The notes under the pieces were generated by a model. It saw nothing but the letters and a program-made list of their open reading frames with translations, was not told where the DNA came from and ran no database searches. Shown here piece by piece: positions 1 to 64,000 of a stretch of DNA of 64,000 nt; within the stretch, counting starts at the first letter, position 1; each line of letters starts with the position of its first letter. The DNA is from Candidatus Obscuribacteraceae bacterium. GTDB taxonomy: Bacteria > Cyanobacteriota > Vampirovibrionia > Obscuribacterales > Obscuribacteraceae. The stretch covers positions 480,001-544,000 of the forward strand of contig JBGASG010000001.1 of NCBI GenBank assembly GCA_044229845.1, read 5' to 3'. A program made the translations under genes and the position numbers.

Positions 1-1
1 G

Positions 2-289
2 GGCATACCGCTGGAGACCGACACCCACGAGGAAGAGGGCGGTCCGACCCACTTCGAGGCAGACGTGGCGGGCGTGCACTTCGCCTTGTTTCCATCTAAA
101 GCTCAGTCTGCGACAGCGACAACCGGCGCGACCATGGTGGGCCTTGAGGTGGACAATCTGGATGAGATCGTACGCGCTCTCGAGTCGCGAGGCGTTCGAT
201 TTAAGACGACACTGCAAGAAACGCCATGGGGTAAGCGCGTGGTGGTGTTCGATCCCGATGGACGCGCCGTCGAAATCTACCAGCCATAG
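2..289 (+). CDS. VOC/glyoxalase-family protein, 5' truncated by window edge
   Basis: Frame is open from the window start (GIPLETDTH...). Typical VOC C-terminal half: VGLEVDNLD...GV....ETPWGKR...DPDGRAVEI. Confidence 0.85.
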   Translation, partial: GIPLETDTHEEEGGPTHFEADVAGVHFALFPSKAQSATATTGATMVGLEVDNLDEIVRALESRGVRFKTTLQETPWGKRVVVFDPDGRAVEIYQP

Positions 290-1524
290 GCGGTCTTCAC
301 GCCGAAGACTTCATTTACCGTTTGCTCGCCGCTCATTTCAGAGACGAATGATTCTGAGCACGCGAGCAAGACCGGATTGCGCGTCAGGATGGCAATTTGA
401 TAGTTTTCCAGTGCCAGGTGACTTTCTTCGTTGAGCACCTTCCACCGGCTTTCGAATCTTTTGTCGAGGTAGAGTTCCTTCAGTAATTTGCAAGACTCAG
501 GACCGCCAGTCGCCATGACATAGGCGAGCAGGGCGCCTTTGGCAGCCGGTCCGATGAAACTGGGAGTTAGTGCTGCGGTAGCCAGAGTCGTCTGAATCAC
601 CTGCGAAGACATGCGTGTAAATTTGCTCTTGTGTCCATACTTATGGAGATGTTTGGTGATCTGATGGAGCACTTCATCGTTATCGAGTGCCGCCTCCAGT
701 ACCAGTTTGCGTTTGATCTGCCGCAGCTGTACGTCCCAGGCTCCCTGTGCGTAAACAGATTCAGGGACGACAATCTCTTTGCTCCAGGCAGCGAGAGTTT
801 CTTTTGTGCGAGTTGCTTCCTGTTCGCCGACCAGCGATTTCAGTGACTGGAAGCCAGAGTCGACAGTCGCGGCGCCTTTTTCCGGGTCGCTCATCCCGAG
901 TCCCATCGCCATTTGCATGACGCTTGATACGACCTTGATGTGTGTTTCGTCGACATGCTTTTGACGCGCGTACTCGGCTGCGGCGCGGCTCTTGACGCTG
1001 ATCTTCTCGCCGGTCACCAGATTGGCGGCTTCGATAGAGGGACCGAAGCCGCGATAGGGAACTATATAATCCGCTGCATCTTTAGTTTGTGCCAGAGCGC
1101 GCTGCGACGCTTTTCGGTAGTGGAATACGGCTTTATCCAGCTGCTTCGCTTGGTCATCGTTGTCCAGAGCTGTCTCCAGCAGTCGCTCCACGGTGCGGGA
1201 GACCGGATTGCCACCATCGCTAGTATTGATGCTGGCGTCCAGTCGCGCTGGCTTCTGTGGATTGAGGAGCACCGGCGCAGTGCTCCTCAAAGTCTTGTTC
1301 AATGTGCTGCTGTCCAACGGCCCCGAGAACGGCAGGGACCAGCTCATAGAAGCCGGTGGCTCCGCAGGTTCTGCGATTTTTGCATTGATGGGAGTTTGGA
1401 ATCCGATCAATACAGGATTCAATGAAGAAAGTTCCTCTTGCGCTCCGGCACCGGATACGGTGCCAGGCAGCAGCAGAGCGACGCAGGCGCCGGCGGACAA
1501 TAAACGTGTGGTTGACTGGTTCAC
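277..1524 (-). CDS. Secreted hypothetical protein, helical
   Basis: 415 aa ORF with a signal-peptide-like N-terminus (RLLSAGACVALLLPGTVSGAGA); no recognised domain. Confidence 0.75.
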   Translation of the reverse strand: MNQSTTRLLSAGACVALLLPGTVSGAGAQEELSSLNPVLIGFQTPINAKIAEPAEPPASMSWSLPFSGPLDSSTLNKTLRSTAPVLLNPQKPARLDASINTSDGGNPVSRTVERLLETALDNDDQAKQLDKAVFHYRKASQRALAQTKDAADYIVPYRGFGPSIEAANLVTGEKISVKSRAAAEYARQKHVDETHIKVVSSVMQMAMGLGMSDPEKGAATVDSGFQSLKSLVGEQEATRTKETLAAWSKEIVVPESVYAQGAWDVQLRQIKRKLVLEAALDNDEVLHQITKHLHKYGHKSKFTRMSSQVIQTTLATAALTPSFIGPAAKGALLAYVMATGGPESCKLLKELYLDKRFESRWKVLNEESHLALENYQIAILTRNPVLLACSESFVSEMSGEQTVNEVFGVKTAYGW

Positions 1525-1964
1525 AGGAGGTTTCCGGGTTGTGCGAGCGGGTTTTGAGGTTCTCTTTGCATGTGCAGCTAAAGAGCAACTGCCGTCTCGT
1601 TTGAGTTATTGAGAACCGGTCTACCGTATCAGATTCCAAGCGAGTGAACTTTGAAGATGACCGCTTTAGAACTTAACTGATTCTATTGTCAAGATGGTTA
1701 ACAACCTCCTTCCTGAGACTGCAATGCCTGCACCGGTTAGTAATTAGGGGCGGCCTTGCAGCCGCCCCACCCGCGCAAAGATTAGCTTTCTTTACTCCCG
1801 CCGCCGCCGCGCCAGGGAAGTGAATTACGGGGCTGTGCACAACTATGCCATTGGCAGCAGTCCTGGTCAGTACGTTGTTGTGCACTCTTGCGAGCGCCAG
1901 TACGCGATCTTCCGAATGAAGCTAATGGCGATTTATCCGGCACTATATATGGTGCTGAGCGCAG

Positions 1965-2927
1965 CTACCTGACGATGGTCGCCGTCCAGTCGCCGCCGTA
2001 TTCGGTTTCGCCTTTCATCACCGGCCCGGCGGAACTATTCGTCACCTTGCCCTGAAATCTGAATTCGCGCGTCGCCGCAGCGCCCGTGCCTTTGAAGTAT
2101 TTGCGAACCAGCGTGATTTTTGGATACGCGTACCAGCCCTTCTCGATCGTGAATTTCTCATTTGTATTCACGTCGATACCATGTCCGGTGACTCGATTGT
2201 TGTCCTGTTCGAGCCACATCTTCATCTTCACTTTTTTGAACTTGAACTCGTACTCGCCGTCGTAGCGTCCGCTTAAATGAGGCGCTTTGCCGTCTGGCGG
2301 ACCTGCATCTTGAGGGGGATTTTCTTCGCGCGGGTTGCCGATCACGCCGGTCAGCGGCTGTTGCGCGGGCGGCGGCGCTGCTGATGACTTGGGAGGCGGC
2401 ATGGCGCCCGGATCAGCCGGGGTAGCCACCCAGTCACCGGAGACAACTTTGCCGTCCGGACCCTGCGTCTGATAAGTCCCTTCTATCATCCAGCCGGTGT
2501 ACTGGGGGTCTTGCAGCCACTTGAGTTCTCCGTCGTAAACAATCGGAGGACGGTCTGCCGAATACTGTTTTGAGAATCGAACGTGGGTGCCCTGCACTGT
2601 CCCTTCAGAAACTGCCCAGGGCGGCCCATTTTCGTCCTGTCCCTGTCCGGCCAGCTGGTCGCCTTGCTGGGCCAGCTCCATGTCGGCCGAGAGTTCTTGC
2701 TCGCCAAATTTGAACGACAGCTTCCAGACTCCCTGGATCTGCGGTGGTGCGCCGCCGGCTTGCTGTTGTGGAACGCCCCCGCCTGTGGTTGTGTTTCCGG
2801 CGCCGGCGGTTTGAGGGCCGCCGGTGCCACCATTTTTGCCCCCAAGACTGATCTTGGTGCAACCTGTAATCAGCGTCACGGCGCTGATTACCACGATGGC
2901 AAGAATTGGGCGACAGTAACGAGTCAT
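1965..2927 (-). CDS. Lipoprotein with two tandem beta-rich domains
   Basis: ATG at 2927 gives MTRYCRPILAIVVISAVTLITGC (lipobox). Gly/Pro-rich linkers separate two similar domains ending GDWVA and GDWTA. Confidence 0.75.
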   Translation of the reverse strand: MTRYCRPILAIVVISAVTLITGCTKISLGGKNGGTGGPQTAGAGNTTTGGGVPQQQAGGAPPQIQGVWKLSFKFGEQELSADMELAQQGDQLAGQGQDENGPPWAVSEGTVQGTHVRFSKQYSADRPPIVYDGELKWLQDPQYTGWMIEGTYQTQGPDGKVVSGDWVATPADPGAMPPPKSSAAPPPAQQPLTGVIGNPREENPPQDAGPPDGKAPHLSGRYDGEYEFKFKKVKMKMWLEQDNNRVTGHGIDVNTNEKFTIEKGWYAYPKITLVRKYFKGTGAAATREFRFQGKVTNSSAGPVMKGETEYGGDWTATIVR

Positions 2928-3055
2928 GGTGTCACAAAATGGAGACGCACCACGACCCATGCTATCAGATTTAGTTGTGCCTTGGTATAGCTTTGCTAGA
3001 CTTACTAGGACAGACAGAGGCAGGGCGGTAAGGTAGGTACATCGTGGCCATTCCA

Positions 3056-3244
3056 ATGAACACGCAGGTCAGTGTTCTTCTTTTGAGCGGCGAAATTGTC
3101 GAGGGCGAAGTGGCGCAGGTCGATCAGGCCACTTACCTGTGTTTACGTCAACAGAAAGAAACTTTGTACGTACCTTGGACTGCCATCAAATGCGTGAAAG
3201 GTCCGGCTCTTCCTGAGCGCGGACTGCCAGGCGCTCTGCGCTAA
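3056..3244 (+). CDS. Small Sm/LSm-fold protein, Hfq-like
   Basis: VSVLLLSGEIVEGEVAQVD...LCL...TLYVPWTAI resembles Sm1/Sm2 motifs. Confidence 0.55.
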   Translation: MNTQVSVLLLSGEIVEGEVAQVDQATYLCLRQQKETLYVPWTAIKCVKGPALPERGLPGALR

Positions 3245-3257
3245 CTATTCCAACGCT

Positions 3258-3680
3258 CTATTCCATCGGCTCGACGCCGTTGATTGCCAGCCATCGCCGG
3301 ACGCGGCTGCGGGCCGCTTCGCCGCGAAATTTGTCCCATCGCGCCAGCTCCTCGGGGTGGTTCTTAAATACCGCCCGGGCTGCGAAAAGTTTTTCACGCT
3401 GTTCCAGAGCTACAACTAACGCACCTTTGATGATTTCATCCTGCACGGTATTAACGAAGTCGCTCAAATCAAGCTCCGTGTGTTTAAGTTCTTGCTTCGG
3501 AATGAAGAGATAACGGCTTGGCTCCAGCTCAATCTCGGTTCGCATTTCTTCGACGTCTTCCAGGTCGTCTTGAATCAGAATGATGCTGCCGGTGTCTTTG
3601 TCCAGGTAGTAAATCGCCTGTTGGTTGTCATCCTGCCAGCAGAAAGTCAGGTAGTTCATGTCGACGAATATTCTTTCCAT
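3258..3680 (-). CDS. UPF0158-family protein
   Basis: YYLDKDTGSI, RYLFIP and the C-terminal W...R......WL..NG pattern. Confidence 0.75.
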   Translation of the reverse strand: MERIFVDMNYLTFCWQDDNQQAIYYLDKDTGSIILIQDDLEDVEEMRTEIELEPSRYLFIPKQELKHTELDLSDFVNTVQDEIIKGALVVALEQREKLFAARAVFKNHPEELARWDKFRGEAARSRVRRWLAINGVEPME

Positions 3681-3689
3681 CGGTGTTCC

Positions 3690-6149
3690 TTAGCGAGAGA
3701 TGTTCAAACAGAGATCGTCCGAGAAAAATCCGATGAAGTCGTGTTTGGAATTCATCGCGATGGCGCGCACGTACACCAGTCCCGGTGCCGGTATATCACC
3801 GATGGGCAGGTCGAACCGCCCCTGCGCACCATCGACCGGAAAGCACTTCCATGTCACACCAGACAGGCTGCTGGAATTGGCTGTGCCAAACGGCCGGTCG
3901 GGCAGAGAAACTTCGAATGTCACCCCGGAGGCATCATGAACAGTGGAGGCATCGTAGGTCAAAGTAACCTTGCCCTTGCTCAGAGGAACCGCACAGAGAC
4001 CCAACTCCGGTGAAGTTGGAAACTTGTAAAAGCCGTTGGCGAAGCGAGTCGCTTCGTTGTCCGGCGGTACGAAACTCAACTTGGGCAAAAGACCGTGACC
4101 GTCGATCACCCCCATCTCCTTGATCGCCACCGTCGAACCAGGTGGAAAGCCGAAGGTCAGCTTCAACAGGGGTCCGTTTGTTGTCCAGCCGATGGTGCGC
4201 AGCGGTATGTAATAACGATGGAAGTCAGTCGACTGGGCATCTACTTTGACAGCCAGTTTCCGCAGGCGAGCATCGTAAAAATCCATTTCATGGGTCTGCC
4301 AGTAGAAATCGATGTTAGCCGGTTCGCCCGGCGTGAGATTGGTAATGCGGGCGTCCAAATACATGAAGTCGCCCTCTAACGGGCTGAGCCCCATGCCGTT
4401 CAGGTTCAAAATCGGTCCAGCCGGCGGCTGGCTGCGCAGCGTTATCGTGCCTTCGGTTTCATCGAGTTTTGCCAGCGGGTTGTGCAGAATGTTCGGCATG
4501 GCGAGATTGCCCAGGTCGACCGCGTTGCGCGCCTGTCCCCAGGCATTCTTGCTGTCCGACAAATCAACTCCGAATACCTTGCGCAGAGCGGCTTGCCAGC
4601 GCCCGGAGGCATTGGCGAACTGACCCTGCCTGTAGGCGTCTTTGAGCCGCCCGCCCGGAACCGCCGGCGAGGACATCAGCATTGTGGCGCCGTCAAAAAG
4701 TGCCACTCCCGAGGTGTTGTAGATCGGTGAAAGCGCGACTGGAGACGGCATGGTGGTAATCACCACATATGGTGCCGATGCGGTGGCGGATAGCTGCTTA
4801 CCGTCCTTCTGTAGTTGGGATACGTCGCGAGCGGCCGACCGCAAGTAATCTTGTTCTTTGAAGACCAGGCGGCAATAAGTGGAAAGCAGCAGCAGGGTTG
4901 CCACCGCGATCAGCGCCTGGTCGACCCAGCCGACAGGCACAGACACGGGGCCCACCATCAATGATTTTTTGCCGGCGAAGCAGATTGTGGCCAGTGAACT
5001 GAAGCCGCTCAAACAAAGGGCCAGCATCAGCGCAAGCGGAGCTGCGCAGGCGTAGAATGCTGCATCTCCGAAGATGCTTTTGTTATCCGGCAGATGCCCG
5101 AGCGCCGGGACCCAGCTGCACAGAAGCCAGAGCATGCTGAACAGGAGAAGCGTCAACAGGCGGCTGCGGCGGATGAGCAGGACGAGCGCCCCAAGCGCCG
5201 CGGGCGCTGTGAAGACGATTATCCACAAATATCTTTTGGCGCCGCCGGTTAAAAAGAGCTGTTCGTTGACCGGCATCAATGTCTTTTTCCAGGCTACGCA
5301 AAGCGCTGCCAGAGATGGTTCCGGGCTTCTGCCCAGGGCCACCATCGCTTCCACCAGCCCGGTGCCCGCGAAATAGGCAGCGGTCAAAATCAAAATCAAG
5401 AGCGGCCCCATCAGGGCGGTGGTCAGGTCTTGTCCGGAGACGCGAGCTTTCTTGCTGCCGGCAAGTTCGCTCTGCACCGGCACGGCTAAAAGCTCGCACA
5501 AGCTGATCACCAGGGCGCCATGCCAGGCATTGGCAGACGACAATAGCGCGCCAAGATAGAGAACCACGGACGCGGCAAGAAACGGCCAGCGTGTGCCATC
5601 GCGTCCAATCAGATAAGTGACCAGGCAGGCGAGCAGGCAAAATGTTGACGTCAGTGCTCCGGCTCCGCCCAGCCACAGCACAGCTTGCCAGGCTAATGGT
5701 GAAGCGAGGAAAATCGATGCTGTCACCAGTGATAGTGCAGTCTGTCTGGTCAACCTGATTGCTATCACCCCCAGACAGCAGGCTGACGCTGTGTGCACCA
5801 GCAAGCAGTGAAACCGCATCAGAAACAGCTGCCCGAAGGCGAAGAAATGGCTCACCTCCAAATAAAGATTGCCGACAACGCCGGTGAGGTCGGCGGGATT
5901 CAGCCCCGACCACGTGATAAATTTCTGAAACGATCCCGGCTCCGTCTGGTCTTTCAGCCAGGCGAGCAGATATTGTTCGTCGAGGAGCGGCGAATTAAAG
6001 ACTGCCCGTCCATAAATCACCAAGGACGCCAGCACCATGATGATCAAGGGCCATAATTGCCGCAGCCTGGCGGCGACGAATAACGCACCACTGGTGGTGG
6101 CATGATCGGTGGTCTGGGCAATTTCCTGGTTGCTGTTGATGGCACTCAC
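3690..6149 (-). CDS. Polytopic membrane protein, probable GT-C-fold glycosyltransferase with large extracytoplasmic C-terminal region
   Basis: Many TM segments in the N-terminal ~430 aa, acidic LLDE motif after TM1, soluble beta-rich C-terminal half. Confidence 0.6.
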   Translation of the reverse strand: MSAINSNQEIAQTTDHATTSGALFVAARLRQLWPLIIMVLASLVIYGRAVFNSPLLDEQYLLAWLKDQTEPGSFQKFITWSGLNPADLTGVVGNLYLEVSHFFAFGQLFLMRFHCLLVHTASACCLGVIAIRLTRQTALSLVTASIFLASPLAWQAVLWLGGAGALTSTFCLLACLVTYLIGRDGTRWPFLAASVVLYLGALLSSANAWHGALVISLCELLAVPVQSELAGSKKARVSGQDLTTALMGPLLILILTAAYFAGTGLVEAMVALGRSPEPSLAALCVAWKKTLMPVNEQLFLTGGAKRYLWIIVFTAPAALGALVLLIRRSRLLTLLLFSMLWLLCSWVPALGHLPDNKSIFGDAAFYACAAPLALMLALCLSGFSSLATICFAGKKSLMVGPVSVPVGWVDQALIAVATLLLLSTYCRLVFKEQDYLRSAARDVSQLQKDGKQLSATASAPYVVITTMPSPVALSPIYNTSGVALFDGATMLMSSPAVPGGRLKDAYRQGQFANASGRWQAALRKVFGVDLSDSKNAWGQARNAVDLGNLAMPNILHNPLAKLDETEGTITLRSQPPAGPILNLNGMGLSPLEGDFMYLDARITNLTPGEPANIDFYWQTHEMDFYDARLRKLAVKVDAQSTDFHRYYIPLRTIGWTTNGPLLKLTFGFPPGSTVAIKEMGVIDGHGLLPKLSFVPPDNEATRFANGFYKFPTSPELGLCAVPLSKGKVTLTYDASTVHDASGVTFEVSLPDRPFGTANSSSLSGVTWKCFPVDGAQGRFDLPIGDIPAPGLVYVRAIAMNSKHDFIGFFSDDLCLNISR

Positions 6150-6221
6150 CGCTGAAAAAGAAAGCTTACAAAAAACGGCAAAAGTGGCGTGCGGTCCTGT
6201 CAGGACGGTACATTATAAGAG

Positions 6222-7448
6222 ATGGCGACAGCGTACCAGAGAATCGTTCACATCCCGCCAGGCATCCGATTTGGCTGCTCAGGTTGCGGCAACTGTTGCC
6301 ACATGTGGCCGGTGCCCCTGACTGCGGAAGACTCGAAGCGTCTGCAGGATGTGATTGTCAGCGAGAGTTTCGGTTTTCAAGAATCGCCATCTTTGCGAGC
6401 CTTCAATTCTCAGGATGAACGCCACGCTGCCTTTACGCACACGCTCGAAAAGCGCGCCGACGGTAAGTGTCAGTTTCTCACAGAGGGCAATCGCTGTCGT
6501 TTGCATGAAGCGGCCGGTGCGCAGGCAAAGCCGTCGATGTGTCAGCTGTTTCCTTATACGTTCACCCAGACGCCGGGTGGCGTGTATTCCTCGCTCAGTT
6601 TTGCCAGCACCGGGGTTCTGTACAATTCGGGCGATTTACTCTCCGAGCAGCGTCAGACCATTGAAGATATGTGGCTTCTATACAGCCGCCTTTTCGGCGA
6701 GATTCGTCCCGACTGGGACAACCTGCAATTAATCGACGCAGTGCCTCTCAAGTGGACGGCTTTCGCTGAGCTGGAGAACGAGATGCTGCGTATCGTAGAG
6801 ACTCCAGCTGAGGTCGGGGCGGGCAGTCTGCCAGTGGAGCAGCGGCTGCTTCGCTGCAGCGCTCATCTGATCAAACATCTGCCCGGCGGTGTCACGGCTG
6901 AGCGCACGCCGCCGCTGGAAGCCAGACCAAAGATAATCGATCAGTTGTTGCTACAGGCGCTGAATGTTCTCTACTTGCCGGACGATGTTTTTGCATCCAA
7001 TCAAACAGCGTTTAACGCCCGCCAGTTGCTGGAGTCTATTGTTGCCGCACCAGATATGGTGACGATCGCGCACGCCGGAAAAGAGCGGCGCTTTCAGGAT
7101 GCGTTCGGTCAGCAGCTGACAGATGTGTCGCCGGAGGTAGAGGCGCTGCTGCATCGATTTGTTTATTGTCGCCTCTTTTCCAAACAATACTTCGGACCGA
7201 CTATGGGTTATCTGAGCCTGCTGGCCGGGCTGCATCACCTTTTGGTGTTGATGGTACTTTTGAAAGTGCGCCTCAAGTTGCAACTGGCAGCCGGAGAGGC
7301 AGTGACATTCGACTATGCTGCCGAACTCTTGCGCACCGCCGAACGTCGATTGACGCAGTTGAGTTTTCCGCGCGAGTCAGCGGCTGTCCTGGAAGTTATG
7401 TTGACCAGTCCTTCGCGGGTGGAGCGGCTGGTCGGACTTTTGAGGTGA
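6222..7448 (+). CDS. YkgJ-family (CxxCxxCC) cysteine-cluster protein
   Basis: CSGCGNCC, CQFL...CRLH...KPSMCQLFP. Confidence 0.85.
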   Translation: MATAYQRIVHIPPGIRFGCSGCGNCCHMWPVPLTAEDSKRLQDVIVSESFGFQESPSLRAFNSQDERHAAFTHTLEKRADGKCQFLTEGNRCRLHEAAGAQAKPSMCQLFPYTFTQTPGGVYSSLSFASTGVLYNSGDLLSEQRQTIEDMWLLYSRLFGEIRPDWDNLQLIDAVPLKWTAFAELENEMLRIVETPAEVGAGSLPVEQRLLRCSAHLIKHLPGGVTAERTPPLEARPKIIDQLLLQALNVLYLPDDVFASNQTAFNARQLLESIVAAPDMVTIAHAGKERRFQDAFGQQLTDVSPEVEALLHRFVYCRLFSKQYFGPTMGYLSLLAGLHHLLVLMVLLKVRLKLQLAAGEAVTFDYAAELLRTAERRLTQLSFPRESAAVLEVMLTSPSRVERLVGLLR

Positions 7449-7455
7449 CGCACGC

Positions 7456-8673
7456 GTGACGGCTGAGCCCGGCAGAGTTCAATCCGAATTGCAGCAGACA
7501 TTCCGTTCGCTGCGCCACCGCAATTTTCGTCTCTACTTCTTTGGACAGATGGTCTCGCTTTGCGGTACCTGGATGCAGGGCATGGCGCTTTCCTGGCTGG
7601 TCTACAAAATAACCAAGTCGGCCTGGCTTCTGGGCGTCTGTGAGTTTGCCAACCTAGCACCAGTTTTGGTGCTGGCTCTGGCCGGCGGCTGGGTTGCCGA
7701 CCACAAAGACAGGCGCAAAGTGCTGATGTGTGCGCAAGCGGTGGCCATGTTGCAGTCCCTGACTCTGGTTGTGCTCTCGGTGACCAATCAGCTCGAGGTG
7801 TGGCAGATTATTGCACTGGCAGCCGTCATGGGCGTGGTGACTTCCTTCGAGATTCCGTCACGCCAGTCTTTGATCGTTAACATGGTGGACCGCGAAGATT
7901 TCGTGAATGCAATTTCGCTCAACTCGTCGCTGTTCAATGGTACGCGCATCATTGCCCCCGCGGTGGCGGCTGCCATCGTTTCGGCATCTGGTGAGACTGC
8001 TTGTTTTGCCCTCAACGCTCTCAGTTATCTGGCATCTTTGCTGGCGCTTTCGCAGATTAGATTGGCACCGGCGGCGGTGCCCGCCGATACTGAAAAAACC
8101 AGTATTATCGACGGTATCAAGTATGCCTGGCAAACGGAATCTGTGCGGTCACTCCTGCGTCTGACGGCATTCATGAGCTTCTTTGGTGCACAGTTTACTT
8201 TCCTGATGCCTGTGATTGCCAAAGATGTCTTGCATCACGGCGTCGATGGATTTGCCGCTCTGCGTTCATTCGCCGGCATCGGCTCTTTTGTATCGGCGAT
8301 AATTCTTGCCAGTCGCGGTTCCGCCCAGATGCTGAATACGGGCGTCGGCGTAGCCGGTCTCTGTTTCGCGGTAGTGCTGGCGGGCTGGGCATTTTCGGTC
8401 GACTTCTACCAGTCATTGTCTTTAGCCCTTCTACTCGGCTTCTGCATGACGTTTCAGCTGTCAGGTACCCACTCCCTCTTGCAGCTGAACGTGCCCGATC
8501 AGTTGCGGGGCAGGCTGATGGCTGTCTGGACTATGTTCATCATGGGCATGTCGCCCTTCGGCTCGCTCTTGGTCGGTGCGATCACCAACCAGTGTGGACC
8601 GGCGGTTTCGCTGGCCATCTGTGCCGCCTTTTGTTTTATCTCGGCGCTGATTTTCGTAGTCTTGAAACGCTGA
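7456..8673 (+). CDS. MFS transporter
   Basis: LRHRNFRLYFFGQMVS..GTWMQ; GWVAD..DRRK motif A; about 12 TM segments. Confidence 0.9.
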   Translation: MTAEPGRVQSELQQTFRSLRHRNFRLYFFGQMVSLCGTWMQGMALSWLVYKITKSAWLLGVCEFANLAPVLVLALAGGWVADHKDRRKVLMCAQAVAMLQSLTLVVLSVTNQLEVWQIIALAAVMGVVTSFEIPSRQSLIVNMVDREDFVNAISLNSSLFNGTRIIAPAVAAAIVSASGETACFALNALSYLASLLALSQIRLAPAAVPADTEKTSIIDGIKYAWQTESVRSLLRLTAFMSFFGAQFTFLMPVIAKDVLHHGVDGFAALRSFAGIGSFVSAIILASRGSAQMLNTGVGVAGLCFAVVLAGWAFSVDFYQSLSLALLLGFCMTFQLSGTHSLLQLNVPDQLRGRLMAVWTMFIMGMSPFGSLLVGAITNQCGPAVSLAICAAFCFISALIFVVLKR

Positions 8674-8752
8674 AATCTGTTTGCGCGGAAGTGGTCTTTG
8701 AGCTAGGGTATGTACTATCAGGTGATCCTCGCACCGCCCGTGGCTGAAGCGC

Positions 8753-9988
8753 ATGTCTGATAGCAGGACTGACAGCAAAAAGCAAATTGTCACCGCCCTC
8801 ACCACGGTGGTGTTGCCCAGTTGTCTCTTGCTTTCGCTTTTGGCTGCCTTCGGTATCGGAGGGTATTACCTCGGCTGTCGACAAAGCGACGTGGGCGAGT
8901 CAGGTTTGAGACAAACCAGCGCCGGTGGGCAAGATTTGCGGCCGACTACGGCTTCGTTGACGGGCGGTGCTGCTTGCCAGATAAACCTCGGAGAACACAC
9001 GATTGCCGACATAGTCAAGAAAACGGCTCCATCAGTGGTCAGCATCGATGTCTCCGCCGATCAGATGCCGGTGGCAGCCGGCGCTCAAATACCCGGACCC
9101 AATTGTCCCGGGCAAGGTGATTATTTCTACGGCAAAGGCATGAGCCCGCATCGCACTCGTTACGAACACAACAGCAGCGCCTCCGGACTGATTTACAGCA
9201 AGGACGGCTACATCATTACGTGCAGCCACGTGATCAAGGACGCCGACAAAGTGAAAGTGATACTGGCCGACAAGCGGGCATTCAAGGCGCAGGTGGTGGG
9301 ACAGGACTCATACTCCGACATCGCGTTGCTCAAAATAAATGCAGCCGATCTGCCGGCTGCCAAACTCGGCGACAGCGCTCAAGTCAGCCCAGGCGACTGG
9401 GCGATTGCCATCGGCACGCCGATGCGTCTGGAAAATACGGTCAGTCTCGGCATTGTCAGCGCCACCGGGCGCACCATTGACGATCCGGGCGCCCGTGCCG
9501 AGCTGATTCAAACCGACGCCGCCATCAATCCAGGCAATTCCGGTGGTCCTTTGATCAACGTACAGGGTGAAGTAATCGGTGTGGCCACAGCAGTTCAGCG
9601 TTTCGCTCAGAACATCGGATTTGCAGTGCCGACGCGCACGGTGAGAAAAGTCGTAGAACAGCTGAAGAAAAACGGCAAAGTGCAGCGTGCCTTCCTGGGA
9701 ATTCACATGGAGGAGATCGACAGGGCTCTGTACGGTGACGCCGACAAGATTGATCTCACCGATGGTGTTTTGATCACCAATGTCTACGACAAAAGTCCGG
9801 CAGCCCAGGCGCATCTCATTTCAGGCGACATCATCAAGCGCATGGACAACCAGCCTGTCCACAAAGTTGCCGATCTGCGGCGAATTCTCGAACAGCACGT
9901 GCCGGGCGACACCGTGGAGTTTCTTGTCCAGCGCCCTCAGGGCGATGTCGTTTGCAAGGTGGTTGTTTCAGACAATCCCTACCCGTAA
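8753..9988 (+). CDS. HtrA/DegQ-family serine protease with one PDZ domain
   Basis: N-terminal TM; TCSHV, SDIALL and IQTDAAINPGNSGGPL triad motifs; C-terminal PDZ (FLGI..SPAAQA). Confidence 0.92.
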   Translation: MSDSRTDSKKQIVTALTTVVLPSCLLLSLLAAFGIGGYYLGCRQSDVGESGLRQTSAGGQDLRPTTASLTGGAACQINLGEHTIADIVKKTAPSVVSIDVSADQMPVAAGAQIPGPNCPGQGDYFYGKGMSPHRTRYEHNSSASGLIYSKDGYIITCSHVIKDADKVKVILADKRAFKAQVVGQDSYSDIALLKINAADLPAAKLGDSAQVSPGDWAIAIGTPMRLENTVSLGIVSATGRTIDDPGARAELIQTDAAINPGNSGGPLINVQGEVIGVATAVQRFAQNIGFAVPTRTVRKVVEQLKKNGKVQRAFLGIHMEEIDRALYGDADKIDLTDGVLITNVYDKSPAAQAHLISGDIIKRMDNQPVHKVADLRRILEQHVPGDTVEFLVQRPQGDVVCKVVVSDNPYP

Positions 9989-10128
9989 TCCCCCCGGTTT
10001 CATTTGCCAAGGTCGTAGAACCACCACCTCCAGATAGTCGCCGGTGGGAATTTCACGATAGGCCTCTTATAGTTCCAATGAAATGATCTGACTCACTAAT
10101 CGCGTATTGTGTCAGGTCGGAATCACAG

Positions 10129-11799
10129 ATGTCGGAAACCCTGTTTGAGCAAGCCAGATCTAACTCCCACAAGAGCTTTCTGGAACGCGAATACGAAGTC
10201 GTCGGCGGCGGTCTGATCGATGGGCTGGGTCGTGCCGGCGGTCAGACGTTGCAGGACATCAAAACTTTCGGTTCGAACTTTGCCAACGATTGGTCGGGCA
10301 CCACCGGTGGTTTCCTCAAAGATCACTGGAGCGAAGCAGCGGTTGGTGCTGCGATTACATTCGCCAATCCCAAAAAATGGGTGACGTCGCTGCTGTTTGC
10401 CTATTCGATGCGCGGATTGCTGACCGATACCGCGCAAGCAGCCTGGCTCGCCGGCTCTTCCGATGCGGATACAGCCCGACTGCGCGCTCAATACGCCAAC
10501 AGCGTCAGCCACGAGGGCACGGCCTTTCTCTCTTCTTTGCCGATGACCATGGCGGGAGGATATGCAGGCAGAGCCGGTGCCGGCATCGCTTTTGGCAAGA
10601 CTCCGGACGGAAAGCCCTTGGGCGCCCTCGACATGCTGTCCGGCAAGGTGACGCCGGCGATGGTGCAGCGCAATATCATGACCAATCTGGTGGACAGGAT
10701 CAGACCGCCGGAGACCAAGCTTTTGATCACCGACATGGACGGCACGGTCGGCAATTTCAGCGGCTACTTCGCTCGCGGTATCGAGAAAGCGATTCCGGAG
10801 CTGGCGTCCAATCCCAAGCTCATGGAAGCAAACATGGCGCTGCCCGAGGCGCAGCGCATTCCGGTGATCGACGGCAAGCTATCAGAAGAATGGCTCTACA
10901 AAGCCATCGGCGGTGTCATGGACCAGCAGCGGTCGCACGACTATCCCTGGTCGGTGGAGCTGGCGGTGGGAGAGAAACTGGGCGTCGGGCAGCCTGGACG
11001 CATGAGCGCCGCGGAGTTTAACAACACAGCGGTGCAACCGTTCTGGGCAACGATGGACAAGGCTCTGGTCGAACACCTCAACCTGTATCCACAGGTGCTC
11101 GAGACTTTGAGTGCCGTCAAGGACCGCGGCATTCCAACGGTAGTCTTAAGTGATGCGCCTGCCTACATTGGACTGCGGCGTTTGACCCACATGGGGTTGG
11201 ATCGCGGCTATGTTGAGCGTTTGTATGCTCTGCACAACTGGGAGGTTCCCATCCTGCCAGACGGCGGCGCCGCGCCCCAGATGGCGCGCGTACATTCCAT
11301 GCTGGACATCGTGAACGGGCTGACCGAGTTCCGAGCCATTCCGAAGTCGTTCGAGAAGCCGCACACCCAAGGCTTCCAGGCTCTAATGGACCAGTACGGT
11401 GTACGCCCGGCGCAGACGCTGATGGTTGGTGACAGCCGCATCAAAGACCTGGGTGTTGCCTACAATGCCGGTGCTCGCGGACTCTGGGCGAGATATGGGC
11501 AGCCGGATGCTTATGCTGAGGCGATTTTGGAGCGCCTGCGACCGTTGCCTGAAGAAGTGCCAACCGGTCCCAAACCGGCCAAGGTTTATCCACCCAGTGC
11601 CGGACCGCCGCTGGAAAATTATGGACAGGTGCTCAATTACCTCAAGCCCAAAGCAGACTGGGGCGAAATTTTGCGCACCGGCGTGCGTCACGGACTGGCA
11701 GTCCGCCCATCGCCGGCTGCGGCGCTCGGTTTCACTATCCATGATCCGCTGATACCGCAGGGGTTGGGCGGGTTCGACAATCCAGAAAAAACTCCCTGA
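10129..11799 (+). CDS. HAD-superfamily hydrolase with ~190 aa Gly/Ala-rich N-terminal extension
   Basis: ITDMDGT (motif I), VLSD (II), EKP (III), MVGDSRIKD (IV). Confidence 0.8.
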   Translation: MSETLFEQARSNSHKSFLEREYEVVGGGLIDGLGRAGGQTLQDIKTFGSNFANDWSGTTGGFLKDHWSEAAVGAAITFANPKKWVTSLLFAYSMRGLLTDTAQAAWLAGSSDADTARLRAQYANSVSHEGTAFLSSLPMTMAGGYAGRAGAGIAFGKTPDGKPLGALDMLSGKVTPAMVQRNIMTNLVDRIRPPETKLLITDMDGTVGNFSGYFARGIEKAIPELASNPKLMEANMALPEAQRIPVIDGKLSEEWLYKAIGGVMDQQRSHDYPWSVELAVGEKLGVGQPGRMSAAEFNNTAVQPFWATMDKALVEHLNLYPQVLETLSAVKDRGIPTVVLSDAPAYIGLRRLTHMGLDRGYVERLYALHNWEVPILPDGGAAPQMARVHSMLDIVNGLTEFRAIPKSFEKPHTQGFQALMDQYGVRPAQTLMVGDSRIKDLGVAYNAGARGLWARYGQPDAYAEAILERLRPLPEEVPTGPKPAKVYPPSAGPPLENYGQVLNYLKPKADWGEILRTGVRHGLAVRPSPAAALGFTIHDPLIPQGLGGFDNPEKTP

Positions 11800-11941
11800 T
11801 CAAGGGAAAATCGCCCGTTCTGAGTCTGGAAATGGCAGATAAATAGGAAAAAACGGGCAGAATGCCTGAGAAACCGCCTCTACCGGCTTCCCGAGTTTCG
11901 TGGAAAGGCTATGATAGGAAGAGGGGTCCTCTGGAGAGTTC

Positions 11942-13006
11942 ATGAACACTTGCCCTAAGTGTGACACGTCATTGGAGCCATGGCAGGTCACCTGCCATGA
12001 TTGCGGTCGCCCGGTCTCCGCGGAGCGCGTGCCGGTGGTGAGCAGTGTGGTTCCGGCTGCCGCTGAACTGGAAGAGGCTTACGACAACTGGTTCAATCAG
12101 GGCTCGGAAGCGCTTGATGCCGGCAATTTCGAAGAAGCCGCCAACTGCTTGCGTGAAGCCGCCAAACGCAGCCGGGCCTTGCCGGATGCGGACGACAAGG
12201 AGCTGGAGGCCCGCAAAAAGCTGGGCACGGCCCTGGAAAAACTCGGCAAGCTGCCTGAGGCAGCAGACCAGTACCGGATTATCTCTCAAGAGAGCCCGGA
12301 AGGCGAAGTACGAGACTACTGGTTGAAGAAGTCTCAGGACCTGGTGGCCTCGTCGTTCCCTTACGATTCGCTGTTTGCACGCGAAGAATTTCGTGCCCTG
12401 CAAGGCGACGAAGCGAAGGTGGTTCCGCTTTACTGCGCGGGTTGCAAACGATTGCTGGCCGAAGCGGAGGTGTACGCATTTCGTCGTGGTATCACTAACG
12501 ATGTGCGCTGCTGGTGCAAGTTTGATGGTGCACCAATGGCCAAAATGGACGCCAAACATCAACGTGCTGTGGAAGAGTCGCGCAGCGCTATCGGTCAAAG
12601 AGCTCGAGCGATTCAGGTGGCTTCTCAACCGATGCCGGGCGGGCGGCGGCGATCTACGGCTGTCGTCCTGGCCCTATTGCTTGGCTGGATGGGCGGACAC
12701 AAGTTCTATCTGGGCGAGAATATCGCCGGTTCTCTTTACCTTATGTGGTTCTGGACCTCCGTACCTTTGATTCTGTCTCTTTACGAGGCGATGGTGCTCA
12801 GCCAGATGTCGGTCGTGAACTTCAACATGACGTATAATATCGACCTCGTCTTGGCTCAGGTTGAGCCTCCAGAGGAGAGACAGCCGATGACGGATGTCTT
12901 CTCGATGGAGATTACTGCTGACGACCCGGAAGAAACCACCGCGGAAGCAGCGCCGGAGTCGGGCGACGGGCTGGAAGCCAAGCCTGTTTCGGAAGAAACA
13001 AAGTAA
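11942..13006 (+). CDS. Zn-ribbon + TPR + TM2 (NINE) domain protein
   Basis: CPKC..CHDC; TPR-like helices; CAGC..CWC; LALLLGWMGGHKFYLG TM2 motif; acidic tail. Confidence 0.8.
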   Translation: MNTCPKCDTSLEPWQVTCHDCGRPVSAERVPVVSSVVPAAAELEEAYDNWFNQGSEALDAGNFEEAANCLREAAKRSRALPDADDKELEARKKLGTALEKLGKLPEAADQYRIISQESPEGEVRDYWLKKSQDLVASSFPYDSLFAREEFRALQGDEAKVVPLYCAGCKRLLAEAEVYAFRRGITNDVRCWCKFDGAPMAKMDAKHQRAVEESRSAIGQRARAIQVASQPMPGGRRRSTAVVLALLLGWMGGHKFYLGENIAGSLYLMWFWTSVPLILSLYEAMVLSQMSVVNFNMTYNIDLVLAQVEPPEERQPMTDVFSMEITADDPEETTAEAAPESGDGLEAKPVSEETK

Positions 13007-13026
13007 AAGGAACTGCGGAACTCACC

Positions 13027-13353
13027 ATGTCGCTTGCGGATAAAACGTGTGAGCCGTGTCGTGGTGGCACGCCACCACTGACGCGTGAACAAATTGAACC
13101 GATGCTGGACGAACTCAAGGGTTGGACGGTGGAAGCCGGAGACAAGCACTTGAGAAAGTCCATCAAGACAAAAGATTTCCTGGAATCTTTACAGCTGGCC
13201 AACAAGATCGGCGAGGTTGCCGAGCAGCAAGGACACCATCCTGACCTCCTGGTTCGTTGGGGTGAGTTGAACATTGAGCTCTGGACGCATAAAATCGACG
13301 GTCTCAGCGAAGCTGATTTCATACTGGCTGCCAAAATAGATAGATTGAAATGA
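13027..13353 (+). CDS. phhB: Pterin-4-alpha-carbinolamine dehydratase
   Basis: AEQQGHHPDL, LWTHKIDGLSEADFILAAKID. Confidence 0.92.
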   Translation: MSLADKTCEPCRGGTPPLTREQIEPMLDELKGWTVEAGDKHLRKSIKTKDFLESLQLANKIGEVAEQQGHHPDLLVRWGELNIELWTHKIDGLSEADFILAAKIDRLK

Positions 13354-14510
13354 ACGTAGTCTTTTTAAGTCCGCACTTTCCCCCCAACTTTCAGAACTTC
13401 TGCCAGCGATTGCGCGCTGCCGGAGCGACGGTGCTGGGGCTCGCCGACGCGCACTGGGACTCGATGACGACCGAACTGCAGCACAGTTTGAGCGATTACT
13501 ATCGAGTCAACGACATGCACAACTATGACGAGTTGGTGCGGGCTCTCGGCTGGTTTACGCATAAGTACGGCAAAATCGACCGCATTGACTCTCAAAACGA
13601 ATACTGGCTGGAGACTGAAGCACGGCTGCGCACCGACTTCAACGTTTCTGGCATCAGAATGGATGCCATCGATCGCATTAAGCGCAAGTCTGAGATGAAA
13701 AGCGTTTTCCAGAAGGCCGGTCTGCGGCCGGCTCGTGGACGCGTATGCCGCACCGAGTCGGAGGTGCGCAGCTTCATGGCAGAAGTCGGGTACCCGGTGG
13801 TTGCCAAACCTGATACCGGAGTTGGTGCTGCCACCACTTACAAAATCGCCAATGATCACGATGTGGAGCGCTATTTGCGCGACCGCCCCTCGGGCGATTA
13901 TATCTTCGAGGAGTTCATCAATTCGCAGATTGTCACCTTTGACGGTTTGACAGATGCGCATGGCAATCTGGTGTTCTCGTCGTCCTTGCGCTACAGCAAA
14001 GGTGTCATGGAAGCTGTCAATGAAGACAGCGACATTTACTACTGGTTTGTGCGCCATATAGAGCCGCAGCTCAAGGATGCCGGACTGGCGACTTTGAAAG
14101 CATTTGATGTGCGCGAGCGTTTCTTCCACTTCGAATATTTCATGGACAAAGCCGGAGACATCGTTCCTATGGAAGTGAACATGCGCCCGCCGGGTGGACT
14201 TACCCTGGACATGTTCAATTTTGCCAACGACTTCGACTGCTACAAAATATGGGCGGAGATGCTGGTCACCGGCAAGCAGGACCCATTGCCCTCGCCCAAG
14301 TATCACGTCATGTATGTAGGTCGCAAGGATCACATTTGCTACTCATTGCCGCGTGATGAAATCTTCGAAAAGTACGGCAAGCTGTTGATTCACCACGAAC
14401 GCATTCGCGACGTGTTCTCGTTGGCATTAGGCAACGACGGATTTATTTTGCGACACGCCGAGCTCGAGCCGCTGACCGAAGCCGCCGAAGCTATACAGAA
14501 ACGCGCTTGA
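13350..14510 (+). CDS. ATP-grasp domain protein (carboxylate-amine ligase-like)
   Basis: GYPVVAKPDTGVGA, FEEFI, HFEYF, EVNMRPPGG; ATGA overlap with phhB. Confidence 0.85.
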   Translation: MNVVFLSPHFPPNFQNFCQRLRAAGATVLGLADAHWDSMTTELQHSLSDYYRVNDMHNYDELVRALGWFTHKYGKIDRIDSQNEYWLETEARLRTDFNVSGIRMDAIDRIKRKSEMKSVFQKAGLRPARGRVCRTESEVRSFMAEVGYPVVAKPDTGVGAATTYKIANDHDVERYLRDRPSGDYIFEEFINSQIVTFDGLTDAHGNLVFSSSLRYSKGVMEAVNEDSDIYYWFVRHIEPQLKDAGLATLKAFDVRERFFHFEYFMDKAGDIVPMEVNMRPPGGLTLDMFNFANDFDCYKIWAEMLVTGKQDPLPSPKYHVMYVGRKDHICYSLPRDEIFEKYGKLLIHHERIRDVFSLALGNDGFILRHAELEPLTEAAEAIQKRA

Positions 14511-14527
14511 TCGAAAAATCGCAAAGT

Positions 14528-14552
14528 AAAACGGCGCTTGCGCGCCGTTTTT
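14528..14552. terminator. Bidirectional intrinsic terminator
   Basis: AAAACGGCGC-TTGC-GCGCCGTTTT perfect 10 bp stem between convergent genes. Confidence 0.75.
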
Positions 14553-14587
14553 CCGAGAGAGAAATTAGAGGACGACCTTGTGACTGG

Positions 14588-16585
14588 TTAAACAGTCGCA
14601 GAGGCTTCGGACAATTCCAGTTCGTATCCGGGTACGGCACCGTTTGTTTTGACGATGACGTCGCGGACTTTTGAAGGCACTCCGCCACCGAGAACCAGAT
14701 CGCGGAAGATAGAGAGCAATTGTGTTGTCGTGAGCAATGACAAGTTTTTGCGCTCGGCGAATTCGACCATCGATGTGCTGTAGTCTTCTTCGTTTCTATC
14801 GATTGGCGGGCGATCGGCCCAGGTCGAGGCAAGCAAGATGCCCTTGGGCTCGTATTCATGAGCGCCCCAGAAATTGATCAGTGATTCGGCAAGGTGAGCC
14901 AGTTCGGCGCGGTTCGGTTGCGCATTGGTCCAGACCAGGCGAACGATGGCTTGCGTCTGTGTGCCGTCCGTCAACCACAGTTCGTCGGAGTTGTTGGGCG
15001 ATGGTTTCACCGACCAGCCAAGGTGACCGAATACTTTGGTGACTGCTCTCACCAGCTCTTCGCCCTGGGCGGAAAGCAATGAGTTCTTCAGATCGTCCAT
15101 CATGCTAATGCGCTCTTGCACATCTTGCATCTTGATCTGGGCAAGACGGACCTGCTCTTGCAGATCTTCGAACTGCTGCCGCAGCGCATCGAGTTCGGCG
15201 AACGAGTACGCTTGGCACCATGCAGGAACGTTCGGTTTGCTGAGTTCTTTTTGCATTTTCTTCATCAGGTCCTTGGCCTGCGGGTGTCCGTTACCTTCAC
15301 TATCGGTTGAGGATGTCGTTGGGGTGGCTCCGTTATCGGAGGTGCTCATTGAGGATCGTTCCCCGTTATCGCTGCCAGATAACTGCGATTTGGAAACAGG
15401 CTCGGAATCGAGCTTGATGGGGTCGAGCTTGATGGGCTCGGGCATTTCGATTTCTTTGCTGACCACCGGTTCTGGCGCAGATGGTATCGGCGGAATTGAA
15501 CTTTCAGCCGGTTTTTCTTCTGCGACTGGTTCCGGTTTGGATTCTTCCTTCGGCTCTTCCTTGGGTTCTTGTTTCGGTTCTTCCTTCGGCTCTTCCTTGG
15601 GCTCTTCCTTGGCGGCGGGAGCTTCTTCCTTGGCTGGCGTTTCGTCTTTCGCCGGTTCTTCCTCGGACTCTTTAGATTCTTCCTTGGCGTTGGTTACCGG
15701 TTGAATTGGTTGCGCTGCCGACCTGTCATCAGAAAAGAGGTTATCGAGGGTGTTGGCAATACTTTTCGAAACTTCTTCCAGTGGAATCTTGTTGACGTCG
15801 ACTTCCTTTTCTTTTTCTTTGGCCGGTGCGGCTGCTGCAGCTGGCTCGGCTGCGGCAGATGAAGAGGAAGAGGCGCCTTCTTCAAGATCAGCCCATTTCT
15901 TCAAGCACTCGGCGAGAGCCAGATCGTGCTTTTCAGCGTAGGGGGCCGGCAAGAATACAACCATGCCGTTCTTGTGTCCAGTCGGCCGAAAAGCCGCGAT
16001 GCATTTATTAGGTCCGGCGGTCGCCAGCGGCACGAAGCCCTCAGTGAGGTTTTCGTTGCGGATAATTGTGCTCCACTCCAGACCGGGTTGCTTCAAATAC
16101 TGCTGGAACACGTGCTGGGCACCGTCAGCGGTGACATCGATCGACTTGCCGCGAATGGTGGCGCTCATATTGCGATGATTGGGTCCCGACGGTTTGTCCG
16201 GAGACAGGTCGCCCAACCAGGAGTAGTTATCCATCGAATCGGACGGGCACTGTACGGTGAACGGCGGGGTCAGAAAGAAGACCAGTAGTCCGCCCTTGCG
16301 AATAAACTGCGCCAGTTCCTGCGTGCGCAGATCCAACTCGGACTGGGTCGACTCGAGAAACTCGTCGTCATCCAACCGCAGAGTAGTAATGCCTTCGTTC
16401 TGCAAATTCTCAACTTTCGTCAGAAGCTCGGACTTGCTTTCAAACAGGTGAGCGATACTGACTGGATTAGCGACGATGACGTCGTACATCGCCAACGGCT
16501 TGGCTTCACCCAGCGGCAGCGTGGACGAAGCACCAAAGCCGGGGCTATTAATCCGTAATACTTTCTCCTCGGACAGCGTGCTCAT
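14588..16585 (-). CDS. Hypothetical multidomain protein: N-terminal globular domain, E/P/K-rich linker, coiled coil, restriction-endonuclease-like C-terminal domain
   Basis: Long ORF (open to 16654; ATG 16585 has an SD-like AAGGCGG); KEEP repeats; GEELVRAV..VF..LGW..D...KGILL..TTTQL pattern. Confidence 0.7.
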   Translation of the reverse strand: MSTLSEEKVLRINSPGFGASSTLPLGEAKPLAMYDVIVANPVSIAHLFESKSELLTKVENLQNEGITTLRLDDDEFLESTQSELDLRTQELAQFIRKGGLLVFFLTPPFTVQCPSDSMDNYSWLGDLSPDKPSGPNHRNMSATIRGKSIDVTADGAQHVFQQYLKQPGLEWSTIIRNENLTEGFVPLATAGPNKCIAAFRPTGHKNGMVVFLPAPYAEKHDLALAECLKKWADLEEGASSSSSAAAEPAAAAAPAKEKEKEVDVNKIPLEEVSKSIANTLDNLFSDDRSAAQPIQPVTNAKEESKESEEEPAKDETPAKEEAPAAKEEPKEEPKEEPKQEPKEEPKEESKPEPVAEEKPAESSIPPIPSAPEPVVSKEIEMPEPIKLDPIKLDSEPVSKSQLSGSDNGERSSMSTSDNGATPTTSSTDSEGNGHPQAKDLMKKMQKELSKPNVPAWCQAYSFAELDALRQQFEDLQEQVRLAQIKMQDVQERISMMDDLKNSLLSAQGEELVRAVTKVFGHLGWSVKPSPNNSDELWLTDGTQTQAIVRLVWTNAQPNRAELAHLAESLINFWGAHEYEPKGILLASTWADRPPIDRNEEDYSTSMVEFAERKNLSLLTTTQLLSIFRDLVLGGGVPSKVRDVIVKTNGAVPGYELELSEASATV
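15543..15610 (-). repeat. 12-bp coding tandem repeat (KEEP x5-6)
   Basis: Units of about ttcttccttcgg/ctcttccttggg encoding KEEPKEEPKEEPKQEPKEEPKEE. Confidence 0.85.
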
Positions 16586-16794
16586 ATCTACCGCCTTTTG
16601 CGTTCTGTGCGTAGTTAGCAGGTTCGAGATCAACCCCAAAAGACTTATACCCATGCCGGACCGCCCTACTTCGGTTTCGGGACAGCGAAAACTTAAATCT
16701 AATAGTTGCCAAGAGATAATTCTGTTGTACGTTTTGAGACTTCCAGGTGACGCTGGTATGCAACGAATATCAGACGCAGTCGGGTTTTGTTGGC

Positions 16795-16827
16795 AAAAAG
16801 CGAGCGCGGCAACTGCTTGCCGCGCTC
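16795..16827 (-). terminator. Intrinsic terminator downstream of the 16875-17285 gene
   Basis: 11 bp stem GAGCGCGGCAA/TTGCCGCGCTC followed by a U-run on the minus strand. Confidence 0.7.
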
Positions 16828-16874
16828 TGAAAGTTCGTCGGACCAGAGTCCAACCAGTCTTGTTGGACTGGAGG

Positions 16875-17285
16875 CTAGCTCTCCAGGTCGTCGTTCATGC
16901 TGAACGAGTTTGGACGGAACGGCTTGTCGAAACCGTATTTGAAAGCGTTGCGAGTGCCCCAGTACACGCCTTCAGCGCCGCCGACCACCAGACCGAAGCC
17001 CAGACCGATCGGGGCTGCGAACCAGTTGGGCGGTCCGTGCTCTTTTCCGCCCATCTTGTCGGCGATATCGCCGGTTTTCTGGGCGGAGCGCGTGATTACC
17101 TGACGCACCATAGCGAACGGGATGCCTACTGCCATGCCCGCGCCGATGCCGGCGACCTGGACAGGCAACCAGACGGTTTTCTTGGCCATATCGCCCACGC
17201 CTTCACCGTCGTCGGCCCGGACTGGCAAAATGGCTACTGTGCTTACTAAAACTGCCGCTAGCAATGTTGCGGTTGGTCTTCTCAT
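16875..17285 (-). CDS. Small exported/membrane hypothetical protein, Gly-rich
   Basis: GGAGGA SD before ATG 17285; signal peptide (VRA-DD); two Gly-rich hydrophobic helices. Confidence 0.7.
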   Translation of the reverse strand: MRRPTATLLAAVLVSTVAILPVRADDGEGVGDMAKKTVWLPVQVAGIGAGMAVGIPFAMVRQVITRSAQKTGDIADKMGGKEHGPPNWFAAPIGLGFGLVVGGAEGVYWGTRNAFKYGFDKPFRPNSFSMNDDLES

Positions 17286-17432
17286 TGACTTCCTCCAATT
17301 CCTGACCACGCCCCGAAGTGCGGGTTGATTGATTTGCCCGCCGGGTTACACCGAGCGTCATAATAGCACCGCGATCTGTAGATTCATACTCACAGGTTGA
17401 GTAATATGGGCCTCAAGACAAGTGGATGAATC

Positions 17433-18623
17433 ATGACAGGACCTCTCATAACCTCAGGCGCTAAATACCACCGCAAAGGCTTTGGTCTCAAGGAACAGAT
17501 CCAGGGTGAGCTGAGCGCCGAATATGAATCTGAACTAATCGCCGAATTACGTGCAAACGGCAACAAATTGCAAGTCGGTGACATAACCATCAAGTTGGCT
17601 GAGGCTTTCGGCTTTTGCTGGGGTGTCGATCGCGCTGTCTCGATGGCTTATGAAACGCGCAAACAGTTTCCCGAACGACGCATCTGGATCACCAATGAGA
17701 TCATTCACAACCCGTTGGTAAACGCCAATCTGCGTCAGATGAACATTGCGTTTGTGCCTGTCTCCGAATGTGGTGCCAAAGACTTCTCCGGTATCGCTGA
17801 AGGTGACGTGGTCATTTTGCCGGCTTTCGGAGCGTCCGTTCAGGAAATGCAGCTTCTAGAAAGCAAACAGTGCGAGATCGTCGATACCACTTGCCCGTGG
17901 GTTTCGCGGGTGTGGAATCGAGTCGACAAATACAAGAAAGGCGAATTCACGGCGCTCATTCACGGTAAATACAATCATGAAGAAACCATCGCCACTTCCT
18001 CGCGCGCTCGCCATTATCTGATCGTTCAAAATCTTGCCGAAGCGGAATGGGTTTGCAACTACATTCTTGAGGGCGGAGACAGCCAGGAGTTTCTCACTAA
18101 ATTCAAAGATGCGGTATCGGCAGGTTTCAATCCCGATCAGCATCTTCAACGCCTCGGTGTAGCCAACCAGACCACCATGCTCAAAGGAGAGACCGAGCAG
18201 ATCGGCAAGTTGGTGGAGCGCACCATGCTGCGCAAGTTTGGTGCCACCAATCTCAACGAACATTTCCTCAGCCCCGGTGACACCATTTGCGATGCCACTC
18301 AGGAGCGTCAGGACGCCATGTTGACTCTCGTTGAAGAGCCGCTCGATCTGGTGCTGGTGATTGGCGGATTCAACTCATCCAATACCGGACACTTGCAGGA
18401 AATCGCTGTTGAGAAGGGGCTGACTGCCTATCACATTGACGGTCCGGATTGCATCTTGCCCGACAATACGATTCGCCACAAGCCGATTCATTCCGCCCAG
18501 CCGATTGCCACTACGCCCTGGCTGCCGACGGGAGCCTGCTCTATGGGTATCACGGCCGGTGCCTCCACTCCCGATCAGGTGATTGCCGGCGTGATCGGCA
18601 GAATTCTGCAGTCGCGTCAATAA
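17433..18623 (+). CDS. ispH: 4-hydroxy-3-methylbut-2-enyl diphosphate reductase (cyanobacterial/plant-type)
   Basis: [49 protein letters not shown]. Confidence 0.97.
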
Positions 18624-18626
18624 CGC

Positions 18627-19355
18627 ATGTCGACAGCCAGGCCGCCTGCCGCACTAATCACCGCCGGTGCCAAGCGCATCGGTCGAGCGATGTCTATGCG
18701 CCTGGCGCGCAGAGGCTATGACGTGGCGGTGCACTATCACAAGTCTCGTGCGGAAGCTGAGGAATTGCGGGATCAACTGGTACACCTGGGAGTTGCCTGC
18801 AAGCTGTTCGAGGCTGACTTTAACGACACGGCCGACACCGCCGCGCTGGTGGAGCAAGTGCATCAGGAGTTGCCCAATTTGCAGCTTCTCATCAACAGCG
18901 CCTCCGTTTTTCATCCGGTCGATTTTCTCAAAAGCGATGAGAAAGATATCGACGACAATATCAACGTGCACCTGCGCGCTCCCTATTTGTTGACCCGCGA
19001 ATTCGCGCGCAGCATCGGCAAAGGCCAGATCGTAAACATTGTCGATGCTTCGTTTGTCCGTCACGAAACTGCTTTCTTCGCCTACCAGTTGACCAAGAAG
19101 GCCCTGGTTGAATTGACCCTGATGTCGGCGCGGCGCCTTGCTCCTGATATTCGTGTCAACGCTATCGCACCGGGTTTGGTGCTGCCCCCGGAGGGCAAGT
19201 CGGGCACGGACTTCGAACTTAAAATGGAAGCTAATCCGCTGAAGCGCCGTGCGCAAGTGGAAGATGTTGTCGATGCTCTGGATTATTTGCTGACACAGCA
19301 GCACGTCACAGGGCAGATACTGTTTGTGGACGGCGGCGAGCACATCGACTTCTAG
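18627..19355 (+). CDS. SDR, pteridine reductase/FolM-like
   Basis: TAGAKRIG (R-I-G typical of PTR1/FolM), VHYHKS, NSAS, YQLTK, IRVNAIAPG. Confidence 0.8.
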   Translation: MSTARPPAALITAGAKRIGRAMSMRLARRGYDVAVHYHKSRAEAEELRDQLVHLGVACKLFEADFNDTADTAALVEQVHQELPNLQLLINSASVFHPVDFLKSDEKDIDDNINVHLRAPYLLTREFARSIGKGQIVNIVDASFVRHETAFFAYQLTKKALVELTLMSARRLAPDIRVNAIAPGLVLPPEGKSGTDFELKMEANPLKRRAQVEDVVDALDYLLTQQHVTGQILFVDGGEHIDF

Positions 19356-19359
19356 CAGA

Positions 19360-20589
19360 ATGACCAAGCAGCTGACACCATTCGATCCCGGTTCAGAGCA
19401 ACACCAGAGTGAACCGTACAAAGTCTATGAAGAGTACCGGCGCCTGCCATCGGTGCATGCCGGTATCGGCACCCGGGGGCAAAATTGTTTCTACCTGTTT
19501 GCCTATGATCTCGTAGCGGCGGCGCTTAAAGATAGCCGCCTGGCGCACGATGCAGCCTCGCTGCACGAAACCGGTGGTGCGCCTGTGCCACCACAGACGG
19601 GATTTTTCGCCATCGCCCAAAACTTTTTGATCTCCTGCGACCCGCCCAAGCACACGCGTTTGCGCGCGCTGGTCAACCAGTCCTTTACGCCCACGATAGT
19701 CGAGTCTTTGCGTGGATTTATCGAGAACACCGCCGACCAGCTGCTCGACAATTGTGCCAGTCATTCGTCTGCATTTGACCTGATCTCGGAGTACTCATCG
19801 CCTCTTTCCTTGCTGATTATCGCCGCCATGCTCGGACTGAACGTCGGCAACGATCTGCAGGCTGACCAATTTAGAGAGTGGTCCGAGGCGCTGGCGACCA
19901 CAATGGAGTCGCAATCACCGGCAACCATCGGTCGCGCCGTGCAAGCCGGGGATGCTCTCTGCGACTCGTTGCGTGGCGTCATCGAACGCCGCCGCCGGAA
20001 GCCTGAAGATGACCTGATCAGCAACTTGATCGGCGTTGAGGAAAGTGGTGGTGGCAAATTGAATGAAATCGAAATGCTGGCGATTTGCATGATGATTGTC
20101 GTGGCTGGGCATGAAACCACGGCCAGCCTGATTGGCAATGGACTTCTGGCTTTGCTGAACAATCCCCTGCAACTGAGCTGCCTGCGCGACGAGCCGCAGT
20201 TAGCTAGAGGTGCGGTGGAAGAGATGCTGCGGTTCGATCCGCCCGGTCGCATCGCCTGGCGTTGGGCTGCCTGTGACCTGAAGCTGGGCAACACGGACAT
20301 CCCGCGCCTGTCCCAAGTCGGTCTGGTGGTTGCCTCGGCAAACCGTGATGAGCGGAAGTTTGCCGATCCCGATCGTTTTGATATCAGCCGCGATGCCAGT
20401 GGACATCTGGCGTTCGGCTTGGGCAGCCATTTCTGTCTTGGCGCTCCCCTGGCTCGGCTGACCGGCGAGATTGCCTTTCAAAAGTTGCTGGCGCGTTTTC
20501 CCGCGCTGTCGCTTGACACATCGCATCAGCTCGAGTGGCGGGAGAGCAAAAGTTTTCGCTCCTTGAAGAAACTGCTGCTGCATCGGTGA
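19360..20589 (+). CDS. Cytochrome P450
   Basis: DPPKHTRLR, AGHETT, EEMLR, FGLGSHFCLG. Confidence 0.95.
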   Translation: MTKQLTPFDPGSEQHQSEPYKVYEEYRRLPSVHAGIGTRGQNCFYLFAYDLVAAALKDSRLAHDAASLHETGGAPVPPQTGFFAIAQNFLISCDPPKHTRLRALVNQSFTPTIVESLRGFIENTADQLLDNCASHSSAFDLISEYSSPLSLLIIAAMLGLNVGNDLQADQFREWSEALATTMESQSPATIGRAVQAGDALCDSLRGVIERRRRKPEDDLISNLIGVEESGGGKLNEIEMLAICMMIVVAGHETTASLIGNGLLALLNNPLQLSCLRDEPQLARGAVEEMLRFDPPGRIAWRWAACDLKLGNTDIPRLSQVGLVVASANRDERKFADPDRFDISRDASGHLAFGLGSHFCLGAPLARLTGEIAFQKLLARFPALSLDTSHQLEWRESKSFRSLKKLLLHR

Positions 20590-20630
20590 GGCGCGTGGCT
20601 GCCAGAGTCATGTTGGTGAGCTATATTAGT

Positions 20631-20650
20631 AGGCAGGCAGGCAGGCAGGC
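20631..20650. repeat. (AGGC)5 intergenic microsatellite
   Basis: aggcaggcaggcaggcaggc, 18 nt upstream of the ATG at 20669. Confidence 0.7.
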
Positions 20651-20668
20651 GATTGGCGGAACTTTCAT

Positions 20669-21145
20669 ATGAATAGCAACGGACAGAACGGCGTGGAGAC
20701 CGAAAGGCTTTTAGTGGAGCACGACCAGCTCCTTTCTCGGTCCAGGCACGCAGAGGCGAAAGTGCTCTTGCAAGATGCCCTGGTGGCTGCCTACGAAGAC
20801 AATCCGATGAGCATGGACGTGATTCGGCTTCTGGATGCCCTGGCGCTTGGCTGCAAGGAAGTCGAGCAGTTTCAGGAGGCTTCCGTCTATCTGGCGCAGT
20901 CCCTGGCGCTGAAGAAACTGCTGCTCGGTCCGAAGCATCCCGACATTGTCATTGCCATGCGCCGTCTGGGTTTCTGTCTCGATCCCGATCGAGCCCGTGT
21001 GATCAGGGTGGCAACCAAACGGTTGGCCAAGGAATTGGGGCTGACGGATCAAATTATCGTTGAAGATCTGGTTGCGGAAGATCACTTGTTGACGGCTGAG
21101 CAACTGGCAAAACTGGAGCGGCTCCTGAAGCACTGCGATAACTGA
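20669..21145 (+). CDS. Short TPR protein (kinesin-light-chain-like repeat)
   Basis: LA..C....QFQEA..YL.QSLALKKLLLGPKHPDI. Confidence 0.7.
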   Translation: MNSNGQNGVETERLLVEHDQLLSRSRHAEAKVLLQDALVAAYEDNPMSMDVIRLLDALALGCKEVEQFQEASVYLAQSLALKKLLLGPKHPDIVIAMRRLGFCLDPDRARVIRVATKRLAKELGLTDQIIVEDLVAEDHLLTAEQLAKLERLLKHCDN

Positions 21146-22064
21146 CCAGTTGCAACGCGCCCAGCACCGTTTCGGCTGCCAATGAATCCATACAGCGGAA
21201 CCCCTCCGATACGCAGGACCAGTCGTGCGGCGTGAAGTCCGGGCCCGCCTGGGGACGTTCGTTGTGTGCGCACGCTCTTTCTGTTGCATAACACGCCGAT
21301 GCGCAGGGCTGCCCGGCGACTATCGCCTGCACGTGCGCATACGGGCGAAAGTAGATAGGATTGTGCCGATAGAGAGCGACGGTGGGAATGCTTTGATGCA
21401 CAGCCAGGTGCATGAGTCCGGTGTCGACTGCCACCACTGCGCGACTGCTCGAGATGACATCGATAGCTTCAGGCAAGCTGGGAGTGGGCAGCCAGGGCCA
21501 ACCAGCGGACAGCAACTGCGCCACTGCCGGCGAATGCTCAGGCTCGCCGAGCACGGCGATTTTCAATTTGCCGCCCGCCTGCAGCGATAGCCAGTTTTCG
21601 GTCGGCCAGCACTTAAATGAGAAGGCGCTGCCGGGGATCAACAAGACTGTATCGGCAAGCTCCGGCCGCGGCGTGAACGCCAGCCTTTCCAGGCGATCGA
21701 GACTGGCGTCGATACCCAGGTCTCGACAAATATGTCCGAGAATGTCGTTGATTCGATAACTGGGATAGGCAGCTGAAAATGTGTCGGATCCCCACCAGTA
21801 GTCAGTCTGCAGAGGGTGATTGCGCATGTCGAAATAGCTGTCGCCGGCTGACAGTTGGCGAGGATCGAACTGCCACTCGAGCACGGTTCCTGACAGTCCG
21901 GGAATGCGATCTGCCAGTTGGGCATGGGCACTGGCTCTCAAAATGAGCCAGGTCTGCGCGCCTGCGGCAATCAAAGATTGCACTACCGGCAGTGTCACAA
22001 TCAAGTCACCCAATCCTAGTGCCGGCGGTGCCAGAAAAACTCTTCTTGTGCCGCTCTTGTTCAT
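21054..22064 (-). CDS. Glycosyltransferase family 9
   Basis: GLGDLIVTLP, LIPGSAFSFKCWP, VDTGLMHLA; ATG 22064 overlaps the folB stop. Confidence 0.85.
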   Translation of the reverse strand: MNKSGTRRVFLAPPALGLGDLIVTLPVVQSLIAAGAQTWLILRASAHAQLADRIPGLSGTVLEWQFDPRQLSAGDSYFDMRNHPLQTDYWWGSDTFSAAYPSYRINDILGHICRDLGIDASLDRLERLAFTPRPELADTVLLIPGSAFSFKCWPTENWLSLQAGGKLKIAVLGEPEHSPAVAQLLSAGWPWLPTPSLPEAIDVISSSRAVVAVDTGLMHLAVHQSIPTVALYRHNPIYFRPYAHVQAIVAGQPCASACYATERACAHNERPQAGPDFTPHDWSCVSEGFRCMDSLAAETVLGALQLVSYRSASGAAPVLPVAQPSTSDLPQPDLQR

Positions 22065-22420
22065 TTCTGAGTTCCGCTTTTTACTTCCAGCTCCACAGAG
22101 GTGGAATCGGCGGACTTGACGGCATTCGGCTTGTCGACCTCGACGCGCGCGCGGCAGATGCGTTTGTCCTCCATGACCGTGCGCAGCACGTTTCCTGCCA
22201 GAGTTTCGATCAGCTGATACTGGGAATTTTCGACGAGCTCGATCACCTTTTTGGAGATCGTGCGGTAGTCGATTGTGTCTTCCAGGTTGTCCGAGCGGGC
22301 GGCCTCTTGACCGTCGAACTCGACCTCTAAATTGATAATCACCGCTTGCGGCTCTGTCCTTTCCCAGGGGTTGACACCAACTATCGCTCGCAATCTGAGA
22401 TTTTTGATACGGATGATCAT
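22061..22420 (-). CDS. folB: Dihydroneopterin aldolase / dihydroneopterin triphosphate epimerase (FolB/FolX family)
   Basis: IRIKNLRLRAIVGV..WER..PQ, TIDY, LIETLA, VEVDKP. Confidence 0.88.
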   Translation of the reverse strand: MIIRIKNLRLRAIVGVNPWERTEPQAVIINLEVEFDGQEAARSDNLEDTIDYRTISKKVIELVENSQYQLIETLAGNVLRTVMEDKRICRARVEVDKPNAVKSADSTSVELEVKSGTQK

Positions 22421-23334
22421 CGAACCGGCTCCGGAGTTTTGAGTTTGTCCAGCACTGCATCAACAGAGATCTGAGTCATGCAACGCTCAGCTTCGGTTTC
22501 CTGGCATTGCCAGTTCTTGAGCGGCGCCCAGCTTTGCCACTCGACGTCTTCGTTGAGCGGCTCTTCCATTGATAAATCGAAACAGCGGCTGCCGCATGCC
22601 GGTGCCGTGACGGCGGCGGCGTTCTTTTCGCGGCGCATATAAAAGGGTTCGTTCAAGTAAAGCCCGATTGTCGGTGTGCCCTGGTGAATCGAAAGATGCA
22701 TGGGACCGGTGTCGATTGATACCACAGACAGTGCCGATGAAACTGCATCGACGAGATCGGCGAACGTGGGAGTCGGCCAGTGTCGCAGTCCGGCGCGCAA
22801 AAGTTCATGCACCGGCGGCGACTTGTCCGGCTCGCCGATGACCAGCACGCGACCGTGCAGCCGTTCTGCGAGAGTCAGCCAGTGTTGGGTCGGCCAGCGT
22901 TTTACGTCGTGAGAACTGCCCGGCACCAGCAAAATCTGGTCGTGCAGTTGGCTGACGGTGCGGTACGGCAAGGGTCTAAGTGTGCTGAAGTCGCAGACAA
23001 TTCCCTTGTCGGCGGCGATGTGCGCTGCTACTTCCATGATCAAATAGTCCGGATAGAGATTTTTGAACTCCGGCGTGTCCCACCTGTACTCGGTCTGCAG
23101 TGGGTGGTCTCGCATGTTCAGGTAACGACTGCCCGGAGGCAGTGGTTGGCTGAGAAAGTCCGGCTCGGAAATAGTTCCGGACAGCCCCGGTATGTACCCT
23201 GCCAGTCCCAACTGAGCCGGGGAGCGCACCACCAGAATCGTTTCTTCACCAGAGGCAATCAGCGCCTGCAAAGCCGGCAGGGAAATCACTAAATCTCCCA
23301 ACCCTCGACTGATCGGCGAAAAATATACGGACAT
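22417..23334 (-). CDS. Glycosyltransferase family 9 (paralog of 21054-22064)
   Basis: GLGDLVISLP, LVPGSSHDVKRWP, IDTGPMHL; shares MRxHPLQTxYxW with its paralog. Confidence 0.85.
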   Translation of the reverse strand: MSVYFSPISRGLGDLVISLPALQALIASGEETILVVRSPAQLGLAGYIPGLSGTISEPDFLSQPLPPGSRYLNMRDHPLQTEYRWDTPEFKNLYPDYLIMEVAAHIAADKGIVCDFSTLRPLPYRTVSQLHDQILLVPGSSHDVKRWPTQHWLTLAERLHGRVLVIGEPDKSPPVHELLRAGLRHWPTPTFADLVDAVSSALSVVSIDTGPMHLSIHQGTPTIGLYLNEPFYMRREKNAAAVTAPACGSRCFDLSMEEPLNEDVEWQSWAPLKNWQCQETEAERCMTQISVDAVLDKLKTPEPVR

Positions 23335-23358
23335 TGATACCGCTAATGATGCCGTGAG

Positions 23359-24444
23359 TTATTTGGTGCCGCCAGCATTCAAGGTTGCCAATCCTTCGGA
23401 GGCTGGCTTGAATTGCGGATTGATCTCCAGCGCTGCGTTGTATTCGCTCTTGGCTGCTTCTTTGTTGCCTTGTTTTTCTAAAAACTTGGCGTATGCCGTG
23501 CGCACGGTCACGTCTTTGGGCGAGATGGCAACGGCGTTTTTGAAGGCGATCTCGGCTTTGGCGGTATCGCCTTTCTTGAGCAGAAACTCTCCGAGGCGGA
23601 TATGTGCGGGCATGAAACGTGGATAGGAGCGAATGGCCATCTGCTGGCTCTTGATGCCTTCATCGGTGAAGCCTTTTTCAAACTGCACCACACCCAATCC
23701 GGAAAGGGCGTTGGGGTGTCCGGGAGCAATCTTGAGAGCGTGTTTGAAGGCGTCGCCGGCTTGCTCGTAGTCTTTGGCGTCGAGGTTGATGTTGCCCAGG
23801 TTTACATATGCTTCGGGGAACTTCGGCTCGAGTTTGATCGCTTCTTCCTCTTCTTTAATGGCTTCTTTGAGGTTGCCTTTGCGCGACAGGAGAATGCCTA
23901 AGTTCAGGTGCGGCAGCGCTCGCTCTGGTTTGAGTTCGGCGGCTTTTCTGAATGCGGTGATCGATTCGTCGATGCTGCCTTTTTGCAAAAGTGCCACGCC
24001 GTAATCTACCTGTGCACCGAAGGACGTCGGCTTCAGTTCGATGGCTTGCTTGAATTCTGCCAGCGCTTCGTCGATTTTGCCTTGATTGGTATAGACCTGA
24101 CCGAGAGTGACGTGCGGCATGAAGTATTTGGGGTCGAGCTTGACCGAGAGCTTAGCTTCGTTGATGGCTGTCTCATAATGGTCTTCGCCGGAAGCGCCGA
24201 GGGAAGCTGCCAGGCGTTGGTGCGCTTTGGGCGAATCAGGATTCATACGCACTGCTTCCTGGAACGCGGAGACTGCCAGTTTAAGCTGCTGTGGTGTCAG
24301 AGGCAGCTTCGACATCAATTTGTCGCCTTTGGCGATCTGAGCATCGACGGCGGCATCATCGGCCGCGAGCGCCAGTCCTTGCACTGCCAGGGAGAGGGAA
24401 ACCGAAATCTGGACAGCTGTTGCTATGAGTTTGTGGCTTTTCAA
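23359..24444 (-). CDS. Secreted multi-TPR protein
   Basis: TTG 24444 after GAGGAAG gives a signal peptide (ALA-AD); about 8 TPRs (A..L.P....A..NLG). Confidence 0.85.
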   Translation of the reverse strand: MKSHKLIATAVQISVSLSLAVQGLALAADDAAVDAQIAKGDKLMSKLPLTPQQLKLAVSAFQEAVRMNPDSPKAHQRLAASLGASGEDHYETAINEAKLSVKLDPKYFMPHVTLGQVYTNQGKIDEALAEFKQAIELKPTSFGAQVDYGVALLQKGSIDESITAFRKAAELKPERALPHLNLGILLSRKGNLKEAIKEEEEAIKLEPKFPEAYVNLGNINLDAKDYEQAGDAFKHALKIAPGHPNALSGLGVVQFEKGFTDEGIKSQQMAIRSYPRFMPAHIRLGEFLLKKGDTAKAEIAFKNAVAISPKDVTVRTAYAKFLEKQGNKEAAKSEYNAALEINPQFKPASEGLATLNAGGTK

Positions 24445-24597
24445 GATCTTCTTCCTCGTGTCTCTTGGCAGGCGGGCAGCGGAAAGTATATATATCCAAT
24501 TCGAGCGCGTGACGCCATGCGATACTATCAAGGCCGCCGCGAAAGCACGCTAGAGCTTTGTCATTATTAACGCTTTGAGAACGCTTGAGACTGACTG

Positions 24598-25623
24598 GTG
24601 ACCGAAAGCGCCTTTCTAAAAGCCTGCCGCCGAGAGCCCAACGCTCTCACACCTGTCTGGCTGATGCGCCAGGCCGGACGCTTCCTGCCTGAGTTTCGCG
24701 AGATCAGGCGCAAGGTCGATTTTCTGACGCTCTGCAAAACTCCGGCTCTGGCGACCGAAGTCACGGTCATGGCCGTGGAGAAGTTAAAGGTTGATGCGGC
24801 GATCATTTTTGCCGATATCCTGCTGCCTCTGGACGCAATGGAGCGGGGATTGGAGTACGTTAAAGGCGAGGGACCGGTGATTCATAAACCGGTGCGTACT
24901 CCTGAGGACGTGCGAGCGCTTGGCGACCACCCGCACGAGAGCCTGTCCTATGTTTATGAAGCCCTGAAAATGACCAGGCAGGCGCTGCCGGCGGACAAGG
25001 CGTTAATCGGCTTTGCCGGTGCTCCATTTACAGTTGCGTCTTATTTGATCGAAGGCGGCTCGTCGCGCAATTTCGATCACACCAAGGCCTTCATGTATAA
25101 ACACAAAGCCGCCTGGGACGAGCTGCTCGGCAAGATCACTACTTTCACGTGCCAGTATCTGCAAGGACAGATTGCTGCCGGCGCGCAAGCTTATCAGCTG
25201 TTCGACAGTTGGGTGGGTAGCCTCTCTCCACAAGATTACCAGGAGTATGTGCAGCCATTTTCGCGCCGTGTGTTTGATACCGTCACCGGTGCGCCGTCGA
25301 TTCATTTCGGAACCGGCACCACCACTTTGCTGGAGTTGATGCGGGATGCGGGTGGTGACGTGATCGGCGTCGACTGGCGTATAAATCTTGACGAAGCCTG
25401 GCAGCGTGTCTCGTATGACCGCGCCATTCAGGGTAACCTCGATCCGTGTGTTTTACTTTCAGAAAAGAGTGAAATTAAGCGGCGCGTGGAATTAATACTA
25501 AGACAGGCAGAAAGGCGACCGGGGCACATCTTCAACCTTGGACACGGCGTTTTACCGCCTACTGAACCGCACATGGTCGAATACCTGGTCGAACTCGTAC
25601 ACGAAATGAGCGCTCAACCGTAG
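24598..25623 (+). CDS. hemE: Uroporphyrinogen decarboxylase
   Basis: PVWLMRQAGR, LIGFAGAPFT, QLFDSW, QGNLDP, IFNLGHG. Confidence 0.98.
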   Translation: MTESAFLKACRREPNALTPVWLMRQAGRFLPEFREIRRKVDFLTLCKTPALATEVTVMAVEKLKVDAAIIFADILLPLDAMERGLEYVKGEGPVIHKPVRTPEDVRALGDHPHESLSYVYEALKMTRQALPADKALIGFAGAPFTVASYLIEGGSSRNFDHTKAFMYKHKAAWDELLGKITTFTCQYLQGQIAAGAQAYQLFDSWVGSLSPQDYQEYVQPFSRRVFDTVTGAPSIHFGTGTTTLLELMRDAGGDVIGVDWRINLDEAWQRVSYDRAIQGNLDPCVLLSEKSEIKRRVELILRQAERRPGHIFNLGHGVLPPTEPHMVEYLVELVHEMSAQP

Positions 25624-25634
25624 CGGGAAGTTGC

Positions 25635-27347
25635 ATGTCGCCTAACGCGAACGACAACGAGAAAAGCGAAGCGGCATCACCGGTGGTGCGCCCGAAAGTA
25701 GTTGTGATCGGCGCCGGCATTACCGGACTCTCGGCTGCCTATGAAGTGCTCACGCTCATGGACGGGCAGGTCGATGTGGTCGTGCTGGAGGCCATGGGGC
25801 GTGTAGGTGGCACGGTCAACACTTACGACATGGGCGACCTGGTTCTGGAATTGGGACCAGATTCCTTCTTTACGCAAAAGCCTGTGATGCTCGACTTGAT
25901 CAAGCGTCTCGACCTGGAAAAGCACCTGATCTGGACGAGCAACGAAAACCGTCGCACCCTGGTCGCTCATGAAGGCAAGCTCTGGCATCTGCCGGAAGGC
26001 TTTGCCATGTACGGACCCACCAAGCTGAAGCCGTTTCTCGATTCGCCCCTCTTCACGTGGAGCGGCAAGTTGCGGGCTTGCATGGACATGGCTCTGCCGA
26101 AGCGCTCCGGCGGCGGCGATGAGAGCCTTTCCGCATTTGTGCGCCGCCGTCTCGGTGACGAAATGCTCGAGCGGGTGATTCAGCCACTGGTCGCCGGCAT
26201 GTACACCGCCGATCCGGATCTGTTGAGCGTCAAATCGGGACTGCCGCGCCTCTACGATCTGGAACAGAAATACGGCAGCGTCACCCGCGGTCTGATAGCG
26301 GAAGCGCAGAAGACCGGTAGTAACGGCAGCGAGGAAGAAACCGAAGGCGGACCGCGCTATGGAATGTTTGCCAGTCTGGACGGCGGCATGTCGATCTTGA
26401 TCGATGGACTGATTAAAAAGCTGCCACTAAATACGGTGAGGACCCAATCGTACGCGATGCGTATCCGTCCCGGTGAGCATGAGAAACTCTGGGATGTGTG
26501 CCTGTTTGACGGTTCGATTTTGCCCTGCGATGCGGTGATTGTCGCCACTCCGGCCTTCCGGGCCGCCGACGTCATTCAGGACTTATCTCAGGACGCCTCG
26601 GAAAAGCTTCGTTCTATCTCGCATGCATCTTCGATCGTCGTCAATGTTATGTTCTATCGCGACGATGTCCCTCATGCTCTAGACGCTTTCGGGTTCGTGG
26701 TGCCCCGTTCGGAGAAACGCTCGATCATCGCTTGCAGTTTCAGCAGCAATAAATTCCCGGGACGCGCCCCTCAAGACAAGGTATTGATGCGTGTCTTCTT
26801 TGGCGGCGCCCTGCAGCCGGAAGTTTATGACTTTGCCGACGAGCATCTGCAGTGCCTGCTCTGGGAAGACCTGCATACTTATTTGGGAATTCGCGTTTTG
26901 CCGGTCTTCACGATGGTGACGCGCCACCCACAAGCGATGCCCCAGTACCATGTCGGGCATGGGGAGCTGATTGCCTCCGTCCGAAAGTCGTTGAAGGACC
27001 ATCCGGGTGTCGAGCTGGCCGGCAATGCTTACCAGGGCGTCGGCATTCCCGATTGCGTGCTCAGCGCGCAGACGGCTGCTCGCTCGGTGGCAGCAGTGCT
27101 CAAGCATCTGCCTGCCGCCCAGGCGCAAACGGCTGATCCGACGGCTGCAGTAACTTTGGCGGACATCCCGGAAGACTCCGAGGAAAAGGCGCAAGAAGCA
27201 CCCGAAGAAGAGAAGGCGCCGCAAGAGGAAAACTCAGAGGCACCCGCCGACGAGACCGATGCAGCCGCGGACGCTGCCTCTCAGGCTGACGGCGTTGAAC
27301 CTCCCGACTCGGAACCGAGTGCCCCCGAAGATACTATATATAGGTAG
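25635..27347 (+). CDS. hemG: Protoporphyrinogen/coproporphyrinogen oxidase (HemY-type) with acidic C-terminal tail
   Basis: VIGAGITGL, ELGPDSF, GFVVP, PQYHVGH, GVGIPDC; follows hemE. Confidence 0.93.
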   Translation: MSPNANDNEKSEAASPVVRPKVVVIGAGITGLSAAYEVLTLMDGQVDVVVLEAMGRVGGTVNTYDMGDLVLELGPDSFFTQKPVMLDLIKRLDLEKHLIWTSNENRRTLVAHEGKLWHLPEGFAMYGPTKLKPFLDSPLFTWSGKLRACMDMALPKRSGGGDESLSAFVRRRLGDEMLERVIQPLVAGMYTADPDLLSVKSGLPRLYDLEQKYGSVTRGLIAEAQKTGSNGSEEETEGGPRYGMFASLDGGMSILIDGLIKKLPLNTVRTQSYAMRIRPGEHEKLWDVCLFDGSILPCDAVIVATPAFRAADVIQDLSQDASEKLRSISHASSIVVNVMFYRDDVPHALDAFGFVVPRSEKRSIIACSFSSNKFPGRAPQDKVLMRVFFGGALQPEVYDFADEHLQCLLWEDLHTYLGIRVLPVFTMVTRHPQAMPQYHVGHGELIASVRKSLKDHPGVELAGNAYQGVGIPDCVLSAQTAARSVAAVLKHLPAAQAQTADPTAAVTLADIPEDSEEKAQEAPEEEKAPQEENSEAPADETDAAADAASQADGVEPPDSEPSAPEDTIYR

Positions 27348-27364
27348 AGGAAGTAGGTAGAGGA

Positions 27365-29383
27365 ATGCCGCGTGACCTGCCACTGGGAAACGGCACCGTG
27401 CTGGTCAATTTCGACCGGGACTACAACCTGCGCGACATACACTTTCCGGAAGTCGGGATGGACAACCACAGCGTCGGACATCCGTCGCGGTTCGGTGTCT
27501 TTTGCGAGGGGCAGTTTGCCTGGCTCTCCGCCGAATACATCCGGCAACGGCTCTACCTCACCGACGCTCTCCAGACCGATGTGGTCGCCACCATCCCGCA
27601 TCTGCAGCTCGAGCTGCGCTTCAACGATGCCGTCGACTTCTACCTCTGGACCTTCGTACGCAAGGTCAGCGTCAAAGACTTGAGCGGCCGCGATCGCGAA
27701 GTGCGGCTCTTCTTTCACCATGACTTTCACATCGTCGAACATGACATCGGCGACACTGCTTACTTCGATCCTGAGACCAGCAGCCTGATTCATTACAAAG
27801 ATGCGCGCTACTTCCTGATGAATGCCTGTGTTCAGGGGCATATAGGCTGGTCGCAATACGCCACCGGCACCAAGGAAACTGCCGGCATGCAGGGCACCTG
27901 GCGCGATGCCGAAGACGGAGTTTTGGGCGGTAATCCCATCGCGCAGGGCTCAGTAGATTCGACCGGCGCGGTTCATTTGAATGTCCCCGCCCGTGGTGAA
28001 CAGGTAGCACACTATTGGATGACCTTTGGCATCAAGTACGAAAAGGTCGTGAAGCTCAACGAGATCGTGCTGCAAAAAACGCCTGAAAAACTGCTGCACC
28101 GCACCGAAAGGTACTGGCACCTCTGGGTCAATAAAGACCCGCATCGCTTTGCCGATCTATCCGACGGCTCTGCTGAACTATTCAAACGCAGCCTTTTGAT
28201 CATGCGTACTAACTGCGATGACGGCGGGGCCATTATCGCTGCCAACGATTACGACATTGCTCAGTTCGGGCGCGATACCTACTCTTACATGTGGCCGCGC
28301 GATGGCGCGCTGGTTGCCGATGCCTTTGCGTCAGCCGGGTTTTTGTCGGTTTCACGGTCGTTTTTCCAGTTTTGCCTGAAGGTGATCACTGAAGAAGGCT
28401 ACTTGCTCCACAAGTACAATGCCGACGGCACGGTCGGTTCGAGCTGGCATCCATGGCTCAGACAGGGAGTGCCAACGCTGCCCATTCAGGAGGACGAAAC
28501 GGCGCTTGTGCTCTGGGCTTTGTGGCGACACTTCAATGCCTTTCGCGACGTTGAGGCGGTGCGCCCGCTCTACCGACGCCTGATCAGCAACGCGGCTGAC
28601 TTCCTGGTCTCATTCCGCGACGAAGAAACGGGACTGCCTCTGCCTTCATACGACCTCTGGGAAGAACGCTTTGGCATTCACCTGTTCACGGTCGCTGCCG
28701 TGATCGGTGGGCTGGAAGCGGCGGCGCGGTTTGCCACCGCATTCGGCGAAGATGAGCAAGCGGAGCGGTATACCCTTTGTGCCGAGGAGACACGGCAGGC
28801 GATGATCAAGCATATGTGGTCTCCACCGCATCAGCGCTTCGCCCGCATGGCGACCCGCACCAAATCCGGTTACACCCTGGATGTGACGATCGATGCGGCT
28901 AACTATGGCGTATTCGCCTTCGGCGCTCTGCCCGCCGATGACCCGAAAGTGGTCGCCACGATGAGCGCTATCGAAGAGCGTCTTTCTATAAAAACACAGG
29001 TTGGTGGGGTTGCCCGCTATGAAAACGATTATTACCAGCAGGTTTCTCAAGATATTGAAAATGTGGCGGGCAACCCTTGGTTCATCTGCACGCTCTGGGT
29101 CGCTCAACATAAGATCGCTGTCGCCAAAAGTCCTGATGACTTAACACGCGCCAGGGAGATTCTCGAATGGGTGGTAGGGCACGCTTTGCCCTCCGGGGTG
29201 CTGGCTGAGCAGGTTCACCCCTATACGGGTGAGCCGCTCTCTGTTTCGCCCCTCACGTGGAGTCACGCCACTTTTGTAACCTGCGTGTTAGAGTATGTCC
29301 AAGCTCGTGAGCGTCTGTCCGGCAAGCACCCAACTAAACAATCCCCAGCTTCAGTTTCAATCGGCGTCCCAAACAATGCTTAG
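27365..29383 (+). CDS. Glycoside hydrolase family 15 (glucoamylase-like)
   Basis: YSYMWPRDG, QEDET, YDLWEER, LAEQV..SVSPLTWSHA. Confidence 0.93.
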   Translation: MPRDLPLGNGTVLVNFDRDYNLRDIHFPEVGMDNHSVGHPSRFGVFCEGQFAWLSAEYIRQRLYLTDALQTDVVATIPHLQLELRFNDAVDFYLWTFVRKVSVKDLSGRDREVRLFFHHDFHIVEHDIGDTAYFDPETSSLIHYKDARYFLMNACVQGHIGWSQYATGTKETAGMQGTWRDAEDGVLGGNPIAQGSVDSTGAVHLNVPARGEQVAHYWMTFGIKYEKVVKLNEIVLQKTPEKLLHRTERYWHLWVNKDPHRFADLSDGSAELFKRSLLIMRTNCDDGGAIIAANDYDIAQFGRDTYSYMWPRDGALVADAFASAGFLSVSRSFFQFCLKVITEEGYLLHKYNADGTVGSSWHPWLRQGVPTLPIQEDETALVLWALWRHFNAFRDVEAVRPLYRRLISNAADFLVSFRDEETGLPLPSYDLWEERFGIHLFTVAAVIGGLEAAARFATAFGEDEQAERYTLCAEETRQAMIKHMWSPPHQRFARMATRTKSGYTLDVTIDAANYGVFAFGALPADDPKVVATMSAIEERLSIKTQVGGVARYENDYYQQVSQDIENVAGNPWFICTLWVAQHKIAVAKSPDDLTRAREILEWVVGHALPSGVLAEQVHPYTGEPLSVSPLTWSHATFVTCVLEYVQARERLSGKHPTKQSPASVSIGVPNNA

Positions 29384-31034
29384 TAGTAGCCCTTCTACTG
29401 CCAATAAGCGCAGCAAGTCGTTCTCCCAGATCTACGGCGGGCCGCTTGTAGCCTGCATTGACATGGGAACCAACTCCTTCCATATGATCGTTTGCCAAGC
29501 CACCGAGTCGCGCGATCACTTTGAAGTGGTGACGCGGGTCAAGGAAGCGGTGCCATTCTTCCGCCGGGCTTTGACTGCGCACTATATCGATGAAGTGGCG
29601 CTGTCATCAGCTATTCGCATCGTTCGCGACATGAAGACCAAAGCATTTCAAAAAGGGGCGAAGGACGTTCTGGCAGTGGCTACCTCGGCGGTCCGCGAGG
29701 CAAACAACGGAGAAGAGGTGCTGCAACGCATCCGCGAAGAGCTGGAAATCGACGCTCGCATGATTTCCGGACGCGAAGAAGCGCGTCTGATTTACCTGGG
29801 CGTTCTCTGGAGCATGCCCTCAATCAGGGGAGACTTCGCCATCATCGATATTGGTGGTGGCAGCACGGAAATTGTGGTCGGTGACCGCAACGAAGTGCGC
29901 TTCTCCGAATCGTACAAGTTGGGAGCAGCGCGGCTCACCCAGCGGTTCTTCAAGAAAGAGAAACCGACACAGCAAGAATTGCGAGAATTGCACGACGAAG
30001 TTCGGGGTGTTCTGAGACCGGCTGCCGCCAGGATCACACAAAGCGGTGGCTTCGGGCAAATGATTGGTACGTCCGGCACAGTGCAGACGCTGGCCAAGCT
30101 CGATCGCATCCGCAGCAAGAAAACTCAAGTCGATGCGCATGGATACAGGCTCAGTCTCGGTAATCTCGAAGAGATAGTCCACCTTTTGGAGGAGACGGCT
30201 CTGGAAGGCGGCAAGATCAAAGACCTGTCGGCAGACCGCAACCGCACCATTCTTGCTGGTGCCATCGTACTTCTGGAAGGGATGCGCTCTTTTGGAGCTG
30301 CCAACACAGTCGTCTGCACGGCAGCACTGCGCGAAGGGGTTGTGGTCGATCGCTTTCTGCAAACCGGCTGGTTGAAGGGCGGACTGGAAGCGCACCGCGA
30401 CCCGCGTTCATCGAGCGTGCACGAACTGCTCAATAAGTATCAGGCCAGCGTCCCCCACGCCGAGCAAGTGGCCAGGCTGGCTTGCGACATCTTCCGCAAG
30501 ACGCACGGCATACTGCATCACTATCCCGAGCAAGCGGAGCACCTGCTGTGGTCAGCCGCTATGCTGCATGATGTCGGCATGTTCATCGGTCGAAACGGGC
30601 ACCACAAGCACTCCTATTACCTGATTAAGAACGGCGGTCTGCTCGGTCATTCCGAGGAAGAAGTGGCTGTGATTGCCAGTATCGCCCGCTATCACCGGGG
30701 CAGCGAGCCCAAAGAAGCTCATGAAGCGGTGACTACAATCGTGCCGACGCAACGGCGCATGGTCAGCGAACTGGCAGCAATACTGCGCCTGGCGGAAGCG
30801 CTCGATCGCAGTCACCGTCAGGTGGTGCATCGCGTGGAGTTCGATTTCGAAACGTCACTTAAAGGCAAAGATGGACGCGAGCAAGTGTCGTTGCTGGTCT
30901 ACTTGCGACCGGGCGAAAACTGGGAGCCCGAAACCTGGGCGCTCAAAGAGAAGAAAGCCTTCTTCGAGAAAATCTTCCAGCTGCGGTTAGCGGTGGAAGT
31001 GCGCGTGGATTCGCGCTACACGCACTTACCCTAA
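29376..31034 (+). CDS. ppx: Ppx/GppA exopolyphosphatase with HD domain
   Basis: IDMGTNSFH, ATSAVREA, ISGREEA, DIGGGSTE, LREG, LHDVG, HHKHSYY. Confidence 0.93.
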   Translation: MLSSSPSTANKRSKSFSQIYGGPLVACIDMGTNSFHMIVCQATESRDHFEVVTRVKEAVPFFRRALTAHYIDEVALSSAIRIVRDMKTKAFQKGAKDVLAVATSAVREANNGEEVLQRIREELEIDARMISGREEARLIYLGVLWSMPSIRGDFAIIDIGGGSTEIVVGDRNEVRFSESYKLGAARLTQRFFKKEKPTQQELRELHDEVRGVLRPAAARITQSGGFGQMIGTSGTVQTLAKLDRIRSKKTQVDAHGYRLSLGNLEEIVHLLEETALEGGKIKDLSADRNRTILAGAIVLLEGMRSFGAANTVVCTAALREGVVVDRFLQTGWLKGGLEAHRDPRSSSVHELLNKYQASVPHAEQVARLACDIFRKTHGILHHYPEQAEHLLWSAAMLHDVGMFIGRNGHHKHSYYLIKNGGLLGHSEEEVAVIASIARYHRGSEPKEAHEAVTTIVPTQRRMVSELAAILRLAEALDRSHRQVVHRVEFDFETSLKGKDGREQVSLLVYLRPGENWEPETWALKEKKAFFEKIFQLRLAVEVRVDSRYTHLP

Positions 31035-31054
31035 GTCCGCGCCAATTGCTTTGT

Positions 31055-31663
31055 TTACTTGGTGGCGAGTTGTTTAGACTGAATAGTCTCGGCCATTTTT
31101 TTGACGTTGGTTAGACGCTTGCCGAGTTTCTTACCCTGGAAGCTCTCCATCATGCCGCGTGGAATCGGCAGCCCCATGTCGATGTAGGACGTGAGCTCGA
31201 GAATGGTGCCTTTGCCATCTTCGGTCGGGGTCAGAACCCAGCTTCCTTCAAATGCTTTGAAGCGGTCGGATTTGACCATGGTGTAGTCGATGCGCTCGTT
31301 CACTACCTCGTCTTGCTTCATGAGGCAGGTAGCGCTGCCGATTACAGGGATAAGATTGAACTTCTGCTCCAACATTTTGACGTTGGCTTTTTCTTCCAGA
31401 AGCTTGCTGTACTCCAGGTCGGGATCGTGCTTGCGCTCCTCGTGGACTGATTCCCAGACGACGTGAGGCGAAGCGTTGATCAAAACGCGACCTTTGACGA
31501 ACTTCTTGTTCTCGGTCTTTTTCTCGGTGCTAACAACCGCTTCGCCTTTCTTGAAGGCAGCGTCCGAACAGGTGTCTTTGGCTGCAACGGCTGAGACTGT
31601 GGTTAGCGCGAGGGTGAGACAGAGAGCGGTTCTTGATAGGAAACGGATGCCAGGCGAAAACAA
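31055..31663 (-). CDS. Exported SRPBCC/START (polyketide-cyclase-like) lipid-binding protein
   Basis: TTG 31663 after GAGGGGAG gives a signal peptide; INASPHVVW...FKAFEGSWVLTP. Confidence 0.8.
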   Translation of the reverse strand: MFSPGIRFLSRTALCLTLALTTVSAVAAKDTCSDAAFKKGEAVVSTEKKTENKKFVKGRVLINASPHVVWESVHEERKHDPDLEYSKLLEEKANVKMLEQKFNLIPVIGSATCLMKQDEVVNERIDYTMVKSDRFKAFEGSWVLTPTEDGKGTILELTSYIDMGLPIPRGMMESFQGKKLGKRLTNVKKMAETIQSKQLATK

Positions 31664-31859
31664 ATTGACCTCCCCTCTAGGCGCCCAAATCGCTGATTTG
31701 GTGAGCCTTAAAACCATTATGCCACCAGATACGGTTACATGTAAATAGCGGCTGACAACCTGCGGACAGGTTGATATTACCTTGACCTCTATCAATAGGT
31801 TATGACGAGATCTTTATTGTCGAGTTCCAGTGTTTTGAAAGGTTCTTTCTTGAGAACTT

Positions 31860-32516
31860 CTAGAATCCAAACGGGATGGCCGCCGGCACGATCCGTCGCC
31901 ACTTGAGTTCCTCGGCGTACTGCTTGTAGTCGGGTCCCAGTGTCTTTAAAAGAAGTTCCTCTTCGTACTTGGCTCGACGCAACCAGAGCGGTGCGATCAC
32001 CAGCAGGGTGAAAAGAGCGATGCTCCAGGACAGTGCTGCTACCGATGCTCCGAAGAGCGATTGGCAGATGCCTGAGTAGATAGGATGCATGACGAACTTC
32101 AGCATGCCTGTTTTGCGGACTGTGTGGTTGTCCTGGATTTCTGCGTCGGTGGAGAACATATCGCCGAGCGAATACCAGCCACCGATCATGAAGATCAGCC
32201 CGCTGGCCAGAATAATCACACCGACCCAGGAGATTATGGCGCCGACTGCATCCGGCAAAATTCCTTGCAGTGTCCAGATGAGTTTCAGCCCGGGCTGCCC
32301 TTGATGGATGATTTCGTTCTTGGCGAAAAATGCTGCTACCAGCATGAATATGGCTGCCAGACTGCAGAGCTGCGGTGCCCGTTGCAGGAAGAAGTGCTTC
32401 TCGTAGAAGACACCTTTGCCGGCTCTACCAAATCCTTTGATCAAGACGGGGGTGGCAATAATCGCGCCTACAGCGACAAGCCCCGCGGTCACAAGTGTTG
32501 GTGCATCGAGATTCAT
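31860..32516 (-). CDS. ICMT/PEMT-family membrane methyltransferase
   Basis: LG..FS......H.VRKTG..K.VMHPIYSG...EEELL...GPDY..Y. Confidence 0.85.
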   Translation of the reverse strand: MNLDAPTLVTAGLVAVGAIIATPVLIKGFGRAGKGVFYEKHFFLQRAPQLCSLAAIFMLVAAFFAKNEIIHQGQPGLKLIWTLQGILPDAVGAIISWVGVIILASGLIFMIGGWYSLGDMFSTDAEIQDNHTVRKTGMLKFVMHPIYSGICQSLFGASVAALSWSIALFTLLVIAPLWLRRAKYEEELLLKTLGPDYKQYAEELKWRRIVPAAIPFGF

Positions 32517-32528
32517 CGTAATTACCTT

Positions 32529-33290
32529 CTAGAGTTTGAACAGATCATCGCTAAGGGAGGCGGAGATTTTGAGGTTCTTCCAGACAGTGCGGGCGAACAA
32601 ACGACCGTCCTGATAGTCGAACCACTCCACCGGTAAAAGAGACTGCGAGTTTACGTAAGCTCGCTTGTACAGCGTGTCGCCTTTGTAGATCTCCAGGATG
32701 TATACCTTTTCCGGATGTCCATCCACGGCGATCGGGCGGTCTGTGACACGGCTTTTCATGCCTTGTTTCAGGAAGCCCTGGACCACCCGGCACATACTGG
32801 CCCAGTCCGAGTCGACCATTGGAAAACCGTTGGCCGACAGGAGTTGATCGGAATTTTCAGACAGCGTCACGGTGAATGCCGAGAGGGCACCACCCAAGTG
32901 ACCGCGTACCTTGCCGTCTTTTCCAATCACAGCTACTGCGCCCTTCTTGTAGTCGCCTACTTCTTCCACCCTTAATAGACGGGGTTTCATGAAGTAGAAG
33001 TTTCCTTTTTCAAAGATTGTTTTCTTTCCTTTGAAGACCGACATTTCGTAGGTGAAGGAGTAAGCCTTCAGGTCACTGGCGGCATTGGTCATGTCGTTGA
33101 TGATCTCGGTGCCGTCCACGGTTTTGCCGATGCCGCTGATTTGAGATAAGGAAGAGAAACTGCTGACCAGGGGTTGCACCGTGGAGTCTGCCTGACACGC
33201 TGGCGGCAGGCTGACTGAAAGGACTGTTGCCGCTATCGCGAAAGCCGCCAGCGGCGATCTAAATCTAGATTTTTGTCGGGTGAGAAGCAT
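32529..33290 (-). CDS. Exported LolA-like / lipoprotein-carrier-fold protein
   Basis: Signal peptide; YSFTY..., GNFYFMKPRLLRVE; C-terminal NLKI...LSDDLF. Confidence 0.7.
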   Translation of the reverse strand: MLLTRQKSRFRSPLAAFAIAATVLSVSLPPACQADSTVQPLVSSFSSLSQISGIGKTVDGTEIINDMTNAASDLKAYSFTYEMSVFKGKKTIFEKGNFYFMKPRLLRVEEVGDYKKGAVAVIGKDGKVRGHLGGALSAFTVTLSENSDQLLSANGFPMVDSDWASMCRVVQGFLKQGMKSRVTDRPIAVDGHPEKVYILEIYKGDTLYKRAYVNSQSLLPVEWFDYQDGRLFARTVWKNLKISASLSDDLFKL

Positions 33291-33550
33291 TAACGGACGA
33301 TTTCCATAGTGCGGACGCGACCAACGTGTTTGGGTAGCTTTCTGACAGATGGAGCTACGGAGCGTCCCCGCAGAAATAGGCAGTCGTGGTTGTCAGGAAT
33401 CTAAGAATCTCAGCCAACAACCGCGGACCCAGTTTCCGTGCGGCGCGTCATTATGTCACGCGTTGCAATCAAGCGTCCTTAGACCCGCTTATTGTTGCCA
33501 AGGCGAGCGGAAGCAGGACGATTCCCAGCTTAACGAAATCCGGCTTAATG

Positions 33551-34264
33551 CTATTTCACACAAGTGGGGACGTCGGAGCTAGTCTTGGTTTCTTCCGTCG
33601 GACATTGCCATAGTTTGAGCAGCGCTTCCAGAATCACGTCGGCGCCTTCCGGAATCTCATTGCCGGTCTTGTTTTCGATGTCGCCAAGCATGCGCTTCAT
33701 CCAGAGCGCATGGCGAGTGTGTGGTTTGGCATGCAGGCGCAGCCATTCAAGCCCATCTTCTACTACTTCGGAGGAATATTTTTCCGGGTGACGCTCGAAG
33801 TAGCTGTCGTAATGCGGCAGAGCAGCGCGTGAATAAAGTGTGGCAGCCATTTCAGCCGCGACGATGGCATGCACTCCGTCGACGTATGAAGACTCCTGGC
33901 AGAATCTCTTCATGCCCTCACAGAGCACCCGGGTGGTTTCGCCGGGCACGATTTTGACCAGGTCGCGCTCATCAAGACCCGCCAGATAGCACTGGCGAAT
34001 GAACAACTGCTGGTAGTGGCGCTCATCGTCTGCCAGTTGCTGGAGCAGGTTTTGAGCTGCTTCCATGTGCGGCGGTGCCTTTTCACGCACAGCGCCGATG
34101 TTGGTCGGCAGGTCTTTGATGAACGGCCAGAGGTCGGTGAGGTTTTCTTTGGCCGCATCGACGATCTTGTCGTCGTCGGCCAGATTGGCAAACCATGGAC
34201 TGGTAGAGCATCCCCAGCTAATTCGGTCCAACAAGATCGGCAGCCAACTGGGTAGTGAAGCCAT
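33551..34264 (-). CDS. Heme-oxygenase-like diiron (TenA/PqqC/CADD/UndA superfamily) redox enzyme
   Basis: All-helical; LWPF, DDERHY, AAEMA, WLRLHAKPHTRH ligand-bearing segments. Confidence 0.7.
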   Translation of the reverse strand: MASLPSWLPILLDRISWGCSTSPWFANLADDDKIVDAAKENLTDLWPFIKDLPTNIGAVREKAPPHMEAAQNLLQQLADDERHYQQLFIRQCYLAGLDERDLVKIVPGETTRVLCEGMKRFCQESSYVDGVHAIVAAEMAATLYSRAALPHYDSYFERHPEKYSSEVVEDGLEWLRLHAKPHTRHALWMKRMLGDIENKTGNEIPEGADVILEALLKLWQCPTEETKTSSDVPTCVK

Positions 34265-34543
34265 GGTGATGTAAGTCCCTCTCGACGAAAAAGCGTACGG
34301 CAGTGTTAATCACTTCGTACTTGCCTGAGATAGCTTAACACCCCATGCAGTGCCTTCTTTGCGAAAACTCAGAGTAACTTAACGAATTTATGCAAGCTGA
34401 CGCGGCGGTAGTTGGACCGTCACGCTCGGCAACCCAGGGTAAAAATAGCCCAATACTGCGTCACATTGCCTGTTGAGCCAAGCTGTCAGTTGGTAAACTA
34501 GGGCGCCTCCCCAATGGCGGATGCGGCGCCGGGCTAGAAACCA

Positions 34544-35455
34544 ATGCTTGAAGATAACTTTGCCAAGGTCGGTAGTGCGCCGAATCTCTCACCAGCGCGA
34601 CCTGCCGAGACTCGCATTTTCACCACTTCCGATGGTGTAGAGCAGTTTGCCCGCGTCATTCGCGCCAGAACGGCAGAGGTAGCCACGCTTGTATACCTGC
34701 ACGGCATCGAGGGACATAGCCTCTGGTTCGAGGAAACTGCCGAGATTCTGGCTGCCCAGGGAATTACGACCTATGCGCTCGACCGACGCGGCGCCGGGAT
34801 GAGCCGCGAACCGCGCGGTGATCTGCGCGACTGGCGCCGTCTGGTCAAGGACATCGACGAAACGGTCGACTCGATAGCGGCTTTGTCCGACACACCGCTT
34901 TTTCTCATGGCCAACTGCTGGGGCGCAAAGGCGGCTATCGTTTCGGTTGCCGATGCAGCTGAGTTTCCTGCCTGCCACCGGCACATAAAGGGACTTATCC
35001 TCACTTCGCCCGCCATTGCCGTCCAGGTCGACGTCGATCTGCCGACGAAACTGCAAATCGGGTTGAGCTATTTCCTTCGTGACGGAAAGTTGTTTCCCGT
35101 TCCGCTCGTGCCTGAGCACTTCACGGACAATCCGCCCTACCTCGACTTCATTCGCCAGGACGAACTCCGCCTAAAAGACGCGACGGCATCGTTCTTCCTC
35201 CAGAGTTTGATTCTCACCCGCCGAGCCCAGCTGGCTACCAGCCGCCTCAAATTGCCGGTACTGCTTTTGCAGTCGGGCCGCGACGGAATAGTTGTGGTAT
35301 CCAAAATCGAGAAATGGTTTTCACAAGTTGCTGCCGCCGATAAGAAACTGGAGATGTTTCCGGCCGCCGCGCACAGTCTGGATTTTGAAGCGGGCAGCGA
35401 ACGTCAGCGCTATCTGCAGGTGCTTGGAGAATGGCTCCTGGAGCGTGCCCGATGA
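34544..35455 (+). CDS. Alpha/beta hydrolase (lysophospholipase-like) with Cys at the nucleophile elbow
   Basis: YLHGIEGHS, DRRGAGMS, MANCWGA, SGRDGIV, AAHSL. Confidence 0.88.
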   Translation: MLEDNFAKVGSAPNLSPARPAETRIFTTSDGVEQFARVIRARTAEVATLVYLHGIEGHSLWFEETAEILAAQGITTYALDRRGAGMSREPRGDLRDWRRLVKDIDETVDSIAALSDTPLFLMANCWGAKAAIVSVADAAEFPACHRHIKGLILTSPAIAVQVDVDLPTKLQIGLSYFLRDGKLFPVPLVPEHFTDNPPYLDFIRQDELRLKDATASFFLQSLILTRRAQLATSRLKLPVLLLQSGRDGIVVVSKIEKWFSQVAAADKKLEMFPAAAHSLDFEAGSERQRYLQVLGEWLLERAR

Positions 35456-36630
35456 AAATCGTTGCCATCGACACTTTCAAGGTGCTGCTGCCGTTTAGAT
35501 TCAGCTTCAAGCACAGCCTGGCGGCAAGAGCCGAATCCGAGAATCTGATCGTGCGCGTCAGAACCGATAGCGGCGTCACCGGATATGGTGAGGCCGTGCC
35601 GCGTGATTATGTTACCGGCGAGCATATCGATCAGGCATGCACCAATATTCACCGCCTCTACAAACCGCAGCTGATAGGTCTGCAATTGGATGATCCGGCT
35701 GCCTGCTACGCACAGATCAATCAGGTTTTCGATCAATTGTCGATCGGGACAAAATTGCAGGGCGCTTCCTGGTCGGCGGTCGAGCTGGCAGTCCTGGACG
35801 CGCTTGGGCAGGCACAAGGCAAGTTTACGCTGGATGTGCTTGGCAGCCGCAAGCAGGAGCGCATTCGTTATGGCGGCGTGGTGCCGTTCGGCAGCAAAAA
35901 AGGGCTGCTCGCGATTCTCTGGTTTTACAAGCTGCTCGGTTTTCAGACCGTGAAGATCAAAGTCGGCACAGGACTGGACGATGATCTCTACAAAGTGCAG
36001 GTGGCCCGCAAAGTCATGGGACCGGACGCGATTATCCGCGTCGATGCAAATTGCGCATGGAGCGCCGCGCAAACCGTCGAAGCGGCAAATGCATTTCGGC
36101 CGTACAGCATCGCTTCGATCGAACAACCTGTTCCAGCAGATGACTACATCGGACTGAAACAAATAATGTCCAGCATCGAAGATGAGATTGTTGTCGACGA
36201 ATCACTGTGTACGGTCGAGCAAGCAGAGCGGTTGGCTGCTGAGAAACTCTGTCGGGCCTTCAATATCAGGCTTTCAAAGGTCGGCGGTTTTTGCGGCGCA
36301 TCACGGATGGTGGCAATTGCCAAGCGCGCCAATCTGCGCTGTCACCTGGGCGCGCAGGTGGGAGAAACAGGTATACTCAGCGCTGCTGCACGCGCATTCG
36401 CTATGCTCAACGAAAACTTTGAAAACTATGAAGGTTCTGCCAACTTCTTCTTGCTAAAACGTGACATTACGCGCGAAGGATTGAACGCCGGACTGGGAGG
36501 CTGGGGCGATCTCTCCTATGCCTCCGGAAACAAATCGGGCTGGGGAGTAACCGTCGACACATCTACATTGGCACCGACGTCGCAAGAGTCAGCGGCGCCA
36601 CAACTGGAGCATGGGGTTTCATTGAATTGA
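35452..36630 (+). CDS. Enolase-superfamily enzyme, muconate-lactonizing/dipeptide-epimerase subgroup
   Basis: GYGEAVP, KIKVG, RVDAN, IEQP, VDES, NIRLSKVGG. Confidence 0.9.
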   Translation: MKIVAIDTFKVLLPFRFSFKHSLAARAESENLIVRVRTDSGVTGYGEAVPRDYVTGEHIDQACTNIHRLYKPQLIGLQLDDPAACYAQINQVFDQLSIGTKLQGASWSAVELAVLDALGQAQGKFTLDVLGSRKQERIRYGGVVPFGSKKGLLAILWFYKLLGFQTVKIKVGTGLDDDLYKVQVARKVMGPDAIIRVDANCAWSAAQTVEAANAFRPYSIASIEQPVPADDYIGLKQIMSSIEDEIVVDESLCTVEQAERLAAEKLCRAFNIRLSKVGGFCGASRMVAIAKRANLRCHLGAQVGETGILSAAARAFAMLNENFENYEGSANFFLLKRDITREGLNAGLGGWGDLSYASGNKSGWGVTVDTSTLAPTSQESAAPQLEHGVSLN

Positions 36631-38303
36631 GAAAGGTTGAAGTAGCGCTGGGACAGGCTTATAGATATGCGACGCATGTGCGCCGCTTCGATCAAGCTTT
36701 GCGTACCCCGCTACCGGCTCAGCACGACAAGCTGATGCAGGTGATCAAAGCTAACGAAAATACTGCGTTCGGGCAGAAACACAACTTCGCCAAGATCAAT
36801 TCGATCAGCGACTATCAGAGTTTGGTGCCGCCCAATACGTATGAAGATCTGCAGCCTTACATCGAGCGCGTCATGAACGGCCGGCGTGGGCAGCTGACCA
36901 ACGAAGACGTCGTCATGTTTGCCACTACTAGCGGTACCACAGGCAAACCGAAATATATTCCGATCACGCCTTCGCACCTCAAAGATTACACCCATGCCTT
37001 TCAGGTGCAGAACTACAAGATGATCGTTGACTATCCGGGCGCACCGCTCGGTACTTACATGATCTTCTCCAGCAACGACGAAGAGGGCCGCACCGCGGCA
37101 GGCATTCCTTTTGGTTCGGTCTCTGGACTCTTGCGCCAGCGACAATCGTCGCTCGTCCAGAAGTATTTTGCGCTCCCTCACCTGGTGAGCCGCATCAAAG
37201 ACGTTGAAGTCAAATACTACGTGATGCTGCGTCTGGCTCTTTGTCAGGATGTTTCAGCGATTCTCGGTTGCAATCCATCCAGCATGCTGTTGCTTGCCGA
37301 CCAGATGCAGGAGCGCGCCGAAGAATTGATTAGCGACATCGCGGAAGGCACGCTGCGAAAAGCATTCATGCCACCGCCCGCGATTGCGGAACCCCTTTCA
37401 CGTCACTTTGTCCACGACCGAGTGCGTGCGCAAGAATTGCAGCGCATTCTCGATAAACACGGGCGACTCACTCCAGAGCTGGTCTGGCCGAACATGGCCA
37501 TGCTCTCCTGCTGGAAGGGTGGACCGATGTCGTTTTATCTGGATCGCCTGCCGGCTGTTTACGGAGACTTGCCGATTCGCGACTTCGGCTATATGGCCAG
37601 CGAAGGGCGGGGAACTATTTCTATCTCGCATCAGGGTGCCGGCGGCGTGGTCGCTCTCACCTGCCACTTCTTCGAGTTCGTGCCGGAAAACGAAAAAGAC
37701 TTGCCCAACCCGACCTTCTTGACTGTCGACCAGCTGGAGTTGGGTGGTCGCTACTACATCTATTTCACAACCTCCTCGGGACTCTATCGCTACGACATCA
37801 ACGACCTGATCGAGGTCGAGAGCTTTGAGTACAACACACCTGTTATTCGCTTTGTCCAGAAAGGAATGGGGGTGAGCTCCGTCACTGGCGAGAAGATCAC
37901 CGAAGAACAGGTGCAGGTAGCTCTGCAGTACGCGTTGCGCATGCTTAACCTGTCCGGTATCGAGCACTTTACTTTTGCCGTCGAAATGGATTACCCGCCG
38001 CACTATGTCTGTTTCGCCGAGGTCAAGCAAGACTTGCCGGATTCTGTGGTTCAGGAATTCCTCAGGGTTTTCGAGCAGTCTTTGCAATTGCAAAACATCG
38101 AGTACAAAGACAAGCGGGCAACAAAGCGCCTGGGTGCTCCCAAGTTCCAGAAGGTTCCCAATGGAACATTCACACGCTTAAGACAACATCGCGTTTCGGC
38201 CGGAGCACCGGAAGCACAGGTTAAAATTCCCCTGTTGAATGCGGGGGTGGATTTCTACCACACGCTCGCAACCATCGGTTGTGTCCTGTCGCTAACCAAC
38301 TGA
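36627..38303 (+). CDS. GH3-family acyl-acid amido synthetase (adenylating enzyme)
   Basis: TTSGTTGKPKYIP, YMASEG, FFEF, GLYRYDINDL, GEKITE. Confidence 0.93.
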   Translation: MRKVEVALGQAYRYATHVRRFDQALRTPLPAQHDKLMQVIKANENTAFGQKHNFAKINSISDYQSLVPPNTYEDLQPYIERVMNGRRGQLTNEDVVMFATTSGTTGKPKYIPITPSHLKDYTHAFQVQNYKMIVDYPGAPLGTYMIFSSNDEEGRTAAGIPFGSVSGLLRQRQSSLVQKYFALPHLVSRIKDVEVKYYVMLRLALCQDVSAILGCNPSSMLLLADQMQERAEELISDIAEGTLRKAFMPPPAIAEPLSRHFVHDRVRAQELQRILDKHGRLTPELVWPNMAMLSCWKGGPMSFYLDRLPAVYGDLPIRDFGYMASEGRGTISISHQGAGGVVALTCHFFEFVPENEKDLPNPTFLTVDQLELGGRYYIYFTTSSGLYRYDINDLIEVESFEYNTPVIRFVQKGMGVSSVTGEKITEEQVQVALQYALRMLNLSGIEHFTFAVEMDYPPHYVCFAEVKQDLPDSVVQEFLRVFEQSLQLQNIEYKDKRATKRLGAPKFQKVPNGTFTRLRQHRVSAGAPEAQVKIPLLNAGVDFYHTLATIGCVLSLTN

Positions 38304-38325
38304 CCTTTTACAGAGGAAACCGAAA

Positions 38326-39366
38326 GTGCCCCCACTGAAGATCTTTGTCACCGGAGCCACCGGCATGGTGGGACTGCATATCGCGCAACACATGCTGGAA
38401 AAAGGTCATCAAGTGACAGCGCTGGTGAGGCGCTCAAGCGATACATCCAAGTTGAAGATCTTGCCTGGCAAACTCGACATTCGCACCACCGAACTCGACA
38501 ATGCCAATAATGTCGGCAATCTGATGAAGGGACACGACGTTGTAATTCATTGCGCCGGGTCCGTGGATCCGCATGCGACTCGGGAAGAGATATTTGGTGT
38601 CAACGTCGGCGCCACTGAGATTGCTCTGCGCGCGGCGATCGATGCGGGCATCAAACAGTTTATCCACATGAGCAGCCTGTCTGTGATTACCGGACAGGAA
38701 GACCAGTTCAACGTCGATGAAAACGCGCCGCTGCGCACTTGCGGCGAGGCTTATGCCGACTCGAAAGTAGAAGCTGAAAAGCTGGTGATCAGTCTGGCCG
38801 GCACCGGACACCTGCGCGTCACCGTACTGCGTCCCGGCTTTATCTATGGACCGGGCGAACGAGCCTGGATGCCGCGTCTGATCAAAAATATCGCTTCCGG
38901 CAAAGCGATGCTGATCGACGGCGGCAAGAAAGAAACCAACGTCATCTACGTGGGAAATCTCTGCAAAGCTGCCGAACTGGCATTGCTCAACGAAAAGTCA
39001 TTCAATCGCGTTTATAACCTCACCGACGGACAGAAGGTGAGCAAGAAGGATCTGTTTGATGCCATCGCTGACGGGCTCGGATTGCCGCGCATCAAGAAGA
39101 CCATTCCCTCGGCGATTGCGCGCCCGGTCTGCGAGATTGTCTCCAACATTGCTCCCATGTTGTCGCCGGAAAAACGCCAGGAGCTGTCCCGCTTCTCACG
39201 CGCTGCTTACAGGCTGGCCGGCATCAATCAAGGCTTTTCGATCGCTCGCGCCGAAACAGAGCTCGGCTATACCAACCGCGTACCTTTTACAGAAGGTATG
39301 GCCAAAACGCTGGAAAGCTTTCAGGTACCGGGCGGCAGTCAGAATTTCGTGCAATCTGGAAGATAG
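38326..39366 (+). CDS. Extended SDR, 3-beta-HSD/OleD-like NAD(P)-dependent oxidoreductase
   Basis: VTGATGMVG, HMSS, YADSK, LRPGFIYGPG. Confidence 0.88.
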   Translation: MPPLKIFVTGATGMVGLHIAQHMLEKGHQVTALVRRSSDTSKLKILPGKLDIRTTELDNANNVGNLMKGHDVVIHCAGSVDPHATREEIFGVNVGATEIALRAAIDAGIKQFIHMSSLSVITGQEDQFNVDENAPLRTCGEAYADSKVEAEKLVISLAGTGHLRVTVLRPGFIYGPGERAWMPRLIKNIASGKAMLIDGGKKETNVIYVGNLCKAAELALLNEKSFNRVYNLTDGQKVSKKDLFDAIADGLGLPRIKKTIPSAIARPVCEIVSNIAPMLSPEKRQELSRFSRAAYRLAGINQGFSIARAETELGYTNRVPFTEGMAKTLESFQVPGGSQNFVQSGR

Positions 39367-39369
39367 GCA

Positions 39370-39636
39370 GTGCAGGGCGTGAAGGACTTTGTTATCGACT
39401 ACATCGGGCGCCACAAGCATCCGGTCAATGCCATTCTGCACATTTTTGGAGTGCCGCTGGCATTCTATGGATTTGGGCTCTTGTTCTTCGGACAATTCCT
39501 AAATGCGCTGCTCTGTATCTTTTTCGGCTACGTCTTGCAGTGGCTGGGTCATCGTGCGCAAGGCAACGAAGTGGGCGAGGTGATTCTGATCAAGAAGATC
39601 TATCGCCGCATTACTGGAGGAAAAGCGGTTGGCTAA
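39370..39636 (+). CDS. Short Mpo1/DUF962-like membrane protein
   Basis: Y...H.HPVN..LH..GVP and LQWLGH...GN motifs. Confidence 0.8.
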   Translation: MQGVKDFVIDYIGRHKHPVNAILHIFGVPLAFYGFGLLFFGQFLNALLCIFFGYVLQWLGHRAQGNEVGEVILIKKIYRRITGGKAVG

Positions 39637-40636
39637 AGGCAAAACCGGAATAGTCGCTGTCGACGGTGCCACTGGTTATCTGGGCACTCACTTGATTGCG
39701 CGCTTGCTGGAGCTGGGGCTGCCGGTGCGGGCTCTCGTGCACGCCAAAGCTGATGCTGAAGACCTGGAGGTATTGAAGAGACTGGGGGCCGACGTGCGTG
39801 TCGTGCGTATGGACGGCGGTGATGACAGTCTGGATAAAGCCCTGACTGGTGCAGACGTGGCCGTGCATCTGATCGGTTCGATTGCGCCACGCAAAGGCGA
39901 ACGGCTGGAAGAACTGCATGTCGAACAGACCGGACATCTAGTCGATGCGGCGCGGCGCTGCGCGGTGAGCAAAGTCGTGATGGTGACGGCACTTGGTACG
40001 GCACCGAATGCGGTGAGCGAATATCATCGCACTAAATTCCGCGCCGAAGAAAAAATTCGCAACGGCGGCAGACCGTACATAATACTGCGACCGTCACTGA
40101 TTTTCGGTCGGGTCATCGGACGCCGCGACAGTAAGCTGATTGCCCGCTACATCGACCTGATTCGCACGCGCTCTTCGGTGCCGATGGTTGGTGGCGGAAC
40201 TAACAAGTTGCAACCCGTGTTTATCAGCGACCTGGTGACTGCACTGGTGCAAAGTGTGACCAGCGACGATTTCAACGGCCAGATTCTGGAGATCGGCGGC
40301 GCCGATGTCTTTACTATGAGAGAGATCGTCGAGACGTTGATGCGCACGCTCAACATCGAGAAGAAGATCAGCGATCTGCCGCCGCCGGTGGCAGGAGTGG
40401 TGGCTTTCTTCTGCGAGACTTTCCAGAGCGATCGCCCCACGTTGAGCAGCGACCAGGTGCGACTGGCGCAAGTCGACAACGTGTGCACGAGCAATGCGTT
40501 GATTTCAAAATTTGGTGTCACTCCTGTCTCCCTGCGTGACGGCTTGCGTACTTACGTAGGCAGCGCCGGCGGGTCGGCAGGTACAAATGGTCCGGCTGCC
40601 TCTAAGGACGATCAGCCGACACCGGTATCCCACTAG
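39629..40636 (+). CDS. Atypical SDR, NDUFA9-like NAD(P)-binding oxidoreductase
   Basis: DGATGYLG, HLIGSI, TALG, YHRTK, LRPSLIFG, LQPVFISD. Confidence 0.85.
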   Translation: MAKGKTGIVAVDGATGYLGTHLIARLLELGLPVRALVHAKADAEDLEVLKRLGADVRVVRMDGGDDSLDKALTGADVAVHLIGSIAPRKGERLEELHVEQTGHLVDAARRCAVSKVVMVTALGTAPNAVSEYHRTKFRAEEKIRNGGRPYIILRPSLIFGRVIGRRDSKLIARYIDLIRTRSSVPMVGGGTNKLQPVFISDLVTALVQSVTSDDFNGQILEIGGADVFTMREIVETLMRTLNIEKKISDLPPPVAGVVAFFCETFQSDRPTLSSDQVRLAQVDNVCTSNALISKFGVTPVSLRDGLRTYVGSAGGSAGTNGPAASKDDQPTPVSH

Positions 40637-40644
40637 GAGTCGCA

Positions 40645-41649
40645 GTGAAAATCGTTGTTACCGGAGCCAGCGGCTTTTTTGGAGTGAGCCTGGTATCGCG
40701 TCTGGTTTCTCTCGGGCATGACGTCACCACATTCGGCAGGTCGCCTGCGGTGGCGCCGCAATTGAAACACCTGAACGTAGCCCATCTGCGGGGCGACGTC
40801 GAAGAACCAGCGTCTCTCCCTCCCATGTTTACCGACTGCGATGTGTTGTTTCATATGGCTGGACTGGTGTCCTACCGGCGAGCCGACCGGGACAAACTAT
40901 ATAAAGTGAATGTGGACGGAACGCGCAATGTCATGAAGGCGGCCCTGTCTGCAAAGCGCACACCGCGCATCATTCACCTCGCTTCCATTGCTGGAATGGG
41001 CATCCCGCCTGACGGCGAGATTGGCGACGAATCGCTGGCATACAATCTGGATGGTCTGAGCCTTTTTTATTGCGACACCAAGCATGAAGGCGAGATGATC
41101 GTGCTTGATATGGCACGGCAGCAGGGACTGCCTGTGATTTCCCTCAACCCCGGTATTACATTCGGTGAGGGTGATACACATCCGCACCACCACACGATCT
41201 TTGCGTCAATGGCGCGCGGCGTGCTGCTCGGCTATCCGGTGGGCGGCGTGATGTTCTCCGACATCCGCGACATAGTCGATACTTCTATCAATGCGATGAC
41301 GATGGGACAGTTCGGCGAGCGCTATGTTGTGGGCAGTGCCAACATGACCTTCCGCGACGCATCCTTTGTGTTGTCGCAAGTGATCGGGTCGAAACCGCCA
41401 CCGTTCCCTATTCCGGGTTGGGTTGCCCTATCTGCCGGCTCAGCCTGCGAGGCCGTGCTACCACTTTTCGGGCGCAAACCGCCACTGACCCGCGCCGTCT
41501 CCTGGCTATCGCAGCGGAAGATATTCTTTTCGTCCGACAAGGCCATTAAAGAACTCGGGCACAAGCAAACGCCTTTTGAAGAAACGGTGCGTCGCACCGC
41601 TCCTTATTACCTGCAATCCTCCGGCAAAGCCATCGCCGCCAGCCACTAA
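40645..41649 (+). CDS. Extended SDR, HpnA/dihydroflavonol-reductase-like
   Basis: VTGASGFFG, FHMAG, VNVDGTRNV, YCDTK, FSSDKAIKELG. Confidence 0.88.
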   Translation: MKIVVTGASGFFGVSLVSRLVSLGHDVTTFGRSPAVAPQLKHLNVAHLRGDVEEPASLPPMFTDCDVLFHMAGLVSYRRADRDKLYKVNVDGTRNVMKAALSAKRTPRIIHLASIAGMGIPPDGEIGDESLAYNLDGLSLFYCDTKHEGEMIVLDMARQQGLPVISLNPGITFGEGDTHPHHHTIFASMARGVLLGYPVGGVMFSDIRDIVDTSINAMTMGQFGERYVVGSANMTFRDASFVLSQVIGSKPPPFPIPGWVALSAGSACEAVLPLFGRKPPLTRAVSWLSQRKIFFSSDKAIKELGHKQTPFEETVRRTAPYYLQSSGKAIAASH

Positions 41650-42497
41650 TTGTCGTAGATGCGGTGGGCGCCGGTATAGATGTTGAAACGGTCGTTGCGG
41701 ACGAAACCTATTAAAGTCATGTCGCATTCGGCTGCCAGTTGCACGGCGAGGCTGGATGGTGCGCCCACCGCGACGAGCACCGGTAGACCGGCATGAGCAG
41801 CTTTCTGTACCAACTCGAAACTGGCTCTACCGCTCACTAGCAGTATGTGATTCGTGAGGGGCATCTGGTGAGAGAGAAACATGTTGCCCAGCACTTTGTC
41901 GAGTGCGTTGTGCCTGCCGATATCCTCTCTCAAGTCCAGCAGGTTTCCTTCGGCATCGAACAGGCAGGACGCATGGGTGCCTCCGGTGCGGTTGAACTCG
42001 GACTGATGTCTGAGAAGCGCCGACGGTAGTCCCTGGATGAGCTGTGGAGTTGCACGCGGAACGTCTTGGTGGCACTGGAAGTTTCGTTTCACGCGCACGG
42101 CGGCGATGGACCTCTTGCCGCAGACACCGCAACTCGATGCGACGAACGAATGGCGGTCGAGCACGGATGAATCAACCTGGACATCGCGTTTGAGATGGAC
42201 GGTGACCACGTTGCACTTGTCGTTGCAGAGGATCCTATCTACGGCACTTGCATCGTGGATGATGCCTTCGGTAAAGAGGAAACCGATTGCCAGTTCCGGA
42301 TCGTTGCCGGGAGTTCGCATGGTAACGGCGACGGGAATCGAATCTGAGTCGGGTTGCGCAATTAGGATCTCCAGCGGTTCTTCAACGCTGATGTCGTCTT
42401 GATCTGCGAGCGCCGAGTCCGCGTTGTATCTCAGAACTTCGTGTTGCCAGACGCTCGCGGAGCGAGTTTCTTCAGAGACGGTACTGCATTTAATCAT
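41646..42497 (-). CDS. fdhD: Formate dehydrogenase accessory sulfurtransferase
   Basis: VEEPL, TMRTPG.D.ELAIGFLFTEG, SSCGVCG, REDIGRHNALDK, SGRASFELVQK. Confidence 0.96.
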   Translation of the reverse strand: MIKCSTVSEETRSASVWQHEVLRYNADSALADQDDISVEEPLEILIAQPDSDSIPVAVTMRTPGNDPELAIGFLFTEGIIHDASAVDRILCNDKCNVVTVHLKRDVQVDSSVLDRHSFVASSCGVCGKRSIAAVRVKRNFQCHQDVPRATPQLIQGLPSALLRHQSEFNRTGGTHASCLFDAEGNLLDLREDIGRHNALDKVLGNMFLSHQMPLTNHILLVSGRASFELVQKAAHAGLPVLVAVGAPSSLAVQLAAECDMTLIGFVRNDRFNIYTGAHRIYDN

Positions 42498-44805
42498 GAT
42501 TGCTTGGCACCACCTCCACGATTATCTGTTTCATCATTGGCTGATCGCTCTGTTTGCTGTAGTCGCCGATTGGGCAAAGGACGTTCAACTCCGGCATATA
42601 ACCGGCGGCGCATCCTTTCGGAATGTTGTACTGCACGGCACGAAACGACTGGAGGCGGCGCTGCGAGCCGTCTTTGGCGAAGCTTGTGATATCGATCAAG
42701 TCGAACTCCTTCAACCCCCGTTCGCGCATGTCGTGCTCGTTCATGAACAAGAGGTTGCGCAGTCCCTTCACCCCGCGATAGCGATCGTCGTCTGAGTAGA
42801 TCGTCGTGTTGAACTGATCGTGGGAGCGCATGGTGCTGAGCATCAGCTTGCCTTCTGGCGGCAGCGAATTGTGCAACATCGCACTGCCGAAAGTCGCTTT
42901 GCCGGTGGAAGTCTGGAAGTCCAATCGACGTGCTGCTTGATCGAGGCGAAAACCTAGCGGTTGGCGGACGCGCTTATTGAAATCTTCGAAACCGGCAATT
43001 GCATCAGCCATCTTGTCTCGGATCAGATCGTAGTTGCCGACGTAATTCTTCCAAGGCGTGCGGCTGTCAGGCAAGGTGGAATTAGCCATGCCTGCAATAA
43101 TTGCTGGTTCCGATAGCAGGTGTGACGAGGCCGGCTCGTTCATTCCCACCGACAGGTGCACCATGCTCATCGAGTCTTCTACTGTCACTTGCTGCAAGCC
43201 GGTGGCTTGAAAGTCCTTCTCCGTCCGTCCGAGGCAAGGCAGGATCAACGCATCGGCACCGCGCACCAGATGACTGCGATTCAGTTTTGTGCTGACATGA
43301 ACGGTTAGCTTGCACCGCCGCAAAGCTTCGAAGGTGCGGTCGCGGTCAGGAGTGGCTGACGCGAAGTTTCCTCCCATGCCGACAAAAACCTGAACGTCGC
43401 CGTTATACATTGCTTCGATGGTGCCGACGGTGTCCAGTCCTTTTGCCCGCGGCGACATGATGCCGCATGCCCTGTCCATTCTCGCCAGCCATTCCTCGGG
43501 CGGATGGTGATGGATGCCGCAGGTACGATTACCCTGAACATTACTGTGTCCACGCACAGGGCAGGGACCGGCACCAGAGCGTCCGATGTTGCCGCGCAGG
43601 AGCAGCACGTTGACGATTTCGCGAATTATGTCGACGCCGAATTCTTGCTGTGTGATGCCCAGGCACCAGCTGATGATGCTGGATTTGGACTGCCGATAGA
43701 TTTCCGCGGCTTGCCGAATTTGTTCGATGCTCACGCCGGAGAGATGCTCGATTTCATCCCACGTAGTTTCGCGACATAGCGCTTTGTATTCTGCAAAACC
43801 AGATGTATGTTTCTCGATGAACTGCATGTCGATGCTGGATGCGTCGGTTTCTTGCATCTCGAAAAGATGTTTGGCTATGGCGCGCAAAATTGCCTGATCG
43901 CCACCGATGCGTGGTTGCAGATTGAGTGTACTGGTGGATGTGATGCGGTTGGTGATCATGTCGAATACTTCATGCGGCGTGATGGCGGACCGCGCCGCTG
44001 CTTCGACTAGCGGATTGATATGGACAATTTTCAGACCCCGCTCTTTGACACCATCGACTAGCGCGCTGATCATGCGCGGCGCGTTGGTGGCAGCATTGAC
44101 GCCGATAATAAAGATCGCATCCGACTGCTGCCAGTCGCCGAGATCGACTGTGCCTTTGCCGGTACCCAGAGCCGCCATCAAGGCGCGTCCACTGGCTTCG
44201 TGGCACATATTGGAACAGTCCGGCAAGTTGTTGGTGCCAAATTCTCGGGCGAACAGTTGGTAGAGAAACGTTGCTTCGTTCGACAGTCGTCCTGAGGTGT
44301 AGAAGCTGGCTTGGTGAGGAGATTCGAGCGCGCGCAGGTGTTTGCCGATCAGTGAAAACGCGTCCGCCCATGAAACGGGTTCGTACCGATCGTTGGATGA
44401 GTTGTACAGCATCGGTTCTGTCAGCCTTCCCGCATTCTCCAGCTGGAAGTCGCTCCAGGTGAGGAGTTCGGCAACTGAATGGGCAGCGAAGAAAGCGCGG
44501 TCGGCTCGTTTCTTTGTCATCTCCCAGGTGACATGCTTGATGCCGTTCTCGCAGATGTCCATGCGCAAGCCTTTGCGATCATCCGGCCACGCGCACCCCG
44601 GACAGTCGAAGCCGCCGTTCTCATGATTCATTTTGAAGACGGCGCGCACGCCGTCAATCAGTTCGCCCTGCTCCAGCAAGATTTTGCCGACACTGAACGC
44701 AGCTCCCCATGCTGCCGCTGGATGTTCGTAGTCTTTTTGAGAATACCGCGCCGGTTTCTTGCCGGGTTTTTCAGACCGGTTGCCATGGTCGTCAGACGGG
44801 GCCAT
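42490..44805 (-). CDS. FdhF/YdeP-family molybdopterin oxidoreductase
   Basis: GFDCPGCAWPD, CENG, YTSGRLSNE, TNNLPDCSNMCHEASG, RGHSNVQG, RSHDQFNTTIY. Confidence 0.95.
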   Translation of the reverse strand: MAPSDDHGNRSEKPGKKPARYSQKDYEHPAAAWGAAFSVGKILLEQGELIDGVRAVFKMNHENGGFDCPGCAWPDDRKGLRMDICENGIKHVTWEMTKKRADRAFFAAHSVAELLTWSDFQLENAGRLTEPMLYNSSNDRYEPVSWADAFSLIGKHLRALESPHQASFYTSGRLSNEATFLYQLFAREFGTNNLPDCSNMCHEASGRALMAALGTGKGTVDLGDWQQSDAIFIIGVNAATNAPRMISALVDGVKERGLKIVHINPLVEAAARSAITPHEVFDMITNRITSTSTLNLQPRIGGDQAILRAIAKHLFEMQETDASSIDMQFIEKHTSGFAEYKALCRETTWDEIEHLSGVSIEQIRQAAEIYRQSKSSIISWCLGITQQEFGVDIIREIVNVLLLRGNIGRSGAGPCPVRGHSNVQGNRTCGIHHHPPEEWLARMDRACGIMSPRAKGLDTVGTIEAMYNGDVQVFVGMGGNFASATPDRDRTFEALRRCKLTVHVSTKLNRSHLVRGADALILPCLGRTEKDFQATGLQQVTVEDSMSMVHLSVGMNEPASSHLLSEPAIIAGMANSTLPDSRTPWKNYVGNYDLIRDKMADAIAGFEDFNKRVRQPLGFRLDQAARRLDFQTSTGKATFGSAMLHNSLPPEGKLMLSTMRSHDQFNTTIYSDDDRYRGVKGLRNLLFMNEHDMRERGLKEFDLIDITSFAKDGSQRRLQSFRAVQYNIPKGCAAGYMPELNVLCPIGDYSKQSDQPMMKQIIVEVVPSNHD

Positions 44806-44849
44806 TAAGCAATTTCCTCAGGGGATTGAGGTGCTTATTCTAGTCACAA

Positions 44850-45287
44850 TTAGCCGAGATTGAGCGGCGGAATAATCAGGATGGATGCCTGCGGTTTTTT
44901 GCCGGTTTTGGAGTCGCCAAAGCCGCCTTTAATGCCTGCTGCGCTGGCTTCGGCTGTCTGCACGAATTTTTTTACAGGGCAGGAGGACCCTGTGTCTTCC
45001 AAATTGTTCAGCGTGTCTACGACATCTTTGGATGCTCGCGTGGCTGAGGATATGTAGTCTCCGCCTTTCTCCCTTTCCTCCTTCTTGGTCTGACCGATAT
45101 CGGTCGGGTTATTCCTGAGCGGATTCTTGTGGGTGACGCAGTCGGGAGCAGTAGTAAAAAAGAGAGTTCTAGCGGCTCGAGCTGCAGCGTCGCTGGCAGT
45201 GGCGATTAGTTCTGCGCCGAGACTGGTAGATTCAGCCGACTCATCTACCTTAATGCGAGCCGGAATTCGATCCTGTCCTAACGACAT
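44850..45287 (-). CDS. Hypothetical protein
   Basis: 145 aa ORF filling the gap, SD-like AGGT upstream; no recognised domain. Confidence 0.5.
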   Translation of the reverse strand: MSLGQDRIPARIKVDESAESTSLGAELIATASDAAARAARTLFFTTAPDCVTHKNPLRNNPTDIGQTKKEEREKGGDYISSATRASKDVVDTLNNLEDTGSSCPVKKFVQTAEASAAGIKGGFGDSKTGKKPQASILIIPPLNLG

Positions 45288-45346
45288 GAGATTACCTACG
45301 TTGGTGGGTCAGGGCGGGGGATAGTCGCCTATATACGGCACCGTCC

Positions 45347-45370
45347 TTTTTTGGACACGTGTCGAAAAAA
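45347..45370. promoter_or_regulatory. 24-bp dyad, candidate operator in a divergent intergenic region
   Basis: TTTTTT-G-GACACGTGTC-G-AAAAAA; one mismatched pair. Confidence 0.4.
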
Positions 45371-45429
45371 TGGGCTCTGTGGATAGATCCAGGTGTGGAC
45401 TGGCACCTCACGTGGAGTCCACTTGGCTT

Positions 45430-46881
45430 ATGGCGGAATTGAATTTCTTAGAGCTTGCCCGGGATAAGTTCCAGGCGCCCACGCCCGGTGATGCCCAGCC
45501 ACCAGGGCACGTGGAGAAACTGCAGGAAGACGCGGGGCTCTTCCTGCGAATTACCGATGCCGTGAAGCAGGCGGTAGGGCCAGGCAAACCGGCCGCCAGA
45601 GAAAAGACGGACTGGACGATTGCAATTAATCTGACCACCGACTTTGGCAGCGGTTATGGCGTCAACGCGCGCATGAAGGAACTGCGGGATCTGGCGGAGA
45701 AGACTAAGGGCACTCCGGTGACGCTGGTTGTGCAGGCTGCCTATCCGAGCTATTCGTCGTGGTCGTCGCTGATTTCGATGACACCGGACGGGCACCAGCT
45801 CTACCGCTACATTATTAAAGACGGCAAGATGACCATGGCAGACTCTGTGAAATCGCAGGGGTATGCCAAGGACACAGAGGGTCTTTTGACTTTTACCGGC
45901 AGCCGTTTCGACCCGAAGCGCCTAGGGCTAATTATGGATTCGCATGGACAGGGCAATAAAGGGTTGACTGGCGACACGGGAAAAGCCAGCGTAGCCGAAT
46001 TTGTCGATGCCGTGAAAAAAGGATTGAAGGCGATCGGCAAAGAAAAACTTGATGTCCTGGATTTCGATTGCTGCCTGATGTCCCAGGATGGTGTCGTTGA
46101 TGCACTTAAGGGGTTGGCATCAGATGTGGTGGCATCGCCCGAGACGGAACACATCGCTGGGCAAGTCGTGTCAGGTCCGCTGGAGAAACTGGCGAAGAAT
46201 CCAGCAGCGACATCTGATCAGGTTGCGCGTAGTTTCGTCACTGCATCACAAGATCGGCAGAGGGCGTCCGAACAAATGTGGAAGTGGCTCGAACAACTTG
46301 GCATACCTAAAGGAGATCGAGTCTTAATCAGCACTTTGTCGCATATCAACACTCGCGAGTACACAGATTTTCAGAAAAACCTCGATAAGTTCGGCGACAA
46401 GATGTGCGAGGCTCTCAAGGACGAAAAGAGTCGAGCAGCCATCGAGAAGGCTATTGACGAAACTGCCACCTACGGCGGCAGCGGCTCGTTGCTGTTCTTT
46501 TTGTTCGGAGTCGGAAGCAAGAAATACGACCTGAAGGACTTCACCACGCGTGTGGTAAAGGCTATCGAGGCCGGTGAGATCAAAGATGCTGACGGTTCGC
46601 TGAAAGCCAGTGCGCAAGCGGTTCTGGATAACCGCGCCAAACTGGTCAAAGACTACTTTGGGCACGGCAGGTATGAGGGGTTGGGAGGCATATCGACGTT
46701 TTTGCCCGGGCGGGATTTGCGGGCATCGACCAGAGATCGTGCCGAGTCCACTTATAAGGCAGAACTGGTGCCCAAAGATACCGGCTGGGGACGGTTCCGT
46801 TATGCACTGGTTCCGGAGAAGAAGCAAGAGCCCAATCAACCAGGCAGTTGGTCGTCGTGGTTGCCTTGGGGTAAAAAATAG
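45430..46881 (+). CDS. Clostripain-family (peptidase C11) cysteine protease
   Basis: DWTI, LIMDSHGQG (His), LDFDCCLM (Cys), VASPE, YDL.DF, GIS.FLP, W..F. Confidence 0.8.
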   Translation: MAELNFLELARDKFQAPTPGDAQPPGHVEKLQEDAGLFLRITDAVKQAVGPGKPAAREKTDWTIAINLTTDFGSGYGVNARMKELRDLAEKTKGTPVTLVVQAAYPSYSSWSSLISMTPDGHQLYRYIIKDGKMTMADSVKSQGYAKDTEGLLTFTGSRFDPKRLGLIMDSHGQGNKGLTGDTGKASVAEFVDAVKKGLKAIGKEKLDVLDFDCCLMSQDGVVDALKGLASDVVASPETEHIAGQVVSGPLEKLAKNPAATSDQVARSFVTASQDRQRASEQMWKWLEQLGIPKGDRVLISTLSHINTREYTDFQKNLDKFGDKMCEALKDEKSRAAIEKAIDETATYGGSGSLLFFLFGVGSKKYDLKDFTTRVVKAIEAGEIKDADGSLKASAQAVLDNRAKLVKDYFGHGRYEGLGGISTFLPGRDLRASTRDRAESTYKAELVPKDTGWGRFRYALVPEKKQEPNQPGSWSSWLPWGKK

Positions 46882-46916
46882 TCCCGATAATTGATAGGAT
46901 TGCAGGAGAGGTCTTT

Positions 46917-47837
46917 ATGCCAAGAAAGCTTTCCCTGCATCAACTCGTCTCGGTCGCGCTGATTCTTTTGACTGCCGGGTGTATTTCTTCCAGAAACGTG
47001 CCTGCTGAAGCCAGCAACTCACTTGCCGTTGGCTCGTTATCAAGGGCGGCCGGACCGGTATCCGTGCCTCTCAACGGTCCAGCTGAGTTCAACTGGAAGA
47101 AGCGTGAGGAGATACTGAACATGCGGCGAGCGGCGATTGCGCGTACTCCGCAACTGCTTGCTCATCAATACCAGCCGACCGAAGACATTTTCGAACAAGT
47201 GGAAGACGGTAAACCCTGGTGGGGTTTCGCCGGTGAATGTGTCTACGGCAAGGGCATGGCGAGCATCAAAGGATTCGCCGAAGAATCGCGTTTCGTCCTC
47301 AATCCCTTCATGCTGGTTGCGTGCAACCCTGCCACTCTGGGCATCTGGAACACCAGCAAACTGAATCCCGATCAAATGAACGATCCGCGCTTTCCGTTCT
47401 ATTGGATGCCGGAGTCGCTGGTGTATAAGCCGAAAGAACAGACTGCCGAGCTTACTTACAACATCAGTAATTATCTGCGTGCCGTAAGCGCTCAACCGGC
47501 ACTGGCGACCGAAGCCAGTCAGCTGCGCAAGTTCTCGCTGGTTGCCTATAACGCTCGGGACATGGGCTACAACTTCATTTATCTGGATACGAAGAAGTCG
47601 AAGGATGTAGAGAACGACAATCATCCGCACGATGCGACTTTCATTGGCCAGTTTATTCACTGTGGCGGCACTTGCGGTTACCCGGGCGGTTGCAACAACA
47701 TGAGTCCGTTCATTGCAGAAATCGATAGATGTCGGCTCAACAAATTGCCGGCTTCTGCAGTGATCTATTTGTGGAAGGAACGCCCCGAATCGGTTGAGTC
47801 CAAGCCGGACTTCACGTACTACATTACCTTCAAATAA
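46917..47837 (+). CDS. Hypothetical lipoprotein
   Basis: Lipobox LLTAGC; Cys-rich HCGGTCGYPGGCNN near the C-terminus. Confidence 0.75.
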   Translation: MPRKLSLHQLVSVALILLTAGCISSRNVPAEASNSLAVGSLSRAAGPVSVPLNGPAEFNWKKREEILNMRRAAIARTPQLLAHQYQPTEDIFEQVEDGKPWWGFAGECVYGKGMASIKGFAEESRFVLNPFMLVACNPATLGIWNTSKLNPDQMNDPRFPFYWMPESLVYKPKEQTAELTYNISNYLRAVSAQPALATEASQLRKFSLVAYNARDMGYNFIYLDTKKSKDVENDNHPHDATFIGQFIHCGGTCGYPGGCNNMSPFIAEIDRCRLNKLPASAVIYLWKERPESVESKPDFTYYITFK

Positions 47838-47958
47838 TGTCCATCTAAAACGACGCCAAGATTCGTTCATCCGATAGGTGATAAAACAGAAGCGGTGATA
47901 GGTCCTAAGGACTACTGCCTGTACGGTTAGCCGGCTTTTTAGGCATTGAGGAGTGATT

Positions 47959-48753
47959 ATGTTGAGCGCAGCAAGCAGAGCAAACGCACTTGCAGCCCGC
48001 CTCGCTTCTGCGGCGGTGATGGTGGTCTTGGCAGCGGCTGCGCCCGCCACCGATGCCGCTGCACCGGCAGCAGCCTCGATGCCCACCGAACAGCAAATCA
48101 AAATGTTGGAAGTGCAGTGTCGGCAAGCGCCCAATTCCTGCCAACCGCACTTCGATCTCGGCAAAGCTCTTTGCAAGAAAGCCGGTGGCATGAAGAAGGG
48201 ATGCCCTGAGCAAGCAGCACTTTACCGCCGGGCTGTTTCCGAATTGCGGGTCGCGATCCGCAAAGGGAAGGGCAACGCCACATCGCAGGCCGCCAACCAA
48301 TATCTGATGACTTTGCCCAGAGACGTCGTTGCTCCGCGCACCGATGCCGATACGCCCATGATCGCGGCTGCCCATGGGATCAACGGACTGATGCGTGGTG
48401 GTGAAGCGTCCAAGCCTAAGGTGCTGGAGTTCTACGCATCCTGGTGCCAGCCTTGCAAAATGCTGAAACCGCTGATTGAGAAAGCCAAGACGACATACGG
48501 CGATAAGGTCGAATTTGTGAGCTACAACGTCGACGATCCTAAGACTGAGAAACTGATCGAAGACTACGAAGTGAGCCCGATTCCGACGCTTATCTTCTTG
48601 GGAGCGGACAACCAGGTGGTCAGCTATGCCATCGGATTTTCCGGAGAGATAGGCATCAATAACGGTCTCAAGAAGATTTTGACTGCCAGCGAGCCGATCC
48701 CGTCAGCGCCGTCGACGCCATCTGCATCCGTGCCGACCTCCCCTAGCATCTGA
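47959..48753 (+). CDS. Exported thioredoxin-domain protein with TPR-like N-terminal domain
   Basis: Signal peptide; EFYASWCQPC, IPTLIF cis-Pro loop. Confidence 0.85.
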   Translation: MLSAASRANALAARLASAAVMVVLAAAAPATDAAAPAAASMPTEQQIKMLEVQCRQAPNSCQPHFDLGKALCKKAGGMKKGCPEQAALYRRAVSELRVAIRKGKGNATSQAANQYLMTLPRDVVAPRTDADTPMIAAAHGINGLMRGGEASKPKVLEFYASWCQPCKMLKPLIEKAKTTYGDKVEFVSYNVDDPKTEKLIEDYEVSPIPTLIFLGADNQVVSYAIGFSGEIGINNGLKKILTASEPIPSAPSTPSASVPTSPSI

Positions 48754-48868
48754 TTGTCAGTCTGAAATGTGTTGACAAGATTTGCACCGCGAGTGGTGCC
48801 ACTGCCGACGCACAGCCGTTTCAGTGCGATAATTAGGTTCTGTCACAGAACAAATCAAGAGGTGAACG

Positions 48869-50272
48869 ATGGCCGTGAGTACTAAAGCGGACACCCGAGT
48901 TGAGCGCGATTCGATGGGAACCATGGAGGTTCCTGCAGACGCTTATTACGGCGCGAGCACGCAGCGGGCAGTTCTGAACTTTCCGATCAGCGATTTGCGT
49001 TATCCGCGCTCATTCATTAGAGCTCTGGCTCTGGTGAAGGCTTACGGCGCTGAAGTCAACAAAGAATACGGTGAGATCGACGCTAAAATCGCCGATGCCA
49101 TTCACAAAGCAGCGATTGAGATTGCCGAGGGCAAGTTCGACAAAGAGTTCGTCGTCGACATCTTTCAGACCGGCTCCGGCACGTCGACCAATATGAATGC
49201 GAATGAAGTGATTGCCAACCGCGCCATCGAAATACTCGGCGGCGAGCGCGGCGACCGCAATCTGGTGCACCCCAACGATCACGTCAACCGCGGCAACTCA
49301 TCCAACGATGCTATTCCGACTGCCATGCATATCGCTGCTCTTCTCGACATGAAAGAGTATCTGCATCCGGCGCTCAAAGGTTTGAAAGTCAGCCTCGAGA
49401 AGAAGTCGAAAGAATTCTGGGACGTCATCAAAACCGGACGCACTCACTTGCAAGACGCAACCCCGGTGCGCCTTGGACAAGAATTTCTCGGCTATGCCGG
49501 TCAAATCGAGCGCGCCATCGAACGCCTTGAATATGCGGAAAGTCGCCTGTCACAGGTGGCCCTGGGCGGCACCGCCGTTGGTACCGGCATCAATGCGCGC
49601 AAAGACTTTGCGCAAAAAGTGCTTGCCAAAATCTCGAAGAATCTCGGCATCAAAGTAGTTGAGACAACGAATCACTTCCAGGCTCAGAACACGCTTGATG
49701 AAGTGGTTGATGCATCCGGCGCCTTGAAAACAATTGCCGTCAGCTTGATGAAGATTGCCAACGACATTCGTTGGCTGGGCAGCGGTCCGCGCGCTGGACT
49801 GGGCGAAATTGCCTTGCCGGAAGTGCAGCCGGGCAGCTCGATTATGCCTGGCAAGGTCAATCCAGTGATTGCCGAATCTGTCTGCATGGCATGTGCGCAA
49901 GTAATCGGCAACGACGTCGTGATTAACACCGCCGGCGCCTCAGGTAACTTCGAACTGAACGTGATGATGCCGATCGCCACTTACGACTTGTTGCAATCGA
50001 TCATGCTGTTGGCGCGAGTCGCCGAGAACTTCCAACGCCAGTGCGTCGATGGTATCAAGGCTACCGAGAGAGGACCGGAGATGGTCGAGCGCGGCTTAAT
50101 GATGTGCACCGCCCTGGTACCGGAAATTGGCTATGACCTGTCAGCCGCGATTGCGAAAGAAGCTTCCAAAACAGGCGAAACTATTCGAGAAGTGGCGCGT
50201 AAGAAGACCGAGTTGACCGAAGATCAGCTGAAGAAGATTCTTGATCCATCGAAAATGACGGAGCCAGACTAA
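48869..50272 (+). CDS. fumC: Class II fumarate hydratase
   Basis: QTGSGTSTNMNANEVI, GRTHLQDATP, GSSIMPGKVNP. Confidence 0.96.
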   Translation: MAVSTKADTRVERDSMGTMEVPADAYYGASTQRAVLNFPISDLRYPRSFIRALALVKAYGAEVNKEYGEIDAKIADAIHKAAIEIAEGKFDKEFVVDIFQTGSGTSTNMNANEVIANRAIEILGGERGDRNLVHPNDHVNRGNSSNDAIPTAMHIAALLDMKEYLHPALKGLKVSLEKKSKEFWDVIKTGRTHLQDATPVRLGQEFLGYAGQIERAIERLEYAESRLSQVALGGTAVGTGINARKDFAQKVLAKISKNLGIKVVETTNHFQAQNTLDEVVDASGALKTIAVSLMKIANDIRWLGSGPRAGLGEIALPEVQPGSSIMPGKVNPVIAESVCMACAQVIGNDVVINTAGASGNFELNVMMPIATYDLLQSIMLLARVAENFQRQCVDGIKATERGPEMVERGLMMCTALVPEIGYDLSAAIAKEASKTGETIREVARKKTELTEDQLKKILDPSKMTEPD

Positions 50273-50324
50273 CTCCGGGCCCGCAGCGCTGATTAAACGG
50301 AGTACACTGTAACTGTCTTGAGTT

Positions 50325-51386
50325 ATGGAGGTGTTCAACGTGGGTTCAGTCCGACAGATGCTATCTGGAAGTTTCTGTGGAGTCCTGGCGTTGTCTTTCT
50401 CGCAGGTACTGATTGAGATCGCCGCTGCTGATGCGGCGCCGGCACCGATCAGGCGGACAGCCGCCGGCAACCAGCAAATCATCAAGAAAGGGTGTGACCT
50501 CACCCCGCAGTACAACGCCTACCTTGGAAAGCTGCAAAACCGGGTGCTCTCCAAATGGAACACATTGCTCGCCGACGGCAAGAACAACGTGACTCTGGCT
50601 GCCACCGTCAATACCGACGGCTCGGTGCAGAACGTGACGATGCGTAGTTCGCCGAACAATCCTGCGGCAGAGCAATCGGCTCTCGATGCGTTCAACAACT
50701 CGCAGCCGCTTGATGCCCTGCCGTCCGGAAGCAGTCCAGTGGTGATCACATTCACATTCGTATCCACATCTGATCCGCATGGTGACAGCAACTCCAGCAT
50801 GTCCGCGCGTATGGCGCCGGTCACCGCTCCATCGGCGAATGTGCCGCCCAGTTCATCTCCGTCCTCATCCTCCAATTATTCATCGCCGGCAACCAGCTCC
50901 AGCTATACTCCCCCTGCCGACGCCACCTCGACTCCATCGACTCCAGCAACTTCATCCACCCCAGCCTCTTCAGCAGGTTCGGGCGGTAGTTATCCCGCAC
51001 AGAGCGGAATGCCTGCCGATCTCGGATTAGGGTCCGTGTTGCCGCCCGATAAAGACGGTGGGCAGAGTGCGCCAGCCGCACAGTCCGCTCCCGCTTCAAC
51101 TGCGCCAGCCACTGCGGCTCCGGCGGCGGCGCCAGCTGATGCTGCTTCGGCTGCCCCAGCAGAAGCGGCACCCGCAGCTCAAGCGGCGCCGGCAGCTCAA
51201 GCCGCGCCGGCAGCGACTGGACAGGAAGGAGCATCACAGCCGGAATCAGCGCCTGCATCTACACCGGTCGGCGGCGCTCCTGCCTCGACTGGCGGCGATG
51301 TGGACAACTTCACCCCTTCTGAAACGACTACGCAACCGCCACAAGGCTCTCAGCCTGCGACCTACGGAAGTTCTGAAAATCCCTGA
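50325..51386 (+). CDS. Exported TonB-C-terminal-domain protein with long S/P/A/T-rich tail
   Basis: Y...LQNRV...W...TVNTDGSV......SS....EQSALDA....QPL..LP; start codon uncertain. Confidence 0.75.
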   Translation: MEVFNVGSVRQMLSGSFCGVLALSFSQVLIEIAAADAAPAPIRRTAAGNQQIIKKGCDLTPQYNAYLGKLQNRVLSKWNTLLADGKNNVTLAATVNTDGSVQNVTMRSSPNNPAAEQSALDAFNNSQPLDALPSGSSPVVITFTFVSTSDPHGDSNSSMSARMAPVTAPSANVPPSSSPSSSSNYSSPATSSSYTPPADATSTPSTPATSSTPASSAGSGGSYPAQSGMPADLGLGSVLPPDKDGGQSAPAAQSAPASTAPATAAPAAAPADAASAAPAEAAPAAQAAPAAQAAPAATGQEGASQPESAPASTPVGGAPASTGGDVDNFTPSETTTQPPQGSQPATYGSSENP

Positions 51387-51412
51387 CCGCTTAACTAATC
51401 GGGCAGCTTCAC

Positions 51413-52978
51413 GTGTTCTTTCCAATGCACTTCTGGCCTCAGCCGTCTGTCGAACCGATTCGCAAGATGCAATTCGCCGGCAGTTGGTATAGCGCTGACC
51501 CAGAAAGGTTGAAAGCGCAACTGGAAGAAATGCTCGAACGCGCTTCGCCGCTCGCAGACGAGCAAACCGCCAATAAGCTCACCACTGCCAACCAGCGTCT
51601 GGAGGAGCCGGTCACGGCTATCGTTGTGCCCCACGCAGGGTATGCGTTTTCCGGGCAAGCTGCCGCGCATGCGTATGGGTTGGTAGCCGATCGACAGGTA
51701 AAACGTGTCATTCTCCTCGGACCGAGTCACCATGTGGGATTCCACGGAGCTGCTCTGCCGGCAGCCTCTGCTTTTGCAACGCCACTGGGAGCCCTGACTG
51801 TTGATCGCGCTACCGTGGATGAACTTGTGACTTATCCGTTGTTCGCGGTATTACCTGAGGTGCACAAGGTAGAGCATTCCCTTGAATTGCAGTTGCCTTT
51901 CATCCGGCAAACGCTCGGAGACGTGCCGATTGTGCCGATCATCATTGGTCAGCTCAACGACGAGAGCGAGATGCGGCTGATTGCAGAGGTGCTGCGTGGT
52001 TTCATGCAAGACGGTGATCTTCTGGTCGTTAGCTCCGACTTCACGCATTACGGGCCGCGGTACGAGTATGAGCCCTACGACGGACCTATTCGTGCTGTGG
52101 TCCAGGAATTGGACAGATCTTCGTTTTCGCACCTTGCAAAACTCGATCTGGAAGGATTCGTACAGTTTCAACACGAAACCAAAGACACCATATGTGGTTT
52201 CTTCCCTTGTGCGGTGATGTGTGCGCTGATGCCCGCTGGAACACGTGTGACGGCGCTAAAGTACTACACTTCACAGGATTGCTTGAGTGAAGATAACTAC
52301 AACTCCGTGAGCTACATCGCGATCGCTCTTTCCGGGCAACAGTGGCCGGAAAAAGCTGATACCATCCCCGACGCTAAAGACGTGGTGCAACTTTCCGATG
52401 AGGAACGCAAAGCGTTACTGTGCCTAGCCAGAAAGACTTTAGAAATTCATTTGAATGAGAACCGCGTCGCCACGCCGGAAGAGGTCGGGATAGAAATCAC
52501 CGAACCCATGAAGCGCTGCTTCGGTGCCTTTGTGACTTTGTACAAGCCGACACACGGAGTGTCGAATATGGGGCACGGTGATAAAGATCTGCGAGGATGC
52601 ATCGGCAGCATGTGGCCTGTGGCGCCGCTCTGGCAGTCGGTGCAGGAAAATGCCATCGCCGCCGCGGTTCGTGATCCGCGTTTCCCGTCGCTCCATCGCA
52701 CTGAAATGAACGACGTCATAATTGAGGTGAACGTGTTAACGCCTCCTCGCCGCATTAAGTCGAAGGAGCAGATAGTCATCGGACGCGACGGTGTCATCTT
52801 CGCAAAGGCAGGGCACAGCTCAGTTTTCCTTCCGCATGTGATGACGGAATTCGGATGGACAGTCGACGAAACTCTTCGGCAACTGGCAATAAAAGCCGGA
52901 TTGCGGCCGGATGATGTGACAGGAGCTAAACTAGATATATTCCAGTCGGAAATCATCTCTGAGGATGAGAAGACGTGA
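51413..52978 (+). CDS. amrB: AmmeMemoRadiSam protein B (MEMO1) fused to protein A (AMMECR1)
   Basis: AGSWY, PHAGY.FSG, GPSH, EHSLELQLPF, SSDFTHYG, TICG; then GAFVTL..LRGCIG, DPRF, FLPHV. Confidence 0.92.
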   Translation: MFFPMHFWPQPSVEPIRKMQFAGSWYSADPERLKAQLEEMLERASPLADEQTANKLTTANQRLEEPVTAIVVPHAGYAFSGQAAAHAYGLVADRQVKRVILLGPSHHVGFHGAALPAASAFATPLGALTVDRATVDELVTYPLFAVLPEVHKVEHSLELQLPFIRQTLGDVPIVPIIIGQLNDESEMRLIAEVLRGFMQDGDLLVVSSDFTHYGPRYEYEPYDGPIRAVVQELDRSSFSHLAKLDLEGFVQFQHETKDTICGFFPCAVMCALMPAGTRVTALKYYTSQDCLSEDNYNSVSYIAIALSGQQWPEKADTIPDAKDVVQLSDEERKALLCLARKTLEIHLNENRVATPEEVGIEITEPMKRCFGAFVTLYKPTHGVSNMGHGDKDLRGCIGSMWPVAPLWQSVQENAIAAAVRDPRFPSLHRTEMNDVIIEVNVLTPPRRIKSKEQIVIGRDGVIFAKAGHSSVFLPHVMTEFGWTVDETLRQLAIKAGLRPDDVTGAKLDIFQSEIISEDEKT

Positions 52979-53847
52979 ACTCTAAGGCTGCCGCTCTGAT
53001 AGCGTTGTCTGTTGCATTCCTTGAGGTCTGTCCAGTCACCGCGCAGAGTCAGCAGCAGGTGAGCGGCGGCTCGAACGAATATGTTCAGAGTCCGCAGTTT
53101 AGTTATGGCGGCATGTATAGCAATGGCTCTGGCGGGCAGAGCAGCAGCGCCATGTCCCCGCCGGTGCCTGTGCAACAACAGCAAGTGCCGATGCAGCCTA
53201 TGCAGCATATGCAGCAATCCGGCGTGTTCAACAGCGGCATGCAGAGTGTGCGCGGTAACAGCAATTTCTTCCAAGCTAGCGGCGTGTTGCAGCAGCAGCA
53301 AATGCAGATGCAGCAGCAAATGCAGATGCAACAGCAAATGCAGATGCAGCAGCAGCGTCAAATGGCAATGCAGCGCCAGATGGAGATGCAAAAGCAGAAG
53401 CAATTGCAAATGCAGAAACAAGCGCAGCTGAAGAAACAGAAAGAGCAGCAGGCGGATGCCAATCCATTTAGCGGGCGCAACATCCTTAAGGCGTTGCTGG
53501 GGCAACCCACCGGACCAGTCGATCCCGCAAATGACAATTCCAACCTGGGCGCTGCACAGGCACAGTGTCAGGTAGCGAAGGATCAAGCCAGCCAGGCTGA
53601 AGGGGATGAGTCGCGCGCAAGTTATGGCGAAAAGGGGTCGCGCCAGAGTGCGGCTTACTCGGCTCACTGTCATGCCGATGCTGCCCGAGCTGCTGCCGAC
53701 AAAGCCTATTCGCTGTCTGCCGGAAAATCATCTGCCACCAAAGATGCCGCGGCGCAAGCCCGTGACGCAGCCAACCGTGCGCAAGCTGCAGCAGATCGAG
53801 CTTCTATAAAGCAAATCAGTAGAGTTGATCGCCTTCTTCGAAATTGA
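52975..53847 (+). CDS. Secreted Gln/Met-rich low-complexity protein
   Basis: Signal peptide; QQQMQM repeats; Ala-rich helical C-terminus. Confidence 0.7.
   Translation: MNSKAAALIALSVAFLEVCPVTAQSQQQVSGGSNEYVQSPQFSYGGMYSNGSGGQSSSAMSPPVPVQQQQVPMQPMQHMQQSGVFNSGMQSVRGNSNFFQASGVLQQQQMQMQQQMQMQQQMQMQQQRQMAMQRQMEMQKQKQLQMQKQAQLKKQKEQQADANPFSGRNILKALLGQPTGPVDPANDNSNLGAAQAQCQVAKDQASQAEGDESRASYGEKGSRQSAAYSAHCHADAARAAADKAYSLSAGKSSATKDAAAQARDAANRAQAAADRASIKQISRVDRLLRN
53293..53346 (+). repeat. 18-bp coding tandem repeat x3 (QQQMQM)
   Basis: cagcagcaaatgcagatg x2 plus caacagcaaatgcagatg, followed by degenerate copies. Confidence 0.9.
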
Positions 53848-55381
53848 TGGGCAGTTCCGGCGGTGCCGTTTGCGCGAGCGCTGAGTTAGTTACAGCCGTG
53901 AGCGGGGTGGCAGCCGCAGGTTTACCGAGTAATCGGTCGGCCGCGCATCCGCAGTTTTTGACGATGACATTTTTGGTTTCCAACGCTGGTCCGACCTGCG
54001 TGAATGCATCGACTGGATTGCTTTTCAGGACATGTCCTTCGACAGCAGCTACCCTTTCTTGCACGATGTTATTGCGTTGCTCTGACACCCAGACAGCCCA
54101 GTCTTCAGGAGCCGAGTAGGTGGGAACCAGTGCTGGTGCCAGCCGCTGTTGATTGTACAGAGACAGGGCACTCTTCTCATCGCCGTGCAGCAAATAAGCT
54201 TTTGCCAGCGTCAGCACGTTTTGTGCGGATGGAACTTTGGCGACTTGCTTGTTGGCCAGATCAAGCAGACTTGATGAGGCCAGCTGATCCTCACCATTGA
54301 GTATCGAAGCCTGAGCGAGGTACTGTGCCGCTTGGGTAATCTTGTTCGACTTCAAGTTGAGCAGTCCGCGCCGCCGCCATGTGTCCCCGTTGTGTGGGTC
54401 GAGCCAGAGGCTGTGCTGGTAGGCATTTTCGGCTTCCGGCAAGCGATTGAGAGCTGTGTACATATTGCCTTCGCCTGCCAGCGCGAGTGCAGACGGCACC
54501 AGCTGCGCGGCTTGCTGATATTCCACGAGCGCTCCTATATACCGTCCGTGGTTGGCGAGGCACTCGGCGATGTGCATCCGATTGTCCGGATTGCTCGGTT
54601 CTACCCCTGATTTGCTATAGGCCTCTTTGAGAATTGATGCCGCGGCGGGATTAGTCGGATCCAGATACAGGGCTTCGCGTGCGCGCCTTGCGCCGCATTC
54701 GAAGTACCCGCAGCACATAAACTGGCGAGCCCGCATGATAGAGACTTGGACCAGCTCGTTCTTCACCGACGAGCACTCGGGATTGGCCGATAGAGCTTTG
54801 CGGAGGATGGAGGCTGCTTTATCGCCGTTTTCCTCGCTGACTGCCTGGCGCGCGGCGGCAATGGCTTCTTCGCAGGAGAGGTTGCGACCGACGGAAATCT
54901 CCGCGGGGATGGGCTTTTTGAACCGTGGCAATGGACTGCTTGGTCCCGCAGGCAGCTTTCCGGAAGGGAAGGTCGGCTTACGTCTTGCCGGTCGACGGCT
55001 GTATCCGGGTGTTCGCCGCGGTTTCATGCCGGGCGGTGGCTCTGCGCCCAGATTTCCTGACGGAAACTTGGGCATGGCACTGGGTGGACGCGGTTTTGGT
55101 TTGGGTTTGCGCACCGCTGCTTTGGGTTTGGCGGGTTGCCGGGACGGGGCAGCAGCTGACGGATCGCTGACGGTCTCTACGTCGTCGCACGTCGGACAGT
55201 TTGATTTTGGCACTGCCGGCGAGGCATTGATGTTGGCGGCGCGTTCGACTCGGATGCGGCGAATCAGGTTGGTTGGGACGTGATAACCCTGGATCTCCTG
55301 ATAATCGATGGCAGTGGCGACTGGGTTTGTAGAGACCAGCACCAGTGCAGCGGCTGAGAGCCGATTAAGCAGTTTCAGCAA
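53816..55381 (-). CDS. Secreted TPR protein with Pro/Lys/Arg-rich linker
   Basis: Signal peptide; CPTC; P/K/R-rich segment; TPR motifs (AL.LDP.N). Confidence 0.78.
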   Translation of the reverse strand: MLKLLNRLSAAALVLVSTNPVATAIDYQEIQGYHVPTNLIRRIRVERAANINASPAVPKSNCPTCDDVETVSDPSAAAPSRQPAKPKAAVRKPKPKPRPPSAMPKFPSGNLGAEPPPGMKPRRTPGYSRRPARRKPTFPSGKLPAGPSSPLPRFKKPIPAEISVGRNLSCEEAIAAARQAVSEENGDKAASILRKALSANPECSSVKNELVQVSIMRARQFMCCGYFECGARRAREALYLDPTNPAAASILKEAYSKSGVEPSNPDNRMHIAECLANHGRYIGALVEYQQAAQLVPSALALAGEGNMYTALNRLPEAENAYQHSLWLDPHNGDTWRRRGLLNLKSNKITQAAQYLAQASILNGEDQLASSSLLDLANKQVAKVPSAQNVLTLAKAYLLHGDEKSALSLYNQQRLAPALVPTYSAPEDWAVWVSEQRNNIVQERVAAVEGHVLKSNPVDAFTQVGPALETKNVIVKNCGCAADRLLGKPAAATPLTAVTNSALAQTAPPELPINFEEGDQLY

Positions 55382-55494
55382 GTAGGAATTTCTCCCGTCA
55401 ACGTCCCTTTAGATCCTAAGCAGGACTAGAAAATTGACCATCGTGAGATTCCCACTCAGAAGGTGATTCGTTACGTAACTACTAGTTTGCGGCG

Positions 55495-56025
55495 TCAGGC
55501 AATGTGGACGAGCAGGTAGGTTAGCCCGACCTGCAACGCAGCAAACAGAATGAAGATCGGTGTCACATCGCGGCGCTTGAAGCGCGCCAGTTCCGACTCT
55601 ATTGAGGGAATCAACTTGGCGCGTTCGTCTTCCGATAGAACCTTGGCTGGCAGTATCAAACGCGGATTGTTGCGGAACAAACCATAGCTGAAGGTTTCAT
55701 CGCCCGCGGTATCAGCCACTGCCAGACGAAGACCAGGCAGCGATAGTTTTTCGCACTGCGCATCCAGTGCTGCTTTCAATTCCGGATTGGTATCAGCCAA
55801 CTCCTCCAGGGCGATAAACCGGGCGCGCGCATACTTGCGCTCCGTCCAGTCTAGTATCAGCGGCAGTATCATGACAAAGAGCACGTTCCAGGACAGAGCC
55901 AGGAATAACCCTGCGTTCAGGTCCAGGTCGTGCTTATTGATCAGATATGCCATGGGCAGCGTCAAAATGATGCCCACAGCAAAAGTTGCTGCGCAGTAGG
56001 TTCGTAGCAAGGTCGCCGGTTTCAT
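55495..56025 (-). CDS. Membrane protein resembling a truncated M48/M56 peptidase lacking HExxH
   Basis: Three TMs; FSYG....PRLIL...L.......I.SELARFKRRD. Confidence 0.6.
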   Translation of the reverse strand: MKPATLLRTYCAATFAVGIILTLPMAYLINKHDLDLNAGLFLALSWNVLFVMILPLILDWTERKYARARFIALEELADTNPELKAALDAQCEKLSLPGLRLAVADTAGDETFSYGLFRNNPRLILPAKVLSEDERAKLIPSIESELARFKRRDVTPIFILFAALQVGLTYLLVHIA

Positions 56026-56090
56026 GGAAGAGCTTTCTCCTGTCCTCTACTTTCCCTGGGACAGAAGCGGCAAAACCATTGGCATCCCTG

Positions 56091-56699
56091 CTATTTGAGA
56101 TGCTGAAGAATGTTGCGCGCCTTGTCATTCTGCATGAGCTTTTCCAGGGTGCCTGGCGGCAGGTCGTTGGTGATGCTCTTCAGTTTGTCGGCCAGCGAAC
56201 CGCTGCCTGCGCCAGGCGCGGCTGCCGGTCCTGCACTGGCGGTAGCCGCCGGTACGGGATCTGGTCCACCCTGTTGCGAACCAGCAGGTGGTGTCGGACG
56301 CTGAGTTTTGAGGTTTCTTCCACGCTGCAGCTGATCTGCAAGACTGCGCGTCAGAGATTCGATTCTGCCCTTAATCGCGTCAGCCTGCGCGCCTCCTTTT
56401 ACCTGTTCCTCAACTTTGTTGAACTCCGTAAGGTAGACAGAGGTGCCAATTCCGTGTTTTTTCGCCAGATCGATACGGCTCAAAAGCAGCTTGCGTTCTG
56501 CTTCCAGTGGACCCGGTACGACGCCACCCGGCTGGGCGGACAGAGTAGCCGGCGGCAAGGCGGGCTGCGCCGCCGCAGTGCCGTTTTCCATAGCGCTGCC
56601 CTCTCCGGGAGCACCAGGTGACTGAGCGCCTGCACTGCCGGCAGAGGCTACCAGGGCGCATATGGTCAGAAATGTGCGCACCCGACTGGTCGCAAACAT
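56091..56699 (-). CDS. Secreted hypothetical protein
   Basis: GGAGG SD before ATG 56699; signal peptide (AGA-QS). Confidence 0.7.
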   Translation of the reverse strand: MFATSRVRTFLTICALVASAGSAGAQSPGAPGEGSAMENGTAAAQPALPPATLSAQPGGVVPGPLEAERKLLLSRIDLAKKHGIGTSVYLTEFNKVEEQVKGGAQADAIKGRIESLTRSLADQLQRGRNLKTQRPTPPAGSQQGGPDPVPAATASAGPAAAPGAGSGSLADKLKSITNDLPPGTLEKLMQNDKARNILQHLK

Positions 56700-56818
56700 G
56701 CCGAACCTCCTCCGAACTGGGCAAGACAAATGCCTGCTTGGCATCTGACCTTCATTGTAGTACGTTTATAACTGCTTGAGTTGTGCCCGAAATCCGGGTA
56801 ATTTACTCGGAACTTACT

Positions 56819-57151
56819 ATGAATCGCCAATCTCTAGATGACTACACGCGCAAGGTAGCGCAGTATTTGCGCGAACGGGAAGCTGGACGTATCCGCGGAC
56901 AACGCGAACGACTGGCGGCACTCGACCTGGTATCCGACGAGGAATTGCTGCGCAAGTGGACATGGATGAGTGCCATAGGCGGGATTCTTGTAGCGTTTGT
57001 CGGCCTTCCTCTGGGGATTAACATCTTTCGGATATTTCTGCCGTACGAACTGGTACAAATTCTCTGGGCCGTGCATAAGGTAGCTATGGCCATTGTCATT
57101 GCAATGTTCTGCGTGGCTTTGTATTTCACGTTCAGGAGAAACGCGGCTTAA
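56819..57151 (+). CDS. Small two-TM membrane protein
   Basis: Charged N-terminal helix plus two hydrophobic segments; stop overlaps the next ATG (TAATG). Confidence 0.65.
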   Translation: MNRQSLDDYTRKVAQYLREREAGRIRGQRERLAALDLVSDEELLRKWTWMSAIGGILVAFVGLPLGINIFRIFLPYELVQILWAVHKVAMAIVIAMFCVALYFTFRRNAA

Positions 57152-58542
57152 TGACTTCGCTGTTGGGAGAGGACAGGAAAATCACCGCCTCCGAAACTTC
57201 CGTCGAGTCTGTAATCAACCTGGTAGAAACCGAGAGAGTGCGTTTGGTGCGCTTCATCTTTTGCGACACCAGCGGCTTGATTCGCGGCAAAGCGGCCCAT
57301 GTCGATCACCTGCGCGAACGGCTGTCTGCCGGCATCGGGTTGGTGAAAGGCACCATGGCTCAGAACTTGCTCGATCAGTTGCAGAGTGATACCGGATATG
57401 GTGCGACGGGTGAAGTGCGACTGACTCCTGATTTGAATACATTTGTAGCGTTGCCCTATTCCGCTCAGTCGGCAGCGGTGATTTGCGATTTGCTGGAACT
57501 GGATCGCAAACCGTCATCGCTCTGCCCCCGCAGTGCACTGAAACGCCAGATCAAAAGAGCCGAAGAGCTTGGCATTCGCATCGAATGTGCTTTCGAACCG
57601 GAATTCACGCTCGGCAGGTTGAACGAAGAGGGAAAGTATGTGCCGATCGACGAGAGCAACTGCTTTTCTACCGACGGCATGAATCGCGCTGCGCAGTTTA
57701 TCAATCGCTTCATGAGCGCGTTGGAAAAACAGGGAGTGGAAATCGAGCTCTACCATCCGGAGCTCGGACATGGGCAGCATGAGCTGAGTGTACGCCACGT
57801 ACCGGCTTTGAGAGCCGCCGATCAGCAGATCATTTATCGAGAGACTTTGCGCGGCGTCGCCCTGGAGCATGGAATTCAAGCTTCGATGGCACCCAAGCCC
57901 ATGGGTTCGCAACAGCCGGGCAATGGCTGCCACCTGCACCTTTCTGCGTGGGAGATCGAAACCGGCAAGAACCTTTTTTTCAGTCCGCAAGGACTGAGCA
58001 CCGCCGGCGAACATTTTGTGGGTGGGCTGATTCAGCATCTGCCGGGACTGGTCGCACTGACCGCGCCGACCGTCAACTCTTATCGGCGCCTGCGTCCGCG
58101 CACCTGGTCCGGTGCCTACACCTGCTGGGGATATGAAAACCGCGAAGCCACTATTCGCGTGCCGTCTCAGTACTGGGGTATGGAAGAGGCGACTACCAAC
58201 ATCGAGATCAAGTGCGTCGACAGTTCCTGCAATCCCTATCTGGCGCTGACCGGCGTAATTGCGGCCGGGTTGGACGGATTGAGAACCAAGATAGCGCCAC
58301 CGCCGCCGGTGAGCGTTGAGCCGAGCACGCTCAGTTCGTCGCAGATGGGAAAACTGGGCGTCAAGCGTTTGCCGGCTACTCTCAAAGACGCAATTAAGCG
58401 GCTGGAGCGTGACCATGTCTTGACCGAGGCTCTCGGTGAAGACATGAGCATCGTGTTTGTGATCGTCAAACTTTCAGAAGTAGAGGCTTTTTCAAAAGCC
58501 AGTAGTGAAGAGGAAACCCGGGCCCATCGGTTTAAGTTTTGA
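57151..58542 (+). CDS. Glutamine-synthetase-family gamma-glutamyl ligase (NodGS/FluG C-domain-like)
   Basis: FEPEF, HPELGHGQHE, GNGCHLHLS, NSYRRL, WGYENRE, NIEIKCVD. Confidence 0.9.
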   Translation: MTSLLGEDRKITASETSVESVINLVETERVRLVRFIFCDTSGLIRGKAAHVDHLRERLSAGIGLVKGTMAQNLLDQLQSDTGYGATGEVRLTPDLNTFVALPYSAQSAAVICDLLELDRKPSSLCPRSALKRQIKRAEELGIRIECAFEPEFTLGRLNEEGKYVPIDESNCFSTDGMNRAAQFINRFMSALEKQGVEIELYHPELGHGQHELSVRHVPALRAADQQIIYRETLRGVALEHGIQASMAPKPMGSQQPGNGCHLHLSAWEIETGKNLFFSPQGLSTAGEHFVGGLIQHLPGLVALTAPTVNSYRRLRPRTWSGAYTCWGYENREATIRVPSQYWGMEEATTNIEIKCVDSSCNPYLALTGVIAAGLDGLRTKIAPPPPVSVEPSTLSSSQMGKLGVKRLPATLKDAIKRLERDHVLTEALGEDMSIVFVIVKLSEVEAFSKASSEEETRAHRFKF

Positions 58543-58559
58543 GTGTGAGTCAACTTTGA

Positions 58560-59693
58560 TTGCGCATGCTTGATCTGTCCAAATACATTTTTATAGACAA
58601 CCACGCGCATTCGTTGCTCAAGGATCACCTGCAACTGGATGTAATCGGTGTGCGCGGCTGCTTCACCGAGAGCCGCTCGATGCATATTTTGGAGACGCAT
58701 GTTCCATACACGCTGCATTACATGCACATGCTCAATTGCATTCAGCGAGTGCTGGGTACCAACAGCGAAGACGACTTCATCAGTGTGCGCTCCCGCCAGC
58801 AGGACACCACCTACACCCGGATGTTGTTCGATGACATTTCACTGGGCGCGATTATCGTTGACGATGGCTTTCGACCGAAAGATATGGTGACGCCGGTTCA
58901 GTTTGCCACTTTGTCCCAGCGTCCCATTTTTCTTTGCCGGCGACTGGAGCCCATACTCGAGAGTTGCCTGGCCAAAGCGGGCAGCTTCAACGAGTTGGAG
59001 GAGATGTTTCAGCATGAGCTGTTGCGTTCCGATCCGGTGCCCCCGGTAGCTTTGAAGACCATCTGTGGTTATCGCGGTGGGCTGGATATAGAACTGGTGA
59101 AGAAACAGGCGGCTGCCAAAGACTTCGAACGCATCAAGAAGATCGCCGCGAAGCGGCGGATTACGCGCTGCGAACTGTATCACTACTTTGTGATGCAGTC
59201 TTTTGAATTGGCGGCTTATCACGACCTGCCGATGCAGGTGCATGCGGGCATCGGAGATGACGATGCAGACCTCAAGCAATGCAACCCATTGCTTATGCAA
59301 AATCTCTTCCGCATCTCGACTTTGCAGAAAACTAACTTTGTGCTGTTGCACTGCTATCCGTTTGTGCGCGAAGCCGCTTTCCTGTGCTCCCTCTATGCCA
59401 ACGTCTACATGGATCTGTCGCTGGCTTTGAATATCGTGTCAACCTCAGGACAGCAACTGATTTCGGAGGCGCTGGCGACGGCGCCGGCCAGCAAGATATT
59501 GGCTGGAACGGATGGACACACTTGTCCTGAGACGCACTGGTATGCCGCGCTATGCTGGAAGCGAGCACTGTCTTCGGTGCTCACGCAGCTGGTCGATGAC
59601 CGCATGCTGACTGTGCCACAGGTGCAGCAGATCGCCGGCATGATTCTGCACGAAAACGCCAATCGTCTCTACAAGCTGCAGAACACACCCTGA
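58560..59693 (+). CDS. Amidohydrolase-family protein (NodGS/FluG N-domain-like)
   Basis: IDNHAH, LKTICGYRGGL, QVHAGIGD, LLHCYPF, NVYMDLS, GTDG. Confidence 0.88.
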   Translation: MRMLDLSKYIFIDNHAHSLLKDHLQLDVIGVRGCFTESRSMHILETHVPYTLHYMHMLNCIQRVLGTNSEDDFISVRSRQQDTTYTRMLFDDISLGAIIVDDGFRPKDMVTPVQFATLSQRPIFLCRRLEPILESCLAKAGSFNELEEMFQHELLRSDPVPPVALKTICGYRGGLDIELVKKQAAAKDFERIKKIAAKRRITRCELYHYFVMQSFELAAYHDLPMQVHAGIGDDDADLKQCNPLLMQNLFRISTLQKTNFVLLHCYPFVREAAFLCSLYANVYMDLSLALNIVSTSGQQLISEALATAPASKILAGTDGHTCPETHWYAALCWKRALSSVLTQLVDDRMLTVPQVQQIAGMILHENANRLYKLQNTP

Positions 59694-59694
59694 G

Positions 59695-60788
59695 CTATTG
59701 CTTGGCGATGGTGAAGACTTCATCCGGCACATTCTTCATGGCGGCTTCTTTTGGTGCTGAAGTACCGACCGTGTGCCGGTGTGGACATTTCTACGCATGC
59801 CGCCATTTCCATCAGCCTGGCATAAACATCGGGCCGTCTCTCCTTAAGGGTCTTGAGCTTGTCCAGGTTGCCCTGTCCGGAGAGAACGGAAGCGATGCTG
59901 AACGCCCGACCACCGTCCCAACAAAGTGCCGTTGCCGATGGTGGTGTCGCCGGCGCTTCCCTGGTCTTGATCGGACGAGTTGCGTTTGCCCATGATGAAA
60001 TCGATGTACAAGCGCTGCTCATCCAGCGCCGATACTGTCGAACTTAGTTTGAAGTCAGGCACAACAAAGTCAAGGGACAGGTTGACCCGAGAGAGCACCA
60101 GAGCCGCTTCTTCGGGGCGGGTGCCGTCACCGCGCAACCGCGAGAAGAAATCTTGTGTGCCGCCGAGCAGATCAGCGGCACCAAAGGAGGTGGGCAATAA
60201 ATCGTAGGAGGTGACACCAAATTTGGTGTTTTGCGGGTTGACGGTATGACCGCCGCCAAAGCGATCTGCTTGCACTAGCCCCGGCTCCATTCCGTTGCCG
60301 TTGATTTTGAGATTTGTCAGGTCATTCTTGGGATCGACTACCTGAAAGCCGAAACATCGATGCCACTGTATCCGGTGATCTTGTCCGATGTTTTCAAGAT
60401 CGGTGTTTCCAAATTCAGCAGTTGGTCTGAGTTGTGGATGTCTGTGGGCAGCTAGCTATTACGTCAGGCGAGAAGGCAAATCCAGCGGCGAGCTGGACCA
60501 ATCCGCCGGTGAAGTTGTTTTCGTCTCCCCAGGCGGTGGAGTTGAAAGTGTTGTTGGTGCCGGTCAGGTTGCCGTTAGCGTACATAGTGAGAATGCCACT
60601 CCCGGCAGTGCCACGTCTTCCAGCTTCAAGTTGCCGCTAGTCGGAGCGCCAGGGGCGAGAGCTGCCACATATATTGGGCTGTTGTCCGCGATGTCGATCA
60701 GTTTGCCGGCAAACATGGCAACAGCAATGTTCGCCGATAGGGTAATTCTGCCGATTTGCGACGTTAAAACGTTGCGTATTCCTACCAC
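59695..60788 (-). pseudogene. Multiply frameshifted gene remnant, possibly of a secreted beta-rich protein
   Basis: Six consecutive protein-like minus-strand fragments in changing frames, ending KEAAMKNVPDEVFTIAKQ* at 59695. Confidence 0.6.
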
Positions 60789-60904
60789 ACGCGGCTTTTT
60801 GAAAATAGGCGGGCGAGATTGAGCTGGAAATGCTCCTGCTAAAATGGCTCAGCTCGTTCCTGGAATCCAGTAATCCCCAGTCCTTTCGACGTTTCGGGTG
60901 ATCT

Positions 60905-61723
60905 ATGAAAATTCTCGTCTCCCTGGTAGTGGTGCTCGCTCAGCTATTGGTTCTGGGCGTGAGCCCAGCGTTAGCGTTTCCTCCACCCAAAGACTGGAGC
61001 AACAATGAGTGGTATCAGTTCTTCGAAGCAGCGGTGACTACCGTGGTCGCCGAAGGCCCGGGACATGTCGCCAAAGAATTCGGTGGTGTCAGTGCCGCTC
61101 CCATGATGGATGTCTACTCGGCTCTCAGTGGAGTTGGTTCAGCGGTCAAACCCGGACTTGTCTTCTGGTTGCACAGGAAGGCTGAGGCCGCAGCTCTGGC
61201 GGGGGACGTTGAGCGTGGTCACAAGTATCAGGCTTACGAAACTGCTCTCGCCAATGAAGACAGTAGTCGACTGAAAGAGTTGCTCGCTGAGTACGAAAGA
61301 GCGAAGGCAAAATCCAAATCCGCCGTCAGCGGACAGCAGGCGCCCTGGCGCAGGATGGTCGGAACCTGGCGCACCCAGAGCGGCAACGTCATTCGCATAT
61401 ATTTTGGCGATCCGAACGAGTTGGTGGCTGCTTACGAATCAGTAAAGCCAGACTACGGCTACGCCATTAAGTCCGGCGATCTGTCATTTACTCACGGCTT
61501 TGCAGACGCACCCAATTCGATCAAATCAGACCGCGGACTTTGTTATGGTCTCAAAGGCGACGCCATCAAAGTGCACCAGAACTGCAAAGTGCGCATGACG
61601 ATATCGCCGGACTGTCAGTCGATCAGCGTAGTCCGGCAAGACTATCAGTACCCGGTCGGGGGTACCGAATGGCTACCTACTTTTGTGATGAACACCTACA
61701 CCTACACTCGCATTAGCGACTGA
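60905..61723 (+). CDS. Secreted hypothetical protein (helical N-domain, beta-rich C-domain)
   Basis: Signal peptide (ALA-FP); MVGTWRTQSG at the start of the beta domain. Confidence 0.75.
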   Translation: MKILVSLVVVLAQLLVLGVSPALAFPPPKDWSNNEWYQFFEAAVTTVVAEGPGHVAKEFGGVSAAPMMDVYSALSGVGSAVKPGLVFWLHRKAEAAALAGDVERGHKYQAYETALANEDSSRLKELLAEYERAKAKSKSAVSGQQAPWRRMVGTWRTQSGNVIRIYFGDPNELVAAYESVKPDYGYAIKSGDLSFTHGFADAPNSIKSDRGLCYGLKGDAIKVHQNCKVRMTISPDCQSISVVRQDYQYPVGGTEWLPTFVMNTYTYTRISD

Positions 61724-61734
61724 GGCTCGGGCAC

Positions 61735-62775
61735 CTACATCAATGAGGCCATGATCTCGTCCAGCACTGCTTTTGGCGGACGCACTTGCTCTTCTTTCAG
61801 TTGAGTCAGCGGTATGTCGTCGAGGTCCATCAGTGAGGCGAAATCAGGTTTTTGTTCGTCGATGTACAGCAGCCCGGTCAGGAACTGCTTGTCTATGGCA
61901 GCCTTCTTGATCAAGTTGATGGCAGCCAGGCGGTCTTTGGGGTTGTAATCGCGGTCGATTTTCTTGAGCGTGATCTTAGAGCCGTCGTGCATCTCGACTT
62001 CTTGCACAGTGCCGGGTTCGTAGTCCACCGAAATTTGATCGAAGAACGGGATGAAACCGATGTCCTGAAGAGGAATCTCGGCTTCTTTTGCATACTTGTA
62101 GCTCTTCGTCGACCCTTCGTGATTGTTGAACGTCACGCACGGGCTGATTACGTCGAGAACAGCGGTGCCATCATGTGACAGCGCAGCTTTCAGCAAGGTG
62201 ACCAGTTGTTTGGGATCGCCGGCAAATGAGCGAGCGACGAAGCCGCAACCGAGTTCGATTGCCAGGCTGCACAGATCAATCGGCGGCAGTTCGTTGATTA
62301 CGCCGGACTTGGATTTGGAGCCCAGATCCGATGTCGCTGAGAATTGACCTTTGGTCAAGCCGTACACGCCGTTGTTTTCAACGATGTAGACCATCTTGAT
62401 GTTGCGGCGCACGACGTGGCAGAACTGACCAAGACCAATCGAGGCTGTGTCGCCGTCGCCGGAGACAGCCAGGATGTGCAGGTCTTTATTGGCCATGTTG
62501 ACGCCGGTGGCAACCGACGGCATACGCCCGTGCACTGCGTTGAAGCCGTGCGAGCGAGACAGGAAGTAAGCAGGCGTTTTGCTCGAGCAGCCGATGCCGC
62601 TCATCTTTGCCACCATGTGCGGCTCGACGCCCAGGTCGTAGCAGGCTTTGATGATCTGCGACGTAATCGCGTCGTGTCCGCAGCCATCGCACAAAGTAGA
62701 TGGTGCGCCTTTGTAATCAGCGAGAGTGAGACCGATGCGATTGGTTGGAGTGGGTTTTTGCGGTGAGGAAACCAT
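61735..62775 (-). CDS. 2-oxoacid:ferredoxin oxidoreductase subunit beta
   Basis: LCDGCGH, SGIGCS, VHGR, GDGD...NNGVYGLTKGQ, SPCVTFN. Confidence 0.96.
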   Translation of the reverse strand: MVSSPQKPTPTNRIGLTLADYKGAPSTLCDGCGHDAITSQIIKACYDLGVEPHMVAKMSGIGCSSKTPAYFLSRSHGFNAVHGRMPSVATGVNMANKDLHILAVSGDGDTASIGLGQFCHVVRRNIKMVYIVENNGVYGLTKGQFSATSDLGSKSKSGVINELPPIDLCSLAIELGCGFVARSFAGDPKQLVTLLKAALSHDGTAVLDVISPCVTFNNHEGSTKSYKYAKEAEIPLQDIGFIPFFDQISVDYEPGTVQEVEMHDGSKITLKKIDRDYNPKDRLAAINLIKKAAIDKQFLTGLLYIDEQKPDFASLMDLDDIPLTQLKEEQVRPPKAVLDEIMASLM

Positions 62776-62778
62776 GTC

Positions 62779-63999
62779 TTACTTCTCCTGTTCCATGATG
62801 GCGTCGGTGACTGAACGAGCGTCGATGGGCAAGCCGCTGTAGTGGCGCACGGAACGCAGTTTCGTCGCGTATTCCGGCATTTCCAGCATGAGCAAATCTC
62901 TCATTTGCGCATCGCGGTTTTGCTCGACGACATAGATTCTGTCGTGTTTGCCGACGAAGTCTTTGATGTCGTCGGTGAATGGAAGCGCACGCACTCTCAG
63001 TAAGCTGATCTGCTTGCCGGCTTCCTTCAACTGCTGGCGCGACTCCAGCACGGCTGGTTGCGACGATCCGGCATAGATCACGCCGACTTTCGCTTCTTTA
63101 TTGATTTCGATTTCCGGTTGCGGCACATACTTCTTGGCGGTGTTGTACTTGCGCAGCAGGCGATCCATGAGATTCATGTAGTCGTCCGGACGCTCTGTGT
63201 AAGCCGCTTTCTCGTTGTGCCCCGAGCCGCGAGTGAAGTAGGCGGCCAGCGGATGGTTGGTACCAGGAGCGGTGCGGTACGGGATGGCGTCGCCATCGCT
63301 GTCGCGATAGCGTTCGAATTTGCCCAGTCTCTCCAGGTCTTCAGCGGAGAGCATCTTGCCGCGGTCAAGTTTCTTCTCTGGGTATTTGAAGGGGTCGGAC
63401 ATCCAGTTGTTCATGCCCAGGTCTAGATCGCTGAGCACGAAAATGGGAGTTTGGAATCTCTCCGCCAGATCGAAGGCGTCGACGGCGAATGAGTAGCACT
63501 CGCCAACCGAGCCCGGCAACAGCACGATGTGTTTGGTGTCGCCGTGCGAGAGTGTATTGGCGCTGAGCAGGTCGGCTTGCGCTGTGCGAGTCGGCAGCCC
63601 GGTAGAAGGACCGACGCGCTGCACATCGAAGATGACTGCCGGGATTTCGGCGAAATAGCCAAGCCCGGTGAATTCAGCCATGAGTGAGATGCCGGGACCC
63701 GAGGTCGAGGTCATCGAACGGGCGCCTGCCCAGCCGGCGCCGAGCGCCATACCGAGGGCAGCCAGTTCGTCTTCGGCTTGAATAATAGCGAAGGTAGCTT
63801 TGCCGGTTTCCTTGTCGATGCGATATTGCTGCATGTAATCGGTGAGCGATTCGCAAAGACTCGACGACGGAGTAATCGGATACCAGGTGACCACTGTGGC
63901 GCCCGCGAACATGGCGCCGATTGCCGAGGCGGCGTTGCCGTCGACGATGATTTTGCCGGCGGTTTCGTTCATTGCTTGGACGAAATAGGGGTCGTCCTT
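62779..63999 (-). CDS. 2-oxoacid:acceptor oxidoreductase subunit alpha, 5' truncated by window edge
   Basis: YPITPSS, QAEDE, TSGPG, QRVGPSTGLPT, VVEQN. Confidence 0.96.
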   Translation of the reverse strand, partial: KDDPYFVQAMNETAGKIIVDGNAASAIGAMFAGATVVTWYPITPSSSLCESLTDYMQQYRIDKETGKATFAIIQAEDELAALGMALGAGWAGARSMTSTSGPGISLMAEFTGLGYFAEIPAVIFDVQRVGPSTGLPTRTAQADLLSANTLSHGDTKHIVLLPGSVGECYSFAVDAFDLAERFQTPIFVLSDLDLGMNNWMSDPFKYPEKKLDRGKMLSAEDLERLGKFERYRDSDGDAIPYRTAPGTNHPLAAYFTRGSGHNEKAAYTERPDDYMNLMDRLLRKYNTAKKYVPQPEIEINKEAKVGVIYAGSSQPAVLESRQQLKEAGKQISLLRVRALPFTDDIKDFVGKHDRIYVVEQNRDAQMRDLLMLEMPEYATKLRSVRHYSGLPIDARSVTDAIMEQEK

Positions 64000-64000
64000 C

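Follow-up and report, generated by a model that had tools for sequence, protein, structure and literature searches.

A cluster of eleven genes at positions 31055..41649 of a 64,000-nucleotide stretch of DNA from Candidatus Obscuribacteraceae bacterium (the window) represents a conserved, apparently undescribed lipid-handling pathway, which recurs outside the host's order. Judging from the sequences and their neighbourhoods we estimate, with a probability of about 0.5, that the product is an acylated lipid of the cell envelope, probably one free of phosphorus. All ORFs (11/11) were located where the first-pass annotation had placed them, and its description of the cluster, with seven plus-strand genes of overlapping or near-touching ends, was verified for every ORF, junction and fold. 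Read from the DNA, the hydrolase and MLE genes overlap in ATGA (35452-35455) and the MLE and GH3 genes in TTGA (36627-36630), followed by spacings of 22 nt (GH3-SDR1), 3 nt (SDR1-Mpo1), -8 nt (Mpo1-SDR2) and 8 nt (SDR2-SDR3). The genes of the cluster are:

31055..31795, minus strand: SRPBCC/START-fold protein with a signal-peptide-like N-terminus, predicted lipid carrier (Pfam Polyketide_cyc2, E 4e-6)
31860..32516, minus strand: ICMT/PEMT-family membrane methyltransferase (Pfam ICMT, E 6e-9; HPxY...R..EE motifs conserved)
32529..33290, minus strand: LolA-fold exported protein, 253 aa, predicted periplasmic lipid carrier (AlphaFold model and Foldseek)
33551..34264, minus strand: heme-oxygenase-like (HO-like; UndA/CADD/TenA fold) protein, 237 aa, with degenerate metal ligands, accessory
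34544..35455, plus strand: alpha/beta hydrolase of the monoglyceride-lipase type, predicted acyl-release or acyl-transfer enzyme (Pfam Hydrolase_4, E 1e-40)
35452..36630, plus strand: enolase-superfamily MLE-subgroup enzyme, distinct subfamily (Pfam MR_MLE_N/C)
36627..38303, plus strand: GH3 adenylating ligase, GH3a clade (Pfam GH3 N/M/C, E 3e-70)
38326..39366, plus strand: extended SDR (SDR1), 3-beta-HSD/OleD-like, YxxSK intact (Pfam)
39370..39636, plus strand: mini Mpo1/DUF962 membrane protein, 88 aa, His motifs conserved (Pfam Mpo1-like, E 2e-9)
39629..40636, plus strand: atypical extended SDR (SDR2; Pfam), which we take to be NDUFA9/CerR-like by resemblance
40645..41649, plus strand: HpnA-like extended SDR (SDR3; HpnA model 207 bits, cut-off 368)

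Between the two divergent arms, scanning for promoters gave nothing above chance level. Contigs from 4 of 14 RNA-listed runs are short pieces, many of them 99% alike, that overlap parts of most genes; co-transcription and gene ranking are not readable from them and DNA carry-over is possible, and we draw no inference from these contigs.

Of 103 genomes of the host's family, 96 carry exactly one copy of the MLE gene, and a GH3 ortholog is present in 56 of the 59 family genomes of at least 90% completeness. The order of the seven genes is unbroken in 36 of 42 loci (41 genomes), chosen by best GH3/MLE match rather than at random, at about 40-65% identity, and is thus kept beyond chance expectation. 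Individual genes are found in 41 (SDR2), 40 (Mpo1), 39 (SDR3), 37 (ICMT), 34 (SRPBCC) and 28 (LolA-fold) of these loci. The cluster is a family-core, single-copy gene set, and this core, single-copy and syntenic inheritance argues for a structural lipid and against a natural product of patchy distribution. The GH3 gene, on which the first-pass annotation had centred the locus, is not indispensable, as the operons of G017 (98% complete) and of the sister-family genome G039 stand without it, both retaining hydrolase, MLE, SDR1, Mpo1 and SDR2.

The refuting condition set at first pass, a neighbourhood confined to close relatives, did not hold: partner genes recur among 80 loci outside the order. 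The hydrolase/MLE/GH3 part is found in Omnitrophota, Planctomycetota, Acidobacteriota, Myxococcota and others, and the MLE neighbourhoods of the 80 loci hold 34 hydrolases, 21 GH3s, 12 SDR1, 4 ICMT and 3 Mpo1 genes. Among 150 MLE representatives, three are fused to the hydrolase and two to an HO-like oxygenase, and these fusions tie the hydrolase, oxygenase and MLE steps together. In one case (L205) an OlsE-like amino-lipid hydroxylase is fused to an MLE-linked GH3, and in Lentisphaeria, Myxococcales and Smithellaceae loci the ICMT gene comes after GH3. Further neighbours of the module in other phyla are an LpxL-like acyltransferase and FadL, adjoining MLE in 13 Desulfobacterota-type loci, a patatin and a second hydrolase, and, in a planctomycete, FabG-ACP-KS~hydrolase genes 5' of a related GH3. 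Since these neighbours are lipid enzymes, lipid biosynthesis is favoured. Two Desulfobacterota-type genomes carrying MLE have no GH3 anywhere in the genome. A full-text literature search, with most subscription journals outside its coverage, returned no description of a cluster combining GH3, MLE, hydrolase and Mpo1.

The MLE enzyme carries the general signature of its subgroup, with base and metal ligands K168, K170, D198, E224 and D249 present in 31/31 family sequences, accompanied by E305 and E327. It resembles dipeptide epimerases, NSAR/OSBS and muconate cycloisomerase in the KxK base and the D/E/D ligands, at about 30% identity to solved members, but differs from them in its GxQVGE and EG motifs, in the H21/R51/Y set conserved in the cap and in having Arg for the second catalytic Lys. 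This residue, R273, is found in 31/31 family sequences and in 127 of 150 wider representatives and aligns with the NIK Lys of dipeptide epimerase; the two-Lys racemase/epimerase signature (AEE, NSAR; beta2 KxK plus beta6 Lys) is accordingly absent from the window enzyme, and all NCBIfam models scored it far under cut-off. We know of no lipid substrate for the enolase superfamily. According to PMC12006748, the beta6 Lys is an obligate acid/base in racemisation and only stabilises the intermediate in OSBS dehydration. With Arg standing in for that Lys, elimination or cyclisation appears likelier than racemisation.

The hydrolase has a C125-D247-H277 triad, and the first-pass assignment of a Cys nucleophile was borne out by Cys125 in 30/30 family sequences. 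Outside the family, 24 of 31 sequences have Ser in its place, so Cys does not define the chemistry of this enzyme. Its nearest solved structures are monoglyceride lipases, and a Pfam search of the protein gave no DLH match.

The GH3 ligase shows the complete three-domain architecture (Pfam GH3 N/M/C above cut-off), and nucleotide-binding motifs I-III (SGT..K, YxxSE, GLYRY) are conserved in 32 sequences. It matches the plant enzymes JAR1 and GH3.12 over its full length (E 5e-39) including these three motifs, although its sequence identity to the plant acyl-acid amido synthetases is low. The column of JAR1 S151 holds Asp in the window enzyme and varies among relatives and therefore does not name the amine. 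We infer that the ligase forms an amide bond. A bacterial parallel, not cited at first pass, is the ornithine lipid pathway of Singulisphaera acidiphila, in which, as set out in PMC12493201, OlsH (GH3), OlsI (hydrolase) and OlsG (methyltransferase) act together; both systems combine a GH3 ligase with an alpha/beta hydrolase and a methyltransferase at a single locus, and they share the logic of free fatty acid plus ATP. The window cluster, however, adds MLE, three SDRs, Mpo1 and carriers, and its GH3a is only 25% identical to a true OlsH (L207) and remote from OlsH in a tree of 56 rows in which every third GH3a was retained and which fixes no branching order among GH3a, the paralogous GH3b and an outside clade. 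The OlsH model NF052613 gave 117 bits for the window GH3 (cut-off 620; positive control L207, 630), the OlsI model NF052614 (cut-off 385; control 431 bits) matched nothing in the operon at E<=0.01, and BLAST of the window hydrolase against true OlsI gave E 0.42, ruling out membership in the OlsH/OlsI pathway. An OlsB-type acyltransferase (PF13444) was not found in genome G000. The OlsH authors expect other N-acyl amino lipids from other GH3s (PMC12493201, PMC12971839). The GH3b paralog lies beside a PfaA-like PKS in 9/9 and 8/8 loci, with a GT21-like glycosyltransferase adjoining in 15 of 17, and this arrangement is order-wide, which makes the earlier description of the pathway as PKS-free doubtful.

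The borrelidin starter-unit genes borE, borF and borL reportedly (Olano, 2004) encode a GH3 together with a lysophospholipase-like hydrolase and an enzyme of the enolase superfamily, a trio that resembles the one described here. The best plasmid match of the window GH3 (30% identity, E 6e-49) lies inside a borrelidin-type cluster with PKS, P450, aminotransferase, GH3, F420 reductase and ThrRS genes. Gauged on GH3 alone, the likeness is limited: on the GH3a profile MLE-linked GH3s score about 370-600 bits, whereas the BorL-like protein reaches 238. With three MLE queries, tblastn against plasmids returned only generic matches (about 30%), and nothing matched the BorL-like protein when metagenomes were scanned with it. 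The borrelidin-type record begins within the PKS; in the 3 kb read of the neighbouring record only a PKS-type reductase fragment was seen. To our knowledge borrelidin contains no amide, yet a PKS cluster of its type includes a GH3, so the presence of such a ligase does not by itself imply amide formation. PMC5640695 mentions that the clusters for borrelidin and fostriecin contain GH3s and describes legionellol as unaffected by GH3 knockout.

For the HO-like protein, annotated at first pass as a diiron enzyme, the fold held up (AlphaFold pLDDT 92; UndA/CADD/TenA matches, best E 9e-7, TM 0.70; weak Pfam TENA_THI-4), but the metal site did not. HO-like diiron oxidases carry the ligand set E..H / E / H-x3-D/E-x2-H. 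Of 18 orthologs of the window protein, 9 retain the first His and 14 the last, but none has the bridging Asp/Glu of H-x3-D/E-x2-H, and the gene occurs in only 26 of 42 family loci, or 26 of the 37 with the upstream arm in view. Most MLE-linked HO-like proteins of other lineages have the full set and match the window clade weakly (17% probability). The LolA-fold protein has no Pfam match; its model (pLDDT 85) shows the open beta-barrel of the LolA-type fold (best Foldseek E 3e-8) and matches LolA/DUF1571 clusters of the ESM Atlas. The SRPBCC protein probably starts at Met27 (about 31717), its N-terminal columns being gapped in most orthologs. The START- and LolA-fold genes are linked to the cluster at family level only: neither occurs near MLE in any of the 80 loci outside the order, and the flanking ppx is also syntenic (23/31 loci), leaving the proposed export role doubtful. 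What stands of the original interpretation is the conserved lipid-handling pathway, while its centring on GH3, its diiron enzyme, its independence of PKS and its export function are unsupported or doubtful.

In the pathway that we favour, the Cys hydrolase would release or transfer a fatty acyl chain, and GH3, in the manner of OlsH, would turn a free fatty acid into acyl-AMP and couple this to an amine or an amino acid. Ordinary fatty acid synthesis might supply the acyl donor, or else the PfaA-like PKS accompanying the paralogous GH3 might do so. MLE, with one Lys base and Arg for the second, would dehydrate a beta-hydroxy carboxylate to an alpha,beta-unsaturated acid, and we favour the conjugate as its substrate, at either the head group or the chain, after hydroxylation where an oxygenase is present. 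The three SDRs and Mpo1 may tune oxidation state or chain length, and ICMT may methylate either the head group itself or the carboxylate on it. Transport of the product across the periplasm would fall to the START- and LolA-fold proteins.

The same chemistry might instead yield an acyl signal that diffuses, rather than a bulk membrane lipid; such a signal would be a fatty acid, unsaturated or cyclised, and its amino-acid conjugate or methyl ester. Plant GH3s conjugate hormones, 4 of the 10 family loci inspected have a response-regulator-like ORF after the operon, and outside the order the module often adjoins sensors (PAS/GAF histidine kinase, response regulators, FadL) as well as Ser/Thr kinase-TPR, MinD-like and adenylate-cyclase-AAA proteins. 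The window cluster, however, has no internal regulator, a receptor conserved across lineages is absent, and almost every family member carries the cluster, in a fixed gene order; we consider a signal possible but improbable. In a bolder reading of similarly low probability, the MLE with Arg performs new lipid-tailoring chemistry across many phyla and the product is a bacterial oxylipin-amino-acid conjugate made by a jasmonate-like logic: the lipase-like hydrolase would free a fatty acid, an HO-like diiron, OlsE-like or Mpo1 oxygenase would oxidise it, MLE would eliminate or ring-close, the SDRs would reduce, GH3 would add an amino acid and ICMT would methylate. We regard it as unlikely that the operon modifies what the order-wide PfaA-like PKS-GT21-GH3b cluster makes, both loci building one glycolipid. 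The constant company of GH3b, its persistence where GH3a is lost, the position of both loci on a single contig within about 55 kb in G034 and G017, and a second SRPBCC and LolA-like pair adjoining the PKS in G000 speak for it; yet the loci lie on separate contigs in G000, the stretches of relatives show no second pair next to the PKS, and MLE modules of other phyla occur with no such PKS within 10 kb.

Lipid salvage, with lipase release, dehydration, reduction, Mpo1 alpha-oxidation of hydroxy fatty acids and activation by GH3, would explain the lipase-like hydrolase, the Mpo1 family member and the FadL, aldehyde dehydrogenase, FMO and acyl-CoA dehydrogenase genes of some outside loci, and the pairing of MLE with a Cys-hydrolase resembles chlorocatechol catabolism. 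The missing DLH match and the lack of dioxygenase or beta-oxidation genes in family loci weigh against it, and methyltransferases, the hydroxylase-GH3 fusion, the acyltransferase and ACP/KS neighbours indicate synthesis, making catabolism quite unlikely. A ceramide pathway with GH3 in place of bCerS and SDR2 as CerR could draw on the role of Mpo1 in the sphingolipid turnover of yeast, on the GT21-like enzyme beside GH3b and on CerR being NDUFA9-like (PMC11087976), but is very improbable, and its Spt-type form is rejected, as serine palmitoyltransferase was detected in 0/61 order genomes (NF047599, E<=1e-95; controls detected) and the two members of its family in G000 are Kbl and BioF-like. The fold order of hydrolase, MLE-subgroup dehydratase and adenylating enzyme matches a divergent MenH-MenC-MenE block for menaquinone, a reading of almost negligible probability that we reject: MenD reached 75 bits (cut-off 244; genome 88% complete), the OSBS models fall far under cut-off, and two futalosine-pathway proteins are present in the genome. 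Hopanoid (hpn) tailoring was likewise rejected, G000 holding no squalene-hopene cyclase (PF13243) and the HpnA score of SDR3 lying below its cut-off.

An acylated envelope lipid made by this cluster would extend bacterial GH3 chemistry past OlsH. The analysis singles out a large subfamily of the enolase superfamily that is uncharacterised and is encoded for the most part next to lipid enzymes, and it points to a lipid predicted in nearly every member of an uncultured, non-photosynthetic, Obscuribacterales-like family, for which the cloneable 7-kb operon offers a handle. If the oxylipin reading were true, such a conjugate would be a core trait of the non-photosynthetic sister lineage of cyanobacteria. 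A lineage-core lipid could also serve as a biomarker for these organisms.

The cluster, as delimited from the ORF list and the sequence, consists of two gene groups:

34544-41649, + strand: seven-gene operon encoding a hydrolase, an enolase-superfamily protein (MLE), a GH3 ligase (GH3a), SDR1, Mpo1, SDR2 and SDR3
34264 down to 31055, - strand: four-gene divergent arm encoding a heme-oxygenase-fold (HO-like) protein, a LolA-like protein, ICMT and SRPBCC

The gene junctions described in the first-pass annotation were all reproduced exactly in the DNA, and its family labels were confirmed by Pfam and NCBIfam profiles, with no cluster protein reaching the cut-off of an NCBIfam equivalog. For two proteins lacking a good profile match, structure prediction confirmed a LolA fold and a UndA/CADD/TenA fold. 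The GC content equals that of the remaining window, and close homologs (55-70% identity) carry labels such as Candidatus Obscuribacterales and Melainabacteria, from which the host would belong to the Obscuribacterales.

The hydrolase has the triad C125-D247-H277, its nucleophile being Cys in 30/30 family members and Ser in 24 of 31 outside sequences, and its closest solved structures are monoglyceride lipases. GH3a has motifs I-III intact, and YxxxK is kept in SDR1 and SDR3. In MLE the KxK base and the metal ligands are invariant, and R273 aligns with the second Lys of dipeptide epimerases. According to PMC12006748, this Lys serves as general acid/base during racemisation and as a mere cation-pi stabiliser in OSBS dehydration; taken with these roles, an Arg at this position would argue for a one-base elimination or cyclisation rather than racemisation.

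A GH3 match was present in 36/36 genomes of the host's family, mostly in two copies, and a GH3a ortholog in 56 of the 59 family genomes of at least 90% completeness. Among the misses, the gene is broken across contigs in G023, split into two ORFs in G380 (L220), whose operon is intact apart from this frameshift or assembly error, and truly absent from G017. MLE is single copy in 96/103 family genomes and occurs in one of three sister-family genomes. Of 42 loci taken by best match from 41 genomes, some of them on cut contigs, 36 have the order hydrolase-MLE-GH3-SDR1-Mpo1-SDR2-SDR3 unbroken; the divergent arm was represented by ICMT in 37, by SRPBCC in 34, by the LolA-like gene in 28 and by the HO-like gene in 26. 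In one genome (G024) the cluster is divided over two loci, L051 and L053, each with a GH3a copy. A Ppx/GppA exopolyphosphatase gene (29295-31034 of the window) abuts the cluster in 23/31 family loci, together with hemE/hemY; this may be plain synteny, or it may tie phosphate to a lipid free of phosphorus. Since this neighbour is also syntenic, family synteny alone does not bind the divergent arm to the pathway.

MLE was also found in 12 of 300 sampled genomes of the same phylum outside the order. At nine such loci from three families, HO-like lies upstream of MLE in 8/9, GH3 downstream in 8/9 and ICMT is present in 4/9, and at a tenth locus an OlsE-like hydroxylase-GH3 fusion adjoins MLE. Because they are MLE-linked at these loci, the HO-like and ICMT genes of the divergent arm are genuine partners of the module, the hydrolase/MLE/GH3 part that recurs in other phyla. 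Most of the MLE-linked HO-like oxygenases keep the full diiron motif; the window's own protein is divergent with degenerate metal ligands. Compact HO-like diiron oxygenase-MLE-GH3(-ICMT) operons with full iron ligands (L196-L203, L128, L134) are the simplest form of the module for work at the bench; genes for a Ser/Thr kinase or for adenylate cyclase AAA-TPR proteins often border them.

Searching MLE against 50%-identity representatives gave a coherent subfamily sharing an NxRxSK signature; among the best 150, 127 carry Arg at the signature position, 21 carry Lys and 2 are gapped there, and three hydrolase-MLE and two HO-like-oxygenase-MLE fusions occur. An alignment of 53 MLE representatives scanned against GTDB genomes gave at least 600 matches, the best 80 loci of which come from Omnitrophota, Planctomycetota, Desulfobacterota-type, Binatia, Acidobacteriota, Myxococcota, Lentisphaeria and others. 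Within 10 kb of MLE in these 80 loci we found the hydrolase in 34, GH3 in 21, SDR1 in 12, ICMT in 4, Mpo1 in 3 and SDR2 in 1, and no SRPBCC or LolA-like gene. Omnitrophota loci carry subsets of Mpo1-methyltransferase-SDR1-nitroreductase-hydrolase-MLE-GH3-ferredoxin, the Bryobacteraceae arrangement reads GH3-hydrolase-SDR1-Mpo1-SDR2-MLE-FMO-ALDH, and Lentisphaeria, Smithellaceae and Myxococcales share the order MLE-GH3-ICMT. Four loci (L169, L099, L104, L149) combine MLE-GH3-ICMT with a ~440-aa protein without Pfam or NCBIfam match, three of them also with a Rid/FkbO-like protein. In planctomycete loci L208 and L210 a GH3a-related GH3 lies downstream of FabG-ACP-KS genes, with a KS-hydrolase fused frame among the upstream genes, and the genome of the cultured Limnoglobus roseus contains a genuine OlsI...OlsH operon (L207) as well as a separate GH3a-related gene (L206) and MLE (L124).

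Thirteen Desulfobacterota-type loci (L089, L096 and 11 similar) pair an LpxL-like acyltransferase with MLE, most of them carrying FadL, a divergent PAS/GAF histidine kinase and response regulators; this set looks like a fatty-acyl signalling module. No GH3 was found in the two genomes checked. As the acyltransferase replaces GH3 in this GH3-free arrangement, it suggests that the substrate of MLE is an acylated product whose carboxylate is free, and that GH3 itself is not needed.

The second GH3 of the host, GH3b, is 39% identical to GH3a and adjoins the genes for a GT21/HpnI-like glycosyltransferase and for a PfaA-like iterative PKS made up of three genes:

G000:C8:320840-340314 (host genome; L214, L062): second cluster with SRPBCC, LolA-like, PfaA-like PKS, GT21/HpnI-like, GH3b and GT4
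PKS of the second cluster, three genes: NMO/ER-KS-AT-ACP-KR-DH; KS; AT-DH-PPTase

In 17 loci with GH3b in view, sister family included, the PKS is present in 17/17 and GT21 in 15/17, and this order-wide set is likely an undescribed glycolipid pathway. G017 and the sister-family genome G039 retain the MLE operon without GH3a, GH3b being their sole GH3; in the GH3 tree, GH3a, GH3b and the MLE-linked GH3s from outside the order each make up a supported clade of their own, distant from a true OlsH. That the cluster works jointly with the PKS locus is an improbable reading.

What is demonstrated of the mechanism is the set of genes with their folds and catalytic residues, their co-occurrence and the fusions. 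The neighbouring lipid enzymes point to a fatty-acid substrate, which would be joined in an amide, judging from GH3 family chemistry and OlsH; an elimination by MLE, a methylation and periplasmic carriage are further putative steps. We favour an envelope acyl-conjugate lipid as the product, with a probability of about 0.5. A diffusible signal made by the same enzymes is unlikely, and a salvage role for the cluster slightly less probable even than joint work with the PKS locus. Ceramide, hopanoid and menaquinone readings each failed genome tests.

To our knowledge, borrelidin borE/borF/borL is the sole characterised cluster with the same three folds (hydrolase, enolase superfamily, GH3); the comparison covered the GH3, a BorL-like protein being 30% identical to the cluster GH3. 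L228 (NZ_CP027299.1), labelled a plasmid and probably an assembly fragment, starts within a borrelidin-type PKS cluster. The locus is real and conserved, being core to its family and recurrent across phyla. In line with the first-pass view that it matches no recognised characterised cluster, a literature search of open-access main texts gave no description of the module. A GH3/hydrolase precedent is already known, in that the OlsH/I/G ornithine-lipid work (PMC12493201) describes a similar working logic, with OlsH active in extracts only, but membership tests place the cluster outside that pathway. The cluster would be a variant of a GH3/hydrolase acyl-conjugate lipid pathway with an unexplained enolase-superfamily step, and both the fusions and its place in the family core recommend it as a good target for direct testing.
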